Shown one piece after another: positions 1 to 36,651 of a stretch of DNA of 36,651 nt. Source of the DNA: Octopus bimaculoides. Taxonomy: Eukaryota. The notes under the pieces were generated by a model. It was given only the letters and a program-made list of their open reading frames with translations, was not told the origin of the DNA and ran no database searches. Position 1 is the stretch's first letter; each line of letters starts with the position of its first letter. The stretch lies in assembly GCF_001194135.2 (NCBI RefSeq), contig NC_068993.1:40821425-40858075 (forward strand), in the 5' to 3' direction. The position numbers were made by a program, and so were the translations under genes.

Positions 1-66
1 AATTATTATGTTTTCTGTTTAGTTGATTTTGGTTTGTTTACCATTTAAAAAAAAAAAATCTATTTG

Positions 67-125
67 CTAATTTTCTTTTTGTTTCCAAATTTTATATAAT
101 CATCTCCTTCTTTTGACAGGTAAGC
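67..125 (+). other. Candidate recursive (ratchet) splice site: 3' acceptor directly fused to a 5' donor
   Basis: CTAAT branch-like motif at 67-71, T-rich tract, no AG from 23 to 117, then ...TTTTGACAG|GTAAGC with the junction at 119/120. Confidence 0.45.
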
Positions 126-199
126 TTTGTTTGTGAAGAATTAGTTGTCTGTAACTGCAGAATATTAGCATACATTAACAGTGATCCAAAATATTTGGT

Positions 200-249
200 T
201 TCTCTACTTACACCCTAGCCATACTAGTATGGTTGGGTGTAGTAGAGAA
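200..249. other. Near-perfect hairpin/palindrome, about 23 bp stem
   Basis: TTCTCTACTTACACCCTAGCCATAC-TA-GTATGGTTGGGTGTAGTAGAGAA pairs end to end with two single-T bulges (209, 216) and one G:T pair. Confidence 0.8.
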
Positions 250-738
250 TCTGTGAGTCAGTTGTAGTAGAAAGGAAGATTTTCTTTAGAGATAAAAAAT
301 AAGAAGTAAAAAAATAAAAAGCAGAAAGCCTTGATGCAAACTTGAAAACATTGCTTTAATTTTGATTATTAACAAGAAAATATAAATAACAGTTCCCCCT
401 TAAAGCTGTGCTAAAGCCATAAACAGAGCTCCATTCTTTGGAATGGATCCTGACTTAAGAGTTAGGGCAAAATGGAAATGGTATTACTCTGTCATTCACG
501 ATTATGGAATCATTTATTTCCATAATCTGTTATCAATTGATAAGGGTCTTTTACTTCAAAACATTTCACCTGTCATCAACTAGAATTTGAAAATGGAATT
601 GGTCTTTTGTCATTTTCGTTTAGTTTCATTTTTAAGTTAAACTTTATCATTCCATTTTTTTAAGGGAATTTTTTTTTTCCTTTCTCAAGAGACAATTGTT
701 TTTTGTAGTTTTCTTTTCTTTTTATTATTATTACTATT

Positions 739-987
739 AGGGTGGCAAGTTGGCAGAATCGTTAGCATGCTGGGCAGAAATGTTTCACAGCATTTTGTCC
801 GTCTTTACTTTCTGAGTTCAAATTCCACTGAGGTTGGCTTTGCTCTTCAACCTTTCGGGGTTGATAAATTAAGTAGCAGTTAAGTACTGGAGTCAATGTT
901 ATTGACCATCCCCCTCCCCTCAAATTCCAGGCATTGTGCCTATAGTAGAAAGGAGTATTTTTATTATTATCATTATTAATACTATTA

Positions 988-1048
<61 letters not shown>
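739..1048 (+). mobile_element. tRNA-derived SINE, family A, with (ATT)n tail
   Basis: A-box-like TGGCAGAATCG and B-box-like GAGTTCAAATTCC. Body shared with copies at 6.3, 27.1 and 33.1-33.9 kb. (ATT)n tail about 958-1048. Confidence 0.85.
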
Positions 1049-1700
1049 GTGATGAAAACTCACAGCATATTTTGCTGAGTATGATGAAAAGTGTCAGCTG
1101 TCCACAGCTAGCAGACTAAGGTGACACTTGTTCACTGGTCTTGCTCCAAGAACTCTATGAAGAATTCTTGCAGTTCCAAGCAATGTTAATTTTATAGATG
1201 TTCTACCTTCACACTTGCACCAGTCTTTTTTAGCCATGTTGGTAGTTGAGTACTGATACATCCAACTACATCAATTACTATTGATATCAAGTCTACTCTC
1301 CTCATCGACTGTATATATTATGTAGGTATGTGTTTGTGTATATGTCCTAATATGTACATGTGCATGTATGTAAGTATGTATTTTGTATATGTTAGAAAAT
1401 TATGTGAACATCAGTAAGAAGAGAAAGTCCCAGTAAACCAGTGCTCTCAACCAAAGCTACATTCTGTGCTATTTGTTCTGTCTGAATTACAGACACTTCC
1501 TTACCATTCGCATCATTGTAAATGCAGTAAAGCAATAATTGGTCCCATTGCAAACTTATAAACCAAAATGTAATTTTACAAAATTAATTAGTTCCTTCAT
1601 TATCATCAAGCTTTGGAACTGTTATTTGGGCTTTAGCTGGAGTATATTAGTGACTAGAAGAAACTTCTGAAAGTATTTCAAATTGTCACTTGTTAACCTT

Positions 1701-2002
1701 CATCATCATCATCACATCATCGTTTAACATCCGCTTTCCATGCTAGCATGGGTTGGACGATTTGACTGAGGACTGGCGAACTGGATGGCTGCACCAGGCT
1801 CCAATCTGATCTGGCAGAGTTTCTACAGCTGGATGCCCTTCCTGGCACCAACCACTCTGAGAGTGTAGTGGGTGTTTTTTACGTGCCACCTGCATAGGAG
1901 TCAGTCCAGCGGTGCTGGCAACTACCTCACTTGAATGTTTTGTTCACATGCCACCGACACAAGTGCCAGTAAGGCGACGCTAGTAACGATCACGCTCAAA
2001 TG
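1701..2002 (-). mobile_element. Family B retroelement 3' end (LINE-like, (GAT)n tail)
   Basis: (CAT)n then CGTTTAACATCCGCTTTCCATGCTAGCATGGG...CAGCTGGATGCCCTTCC, a block that recurs about 20 times in the window. Confidence 0.85.
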
Positions 2003-2159
2003 AACAGAATAACAACATCTCTGACATGGAATTCCTGAATAGTATGGTCTACATTTGGTACACTCTCATACCAGCATCATATTGATTTCTAAATAAATTC
2101 AGAAGCAGTCTGTAGATACCCCTAGATACTCTTTCTAATGCCAACCAGTTTACTAAAGC

Positions 2160-2320
2160 ATACTTTTCTTTTTTTGGTTTAGTTGAACAAATCGACCCCG
2201 GTACTAATATTAAGTCTGGTGCTGATTCTACTGGTCTTTTACATTGAACCACTTAGTTACAGAGATGTAAACAAACCAACATTGGTTGTCAAGGAGTGGT
2301 GGGGTACTAACACAGAGATG

Positions 2321-2370
<50 letters not shown>

Positions 2371-2372
2371 CG
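2160..2372 (-). mobile_element. Family C SINE, 3' half, ending in internal (CA)n
   Basis: AAATCGACCCC...GAACCACTTAGTTAC...GATGTAAACAAACCAACATTGGTTGTCAAG matches the C copy at 8.5 kb. Confidence 0.7.
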
Positions 2373-2487
2373 TAGTGTTTGCTGAATAGAACAGAGACCA
2401 GGCAGGGTTGAAGAAGACTCTAAGGGCTATGACATCTTTAATGCTGGCGGCATGGAAACAACCTCTCACCCCACCCCAGGTGCAATC

Positions 2488-2630
2488 ATGGCCGAGCATT
2501 TAAGAAACATGGTTTCAGGTTCGGTCCCGTTGTACAGTACCTCATGTAAGTGTCTTCTACTACAGCTCCAGGCTGACTAAAGCCTGGTCAACAAATTTCA
2601 TAGATAATAACTGCATGGAAGCCCATCATT
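2488..2630 (+). mobile_element. Family C SINE head, degenerate
   Basis: CATGGTTTCAGGTTCGGTCCC...AAGTGTCTTCTACTACAGC...GACTAAAGCC is the reverse complement of C heads elsewhere. Confidence 0.55.
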
Positions 2631-3114
2631 TCTCAATCTTTCTTTCTCTCTGTTTGTGTAGAAAGTCTCATGATTTTTCTCTGCTGTTTTCATTCAGGCT
2701 CCAATATGAAACTTACTGTTATTGTCTCCTCAGGTTTCCCCCTATTAACCAATGTTTGTCATATTGTAAACATTTACTACGAGAGACTCATCATTCAGCA
2801 ATATGATACTGTAAGGCAGCTTCTGCTCTCCTTGTAGGTATCAGTTTTATCAATGCAAAACAGTGACTAAGATCAAAACACCCGCCGCCGCCACCACCAC
2901 CACTGCCCTGCCACACACACCCTAAGTTACCCACTCCCGTTGCCTCCATTTCTTTATCACCACCACCACCACCATCATGCTATAATCTGCATATCACACC
3001 CCTTCGTTGTTTTCATTACAAATAACATGGAAGCTGATTGTGTCAAACAAACTTCATTTTTGAAGGAAAATCAAAGCCTAGAAGTGTTTCCAGCCAGATA
3101 GTTGATATCAAAAC

Positions 3115-3128
3115 TGTGTGTGTGTGTG

Positions 3129-3167
<39 letters not shown>

Positions 3168-3570
3168 GTTGAGGTATATAGGTATATATATGTATGTATG
3201 TATCAGCTAGCTGTTGCTTCTGTGTATCAATATGTTTATGTTCTATTCCATTTTTGTGCAACCCTTTCTTTTCTTTCTACTTCCATACACATCACCCCTC
3301 TGCTTCCCATCCTCCACCCACAACACTGCCGCCACCACCACCACCACCAACAACAATAATAATAACAACAGCAACACCAACACTGGTTTACGTTACTTAC
3401 TAATAAAATTACTTTGCACTCCTCAGACTCCGCAAAACTTACAATAATATTCTTCTCATTTTTACTTGAAATACTTGAAATACTTAGGATGTGTGTGTGT
3501 GTGTGCATGTGTGAGGAAGGGTGCATGTGTGTATGTGTTTGTAATATATATATATGTATGCATATATGTT

Positions 3571-3637
<67 letters not shown>

Positions 3638-3930
3638 GTATATTCATTGAATGAGAGATGAGCATGTTTATTTATATGTGATATGTGTGTGCATATGGGT
3701 GTATATGTAGCTACAAGCACATGTATGTATGTTGAGAAATTGCTTGCACATGTATGACTGTGATCATAGATGTGTATAATACACATTTTCACAAAATATA
3801 CATATATACATACACACACACATATATATATATGCATATACATCTATGTGTGTGTGTGTATATTATATATATATATTCATGTATGTGTATGAAACCATGT
3901 TTATATAAATACAGATACTCAGTGTGTGTG
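3115..3930. repeat. Compound microsatellite field: (TG)n, (TA)n, (CCA)n, (CAA)n
   Basis: Directly visible; accounts for the YI/VC-rich ORFs in the track. Confidence 0.9.
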
Positions 3931-4869
3931 TGTTTATGCACATAGCATCTAGGTATGCACGTTATGTACGCGTGTATCTGTGCATGCTTGTTTGTTTATG
4001 TATACGAGTGTGTCTACATATACAAAACCAATGATTGGTTCTATCTGTAACACACATTGATCCTCTAAATGTTTATTTAAGCTGCTTTCCCTTGTTTATC
4101 TACATCAATCTTTGCAATGTAATAGCTGCTAACTGCTGCCGTTTACTAAGCACAGTTAAAAACGTCACTCTCTCCCCCAACCTCTCCCCTTTTCTTTCCC
4201 CTTTTTCACACTCCGTTGTAAAGGACCGTTTCCATTACTAAATAACTCTTTCTTTGTTAAACTACTTGGGGGGAAAATATAAAATTTTAAGGAAATGACG
4301 CTACAATGGAAATTTTATTTGTTGCTCTCCTAATCTTGTGGCTTGCCGCCTTGATTTGTTAAACCTAATCCGATCTCTGATTTAATGTTGCCAGTTTGCC
4401 ATTGGGTTCTTGCACTTGTAGTGAAGTCCACTCTGTCATGGACATTCAGAACTGGATTTCTTTCGAGTTGAGGATACCTCAGCATCATGTGATGCTTTTT
4501 CCTTACTATACCTTCTTAGTATGGTGTCCCTCTGTGTTAAAGGGTACAAGTAAAGGTGGTTCTCCTGTAAAGATCCTCCACCACAGAGGAACTACTTTCA
4601 TAATCAGATATGGCAGTAATGCCTCAGGAGGCTGTTCCATTCACTGGTTCACCCACTGGCTTCTACTGACTTCCAGCTGGGTTAATTACAGTGACAAAAA
4701 TATATGCAAAGCATTGCTTAGTTGTCACTTGTAAGCCAGTGTGACCTGGTAGCATGTACCATGCTTTCACTAATTGTTTTAGGTGCCTGTTTAGTCATAA
4801 GAAGGCATAGATACTTTCCCAACCTTATACTGCTCTTGATCTAGTGAAATATCAAGGATGTAACAGCTG

Positions 4870-5048
4870 AAGGGAGAGAGAAATGTGGTGCCAGCATTTG
4901 GCTGGTACTCACTTTTAGTTCAGTAGACTGATGCATCATGTACCTTGCTCAACAAGTACCTTGTTCCAGGACATAATATACTGCCCAGTACAGGAATTGA
5001 ACTAACAATCTTATGAATCTGAAGCCAATATTCTAAGCACCAGGCTAT
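4870..5048 (-). mobile_element. Degenerate tRNA-head SINE fragment (D-like)
   Basis: CAGGAATTGAAC (reverse B-box) ...CTAAGCACCAGGCTA (reverse A-box region). Confidence 0.4.
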
Positions 5049-5400
5049 ACTTCAGCAACTCTTGACTTGTGGTTTCTTCCCCTTCCAGCCAGACCCTTGT
5101 GAAAGTTAAACCTACTGCTGTTTTACGTTTGACATGAATGAATATTGAATGACACACATCTGTCATTTCTAATTATGTGACAGGAGCTGCATCACTCAAT
5201 GGTCATCACATATAGTGATTGTTAAGGTGGAACGATGATGGTTCTAGACAGGACTGAATTAATACACTTTAAGTCATCTTCACAGCTACCAAGTGGCTTC
5301 TCTTGCCCAGCTGTCTCTCTCTCTGGGTCAGAGGAACGGCAAAGCCAGTATATTTGTGAAAGACAACTGAGCGCTTTACAACATAATAACTAGATCAGTC

Positions 5401-5570
5401 CACACTGTAAAGTGGTTGGCATTTGGAAAGGCATCCACCTGTGAAAACCGTGCCAAAACAGACACAGAAGTCTGGTGCAGGCTCCTGCCGAGCTAACTCC
5501 TGCCTAATCATCCAACCCATGCTAGCGTGGAAGGCAGAAGTTAAATGATGATGATGAGGATGATGATGAT
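5401..5570 (+). mobile_element. Family B 3' end
   Basis: GTGGTTGGCATTTGGAAAGGCATCCACCTGT...CATCCAACCCATGCTAGCGTGG...GTTAAATGATGATGATG. Confidence 0.75.
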
Positions 5571-5954
5571 CCTGCATGTTGACAGTAATGGTGTTGCTAA
5601 ATATAATGCATTTGTCATTTTGTTCAATATAGGAGCAGATATGTCTGTTATTCTGTGTGCATGAATATGGAACATTGCAACCACCACACAGACACACATT
5701 GTAGGCTATCTCCTTGGGATGGTACTCTATATAAACTACTATAAAGCAATGAATCTACATGCACCAAGACTTGTAGTTTACTAACCGTTACTGTCAACTC
5801 GTAACTTTTCTTTAGAATCATTAAAGCGCCATATATAATACCTTCTGGTATTTTCCCCCTCTTTTATGTTCTGTGTTTAAATCCTATCAAGGTCAGGTTT
5901 TGCTTCCATTCCTCTGAACACAATAACATAAAGTGCCCATCAAATATTGGGATC

Positions 5955-6290
5955 CATCATCATTTAACATCTGTTTTCCATGCTGCCATGGGCTGGAAAG
6001 TTTGACAGATACTGACCAACTGAAGGGCTGTTCTGGCTCCCTGACTGTTTTGACATGGTTTCTACCACTGGATGCCCTTCCTAATGTTAACCACTTTACA
6101 GGGTGTACTTGGTGCTTCAAGAAGCACCAGTATGCATGCATTTTACATAGCACCAGCTCCTACGAGCCTGTGAGATTAAGGATGCTCAGCTGGAGAGCAT
6201 TGCAGGGTACGAGCCCGTATGCAAGGACAACCACACGATTACTTAGCTTGACATATCTTTTCAAGCACAGCAAACCACCAGGAGTCTTGA
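5955..6290 (-). mobile_element. Family B copy retaining a putative ORF C-terminus
   Basis: B tail block. The minus strand at about 6239-6280 reads WWFAVLEKICQAK*, similar to YAVLEKTC*VK* at 16451-16486 (+). Confidence 0.75.
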
Positions 6291-6340
6291 TCAGTGTAAT
6301 CTAGTATTTTCATGGCCCAGATTACCAGTTAATAATTTTT

Positions 6341-6533
6341 TGTACTCCAGGCACAAGGCCTGAAATTTTGGGGATGGGGGCAGCAGTCAATTAGATCGAC
6401 CCCAGTATGCAGCTGGTACTCATTTTATTGACCCCCAAAAGGATGAAAGTCAAAGTCAACCACGGCAGAATTTGAACTCAGAACATAAAGACAGACGCCC
6501 GGCGTGCTAACGTTTCTGCCAACTCACTGCCCT
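6341..6533 (-). mobile_element. Family A SINE, internally deleted
   Basis: GGCACAAGGCCTGAAATTT...GATCGACCCCAG...GGTACTCATTTTATTGACCCC..AAGGATGAAAG...AATTTGAACTCAG...TTCTGCCAACTC. Confidence 0.8.
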
Positions 6534-6571
6534 AAAAAACAGTTAATAATGTGACCACTTTAGCTCCTTAA

Positions 6572-6770
6572 CTCTTTAGCATTTAAATAGGTCCTATCTG
6601 GCCCATGTATTCTCCCAGTTTTATGTTCAAACTGCCCAGATCTGATCTCTTACACCTACCCCACAACGTCATTCTAAAAATAAACAATCACATCATCAAA
6701 ATCTCAAAGCAACGAGTTAATGTATGATTAATTCAAAACAATGTGACTAAATAAGCATTATTTTTGACCC
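6572..6770 (+). mobile_element. TTAA-type MITE fragment (left end only)
   Basis: TTAA (6568-6571) then CTCTTTAGCATTTAAA. The body GTTCAAACTG.CCAGAT...CTC.TACACCTAC is shared with 16307-16410. No right terminus seen. Confidence 0.45.
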
Positions 6771-6829
6771 CTTCAATCAGGGAGTCTATGCAAAGCCCAA
6801 GGCTTTGTTTCTCTATCTTCTCCCTGCTC

Positions 6830-7095
6830 TTCCTTATCATCATTGTTGTCATCATAATTGCCATCGTCATAATTGTCATCGTCATCATTGTCATTGTCGT
6901 CATCATCTTCATTCCCTCTGTCACTACAGCCATTATCATCTTCACTGCCACCACCACCGTCATCATCATCATCACCACTACTACCATCATCGTTATCACC
7001 ACCACCACCATTACTACCACCACCATCACTACCACCACCACCATCATCACTACTACCACCATCATCACTACCACCACCACCATCACCACCGTTAT
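6830..7095. repeat. Mosaic triplet tract (ATC/ACC/GTC/ACT)n
   Basis: Directly visible; stop-free in several frames only because of the triplet register. Confidence 0.9.
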
Positions 7096-7449
7096 CAGCA
7101 TAATCAAGTATTTTAAAGAAACAATACTAAACAACAGTGTATGGTTACTAGGAGAATTGATGCATACATGAATATAAAACTCGTAGAGTGAAATTAGATG
7201 TTGTTGTTTGTATTTTCTAATGTTTTTTTTTATTATTATTATCATTATTGATGGAAACTAGAAACAACCTTTATATAAGTCTTTATGTGAATTTTCCCAA
7301 TTTTGGCCTGTTTTAATGTCTTTTACAAAGATTAACACACACACACACACACATATACATATACATACACATATATATATATACATACATATATATATGC
7401 ACACGCACACATATACACACACACAGACGCTCAAACATTCATTTACATG

Positions 7450-7495
<46 letters not shown>

Positions 7496-7778
7496 TATGC
7501 TTTGCTTGACCAATTTATCATTGCACCCAGTCACTGAATAAGCCGACTGTGTAGAAATTGTCGTGTTCAGTACACCAAGAAAAACACAAAATCTTCCATT
7601 CATCTCTCTTGCATATCGAGTAAAATAAAAATTCAAGTATTTTATAATTTTATAATACTGTATTATATTATATTATATTGCACTGGTGACAAAGTTTGAA
7701 ACTAACGACTCCCTCTCCCCCCTTCTCTCTCTCAGTCACTCACTTTGACTCTAAATATATATGTGTATGTGTGCTAGT

Positions 7779-8150
7779 CATCATCATCATCATCATCATA
7801 ATCATTAAGCTCCATGGGATGAACAGCTTGATAGGATCTGCTATGTCCAGGGACTGCATTGAGCTCCACCGACTACTTTGGCATGGTTTTTTCTTACAGC
7901 TGGATGCCATTGTTAATAGTAACCACTTTACAGTGTAGACTGGGGTGATGGTGCTTTTCTTTTGTACCATCTGAACTACTGAGGTTGCCATGCATTTCAC
8001 AGGACTATAAGCCCTGGATGAGGTGGGTTTGGGGATCAGCTGAACAGAGCTTATTTAGGCAGGTTTTCCACAGCTGGATGCCCTTCCTGTTACCAACCTT
8101 TACCTTTTTTCCATGGTTAGACATGTTCTTTCATTCATTTATAACAGTAC
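7779..8150 (-). mobile_element. Two adjacent degenerate family B fragments
   Basis: (CAT)n tail at 7779. CAGCTGGATGCC motif occurs twice (about 7897 and 8070). Confidence 0.6.
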
Positions 8151-8217
8151 ATGATGTTGAGATAAGGAGACACATACACACTCACATGTATGTGTGTGTG
8201 TGTGTGGATCAAATGTA

Positions 8218-8512
8218 TCAGGTTGGTGCAAAGGTAATGGCCGATTTTAAGGTCTCTATTAAAAATGAAAAAGCTCATGATTAAGACAATATCTATTCGT
8301 TAACATAATATCCATTGCTTTCTAGAACTCCATTCAATTTATCAACAAGCTTCTATATGCCATGCTTGTAAAATTCTTTAGGTTTTGATGTAAATTATGA
8401 ATCTCACTCATTTTCAGCCTCTTGATGTCACCCTAAGACCATTCAAATGGTTCTTCAGTCCCTGAAACAAGTGATAATCATAAGGAAAGTGGATATTAAT
8501 TGATGATGGCGG
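8218..8512 (-). mobile_element. Mariner (Tc1/mariner superfamily) DNA transposon, 3' fragment with right TIR
   Basis: TA at 8216-8217, then TCAGGTTGGTGCAAAGGTAATGGCCGATTTT (mariner-type TIR), adjacent to a degenerate transposase C-terminus. Confidence 0.9.
8293..8512 (-). pseudogene. Mariner transposase C-terminal fossil
   Basis: Manual translation: PPSSINIHFPYDYHLFQGLKNHLNGLRVTS / frameshift / EAENE*DS*FTSKPKEFYKHGI*KLVDKLNGVLESNGYYVNE*. This resembles the mariner YSPDLAPSDYHLF...FYxxGIxKLxxRWxxVxxxNGxY region. Three internal stops. Confidence 0.85.
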
Positions 8513-8521
8513 TATATATGT

Positions 8522-8732
8522 ATACTCTTTACTCTTTTACTTGTTTCAGTCATTTGACTGCGGCCATGCTGGAGCACCGCCTTTAGTCAAACAAATCGAC
8601 CCCAGGACTTATTCTTTGTAAGCCTAGTACTTAATCTATCAGTCTATTTTGCCGAACCACTAAGTTACGGGGACATAAACACACCGGCATCGGTTGTCAA
8701 GCGATGCTGAAGGGACAAGCATCGACACACAA

Positions 8733-8783
<51 letters not shown>

Positions 8784-8880
8784 TACGACGGGCTTCTTTC
8801 AGTTTCCGTCTACCAAATCCACTCACAAGGCTTTGGTCGGCCCGAGGCTATAGTAGAAAACACTTGCCCAAGGTGCCACT
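8522..8880 (-). mobile_element. Family C SINE with internal (CA)/(TA)n, head truncated
   Basis: TACTCTTTTACTCTTTTACTTGTTTCAGTCATTTGACTGCGGCCATGCTGGAGCACC...(TA)n...TTTCAGTTTCCGTCTACCAAATCCACTCACAAGGC. Confidence 0.9.
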
Positions 8881-8899
8881 TCAGCTGGCACCACTTAAT

Positions 8900-9072
8900 A
8901 GCACCCAGCACACTGTAAGATGGTTAATGTTAGGAAGGGTACAAAGCTGTAGGAATGAAGCCAAATGATACTGGAACCAGGCATAGCTCTCCTGCTTGTT
9001 AGCTCCGGTCAAACCATCCAGCCCATACTGGTATGGGAAACAGACATTAAATGATGATGATGATGATGATGG
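8900..9072 (+). mobile_element. Family B 3' end, degenerate
   Basis: GTTAGGAAGGGTAC...GTCAAACCATCCAGCCCAT...ACATTAAATGATGATG. Confidence 0.65.
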
Positions 9073-9111
9073 ATAGATAGACAGATATATGTATATTTAT
9101 AGGTATATGTC

Positions 9112-9492
9112 CTCCTTGGCACTCCGTCGCTTACGACGTCAAGGGTTCCAGTTGATCTGATCAGCGGAACAGCCTGCTCGTGAAATTAAGGTGCAAGTGG
9201 CTGAGCACTCCACAGACACGTGTACCTTTAACGTAGTTCTCGGGGATATTCAGTGTGACACAGTGTGACAAGGCTGACCTTTTGAATTACAGGCACAACA
9301 GAAACAGGAACTAAGAGTGAGAGAAAGTTGTGGTGAAAGAGTACAGCAGGGTTCGCCACCATCCCCTGCCAGAGCCTCGTGGAGCTTTGGGTGTTTTCGC
9401 TCAATAAACACTCACAACGCCTGGTCTGGGAATCAAAACCTCGATCCTATGACCACGAGTTCGCTGCCCTAACCACTGGGCCATTGCACCTC
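9112..9492 (-). mobile_element. Family D tRNA-head SINE
   Basis: Reverse complement starts GAGGTGCAATGGCCCAGTGGTTAGGG (A-box) ...GGTTTTGATTCCC (B-box). 3' region shared with 10920-11202. Confidence 0.8.
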
Positions 9493-10423
9493 NNNNNNNN
9501 NNNNNNNNNNNNNNNNNNNNNNNNNNNNNNNNNNNNNNNNNNNNNNNNNNNNNNNNNNNNNNNNNNNNNNNNNNNNNNNNNNNNNNNNNNNNNNNNNNNN
9601 NNNNNNNNNNNNNNNNNNNNNNNNNNNNNNNNNNNNNNNNNNNNNNNNNNNNNNNNNNNNNNNNNNNNNNNNNNNNNNNNNNNNNNNNNNNNNNNNNNNN
9701 NNNNNNNNNNNNNNNNNNNNNNNNNNNNNNNNNNNNNNNNNNNNNNNNNNNNNNNNNNNNNNNNNNNNNNNNNNNNNNNNNNNNNNNNNNNNNNNNNNNN
9801 NNNNNNNNNNNNNNNNNNNNNNNNNNNNNNNNNNNNNNNNNNNNNNNNNNNNNNNNNNNNNNNNNNNNNNNNNNNNNNNNNNNNNNNNNNNNNNNNNNNN
9901 NNNNNNNNNNNNNNNNNNNNNNNNNNNNNNNNNNNNNNNNNNNNNNNNNNNNNNNNNNNNNNNNNNNNNNNNNNNNNNNNNNNNNNNNNNNNNNNNNNNN
10001 NNNNNNNNNNNNNNNNNNNNNNNNNNNNNNNNNNNNNNNNNNNNNNNNNNNNNNNNNNNNNNNNNNNNNNNNNNNNNNNNNNNNNNNNNNNNNNNNNNNN
10101 NNNNNNNNNNNNNNNNNNNNNNNNNNNNNNNNNNNNNNNNNNNNNNNNNNNNNNNNNNNNNNNNNNNNNNNNNNNNNNNNNNNNNNNNNNNNNNNNNNNN
10201 NNNNNNNNNNNNNNNNNNNNNNNNNNNNNNNNNNNNNNNNNNNNNNNNNNNNNNNNNNNNNNNNNNNNNNNNNNNNNNNNNNNNNNNNNNNNNNNNNNNN
10301 NNNNNNNNNNNNNNNNNNNNNNNNNNNNNNNNNNNNNNNNNNNNNNNNNNNNNNNNNNNNNNNNNNNNNNNNNNNNNNNNNNNNNNNNNNNNNNNNNNNN
10401 NNNNNNNNNNNNNNNNNNNNNNN
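9493..10423. other. Assembly gap
   Basis: N run, 931 nt. Confidence 1.
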
Positions 10424-10687
10424 AAAATTTGTACCTCTGTGAAATCTGAGAATACCTTTTATCACAAATGTAACACCCCCCATTACTCCCACCCCCACAG
10501 ACAAAAAAAGTAACAAATAGATAAAAATTTAAAAACTTATGTCTTATTTTTTTTTCCTTTCACATTCATATTAATGAATTTGATATTGTCAATACAAGAC
10601 TGGGAGATATCACCTAGGAATTGTTATGATATTGACTATAGAAATTAATGTTTGAATGCCCTTAGTTGTTGTCAGTCTCATTGTCAG

Positions 10688-10731
<44 letters not shown>

Positions 10732-10919
10732 GTTTCTGATTAGATAATTGACACATCTCAAGTACAGCTGCTTTTGATCCAAAGTTGTCTCTTGCTTAGT
10801 TACAATTATCTCTCCAGTGACTATCTGTGTGCGTGTGTGAAAATGTATGTGTTTACGCATGTATGTGTGAGTATATATATGTGTGTGTGTGTGTGTGTGT
10901 TTGTATGTAAGTATATATG

Positions 10920-11198
10920 TGGAGGTGCGTGGCTTAGTGGATACAGTATTTGGCTCCCAATTGTAAGATCATGAATTCATTTCCTGGCAATGTGCTGTGT
11001 CCTTGAGCAAGACACTTTATTTCACATTACTCCAGTCCACTCAGCTGGCAAAAATGAGTTGTGTCTGTAATTTCAAAGAGTCAGCCTTGTCATACTCTGT
11101 GTCACACCGAATCTCCCTGATAACTATGTTAAGGGTACACGTGTCTGTGGAGTGCTCAGCCACTTGCACATTAATTTCACAAGCAAGCTGTTCTGCTG

Positions 11199-11202
<4 letters not shown>
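10920..11202 (+). mobile_element. Family D tRNA-head SINE with a different central module
   Basis: GGAGGTGCGTGGCTTAGTGG head; GTGTCCTTGAGCAAGACAC...CTCCAGTCCACTCAGCTG core; 3' GTGTCTGTGGAGTGCTCAGCCACTTGCAC shared with 9112-9492. Confidence 0.8.
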
Positions 11203-11242
<40 letters not shown>

Positions 11243-11245
11243 TGT

Positions 11246-11395
11246 ATAGCAGTGTGGTTAAGGAGTTTGCTTTCTAGACATGTAGTTTCAGGTTCAGTTC
11301 TGCTGTACTGCACTTTAGACAAGTGTCTTCTAGTATAGTCCTCAAGGCTGACCAAAGTGAAAAACTGCAAGAAGCCTTTATATGTGTCTATTTGT
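11246..11395 (+). mobile_element. Family C SINE head, degenerate
   Basis: GCAGTGTGGTTAAG...CAGGTTCAGTTC...CAAGTGTCTTCTAGTATAG...GACCAAAG...AAGAAGCC. Confidence 0.6.
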
Positions 11396-11469
11396 AAGCA
11401 CAATATTTCTAAACAATTGTCATTGTCACCAACAATGTTATTTGTTTCTAATCTTTAGCTATGAGGAAA

Positions 11470-11570
11470 ATATTTGTTGGAAACAAGGGTGAGTGACAGG
11501 AAAGACATCTGGTCATAGAAAATCTGCCTCAGCAAATTCTGTCTGACCCATATCAGCATGATATATAGCC
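11470..11570 (+). mobile_element. Family B variant 3' fragment
   Basis: GACAGGAAAGACATCTGG.CATAGAAAATCTGCCTCA...CTGACCCAT matches the reverse complement of 13506-13630 and 18613-18720. Confidence 0.45.
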
Positions 11571-11640
11571 ATTTATGTATTGTATTTGATATAAATGCAT
11601 TGTTATAGGTAAAAATTTTCAGAGGTTGTCATCTGGAGGT

Positions 11641-12031
11641 AGTATCTCCTATGGATGTTATGTGCTTAAAAACTCAACATATATTCATCCATGGGAGACG
11701 AAAATCACTCCAGAAGTGATGAATGAAAATGTAAGATGTATTTCTGTCTTGTTAGGCATTATCAATAACATATACTCACTGTCACCATGCTAAGATAACT
11801 TCCTCTCAGCCAGGCAGTTGCAAAACCAGTGATTGTTTGATACTGATTTCATATACATCTGTTGTGATGGATTTCACCAAAGCATACTGTTGGTGAGTAC
11901 ACATCATTGGTAATGTCTAACAAGGCAGAAGTCAATCTAACATTCTCATTAACTGCTACTAGAATTAGTTCCACCTCTCTCTGATATGTACATAATGTGT
12001 TCTTAAAGACATCACATCCGTAGGTGTTACT
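11641..12031. mobile_element. Putative old non-autonomous DNA transposon with ~36-bp imperfect inverted repeats
   Basis: AGTATCTCCTATGGATGTTATGTGCTTAAAAACTCA (11641-11676) versus the reverse complement of 11996-12031, AGTAACACCTACGGATGTGATGTCTTTAAGAACACA; 28 of 36 identical by hand. Confidence 0.5.
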
Positions 12032-12053
12032 GTTTCAGCCAGTGCTTATTTAA

Positions 12054-12276
12054 CCCTTTTGATACCCAACTGCCTAAGACTGCCCTCCAGTCAATAATAC
12101 AAACTTCCTGTTTTAAAGTAATCTAATTTAAACATTCATTTAAAAACTTCATGTTTGTGTATGTTTCAAATGCCAGCTTTTTCATGGCAAAGTTATTTTA
12201 CTAAATTCTTCGTTATTTATAAAAGTTAATTTAATCAAAGACAGTGTATTTCATTAGACTTATGGAAACAAAAGGG
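12054..12276 (+). mobile_element. piggyBac-like MITE (TTAA TSD)
   Basis: TTAA (12050-12053) CCCTTTTG ... CAAAAGGG TTAA (12277-12280). Internal AAGTTATTTTACTAAAT shared with 19874-20078. Confidence 0.75.
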
Positions 12277-12299
12277 TTAAGCTGCATGAATTAAAGAAA

Positions 12300-12410
12300 C
12301 ATGAAGCAAAGTGTCTTGCACAAGGATACAGTGTAATGCCCAGTCCAGAAATTGAACCAACAGCCTTATGACCATGAGCCAAGCACTAACCACTAGGCCA
12401 CATGCCAGCA
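12300..12410 (-). mobile_element. Family D head fragment
   Basis: GTGTCTTGCACAAGGATAC...AGAAATTGAACC...CTAACCACTAGGCCAC. Confidence 0.5.
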
Positions 12411-13505
12411 AAGTGAACTACTTAGGGTGTAGGCAAATATGGATTGGAAGTTAAAGTTTGTTTTTGATAGCAGTTGTTGTTGTATAGCCCCGGTTCATAT
12501 CTGAGTTGACCTGTGATCAAAGACATCCCAACCATGACCATCCAGTCTTTTTTTAGAGTTATCTATACATCCATCTATCTATCTATCTATCTATTTATCT
12601 ATATACTTCCAATTTTTAAAGGCAGTGAAATGTAATTTGAGGGAGATTCGGCTAGCTTTTCCAGGTGAAGCAACCATGTAGAAGCTCCATCATTTGCTTG
12701 TTCCACAGCTGCTGCTGCTGTTGTTATTGTCATTTAGCCCTAGGTGAGACCTGACCCAGCAAGCCTATGATCGAAGGCAATCCTCTTTATAAAGCACAAC
12801 CAAGGATTACATAATCTTATGCACCCAACCATTTTCTAAAGATCACACTTTAGAGTATGATTTGATTGGTGTGGAGGATATTGGCTTTTTACTGCTATTT
12901 CCAGTATGTTGAGCAACCACCAAGTGACTCGCCCATTGGCTTGTAGCTTCATAGTAGTTTGGTTGTAAAGGCAAAGAATATTTATGTCAGAAGAAAGCAA
13001 AAACCAAATAGAGACAGTAATGGCCTGTAAAGCCAAATACAACAGATGGCTTTATTCTACAAATTTTGATTGTTTTACCTGTTTTTTGTATTGTATTTTA
13101 TTGGGTGGGGGTGGATGTTAAACTAAATAGTGTCAAATTATAAGGAACTGTTTTATATTGTCTCTTGACACAGTCTTGCCGGGCTGCCATTTTATATTAT
13201 TGGATATCACCTGACATGGCTGATAGCACTGCTGTCATAGCAACTACCTCCGCTCTTTGCAGTATTTCTCCTTTTATTTACATTAACCCCTCTTGTTTGT
13301 GTTTGTTGGTATTTGTGGACAGCAGACGGACAGTTACTTAAGTCTTTCACTGGTTCCAGTCTTTGGAATGTGGACTATGCTGGTGGGGTATTGTCTTTAA
13401 ATAGTCAATCATGTTGAGCTCATTACTTATCCCAAACAGTCATTGTCGTCATCGTCATCATTCACCACCACCACCACCACCACCATCACTGTTATGGTGA
13501 TGATC

Positions 13506-13800
13506 ATCATCATTTAACGTCCATTTTCTCCATGCCTGTATGGGTCAGATGGATTTTGTTGAGGTTAATTTTTCTATGGTCAGATGCTCTTCCTGTTGCT
13601 AACCCTCATCTGTTTCCAAGTAAAGTAACATTTCTCGTCTTTCAAAATACAAGACGGCACAATGGCCACACATGTCTCTACAGAAGATTGGAAGAGAATG
13701 ACACTGCTTGCATGACTATGACATTCATTTACTCATGGTGTGTGATGTCAAGGCAAGGGGACATGAACACACCTGCGCTTAAGCACATGCACTCATGTGC
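13506..13800 (-). mobile_element. Family B variant
   Basis: CATCATCATTTAACGTCCATTTTC...CAGATGCTCTTCCTGTTGCTAACCCTC. Confidence 0.6.
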
Positions 13801-13829
13801 ATACTCACACACATACACACTCACATGTA

Positions 13830-14031
13830 CCGCCTGACTGGCCTTCGTGCGGGTGACACGTAAAAGCACCCACTACACTCTCTGAGTGGTTATCGTTAGG
13901 AAGGGCATCCAGCTGTAGAAACTCTGCCAAATCAGATTGGAGCCTGGTGCAGCCATCCGGTTTCACCAGTCCTCAGTCAAATCGTCCAACTCATGCTAGC
14001 ATGGAAAGCGGACGTTAAACAATGATGATGA
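13830..14031 (+). mobile_element. Family B 3' end
   Basis: GCCTGACTGG...AAAAGCACCCACTACACTC...AGGAAGGGCATCCAGCTGTAG...GGACGTTAAACAATGATG. Confidence 0.85.
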
Positions 14032-14037
14032 TATTTG

Positions 14038-14163
14038 ACAAGTTTCTCTCAGTTTTTGTCTACCAAATCCAATCACAAAGCTTTGTTTGGCCCCAGGGTT
14101 GTACTAGATGGTACTCAGCCAAGGTGTTGTGTATTGAGATTGAACCCGAAACCACATCGTTGT
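14038..14163 (-). mobile_element. Family C head fragment running into gap
   Basis: CAGTTTTTGTCTACCAAATCCAATCACAAAGCTTTG...TTGAACCCGAAACCAC. Confidence 0.65.
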
Positions 14164-14703
14164 NNNNNNNNNNNNNNNNNNNNNNNNNNNNNNNNNNNNN
14201 NNNNNNNNNNNNNNNNNNNNNNNNNNNNNNNNNNNNNNNNNNNNNNNNNNNNNNNNNNNNNNNNNNNNNNNNNNNNNNNNNNNNNNNNNNNNNNNNNNNN
14301 NNNNNNNNNNNNNNNNNNNNNNNNNNNNNNNNNNNNNNNNNNNNNNNNNNNNNNNNNNNNNNNNNNNNNNNNNNNNNNNNNNNNNNNNNNNNNNNNNNNN
14401 NNNNNNNNNNNNNNNNNNNNNNNNNNNNNNNNNNNNNNNNNNNNNNNNNNNNNNNNNNNNNNNNNNNNNNNNNNNNNNNNNNNNNNNNNNNNNNNNNNNN
14501 NNNNNNNNNNNNNNNNNNNNNNNNNNNNNNNNNNNNNNNNNNNNNNNNNNNNNNNNNNNNNNNNNNNNNNNNNNNNNNNNNNNNNNNNNNNNNNNNNNNN
14601 NNNNNNNNNNNNNNNNNNNNNNNNNNNNNNNNNNNNNNNNNNNNNNNNNNNNNNNNNNNNNNNNNNNNNNNNNNNNNNNNNNNNNNNNNNNNNNNNNNNN
14701 NNN
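14164..14703. other. Assembly gap
   Basis: N run, 540 nt. Confidence 1.
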
Positions 14704-14801
14704 TATGAGCCTGGTGTAGCCATCCGGTTGCACCAGTCCTCAGTCAAATCGTCCAACCCATGCTAGCATGGAAAGCGGACGTTAAACGATGATGATGATG
14801 A

Positions 14802-14805
<4 letters not shown>
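14704..14805 (+). mobile_element. Family B tail
   Basis: GAGCCTGGTGTAGCC...CATGCTAGCATGGAAAGCGGACGTTAAACGATGATG. Confidence 0.85.
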
Positions 14806-14847
<42 letters not shown>

Positions 14848-14999
14848 AATCAGAATGATAGAAGCACCGTTCTAGATTACCTGATAGTAGCTGCCAAAAT
14901 TGATGATAATTGTAAATATGAACATAAAAGATATTTGATAATATACTATCAGTTCTTAACACATATTGCTTTTTTTTTTTGCTTCTTTTTTCCATATTC

Positions 15000-15345
15000 T
15001 TATTGCGGGTATTGTTGTTGTTGTTGTTGTTATTTTATGGTTGTTGTTGTTATTGTTGCTATCATTGTTGTAACGGTAGTCATCACCAATATCATCTACA
15101 TCATTGCTGTTGTTGTTGATGGGGTGGTAGTGATGATAGCAGTGATGGTAGTAGTAGTGGTGGCCATGGAGGCGGCAGCAGGAGTGCTGGTGGTGGTGGT
15201 AGTGGCAGCGACAGCAGTGGTAGGAGTCATGCTAGTGGTGGTTGTGGTGGAGGAGGTTGTAGCAATAGTAGTAGCAGTGGCGCCGGTAGTGATGGAATCA
15301 ATGATGACAGTTGTAGTGGTGGTGGTGATGATGATGATGATTTTT
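15000..15345. repeat. Mosaic triplet tract (GTT/GGT/GTA/GAT)n
   Basis: Directly visible. Confidence 0.9.
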
Positions 15346-16306
15346 GTATCACCAATTGTTACTCGAGCTAATCATAATGACTTTTTTTTTAATTTTTGTT
15401 TTCAATTGTGAGCTGGGGGCAAGGATAGGGTTGGGCCATAGAAATGACCCTGGTATGACTTCTCTGCATTTTATATAGCTGACCCACCATGCTACTATCA
15501 TATTCCATATTCTATACCACCATGCTAACCTACCACTAGACCATCATTCATCACCCTCAGCAGTTTCCATCTGCTTTTCCAAGCTGGAATGGGTTGGACA
15601 GGTTTTCCAAAGTCTGTGCTTTACAGCCAGCTGTGCTCCCTTTTGCCAACCCTCAAGACATGCAGGAACACAGTGTACTCGTTTTAAAACCAGAATACAC
15701 ACAGTAAATATTCTTTACTATCATAATGCCATCTTAGTATTATATTCCTTATTGTGGATGAAGAAAATGACAGTATTAAGATTTAATTAATCCTTTAAGA
15801 GAAATGTGTACATAATTAAACAATACTGTGATTTAAACATCTTAGTGAGAGCATGTTGTTCTGATAACTGAAGGATTTCAGTCTTCATCTCATTTAATCT
15901 CTTTCCAATTCAGTACACGATGGAGAGCCTTTTGTGCTCAGATTCACATGCTCCATGTATAGCTTTTAACTGGGAAATTAATTTGAAGCAAGGCTGGTGC
16001 TATGTTGTTTTGCAGGCAAGTGATTCATATGCGCTATGATGCATTGTGTTATGTAAACATTAGTAGGAATATTAACTGAAAATTAATAGAAATAACTTGA
16101 AAATTTATTTATTAAAGAGTTATAGAATAAATAAGGCAACAGACATTTGTAAAGTGATACAAGGGTGATAGGGATGAAATGCAAATGGGATTGGAAAGGA
16201 TGGTTTATAACAATATTTGTTGGATATAACTGCATTATTCTTTTTGTTTTATTTGCTTCTTTTTATTGGTTTCAGTCATTTGGCTATAACTGGGCTACAC
16301 TCTTAA

Positions 16307-16410
16307 CCCAGTGCATTTTTAAAGTAGTCATTTCCAGCCCAAATATTCTACTTGTTCTGTGTTCAAACTGGCCAGATTTAGCCTCTCACACCTACTCTGC
16401 AATGTCCACA
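16307..16410 (+). mobile_element. TTAA-type MITE fragment, same family as 6572-6770
   Basis: TTAA (16303-16306) then CCC; GTTCAAACTGGCCAGAT...CTCTCACACCTAC. Confidence 0.4.
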
Positions 16411-16429
16411 TAGCCAGCCCATTTAAGAG

Positions 16430-16803
16430 TACCCTTCAATCGTCGGGTAATATGCTGTGCTTGAGAAGACATGTTAAGTCAAGTGAAATCGTTGTCATGG
16501 TCAATGCTAGTACTGCCTGACTGGCACCCGTGCCGGTGGCACATAAAATGCACCATTCAAGCATGGTCAATGCCAGTGCTGCCTGACTGGCTCTCGTACC
16601 AGTGGTACATAAAAAGCACCATGTGAGCATGGTTGATGCAAGTGCTGCCTGACTGGCCTCCGTGCCAGTGGCATGTAAAAAGCACCCACTACACTCTTGG
16701 AGTGGTTGACATTAGGAAGAGCATCCAGCTGTAGAAACCTTGCCAGACCAGACTGGAGCCTGGTGCAGCCTCCTGGCTTGCCAGTCCTCAGTCAAACCAT
16801 CCA
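16430..16803 (+). mobile_element. Family B copy with ORF C-terminus and 3 x 66-bp internal units
   Basis: Units start at 16496, 16562 and 16628 (CATGGT...GCCTGACTGG...AAAA.GCACC), followed by the standard B tail block. Confidence 0.85.
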
Positions 16804-16809
16804 AGTTAC

Positions 16810-16910
16810 AGTGTTTTGTTCAGGAACACGATGCACTGCCAGCCCAATCTGAGAATAGAAACCACTACCTTATGATTGTGGGCGCAGCACCCTAACCACT
16901 AAACCATGTA
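16810..16910 (-). mobile_element. Family D head fragment
   Basis: GTGTTTTGTTCAGGAACAC...GAGAATAGAAACC...CCCTAACCACTAAACCA. Confidence 0.5.
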
Positions 16911-17160
16911 CCTTCACACAGCAAGAGCTGCAGGAAAAATATTTGAAATAGAGGTAAAGTATATGTAAACTCTAAAGCAAGGATGTTTATTTTCTGACAT
17001 ACTAGCAACAAGTTCTCAGTGTTGCCTGCATTCATAAATAGCTTAAACAAATTACTTTAGCACTTATAAAACAGTTTAGACTTCTTTCACTATTAAAAAA
17101 CAATAAGAAAACCAACCTCTTGTTGAAACATTATAATTACACTGCATATATATATATATA

Positions 17161-17457
17161 NNNNNNNNNNNNNNNNNNNNNNNNNNNNNNNNNNNNNNNN
17201 NNNNNNNNNNNNNNNNNNNNNNNNNNNNNNNNNNNNNNNNNNNNNNNNNNNNNNNNNNNNNNNNNNNNNNNNNNNNNNNNNNNNNNNNNNNNNNNNNNNN
17301 NNNNNNNNNNNNNNNNNNNNNNNNNNNNNNNNNNNNNNNNNNNNNNNNNNNNNNNNNNNNNNNNNNNNNNNNNNNNNNNNNNNNNNNNNNNNNNNNNNNN
17401 NNNNNNNNNNNNNNNNNNNNNNNNNNNNNNNNNNNNNNNNNNNNNNNNNNNNNNNNN
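17161..17457. other. Assembly gap
   Basis: N run, 297 nt. Confidence 1.
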
Positions 17458-17931
17458 GGTCTTAAACTTAGCTGCTGCTGTTCTCCAACGTTCAAATGTT
17501 TCCTATTCTGGACATTTATGCAGCAGCTGGCAACCTCAATACTGCTACGTCTTATCTCAGAATTGGCATTGTGTGGTCGAGTAAAAATAAAAGAAAGTTA
17601 TCATAAATTTCATTGAGCACTGTAAAGTATTATTTATCTAAATATCTATATACATACATATCTATGTATATCAATCTATCTACCTAGCTATCTATTTGTC
17701 TATCTTTTCTCTCTCTCTGTATCTCTATCTCTCTGTTTATGCATATATATATATATATATATATATCCACTATATCAGAAATCTACAATGGTTCCATAAC
17801 TCCCATCTCAGCTATATGACCTTGAAGCCCTGATAATTCGTTAGAGCACTTAACCAGTGTACCTAGTCATTTAGATCACCTGTGAACTAAACCCCACTAT
17901 TTTGTGTATATATATATATATATATATATAT

Positions 17932-18142
17932 ACTTTTATCACTCTTTTACTTGTTTCAGTCATTTGGCTACGCCCATGCTGGAGCACCACTTTTAGTCGA
18001 ACAAATTACCCCTAGGACTTATTCGTTGTAAGCCTAGTACATATTCCATCGGTCTCTTGTGCCAAACCACTAAGTTATGGGGATGTAAACACACTAACAT
18101 TGGTTGTCAAGCGATGGTGGGATCACAAACACAGACACGCAA

Positions 18143-18185
<43 letters not shown>

Positions 18186-18310
18186 CATACATACATACAT
18201 ACATACACACACACACATGACAGTCTTCTTTCAGTTTCTATCTACCAAATCCACTCACAAGGCTTTGGTTGGCCTGAGGTTATAGTAGAAGACACTTGCT
18301 CAAGGTGCCG
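17932..18310 (-). mobile_element. Family C SINE with (TA)(TACA)(CA) insert
   Basis: Full C tail and body, as at 8522-8880. Confidence 0.9.
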
Positions 18311-18366
18311 NNNNNNNNNNNNNNNNNNNNNNNNNNNNNNNNNNNNNNNNNNNNNNNNNNNNNNNN
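18311..18366. other. Assembly gap
   Basis: N run, 56 nt. Confidence 1.
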
Positions 18367-18407
<41 letters not shown>

Positions 18408-18596
18408 CATACATACATACATACATACACACACACACATGACAGTCTTCTTTCAGTTTCTATCTACCAAATCCACTCACAAGGCTTTGGTTGGCCTGAG
18501 GTTATAGTAGAAGACACTTGCTCAAGGTGCCGCGCAGTGGTACTGAACCCGGAACCATGTGATTGTGAAGCAAGCTTCTTACCACACAGCCACTCT
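18367..18596 (-). mobile_element. Family C 5' half (probably the same copy as 17932-18310, duplicated by assembly)
   Basis: 18367-18531 appears identical to about 18146-18310, then completes the head ...TACTGAACCCGGAACCATG...TTACCACACAGCCACT. Confidence 0.8.
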
Positions 18597-18612
18597 TATA
18601 TAAATATATATA

Positions 18613-18780
18613 ATCATTGTTTAACATCTGCTTTTCCGTGCATACATGGGTTGGAGAAAAATTTTTGAGGCAGATTTTCTCTAGGTGGGTGCCCTACCTG
18701 TTGCTAACCCTCATCAGTTTCCATGCAAGATACTATTTCCCCATGGTCAGATCTGTTTACACAGAATATTGGAAACAAAC
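18613..18780 (-). mobile_element. Family B variant
   Basis: CATTGTTTAACATCTGCTTTTCC...GAGGCAGATTTTCT...CTACCTGTTGCTAACCCTC. Confidence 0.6.
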
Positions 18781-18829
18781 CACATACATATAAACACAAA
18801 CACACTCACACACACCATCTGCATGCATG

Positions 18830-18965
18830 TGTTTAAGGCGTTGAGCTCATGAACATAAGGTCACAGGTTCAATTCCTCAATTAGGCAGCACATTGTGTCA
18901 TTGTGCAAAATACTTCATTTCGCACTACTGCAATCTACTCAACTGCAAATGAATACCAGCTGAAT
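18830..18965 (+). mobile_element. Family D head fragment
   Basis: AGGTTCAATTCC B-box, then TTGTGTCATTGTGCAAAATACTT...CTACTCAACTGCAAATGAATACC. Confidence 0.55.
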
Positions 18966-19202
18966 GTTGGTACAGCTTTCTTTCCAACAGCCTTATATTT
19001 TGAAACTGTTAAATTTCAAAATTAAAAGGCATCCAATTATTTTGAAATGCCCAATGCTAAATTATATTTGGTGATAGAGTTTCAGTTGTGTGTGCATGTT
19101 CAAGTGAAAATATTTACAGGTGCAAGAAAATAACTGCTATCTTATAGATTTTATTTTTTACTTTTGGGTTAAAAAGAATTTTGATATAATAAACTTTATA
19201 TT

Positions 19203-19568
19203 ATTGTTATGCTTGGGGATGGTATTTTTTTTCTTTTTTTGCCAATTAAACATGCACTCTATTTATTTGATCTTCATTTTAGTTTTTATTAATATTATTT
19301 ATCGTTTATATGTTGGTCAACATTCCTTTTACACACATTCTTTGACCTCATCAGTAACTTTGTCCTATGTGTCTCCTCTTGTCAAGAGGAGATGCATGGG
19401 ACTTGAGTTACTGAGAGTCACTGATGAGGTCACAGAACGTGTGAAGAAAGGATGTTGACCAACATATAAACTAAAAATAATATTGATAAAAATTAAACTG
19501 AAGATCAAAGAAATAGTGCATGCATTTAGCTGGTGAAAAAAAGAATGACCATTCCCAAGTATAACAAT
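19203..19568. repeat. Long inverted repeat / foldback, arms about 180 bp, 3-nt loop
   Basis: Centre CTCCTCTT-GTC-AAGAGGAG at 19373-19391. Arms 19203-19380 and 19384-19568 align by hand at roughly 85% identity; longest perfect run GTTTATATGTTGGTCAACA (19 bp). Confidence 0.95.
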
Positions 19569-19873
19569 ATCTGTTTCAACACATGTTTTCACATCAAGAA
19601 TCTTGCAAAACAAATATATGAACATTATAACTTTATATTATTGTATTGATATCATAGTTGGAAGAATAATTCTTAGCTTCCTCCATGACGCAGACCTACA
19701 TGGGACTGCATCAGTTAGCTAGTCTTGAAATGTGCAATGTCACGAGAATCATGCTAACCTTACTTACATTCATTTTGAAAGAAACTCTTTAATGTAAGGA
19801 AGAGAACTCTGATACTCTCTTCTGTCATAAATTTCTGTTCTATAACAGAATCCTTAGAGGACCAGACTTTTAA

Positions 19874-20078
19874 CCCTTTCGATGCCAACCCAGCTGAAAC
19901 CGGCTCTGGCTCTGTTGTTCAAATATCTTGTTTCCATTAGTTTTGCATTAAAATCTTCCACCAAACCTTAGTCACAGTTTATGTTCCTAACACTAGCTTA
20001 ATGATGACTAAGTTATTTTACTAAATCCTAATTGAAGGAAACACATAGCACCTAAAATTAAATATGGTAATGAAAGGG
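19874..20078 (+). mobile_element. piggyBac-like MITE (TTAA TSD)
   Basis: TTAA (19870-19873) CCCTTTCGATGCCA ... TGGTAATGAAAGGG TTAA (20079-20082). Confidence 0.8.
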
Positions 20079-20827
20079 TTAAAATTCCCAAACTTTCAGT
20101 TTCAACAGGGTGTTAAAGATTTAATATGCCATCTTTGGTTTCTCCATCATACTACAGATGGTATCATGCTGGTTTCTTTAGTAATGTAACTCATTTGCTT
20201 TGGTTGTATAGTAATTTAACTATAAGTACCACTTTGAGATTTTAACAAAATAAATATATCAACTACAACAACAACAACAATAATAATAATAATGATAATA
20301 ATATTCAAAAAAAAAAAAGTTGTGTAGCTAACTAAAAATACTATCAGAGTTTGTAATTAAGCAAGTGCAGAAATAATAATGAAACATTACTGGCTCACTG
20401 ATCAAACAACAACAGTTTAAGGCTGCCATTGGCCCATAGGGACCTGAAGAAGAAGTAAGTCTTTGTTCTGTTTTATGTGATTTTTTTAAAGGATCAATTT
20501 GTTTCTCACCCTTCATTCAGGAAGCATTGTTTGTACTGTAATGGTGAATGTATGTTGATTGTGTGGTGTTTTTGTAGTGGTACAAAAGAAATTTGATGCC
20601 TCACAGTCAAAGGGGAATCAACTGTGTTCTTTTGTTGTCAGGATGAGAAAAGCTTACATAGACTGCTCCGCTTTCACTTTTTGAATAATCTTTCTCTAAC
20701 TCCATTAAATAGTTCTTGGCCAGTACAGAGAAGTGGGTTATTTTGTTTTTTGTTTTTTGTTTTGTTTTTTTACTTTTTCTTTATTTCTTTTTGTAATGGC
20801 CAAATCATTTAGTTACTTGGTTCTGTC

Positions 20828-20858
<31 letters not shown>

Positions 20859-20960
20859 TTTTTTTTTTGCCATTCTCCAACAAAGAATAATAGTTTGCTG
20901 GAAAATGTTAGATTAAAACCAAACAATAGAAAATAATTTTTATTCTTTTGCCATTCTCCG

Positions 20961-21035
<75 letters not shown>
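20961..21035. repeat. (CT)n microsatellite
   Basis: Directly visible. Confidence 0.95.
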
Positions 21036-21037
<2 letters not shown>

Positions 21038-21739
21038 TGATTACTAACACTGAATTGAAATAATTATTGACGGCATCAATATTTATTATTCTAAACCAAA
21101 AATACACCCGCTTCTTCTTGCTCTACTGAATATATCTGTCAGTGCCAGTTCAGACTTCAGACCTTCATCTTCATCACCACTGCTGTTATTTTTTTGTTAG
21201 CTTTTTTTTTCCACCAAGGCTGCCACTGCCGCCGCCGTTGATTGGTTAGCAATGTAAAAAAAAGCAAAATGATAATAATAATAAACAAAAAACAACTAGT
21301 GAGTTTCAATTGTTAACAAGCTCAGTGTTGCAATGTCAAAGGATGAGGCAAGGAAAACAATAAACTCACATTGCATGTGTATTATGTCTAGGGAAAATGC
21401 AAGCAGTGGAGCATTACCAGACTGTTCAGTACAATCATCGAGGCATGTAACTTTTATTTTATTATATACGCCATTGTTTCTCACTCTCTCTTTCTTTTTT
21501 TCCTTTGTTTTCTTTTCTTTTTTGTTGCGTTTTTTTTTTTTTTTGGGGTTTTTTTGCCACATATCACTACTGGTGAGGGAATCTAATAATATGCATAGAT
21601 AGAAAGAATATCATCGAGATGTTATTTCATTGTAAATGCCACCGCTTTTTTTCGTTAATGAATTGCTCCACAATTTTCATTCCTGTTCCTGCTTCTTCCT
21701 TCCTACACACTGAGAGCACCGTTGGCTCTACTGTAATAC

Positions 21740-21978
21740 TTATAATAATAATAATAATAATAATTTTTATAACAAGAATAATGATAATAATAATAATAAT
21801 GATAACTGTGGTAACAATAGCAATAGCTGTAAGAATAAAACAGTAATAAGTAGAATACTCGTGATGATGATCAAAATAATAAAGCAATAATGATAATAGT
21901 AATAATAACAGAAATAATAAAACAACAATAATGATATTAATAATAATAATTGTGATGGTGTTGATGATGTCATCCTCA
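21740..21978. repeat. (AAT)n-rich triplet tract
   Basis: Directly visible. Confidence 0.9.
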
Positions 21979-22510
21979 TGAATTTTATTGCATAGGAATT
22001 CAGCTTGCCATGCTAAGAGAAGTAGGCTCAGTTGTATTCCTCATTCGGGCTATAACTAAGAGATGTGGCCTGCAACTGATAGCCATCACCATCACCATCC
22101 TGAATTGTCCCCCATCCCACTCTCATCAACAAGGATCTGCCCCTTTCGCATTTTCTAATCACCCATATATCACACTTTTTACATTACGCTCATTTTCATG
22201 CACCAGCTCTAAAACTCGTCCCTTGACCTGGGCAATTCTACCACCGTTATCTTTGAGGGTTTCAATGTCGCCATCATCCTCATCATCATCATCATCTTCA
22301 CCATTGTCATCAACCCTCACCATTTGTGTCATTATCGTTTTAACGTCCACTTTTCCTTGCTTGCATGCATCACTGATTGTATCACAGCCACACAGTGACG
22401 TCACCATCTGTAGCTGCAACTTCACACAGATTGTAAACACTCACATAGACAAATATACATACAATATCTACTGTATGTATATGTGTGTGTTTGTGTGCAT
22501 GTATATATAT

Positions 22511-22567
22511 NNNNNNNNNNNNNNNNNNNNNNNNNNNNNNNNNNNNNNNNNNNNNNNNNNNNNNNNN
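22511..22567. other. Assembly gap
   Basis: N run, 57 nt; followed by a short family C tail fragment (22568-22622). Confidence 1.
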
Positions 22568-22625
22568 TAACTGCAAGCATGCTGGAGCACCACCTTAAAG
22601 GGTGTTAGTCGAAGAAATCAACATT

Positions 22626-22990
22626 TGAGGGTGGTCATTGCCAGTGCCGCCGCACTGTCTCCCATGCAGGTAGCACGTAAAAATACCTTTTCAGCGTGGT
22701 CATTGCTAGTGCTGCCGGACTGGCTCCCATGCAGGTAGCACGTAAAAACACCTTTTGAGTGTGGACGTTGCCAGAACCACCTGACTGGCCCTCATTCTGG
22801 TGGCACATAAAAGCACCCACTACACACTCAGAGTGGTTGGCATTAGGAAGGGCATCCAGCTGTAGAAACTTTGCCACGTCAAATTGAGCCTGGTGCAGCC
22901 TCTGGTTCACCAGTCCTCAGTCAAACTGTCCAACCCATGCCAGCATGGAAAGCAGACGTTAAACGACGATGATGTTGATGATGATGATGA
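22626..22990 (+). mobile_element. Family B copy with 3 x 65-bp internal units
   Basis: Units start at 22631, 22696 and 22761 (GTGG.C.TTGC.AG), followed by the B tail and (GAT)n. Confidence 0.85.
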
Positions 22991-23177
22991 TTATTATCAT
23001 CATTTTAGTGTAAAATGGAATAAGCTGAACAAGAGGTTACATGTGTGATAAGGAGTCATTGAAGAGGTCACGGGATGTGCAATGAAAGAACTTTGACAAA
23101 GAAACTAAATAGCAAGAAGGCTGAAGTGAAAACGAGATGTAGTGTACGTGTGTTTAACTGGCAAAATGTACACATCC

Positions 23178-23366
23178 TATGCTGGTGCCCTGTAAAAATC
23201 ACTCAGGCTACTCTGTGGGGTTGTGGGTGTTAGGAAGGGCACCCAGCCATAAAAAAACTGTGCGAAAACAGACACAGAAGTCTGGTGCAGTCTTCTACCT
23301 GGCAAGCTCCTGTCAAAGCCATGCCAGCCTGGAAGGTGGATGTTAAACGATGATGGTGATGATGAT
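23178..23366 (+). mobile_element. Family B 3' end
   Basis: GTTAGGAAGGGCACCCAGCC...AAAACAGACACAGAAGTCTGGTGCAG...GGATGTTAAACGATGATG. Confidence 0.7.
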
Positions 23367-23417
23367 ATATATATATATATACATACACATACACACACAT
23401 ACACATAAAAACATACT

Positions 23418-23540
23418 ATCATCATTATTTAACATCAGTTTCCCATGCTGGCATGGATTGAATAGTTTGACAGGAGCTGGCATGATTTCTACAGCTGGAT
23501 GCCCTTCCTAATGCCAGCACTTTACAGAGTGTACTGGGTG

Positions 23541-23543
<3 letters not shown>
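23418..23543 (-). mobile_element. Family B 3' end, tail-to-tail with the previous copy
   Basis: ATCATCATTATTTAACATCAG...TTTCTACAGCTGGATGCCCTTCCTAATGCC. Confidence 0.65.
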
Positions 23544-23575
<32 letters not shown>

Positions 23576-23802
23576 TATATGAGAATTTGTTAGTGTGACA
23601 CCTGAAAGTGCTCAGTGAATATATCAACTGAAACGGAATAAAGGTAAGATGCAGGATGAAGTGGATTGGCCAGCAAACTTGATCAAGTCCCAGTGATGGA
23701 CAGCATCTAACAAGTATAGCTATGTAATTGTCTTGAATTTTTGCAGTCAAAGATCGCCCTTCTTGGACCACCTTGTGACCAGGCAACAACCACAGCAAAA
23801 CC

Positions 23803-24041
23803 ACTTTTATTCTTTTACTTGTTTCAGTCATTTGCCTGCGACCATGCTGGAGCACCACCTTGATGGGTTTTAGTCAAACAAATCGACCCCAGAACTTACT
23901 TCTTAAGCCTAGTACTTATTCTATTGGCCTGTTTTGCCAAACTGCTAAGTTACAGTGATGTAAACACACCAACACCGGTTGCCAAGCAGTGATGTGTGGA
24001 CAAACAGACATACACAGATATATATATAGAGAGAGAGACAA

Positions 24042-24080
<39 letters not shown>

Positions 24081-24180
24081 CGACAGGCTTTTTTCAGTTT
24101 GGTCAACCCGGGGCTATAGTAGAAGACACTTGCTCCAGGTGTCACACAGTGGGACTGAACCTGGATCCATGTGGTTGGAA
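23803..24180 (-). mobile_element. Family C SINE, near full length
   Basis: C tail, (TA)(GA)(CA)(TA) insert, head with GGGACTGAACC B-box; internal deletion in the 5' body. Confidence 0.85.
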
Positions 24181-24392
24181 CAGTTTGATATAGTCCCAAA
24201 TACCACCATTAATAATGCACGCATGGACTCTCCTATATTCTCTCTCTCTTTCTTCCTCACACACACAACAATTGTAATGCAAGAAGCACTCGCTGCAGAC
24301 GACATCCACTCAAAGATGCATACATCTTAAGATAACTCAGGGTAGTGGGATGAGGAAGAGTTGGTAGGTTTTTTGTTTTTTTTTTGTTGTTT

Positions 24393-24517
24393 NNNNNNNN
24401 NNNNNNNNNNNNNNNNNNNNNNNNNNNNNNNNNNNNNNNNNNNNNNNNNNNNNNNNNNNNNNNNNNNNNNNNNNNNNNNNNNNNNNNNNNNNNNNNNNNN
24501 NNNNNNNNNNNNNNNNN
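24393..24517. other. Assembly gap
   Basis: N run, 125 nt. Confidence 1.
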
Positions 24518-24654
24518 ACCATTTATTTCGGTTGATATTTCCTGAGGTGCTGCTGCAAGTCTATTTCTGTGTTATTATTCTGATGTCTTGGTTTATCTCT
24601 CCCTGTTGACAACAATAGCTTTACAGAGGAACTGCAGAATAATTTCACCATTTT

Positions 24655-24774
24655 TGCTATTGTTGTTGTTGTTATTATTATTTGTGGTTAACAAAGAAAG
24701 CAATACTGTTATTATTATCATCATCATCATTATAATCATCATTATTATTATTATTATTATTGTTGTTATTGTTA

Positions 24775-24808
<34 letters not shown>

Positions 24809-25175
24809 CATTGTTACTACTACTACTACTGTTACTATTATTAATTATCATCATTATCATTGTTGTTATTACAACCACCACCACCACTGCTGCTGCTATT
24901 ACTGCTATTATTATTATTATTATTGATGTTGTTTGTGGTGTTACTACTACTACTACTACCATCATCATTATTACTAGTGTTGCCCTATCCATCTCCCCTG
25001 TGGCAATAAAAGAAACTACTACCATCATCATCATGATCGTCATTGTCATCATTATTAATGTCACCCTATCCATTACCCCTGTGGCAACAAAAGAAAAGAC
25101 CACCACTACTACCACTACAGCTACTATTATTATTATTATTACTGTTCTTGTTGCTGTTGTTATTGTTATTAACAT
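24655..25175. repeat. Mosaic triplet tract (ATT/ATC/ACT/GTT)n with an embedded 81-bp-period duplication
   Basis: CCCTATCCAT..CCCCTGTGGCAA.AAAAGAAA starts at both 24983 and 25064. Confidence 0.9.
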
Positions 25176-25984
25176 GGTAGTGTTTGTACTGTTTGACACA
25201 CAGTAGTCTCATAATAATGGCCTATTATGCTTTAAAAGCAAACAAATAAACAGCTTTAGACAATGAGACACAATAGAATTCTGTCTCAACATTCCAATAT
25301 ATTTTTGCTTTCTTTGCTGAGCCGGTGAGTTTTCTTTCTACTTTCGACAATGCGTTATAATTAAGAAGTTTCTCCGTCTTTATACTTGCAGAAGAATAGG
25401 CCAGTAGAGCTGGTTTTTATTATGCGACGTTCCGATGTTCCGATGGCTGTGTCTTTGTTATTAGAACTGGGCTTTTAACTGGGCTTTTTTTCTTTATATG
25501 TGTGTGTGTGTGTGTTCTAGTGTGTTTTATTTAGGTCAGACTTGAAACAGCATCTCTCTCTCTCTCTCTCTCTCTCTCTGTCACTATCTCTTTGTCTTTC
25601 TCTGTCTCTCATTTGCTTATGAACCTTAACTCCAGGAGTACCGACAGGGGGTTTCGAATCTCACATCTCACATTGTTTCACATGAGCTAAGGAAACAATT
25701 CTTAATTCTTCAGTTGCTTTTGTTTTGTTTTTATTAATTCTGTCAGCCTCTTGTTCTGGGTTTTAGTTCAAGTTGGAATGGTGCAGCGTTGAATAAAAGT
25801 AACGGAATACTACGAACACATGCATCATGAGTTCAAATTCCTAGCTGGGGATTTTGTTCTGTTTATAAACATTCCACTCATATCTGTTTTGCCTCAACTT
25901 GTGTACTGCTAAAAAATAATCATTTTGTGATTTAGCAAGGAAATCACTCCTTTAGCACACCATGTACAACTCGTCAAATGACAT

Positions 25985-26240
25985 GTTACCATCGTCATCA
26001 TTAAAACATACATTTTTCTATGCTCATGTGGGTCAGATGAAAGTGTACTGAGGCAGAATTTTCTGTATTCGGATGCCCTTCCTGTCACCAAATCTCACCT
26101 GCTTCAATGCAAGATAATATTTCTCATAGTTTACCAAACAACAAATATCTTGTACAGGCTTTCACAGAAAATTGTACACAAACACCACCATTTATATGAA
26201 CAATGATTTTTCACTTAGAAGCAGTGCATATGTCAAAACC
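25985..26240 (-). mobile_element. Family B variant
   Basis: CATCATTAAAACATAC...GAGGCAGAATTTTCT...GGATGCCCTTCCTGTCACC. Confidence 0.55.
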
Positions 26241-26499
26241 AGAAGAATAAGCACTTACACACATGCACGTACATGTACGATATTTTCTGATATTCTTTTA
26301 CTTGTTTCAGTCATTTGGCTGTGGTCATGCTGGAGCACTGCCTTTAGTCGAACACATCAACCCCAGGACTTATTCTTCGTAAGCCCAGTACTTATTCTTT
26401 CGGAATCTTTTGCTGAACCACTAAGTTACGGGGACATAAACACACTAACATCAGTTGTCAAGTGATGGTGGGGCGGGGCACAAACACAGACACACAAAT

Positions 26500-26530
<31 letters not shown>

Positions 26531-26899
26531 NNNNNNNNNNNNNNNNNNNNNNNNNNNNNNNNNNNNNNNNNNNNNNNNNNNNNNNNNNNNNNNNNNNNNN
26601 NNNNNNNNNNNNNNNNNNNNNNNNNNNNNNNNNNNNNNNNNNNNNNNNNNNNNNNNNNNNNNNNNNNNNNNNNNNNNNNNNNNNNNNNNNNNNNNNNNNN
26701 NNNNNNNNNNNNNNNNNNNNNNNNNNNNNNNNNNNNNNNNNNNNNNNNNNNNNNNNNNNNNNNNNNNNNNNNNNNNNNNNNNNNNNNNNNNNNNNNNNNN
26801 NNNNNNNNNNNNNNNNNNNNNNNNNNNNNNNNNNNNNNNNNNNNNNNNNNNNNNNNNNNNNNNNNNNNNNNNNNNNNNNNNNNNNNNNNNNNNNNNNNN
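26531..26899. other. Assembly gap
   Basis: N run, 369 nt. Confidence 1.
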
Positions 26900-27050
26900 A
26901 TGATGATGATGACAGGCTTCTTTCATTTTTCATCTACCAGATCCACTCACAAGGCTTTGGTTGGCCCGAGGTTATAGTAGAAGATACTTCCCCAACGTGC
27001 AATACAGTGGGACTGAACCCAGGACCATGTGGTTGGGAAGCAAGCTTCTT

Positions 27051-27282
27051 ATATCTTTATTGCCCACAAGGGGCTAAACATGGAGGGGACAAACAAGGAC
27101 AGACAAAGGAATTAAGTCGATTACATCGACCCCAGTGCATAACTGGTACTTAATTTATCGACTCCGAAAGGATGAAAGGCAAAGTCGACCTCAGCGGAAT
27201 TTGAACTCAAAACGTAGCGGCAGACGAAATACCGCTAGGCATTTCGCCCCACGTGCTATTGTTTCTGCCAGCTCGCCGCCTT
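27051..27282 (-). mobile_element. Family A SINE, alternative-tail subfamily, CpG-rich and apparently young
   Basis: A body (ATCGACCCCAG...GGTACTTAATTTATCGAC...AATTTGAACTC...TTCTGCCAGCTCGCCGCC) with a different 3' end (TTTATTGCCCACAAGGGGCTAAAC). Confidence 0.85.
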
Positions 27283-27397
27283 TACCACACAGCCACTCCT
27301 CATTAGAATATTCTATTGCTCCATTTAGAGATTGTAAATATGGAGAGTAGGGATGCATAAAATGCTGTTTGATTATAGAAGGCACTGAGTTACAAAC

Positions 27398-27412
27398 GGT
27401 TGAGAACCACTG
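27398..27412. mobile_element. Possible hAT-type terminal inverted repeat (orphan end)
   Basis: GGTTGAGAACCACTG is the reverse complement of CAGTGGTTCTCAACC, a typical hAT/Charlie-like terminus. No partner seen nearby. Confidence 0.35.
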
Positions 27413-27807
27413 AGCTAGTATTACAGCTGTTTCGTTTTATTTTTTATTTTCTCTTTTTGCATGTCTTACCTCACAACTGTTTTGTCAGTCATTATTTAAC
27501 TTAGCACATATATCACAATAGATATAGTAAAATTCATCCAATCTAAGACCTGAATTACAATGCCAGCTGTTTGAAGAATGACAAGAATTTAGAGAAATGT
27601 ATTTATTTGTTTTTAGTTTTTTAAATTTTTTTTTAATAGATTAGTTGTATTGGGAATATGTAATTGCCATGACCCTTTCCAATGTCTCAGGGCCTCTGAT
27701 ATTGGTGGAAGGAAGGGAGAGTAGGAGGGAGTTACTCTTAAACTGGAGAACAATCTAGAATACATGCAGTAGAGTGAATTCTTTTAAAAGCACCCAAAGT
27801 CTTCGGG

Positions 27808-27943
27808 GAAAGTCTTATGAAACAATAAAAGTTTTGGAACAATCTTATGGAACAGCAACTGTTCTGGAACAGTCTTCTGGAAAATAAAAGTTCTGAAACA
27901 GTCTACTGGAACTGTAAAAATTTCAAAACAGTCTTCTGGAACC
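27808..27943. repeat. Degenerate ~30-bp minisatellite, about 4.5 units
   Basis: AACAGTCTTCTGGAACAATAAAAGTTCTGG-like units at 29-30 bp spacing. Confidence 0.75.
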
Positions 27944-29550
27944 ATTATGCTGATAATTTAGTAGAGTGTGAATATTAAATGTATATCAATATACATTTGA
28001 TTTCACAACTGAAAATAATGTACAAATTATGATATGGCTACGTCCATTAACTTCACATTTGAAATCATGAGTTTGTGATCAGCTGAAACATCTGTAAATT
28101 GGAGTTTTGCAGTCATGGTGGTGGCGAGCTCCAGAGGAGTGTTGCTCTGTGAAGGAAGGATTGGGAAAATTTATTTAATGTTGGTCTTGGAGGTGAGACA
28201 CTGTAGAAAGTGGAAAGGTAGGTATATGAACCTAGATTGAGGGATCCATGCAACTAGTGATTTCAGAGAAGGTGTGTCCATTGTAGCAATGAGAAGGAGT
28301 GTGTTGGTGAATAAAGACATTGCCAGCCAGTTTGAGTAGCACCCCACCCACCGCCACCGTGCCTGCTATTTTATTGATGAAGGGGAATTTATTTATAAAT
28401 ATATGTTGGCGTCAATTGGCCGAGAGACCCGTTTGTTGAAATCACATTAAACTGTATCCAAATAATAATTAAATTCTTCAGAGATAGTCTCTTCTATTCC
28501 TTCATTTTTCTCTCTCTCTCTCTCTCTCTCTTTCCTTGTTGTATGTTGTTTTCTTCCTTTCTCTCATTCATTTCTTCTTTCTCATCCTGTAAAAATGTCT
28601 AAGAAGAACTGAAACAACACCAGAGCCCAAAGAGTGGCATGTAAATATTTTTATCTACCATATTGTGGATTCATTATTCACTGAGGTCAAATATATAAAC
28701 TAGCAGCTGCAAAAACTTACTTGCCAGAAAGTTTCTGGTGGCGGTAGTGGCATCGGCAGCAATGGTAGCGATGGCGGAGGCAGGGGTGGAAGCAAGGATG
28801 AGGGATGAAGAGCAGGGCAGGGTGTTATCTCTCCTTCTTTTGCACCACCAAATCAATATTATTATTTTTCATAGGCCATTCTTTTACAACTGGGGTAATA
28901 AGTCAGAGAAGGACTGTTATATGGAAAGCAGTGCTGTTGGGTTTTAATTCATTGCTGAAAACTCACTTGACAGATCAATGCTTTTTACTCGATTGACCCA
29001 CTTGCCAATAACAACAGCAACAACAACAACAGCAGCAGGCGGCAGCAGTGGCACAGACAGCAGTAGGGTTGAGGGAGGGGTACTGAGAAGGAATTATTAT
29101 TAATGTTGATCCTTAATGAAACTATTCTCTACCATCCACTAAACAATGAAGCTGCCACTTGTACCAACTGAATAAACATATCTTGTACTTACTTCCTGCC
29201 ATAATAACTTGCCAGTTATCTGACCATACTTTTTCCACCACCACAACCTCCATCACCACCATTACCACCATCAAATCTACCTTACACCAGTTTCTGTAAC
29301 CATGGCATTCAGCACCACGCATGCACGCACACTCTCACAGGTGCATACATATACATTTATGTACACATACTACGTATACGCTGATCTCTATATTACTGCC
29401 ACCACCAATGGCACCCACTGTTCAAGACAGCAGAAAGCTCCAGATGTTTGTCTGTATCTCTACAAATGTAATCACCATCCTGTGTGATTACTGATTAGTT
29501 CCATGTAACACACAGCAGTGAGGAAGTATACACACTCTCACAGATATATT

Positions 29551-29652
<102 letters not shown>

Positions 29653-29743
29653 TACATAGATACATTCATATGCATATGCATACATACATTCATAGATAGC
29701 TAGATAGATCAATTGATATGTATGTATATCAATATATATATAT

Positions 29744-29968
29744 ATTCTTTTATTTGTTTACTTGTTTCTGTCATTTGACTGGGGCCATGCTGGAGCACCA
29801 CCTTAAACGGTTTTTTAGGCGAAGAAATTGACTCCAGGACTTGTCCTTTGTAAGCCTGGTATTATAAGTCTCTTTTGCCAAACCACAAAGTTACAGAGAT
29901 GTAAACACACCAACATTGGTTGTCAAGAGGTGGTGGAGGAACAAACATAGACACAAAGACTCACACAC

Positions 29969-30013
<45 letters not shown>

Positions 30014-30138
30014 CACACAACAGGCTTCTTTCAGTTTCTGTCTATCAAATCCACTCACAAGGCTTTGGTCGGTGCCATGCAGTGGGGCTGAACCCAGAAC
30101 CATGTGGCTGGGAAGCAAGCTACTTACCACACAGCCAC
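29744..30138 (-). mobile_element. Family C SINE with internal (TA)n and a short deletion
   Basis: C tail to head (TACTTACCACACAGCCAC); GGTCGG joined directly to TGCCATGC. Confidence 0.9.
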
Positions 30139-30434
30139 ACCTGTACCTTTGCATGTGTGTGTATAAGACAAAATGAGGTAACAAAGCCAAGGCTGTGAGG
30201 GGTTTTCAGGACAGTTATAAGGAAAAAGATATAGATATAGTCTTTCAGCTGTTTCTGGGATATTATGGCCATCCCTTCATCAGAGGGATATCCACAATGT
30301 ATAGGATCCAAAAGAATGGAGAAAAAACAATAACAAACAACATGAGGACCTTGCACCTGTTCATTTTTACTTTTTATACACGCACACACATGTGTGTATA
30401 AAAAGTAAAAATGAACAAGAGTGACATGAAATAA

Positions 30435-30510
30435 AATGTCTTGCTCAAGAACACAGGAATCGAACTCACTAACTCATGATTGTGAGCCCAACACTCTAAC
30501 CACTGAGACT
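30435..30510 (-). mobile_element. Family D head fragment
   Basis: GTCTTGCTCAAGAACACAGGAATCGAAC...CTCTAACCACTGAG. Confidence 0.55.
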
Positions 30511-30668
30511 GTAACTTAGTGGTCCAGCAAAAGTGACCCATAGAATAAGTACTAGGCTTACAAAGAATAAAGTCCTGGGGTCAATATTTCTTCAGCTAAA
30601 ACACCCTTTAAGACAGTACCCTTGCATGGCCGCAGTCAAATGACTGAAACAACTAAAAGAATGAAAGA

Positions 30669-30670
<2 letters not shown>
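30511..30670 (+). mobile_element. Family C 3' half
   Basis: GTAACTTAGTGGTCC...AATAAGTACTAGGCTTACAAAGAAT...GCAGTCAAATGACTGAAACAA. Confidence 0.85.
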
Positions 30671-30711
<41 letters not shown>

Positions 30712-30714
<3 letters not shown>

Positions 30715-31282
30715 TCATCATCATCATCATCATCATTGTTTAACGTCCGCTTTCCATGCTAGCATGCGTTGGACGATTTGACTGAGGACTGGTGAAACCA
30801 GATGGCAACACCAGGCTCCAATCTGATTTGCAGAGTTTCTACAGCTGGATGCCCTTCCTAACACCAACCACTCTGAGAGTGTAGTAGGTGCTTTTATGTG
30901 CCACTGGCACGAAGGCCTGTCAGGCGGTACTGGCAACGGCCACACTCAAATGGTGTATTTTATGTGCCACCCGCACAAGAGCCTATCCAGGGGCACTGGC
31001 AACGATCTTGCTCGAAAGTCCTTGCACATGCCACAGGCACAAGTGCCAGAAAGGCGATGCTGGGCACAGGTGCCATCCCGATTTCGCTTTTGCTTGCCCG
31101 AATAAGTCTTTGCAAGCTGAGTTTCGTGTCCAATGAAGGAGACGACGTTGGCATGGGTGCCAGTCGTCGAATTTAGTTCAGCTTCGATTTCACTTGCCTC
31201 AACAGGTCTTCGCAAGCGGAGTTTAGTGTCCAAAGAAGGAAAGGTACGCATAAGTGGGTTGGCTACACCCCTGGCAGAGGCC
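30712..31282 (-). mobile_element. Long family B copy with two types of internal repeat
   Basis: B tail, ~65-bp units, and a further unit repeated at 100-bp spacing (GTCCAA.GAAGGA at 31128 and 31228). Confidence 0.85.
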
Positions 31283-31303
31283 TTATATATATCATTAGAA
31301 AAT

Positions 31304-31609
31304 CATTCGAGCGAGGTCGTTGCCAGTGCCGTTGGACTGGCTCCCGTGCAGGTGGCACATAAAAAACACCTTTTTAAGTGTGGCCGTTGCCAGTACTGTG
31401 TGATTGACCCTTGTGCTGGTGGCGCATAAAAGCACCTACTATACTCTCAGAGTGGTTGGCATTAGGAAGGGCATCCAGTTGTAGAAACTCTGCCAAATCA
31501 GATTGGAGCTTGGTGCAGCCTGCTGGCTTACCAGTCCTCAGTCAAATCATCCAACCCATGCTAGCATGGAAAGTGGACGTTAAACGATGATGATGATGAT
31601 GAGGATGAT
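31304..31609 (+). mobile_element. Family B copy with 2 internal units, head-to-head with the previous copy
   Basis: Units at 31313 and 31380; B tail and (GAT)n. Confidence 0.85.
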
Positions 31610-32024
31610 ATACACACATAAAAACTGATCCTTTCATACAAATTTATTTTCTGCTCACCTTCGCCTTTTAGATAATCCACAAAATATATTCATCTGTAAC
31701 TAATTAAGTACAGGAATTTGAAATATAAGATCTGTTATTGTTATATTCCATTTACTCCATTATTTTTCATCATATTTCGATTCTGGTTTGGTTTTGATTT
31801 TACTTTTTTTACTTTTCAAGACTAAGGCAGTACATATTTATCATTTCTGATTTTCTTTTTGTATCATTTTGTTAGTTTTTCTTTTTGTGTGTGAAATATA
31901 AACATATTCCTGTCAATCTTGTGTGGAGAAACACAATATTGAAATGAAATGTAACTCAAGACTTAGAAATGACCAGATATGACAGTTGTTATGTTAGATA
32001 CAGATGCCACATATGATATGTTTG

Positions 32025-32200
32025 TCATCATTGTCATCACCATTTAATGTCTGTTTTTCATGCTTGCTTGGGTTAGACATTTTGACAGGATCCAGCAAAC
32101 AGCTGAGTTGTGCTAAGCTCCTGTATCAGGTTTGGCGTGGTTTCTATAGCTGGATGCCCTTCCTAATGCCAATCATTTTACAATGAGCACTGGTAGTGTT
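32025..32200 (-). mobile_element. Family B 3' end
   Basis: CATCACCATTTAATGTCTG...TTTCTATAGCTGGATGCCCTTCCTAATGCC. Confidence 0.7.
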
Positions 32201-32381
32201 GCCAAGTAACTTGAAAGAAATACAAGAACAAGAAAAGAAAAAATTCCTGTTGATAAATGGGTGGGGTACTTGAAAGAAGAGCAAGTGGCTTGATGCCAGG
32301 TGGTGGGAAGCTGAAGTATGGTAGAGGTACAAGCATATGTGTCTTGCTGTAGAGAAGATACATAGGTACCCTGCATTATAT

Positions 32382-32436
32382 AAGATGAGTGGGAGAAGCT
32401 GGGAAGAAGATGAGTGGGAGAAGCTGGGAAGAAGAT
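32382..32436. repeat. Perfect 25-bp tandem duplication
   Basis: AAGATGAGTGGGAGAAGCTGGGAAG twice, plus AAGAT. Confidence 0.95.
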
Positions 32437-32542
32437 AAGATGGTTATGATGAAATGCCAGAGCAAACCTTCAAAGAACAAGAAGGTGAGAATAGATGAAG
32501 ATACAGACAGTTAGTCAGGATTGGGGTGAACGGGGAATAACA

Positions 32543-33080
32543 GATGGTTAAACGATATTAGAAATGGACGATGTTATATCTAATATGAGGGATTTCAAGA
32601 GATAACAGCTTTATTGTTAGATATTGGAGGTATCAAGAGATAACAAATGTTATCTGAGATAAACGAGATATCTGAAATAATAGATGTTATCATGTGAGAT
32701 ACAAAAGATATTCAAAGTGACAGATTTAACGTTTGATATAGAAGAGATATCAGAGATGATGATAAAAGATATCATCAGAAAGAGTTTGTTATATTAGATA
32801 CTGAAGATATCAAATGTGGCAGATGTTATGCTTGATATAAAAGGTATCATAAAGTATAGATGTAATGTCAGATATAGAAGATATCACACATGATTAGTTT
32901 GATAGAGAAGATATCAAAGGTGGTATGTATAATATTGTATATATATATTTTTTTTAATGTCAGAAACGACATATTGTTTGAGATTGAAGAGATCAGAAAT
33001 TATACAATGACACATGCAATGTTAGATAGAGATGTAACCTGTGATGATATGAAAAATATCTGCATGTATTATTAGATACA
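32543..33080. repeat. Cryptic GATA-rich tandem array, period about 37-38 bp
   Basis: GATGTTA-like anchors at 32570, 32608, 32646, 32683, 32723, ~32785, 32822 and 32859; CAAGAGATAACA at 32596 and 32634. Confidence 0.7.
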
Positions 33081-33088
33081 GAATAAAA

Positions 33089-33207
33089 ATGGTGAGTTGG
33101 CAGAATTGTTGTTAGTATGCTAGACAAAATGCTTTGTAGTATTTCATCCATCATTATGTTCAAAATTCAAATTCTGCCAAGGTGGACTTTGCTTTACGCC
33201 TTTTCAT
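33089..33207 (+). mobile_element. Family A SINE, 5' fragment
   Basis: GGTGAGTTGGCAGAATTG...TTCAAATTCTGCCAAGGTGGACTTTGCTTT. Confidence 0.65.
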
Positions 33208-33448
33208 GGTCACGGTGTATATGAACGAGTGTATGTGTTTGCATGTACACTTACACTGCTCTATAATGCTATTAAATAAAAATTACCATTCCACAAAACA
33301 TCTCTGCCATATCACAGATAGCAAGTCTGTGATGTGTATAACAGTAGACAGGCAGAATGTGTGTTCCAGACAACTTGGAATATCATTTGTGAAGCTCTGC
33401 TAGTATTACCTGCCGCTCAGGTAGCTGTTGCCACTATTACCATTTTTA

Positions 33449-33683
33449 AAGGTAGCAAGCTGGCAGAATCGTTAGCACGCTGGGTGAAATGCTAAGCGGT
33501 ATTTTGCCCATCGTGACGTTTTGAGTTCAAATTCCACCAAGGTCAACTTTGCCTTTCATCCTTTCAGGGGATCAATAAATTAAGTACCAGTTGTGTACTG
33601 GGGTTTATGTAATCGACTTAACCCCTCCCCGCAAAATTTCAGGCCTTGTGCCTATGGTAGAAAGGATTATTATTATTATTATT
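33449..33683 (+). mobile_element. Family A SINE, full length
   Basis: GGTAGCAAGCTGGCAGAATCGTTAGCAC...GAGTTCAAATTCC...GTAGAAAGG(ATT)n. Confidence 0.9.
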
Positions 33684-33903
33684 AAGGTGGCAAACTGGTA
33701 AATCATTCGCATGCTGGGCGAAATGCTTAGCGGTATTTTGCCTGTCGCAACCTTTTGAGTTCAAATTCCGCTGAGGTCAACTTTGCCTTTCATTCTTTCA
33801 GGGTCAATAAATTAAGTACCAGTTGTGTACTGGGGTTGATGTAATCGACTTCATCCCTCCCTGCAAAATTTCAGGCCTTGTGCTTATAGTAGAAAGGATT
33901 ATT
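33684..33903 (+). mobile_element. Family A SINE, full length, directly after the tail of the previous copy
   Basis: AAGGTGGCAAACTGG...GAGTTCAAATTCC...GTAGAAAGGATTATT. Confidence 0.9.
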
Positions 33904-34205
33904 GTCACTGTTGTTTTTGTTGTTGTTGTTCCCTAAGCATAAAGGTCACCAGTCACCACTTGTTGTTGTTATTGTTGCCATACCAACAACATTGATTTGG
34001 ATTTAAATGTTTCATAAGAAAAATGTTTTTAATATTTCTTGCTGTGATGGGATGAATCTATATTTTTAGACACTTCTTCTTCTTCTTCTTCTTCATCTTC
34101 TTTCTTCTTCTACTTGCTGCTGCTGCTGCTGTTGTTTTAGCATAGCTCCTAGCACACAAGCAAGCAAGAGTTTCTTCTATGATCTGTGTTTTCTCTTTGA
34201 CCTAC

Positions 34206-34426
34206 CGAAACTCTTTGAGACAGACGATATTCTTGCTGTCAGTTTGTGAGCAAGCATGTTCGTACGTCCATGAGTTGGCTTCTGGTAACTCGGCTGCATA
34301 CTTTGGTAGGTTTTGTTTATTCAGCAGAAAAACAACGCCTAAAACAGTCAAAACTATACTGTTGAGAACTACAGATCCTACACTGCAGTCGGTTGTATGT
34401 TTGACCAGAGGTTAGGAATTCCATTC
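34206..34426 (-). CDS. Candidate exon of an unidentified gene
   Basis: Acceptor TTTTGCCGTTCTTTCTCGCAG| (exon from 34426) and donor CG|GTAGGT (exon end 34206). One frame is open for 69 codons after an early stop: PLVKHTTDCSVGSVVLNSIVLTVLGVVFLLNKQNLPKYAAELPEANSWTYEHACSQTDSKNIVCLKEF(R). No family recognised. Confidence 0.3.
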
Positions 34427-34853
34427 CTGCGAGAAAGAACGGCAAAACATATAGCACTCTTTTTCTTTCTTGTTCATTCTCTCTCTCTTTATTTCTTTGT
34501 TTTTCTCTCACTCTCTCTCTGCTTCACTTTATTTATTTATCTATCTATCTACCTATCTATCTATCTATCTATCTCCCTTGCTCTTTCTTTCTCTCTTTCT
34601 CTCTCTATCTCACCCACACTCACAGGCATGCACATGCACACATATAACACATCCTAATAAACTTATTTGCATATACATTAGCATATATGTATGTATATAC
34701 ATACACATGCGCATTCGCATATATACTAATGCTACAACACTTTCCAAAATGTGTATGGGTACTTACATACACATACATACACACACATATAATTGTGTGT
34801 ACGTGTATATATGTGCTTACACACACACACACACGTACATACAATGCTCTGCT

Positions 34854-34888
<35 letters not shown>

Positions 34889-34969
34889 CTTAACTTTTAG
34901 TTCAAAAGAAAAATAAGAAGGAAAATAGAAGTTCAAAGTGAAAAGGCATTGATGTAGTTAACAGTACTG

Positions 34970-35847
34970 CTACTCTTGTTGTTGTTGTGATGGTGGTGGC
35001 GGTGGTCGTGGCTGTCGTCATCGTCGTCATCACAGTTGCATCATTTATTGTGGTGTTGGTGGTTGTGATTGTTGTGTTTTTTTTTGTATTTATTGTAGTT
35101 GTTGCTGTGGCATCAACCTCATGATGGTGGTGGTGGTGGTGGCGGTGGTGGTCTTGGTGGCGGCAGCAGTACTGGCAGTGACAGTGGTGGTCATGGCACT
35201 GTTGATGATGATGATTTGATCAGGATGATGATGATGTGATAGTGGTGGTGGTGGTGGTGAATTTGTTAATGATGATGAGGAGGAGGAGGAGGAGGATTCT
35301 CTTCATCATCATCATCATTGTCATTCTGGTCACTGTTGATATCATCATTGTAGTCATCATCACCATCATTGTCTGCATCAGTCTTCACTGTTGCCACCAT
35401 TACCACGTTCACCTATATTGTTATCTTCATCACCTCACCTCCATCGTCAGCGTTGTCATCATAATCATCACCAGTATCCTCACCATCACCACCTCCACAG
35501 TTTTCGTCTGCACCATCGTCATCGTCATCGTCATCATCAGCAGCAGCGTCAGCGGCAGCACTGCTTTCATTACCATGATGATTACTATCATCACCACCAC
35601 TATTGTCATTATCATCATCATCATGATCGTCATCAGCAGCACCAACTCCATTACCATGACAACTGCTATCATCACCACCACTATTGTCATCAACATCATC
35701 ATCACCACCACTATTGTCATCAACATCATCATCACCACCATCATCATCACCATCATCATCATCATCACCATCATCATCACCACCATCATCACCATCATCA
35801 TCATCACCATCATCACCATCATCACCATCATCATCACCATCATCACT
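34970..35847. repeat. Long mosaic triplet tract: (GGT/GAT/GTT)n switching to (CAT/CAC)n
   Basis: Directly visible; source of the poly-His, poly-Met and poly-Ile ORFs in the track. Confidence 0.9.
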
Positions 35848-35929
35848 TAGTGTAGTTATGTTTTCTTTTGCCTGTGGCTAGTCCCATGATCCTTCAGTAA
35901 AAAAAATGAACAAACACACACACTGCTAA

Positions 35930-36651
<722 letters not shown>

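What the first reader, a model, noticed from the sequence alone, without database searches (positions are those of the whole stretch)
67..258. Textbook recursive splice site with a downstream poison cryptic exon
Seen: branch-like CTAAT (67-71), a ~95-nt AG-free T-rich zone, CAG|GTAAGC at 119/120, and a second donor CT|GTGAGT at 252/253. The 133-nt segment 120-252 is not a multiple of 3 and has stops in all three frames. Known: this is the architecture of Drosophila ratchet points and vertebrate RS-exons, where an acceptor regenerates a donor and a cryptic, often PTC-containing exon provides exon definition. Inference: the window lies in a very long + strand intron that is removed stepwise. I am not aware of recursive splicing being described in cephalopods, but I have not searched.
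Basis: partly seen in the sequence, partly recalled or inferred. Interest (0 to 1): 0.7.

Follow-up and report, generated by a model that had tools for sequence, protein, structure and literature searches.

The report
Candidate recursive splice site, unproven
A strong back-to-back "end of intron / start of intron" signal really sits at position 119/120 and is rarer than chance for this window, but only the sequence could be tested, so whether the cell uses it to remove a long intron in steps is still open.

Summary
The AGGTAAG core alone is at chance level: 3 copies in the window, about 3.4 expected. The full juxtaposed acceptor and donor is a clear outlier. It scores 24.0 bits on a rough splice-site matrix, against 14.9 for the next best site on either strand. 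Shuffles give 0.003-0.007 such sites per window, and reversed-sequence controls reach 20.8 bits. The supporting details are weak: 66% of random 133-nt segments here have stops in all three frames, and a GTRAGT donor within 300 nt occurs 15% of the time. The site is not "textbook" for flies. It lacks the TT at -5/-6 seen in 196 of 197 Drosophila ratchet points, and its putative cryptic exon is 133 nt against about 50 nt. No coding exon was recognised anywhere in the window, so it is intronic or intergenic. Transcription, strand, host gene, organism and conservation could not be tested. My estimate is about 0.4 for a recursive or RS-exon-type site, about 0.4 for a fortuitous motif, and the rest for an ordinary non-coding exon edge or an element carried by a repeat. 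If it is real, it extends a known mechanism to a new clade.

The parts
67..71 (+). Branch-point-like CTAAT. The A at 70 lies 49 nt upstream of the acceptor G at 119.
   Evidence: CTRAY occurs in an equivalent position at 13% of random sites, so this is weak support.
23..117 (+). AG-free zone of 95 nt upstream of the acceptor. It is T-rich.
   Evidence: Only 1.2% of AG dinucleotides in the window have an upstream AG-free gap this long. This is partly a by-product of the local T-richness.
100..115 (+). Polypyrimidine tract ATCATCTCCTTCTTTT (14 of 16 pyrimidines), followed by purines G and A at -5 and -4.
   Evidence: the tract scores 6.2 bits, in the top 1% of window positions. The -5/-6 positions read G,T and not T,T.
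117..119 (+). Acceptor CAG.
   Evidence: The acceptor scores 13.2 bits and ranks 4th among + strand acceptor-like sites.
120..125 (+). Juxtaposed donor GTAAGC. After splicing to 120 this would be the regenerated 5' splice site.
   Evidence: CAG|GTAAGC scores 12.2 bits, the joint-highest donor score in the window on either strand. It matches the consensus CAG|GTAAGT at 8 of 9 positions.
120..252 (+). Putative cryptic RS-exon of 133 nt, with stops in all three frames.
   Evidence: The property is uninformative, since 66% of random 133-mers share it. No other copy of this sequence lies in the window, and no Pfam or protein homology was found.
253..258 (+). Downstream donor GTGAGT in the context TCT|GTGAGT.
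   Evidence: 5.0 bits, and the only donor of at least 4 bits within 400 nt downstream of 120. By chance a GTRAGT lies within 30-300 nt at 15% of positions.

Best explanation
[quoted passage not shown] If the + strand is transcribed as part of a long intron, it would most likely act as a recursive splice site of the exon-definition (RS-exon) type.

The inferred steps are as follows. U2AF and U2 bind the tract at 100-115 and a branch point in the AG-free zone, for example CTAAT at 67-71. U1 at GTGAGT (253) helps define the 133-nt segment 120-252 as an exon. The upstream exon is spliced to 120. This rebuilds a donor (exon end + GTAAGC) that is much stronger than the one at 253, so a second reaction removes the segment together with the rest of the intron. 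The mRNA keeps no trace. Use of 253 instead would insert 133 nt that shift the frame and carry stops.

Shown: the motifs, their strength, and their rarity in this window. Inferred: transcription, strand, use by the spliceosome, and every splicing step.
For: The composite motif scores 24.0 bits against 14.9 for the next best site in the window. Shuffles expect 0.003-0.007 per window, and reversed controls reach at most 20.8 bits. The site combines the joint-best donor in the window with a top-1% pyrimidine tract, a 95-nt AG-free zone (1.2% of AGs) and a single downstream GTGAGT donor.

The donor hierarchy (12.2 vs 5.0 bits) matches the rule that the stronger donor decides skipping of the cryptic exon (PMC8605326). 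Fly cryptic RS-exons are likewise out of frame and poorly conserved.

No coding exon was recognised in the window, which fits a long intron. Pfam found nothing on 86 unique ORFs, and there were no hits among 5.8 billion proteins.

Published counts show such motifs are 4-22 times enriched on the sense strand of >50-kb introns in all five invertebrates tested, including sea urchin. The antisense (chance) rate is about 0.1 per 100 kb (PMC2773006). A strong motif inside a sense-strand long intron of an invertebrate is therefore usually not chance.
Against: There is no evidence of transcription, strand, host gene, or intron length upstream, because the site lies 119 nt from the window edge. Conservation could not be examined at all.

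The site has G at -5, where 99.5% of Drosophila ratchet points have TT at -5/-6 (10.1101/006163). The putative RS-exon is 133 nt against about 50 nt in flies, and its donor is weak in exon context (TCT|, 5.0 bits).

The + strand is pyrimidine-rich throughout, which raises the chance rate on this strand. A genome of a few gigabases would hold hundreds of equally good chance matches. No mollusc was in the published enrichment survey, and large repeat-rich vertebrate genomes show no enrichment. My scoring matrices are approximations from memory and are not species-specific.
Confidence: 0.4

Rival explanations
1. The motif is fortuitous. An AT- and pyrimidine-rich stretch of non-coding DNA happens to carry CAG|GTAAGC after a T-rich tract. 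It is not transcribed in this orientation, or the spliceosome ignores it, and it has never been under selection.
For: The core AGGTAAG occurs at the frequency composition predicts: 3 seen, about 3.4 expected. All ancillary features are common by chance at 13-66%. The + strand has four times more long pyrimidine runs than the - strand.

Reversed-sequence controls reach 20.8 bits. At 0.003-0.03 chance sites per 34 kb, a gigabase-scale genome holds hundreds of such sites. The motif was picked out by eye from a whole window. Nothing shows transcription or conservation. The fly-specific TT rule is not met.
Against: The site is 9 bits above every other AGGT in the real window and 3 bits above the best control. 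It joins the best donor with a top-1% tract, a long AG-free zone and a lone downstream consensus donor. Together these are expected in well under 1% of windows.
Confidence: 0.4
2. It is an ordinary, non-recursive exon edge. Either 120-252 is a real non-coding exon (UTR, lncRNA or alternative exon) that happens to start with GTAAG, or 119 is the end of a non-coding upstream exon and GTAAGC is its normal donor.
For: The acceptor (13.2 bits) and the donor (12.2 bits) are each as strong as real splice sites. A consensus GTGAGT follows 133 nt later. Hundreds of annotated human exons begin with a donor-like sequence (PMC6224609 abstract).
Against: Segment 120-252 has stops in all frames and no homologue. 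An exon ending at 119 would have to start at or before 23, because there is no AG in 23-117. It would be 79% A+T with stops in all frames and would contain an A12 run. GTAAG at an exon start is itself a roughly 1-in-600 coincidence by composition.
Confidence: 0.13
3. The splice-like motif is carried by an interspersed repeat, for example a T-rich end of a retroelement next to the A12 run at 47-58. It would then recur in many copies across the genome and act at most as a sporadic cryptic exon.
For: The window is 23% intra-window repeats. An A12 run at 47-58 could be a retroelement tail. SINE copies in the window carry strong acceptor-like sites, for example at 33568 and 33802 with 13.3 bits.
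Against: Bases 1-695 have no second copy anywhere in the window. Only low-complexity matches were found. ORFs of this stretch have no homologues.
Confidence: 0.07

Closest known systems
Drosophila intronic ratchet points (Ubx, kuz, Bx; Hatton 1998, Burnette 2005, Duff 2015, Joseph 2018/2021)
   Same: Both have a juxtaposed acceptor|donor with a long pyrimidine tract and a GTAAG donor. Both have a downstream donor that would define a cryptic exon. In both the regenerated donor is stronger than the cryptic-exon donor, and the cryptic exon is out of frame.
   Different: This site lacks the near-universal TT at -5/-6 and has G,T with purines at -5 and -4. Its cryptic exon would be 133 nt rather than about 50 nt. 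Location in a long intron, conservation and RNA evidence are all unknown.
Vertebrate RS-exons in long neuronal genes (Sibley 2015; reviewed in PMC5126111)
   Same: Both have a YAG|GT junction and exon definition through a downstream 5' splice site. In both, the regenerated and downstream donors compete, and inclusion would bring in premature stop codons.
   Different: The vertebrate sites were defined by junction reads, saw-tooth coverage and conservation, and none of these is available here. The host gene and intron length are unknown.
Annotated RS-exons repressed by the exon junction complex (Blazquez 2018, PMC6224609)
   Same: In both, an exon begins with a functional donor-like sequence.
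   Different: Those are expressed and mostly constitutive exons. Here 120-252 has no coding potential and no evidence of expression.
Pseudoexons and decoy exons in long introns (e.g. DMD pseudoexons, PMC7175933; zero-length exon of alpha-tropomyosin, Grellscheid and Smith 2006)
   Same: Both are intronic segments flanked by good splice-site matches that are normally absent from mRNA.
   Different: Most pseudoexons do not start with a strong donor. The GTAAGC at 120 is what sets this one apart.

Membership tests
Drosophila-type intronic ratchet point | [quoted passage not shown] | tested here: met
   TCATCTCCTTCTTTTGACAG|GTAAGC scores 24.0 bits. Its normalised score of 0.896 is the best in the window.
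Drosophila-type intronic ratchet point | TT at positions -5 and -6 (196 of 197 ratchet points; 10.1101/006163) | tested here: not met
   Position -6 is T and -5 is G (TTTTGACAG|). The rule may be specific to the fly lineage.
Drosophila-type intronic ratchet point | Lies on the sense strand of a long intron (over 11 kb in flies), kilobases away from both exons | not testable with these tools
   No annotation could be reached. Only a partial hint exists: no coding exon was recognised in 36.6 kb. The site is 119 nt from the window start, so nothing upstream is visible.
Drosophila-type intronic ratchet point | Short cryptic RS-exon (about 50 nt) closed by a downstream donor that is weaker than the ratchet-point donor | tested here: inconclusive
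   The only downstream donor is at +133 nt (TCT|GTGAGT, 5.0 bits) and there is none within 30-100 nt. The strength order of 12.2 vs 5.0 bits is as expected.
Drosophila-type intronic ratchet point | Strong conservation of the acceptor|donor core with a poorly conserved cryptic exon | not testable with these tools
   No orthologous sequence could be reached.
Drosophila-type intronic ratchet point | Junction reads to the site, lariats from the site, and saw-tooth coverage in total RNA | not testable with these tools
   No RNA data were available.
Vertebrate RS-exon | YAG|GT(R)AG junction with a downstream 5' splice site that defines the RS-exon | tested here: met
   CAG|GTAAG at 119/120 and GTGAGT at 253.
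Vertebrate RS-exon | Inclusion of the RS-exon introduces a premature stop codon | tested here: inconclusive
   Stops occur in all three frames and 133 is not a multiple of 3. However, 66% of random 133-mers in the window behave the same way, and the reading frame of the host gene is unknown.
Vertebrate RS-exon | Located in very long introns of long genes, with conservation above matched AGGT controls | not testable with these tools
   No annotation or orthologues were available.

The most novel reading that the evidence does not exclude
This would be the first recursive splice site described in a cephalopod, and in any lophotrochozoan. It would be of the exon-definition type, with a long (133-nt) cryptic exon and without the fly TT(-5/-6) signature. 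That would suggest RS-exon-mediated stepwise intron removal is ancestral to bilaterians and is used in the very long introns of cephalopod genes.
Probability: 0.35. Interest if true: 0.45.

Novelty: new member of a known kind. Interest (0 to 1): 0.3.

Why it matters
Recursive splicing is documented by RNA evidence in insects and vertebrates. Motif enrichment also points to it in sea urchin (PMC2773006). A full-text search of the held library found no paper that treats recursive splicing in cephalopods or octopus.

Cephalopods combine very large, repeat-rich genomes with complex nervous systems and heavy RNA-level regulation, so how they remove long introns is a fair question. A validated site would fill a phylogenetic gap. 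It would also show whether the fly-type or the vertebrate-type signal is used.

One unvalidated motif does not answer this. The mechanism itself would not be new, and specialists would not be surprised given the enrichment already seen in other invertebrates.

Tried and rejected
1. Gene context through protein handles. Eleven window ORFs were looked up by exact sequence and none is on record. Pfam on 86 unique stop-to-stop ORFs of at least 40 aa gave only one chance-level low-complexity hit. A homology search with about 4.9 kaa of concatenated unique ORFs from 1-33072 gave no hit. So there was no exon to anchor a host gene.

2. Fetching annotated cephalopod loci through a repeat-derived ORF profile, in order to count sense against antisense motifs. 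Only one 1.7-kb contig came back. The plan was dropped and the organism stays unverified.

3. An exact 30-mer across the junction was searched in JGI metagenome contigs and gave no match.

4. Strand of transcription from composition. AATAAA is 33 on + against 47 on -. GTRAGT is 12 against 33. Pyrimidine runs are 37 against 9. By my own arithmetic on the base counts, the AATAAA and pyrimidine-run asymmetries are about what the 52.3% pyrimidine skew predicts. The GTRAGT asymmetry is larger than that skew predicts and is only partly accounted for by GT microsatellites and one repeat family. None of this was accepted as evidence of strand.

5. Repeat orientation bias. Copies lie in both orientations, so no inference was possible.

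6. An exon scan for acceptor-donor pairs enclosing an open frame produced nothing convincing.

7. Rfam and tRNA scans found nothing at the site.

8. A search for a repeat sequence string in papers, to name the organism, gave no hit.

Full report
**Observation.**
- CTAAT is at 67-71.
- The nearest upstream AG is at 21-22, which leaves 23-117 (95 nt) free of AG.
- The first 119 bases are 51% T.
- The junction reads TCATCTCCTTCTTTTGACAG|GTAAGC, with the cut between 119 and 120.
- TCT|GTGAGT follows, with its cut between 252 and 253.
- The 133-nt segment 120-252 has stop codons in all three frames.

**What kind of DNA this is.** The window is a scaffolded eukaryotic draft.
- It holds seven N gaps totalling 2,375 bases.
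- It has 45 tandem-repeat rows, most of them microsatellites.
- At least three interspersed repeat families cover 23% of it.
- Rfam and tRNA scans found nothing.

This fits a repeat-rich invertebrate genome, but I could not verify that it is a cephalopod. The only outside relative of any window repeat was one 1.7-kb contig from a sequencing run whose organism is not given.

**Chance, core motif.** AGGTAAG occurs three times on the two strands. Base composition predicts about 3.4 (the expectation is my arithmetic from the base counts). The heptamer alone means nothing.

**Chance, whole motif.** I scored every AGGT on both strands with a 16-nt pyrimidine-tract term, the YAG, and a 9-nt donor matrix. 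The matrices are approximations of metazoan splice-site frequencies written from memory. They are adequate for ranking but not for absolute claims.
- Site 120 scores 24.0 bits, and the next best of 184 sites scores 14.9.
- It carries the joint-highest donor score in the window (12.2 bits) and a tract score in the top 1% of all positions.
- Dinucleotide-preserving shuffles in 200-nt or 1-kb blocks give 0.003-0.007 sites of at least 24 bits per window, with a mean window maximum of 17.5 bits.
- Reversed, non-complemented copies of the window keep its low-complexity structure and reach 20.8 and 18.8 bits.
- Multiplying the real frequencies of the two halves gives 0.01-0.04.

The composite is therefore a genuine outlier at the scale of one window, at roughly 0.5-3%. 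A genome of a few gigabases would still contain hundreds of equally good chance matches.

**Chance, supporting details.** The other items in the finding add little.
- CTRAY falls in the branch-point range at 13% of random positions.
- GTRAGT falls 30-300 nt downstream at 15%.
- 66% of random 133-nt segments have stops in all three frames, and two lengths in three are not multiples of 3.
- The 95-nt AG-free zone is rarer (1.2% of AGs) but is tied to the local T-richness.
- The + strand as a whole has 37 pyrimidine runs of at least 12 nt against 9 on the - strand. By my arithmetic, its 52.3% pyrimidine content predicts about 3:1.

The "poison exon" property is the default state of non-coding DNA here and is not evidence.

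**Surroundings.** Bases 1-695 have no second copy in the window, so the site is not inside any repeat family visible here. I looked for a host gene and found none.
- Eleven ORFs are absent from the protein collection.
- Pfam finds nothing in 86 unique stop-to-stop ORFs of at least 40 aa.
- A search of 5.8 billion protein clusters with about 4.9 kaa of concatenated unique ORFs from 1-33072 returned no hit.
- A scan for acceptor-donor pairs enclosing an open frame gave nothing convincing.

The window is therefore intronic or intergenic. Exons shorter than about 40 codons or lying in repeats could have been missed. The strand of transcription could not be inferred. Most compositional asymmetries follow from the pyrimidine skew or are partly due to microsatellites, and repeat copies lie in both orientations. 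The site is 119 nt from the window edge, so nothing upstream can be seen.

**Mechanism if the site is used.** The inferred sequence of events is this.
1. The tract at 100-115 and a branch point in the AG-free zone recruit U2AF and U2.
2. The GTGAGT at 253 recruits U1 and helps define 120-252 as an exon.
3. The upstream exon is joined to 120, which recreates a donor (exon end + GTAAGC).
4. That donor is far stronger than the one at 253 (12.2 vs 5.0 bits), so it wins and the 133 nt leave with the rest of the intron.

This is the competition rule shown by mutagenesis of Bx and kuz in flies, where weakening the ratchet-point donor switches the outcome to cryptic-exon inclusion (PMC8605326). Every step here is inference. 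Only the motifs are shown.

**Comparison with known systems.** The site has the general form of Drosophila ratchet points and vertebrate RS-exons, but it is not a textbook fly site.
- 196 of 197 fly ratchet points have TT at -5/-6 (10.1101/006163). This site has G at -5 and A at -4.
- Fly cryptic RS-exons are about 50 nt. Here the only usable donor is 133 nt away.
- In these respects it looks more like the looser vertebrate YAG|GT type described in PMC5126111.
- The features that actually define membership could not be tested: location in a long sense-strand intron, conservation of the core, and junction and lariat reads.

**Base rates.** Shepard et al. (PMC2773006) counted strong juxtaposed motifs in introns over 50 kb.
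- The antisense (chance) rate is about 0.07-0.12 per 100 kb in all 13 animals except mosquito, which had none on the antisense strand.
- The sense-strand rate is 0.5-2.2 per 100 kb in sea urchin, fly, mosquito, bee and beetle, which is 4-22 times higher.
- In eight vertebrates the ratio is about 1.
- No mollusc was included.

If this window lies in a sense-strand long intron of an animal that behaves like the other invertebrates, a motif this strong is more likely real than not. If the animal behaves like vertebrates, or the window is intergenic, it is most likely chance.

I weighed these scenarios together with the missing TT (against) and the lone downstream donor (for). I put about 0.4 on a recursive or RS-exon-type site, about 0.4 on a fortuitous motif, about 0.13 on an ordinary non-coding exon edge, and the rest on a repeat-borne element. 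These are judgements and not computed posteriors.

**Novelty and verdict.** Full-text searches found no paper that treats recursive splicing in cephalopods or octopus. A validated site would be new for the clade. It would still be a new member of a known kind, and an expected one given the invertebrate enrichment data.

The interpretation cannot be decided from sequence alone. The decisive data are annotation mapping, total-RNA junction and lariat reads, orthologue alignment, and a sense/antisense motif census in octopus long introns.

Noticed in passing
window 722-930 (+), 6360-6496 (-), 27116-27280 (-), 33435-33635 and 33667-33867 (+, a 232-bp unit in tandem): About 200-bp SINE-like element in five copies, 74-78% identical to each other. 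ARAGORN calls no tRNA in it. The + oriented copies at 33568 and 33802 carry strong acceptor-like sites (CTTTCAG|GG, 13.3 bits), so this family could supply cryptic 3' splice sites when inserted in the sense orientation.
   Followed up: partly
window 1694-2003, 5402-5569, 5955-6117, 8882-9075, 13848-14032, 14707-14805, 16668-16804, 22689-22993, 23175-23366, 30715-31016, 31303-31608, 32025-32164: The most abundant interspersed repeat in the window, about 300 bp, present in both orientations at 68-94% identity. Some copies hold internal 65-66-bp tandem units (16496-16686, 22624-22817). A profile of its longest ORF found one relative only, on a 1.7-kb Logan contig of run SRR11869384, about 70-72% identical at the DNA level.
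   Followed up: partly
window 8513-8879, 17921-18309, 18381-18531, 23806-24145, 26291-27000, 29733-30072, 30511-30681: A third repeat family of about 370 bp with an internal AT/TA-type microsatellite. All copies but one are in the + orientation. Two copies at 17921-18531 are separated by a 56-N gap, which may be an assembly artefact.
   Followed up: no
whole window: The + strand is pyrimidine-rich, with T over A by 4.4% and C over G by 5%. It has 37 pyrimidine runs of at least 12 nt against 9 on the other strand, spread over the full 36 kb. GTRAGT hexamers are 12 on + against 33 on -, only partly due to GT microsatellites and one repeat. Whether this reflects transcription of one strand is unknown.
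   Followed up: partly
window 9493-10423, 14164-14703, 17161-17457, 18311-18366, 22511-22567, 24393-24517, 26531-26899: Seven N gaps totalling 2,375 bases, several of them inside or next to repeats and microsatellites. Any feature spanning them, including possible small exons, is invisible.
   Followed up: no
window 6837-7090 and 35524-35845: Long imperfect trinucleotide arrays (CAC/CAT/TCA type) give 100-200-codon open frames of His-, Val-, Ile- and Thr-rich low-complexity peptide on both strands. These are ORF artefacts and not genes.
   Followed up: no
window 32382-32436: A perfect 25-bp unit (AAGATGAGTGGGAGAAGCTGGGAAG) is repeated 2.2 times at 100% identity. This looks like a very recent local duplication.
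   Followed up: no
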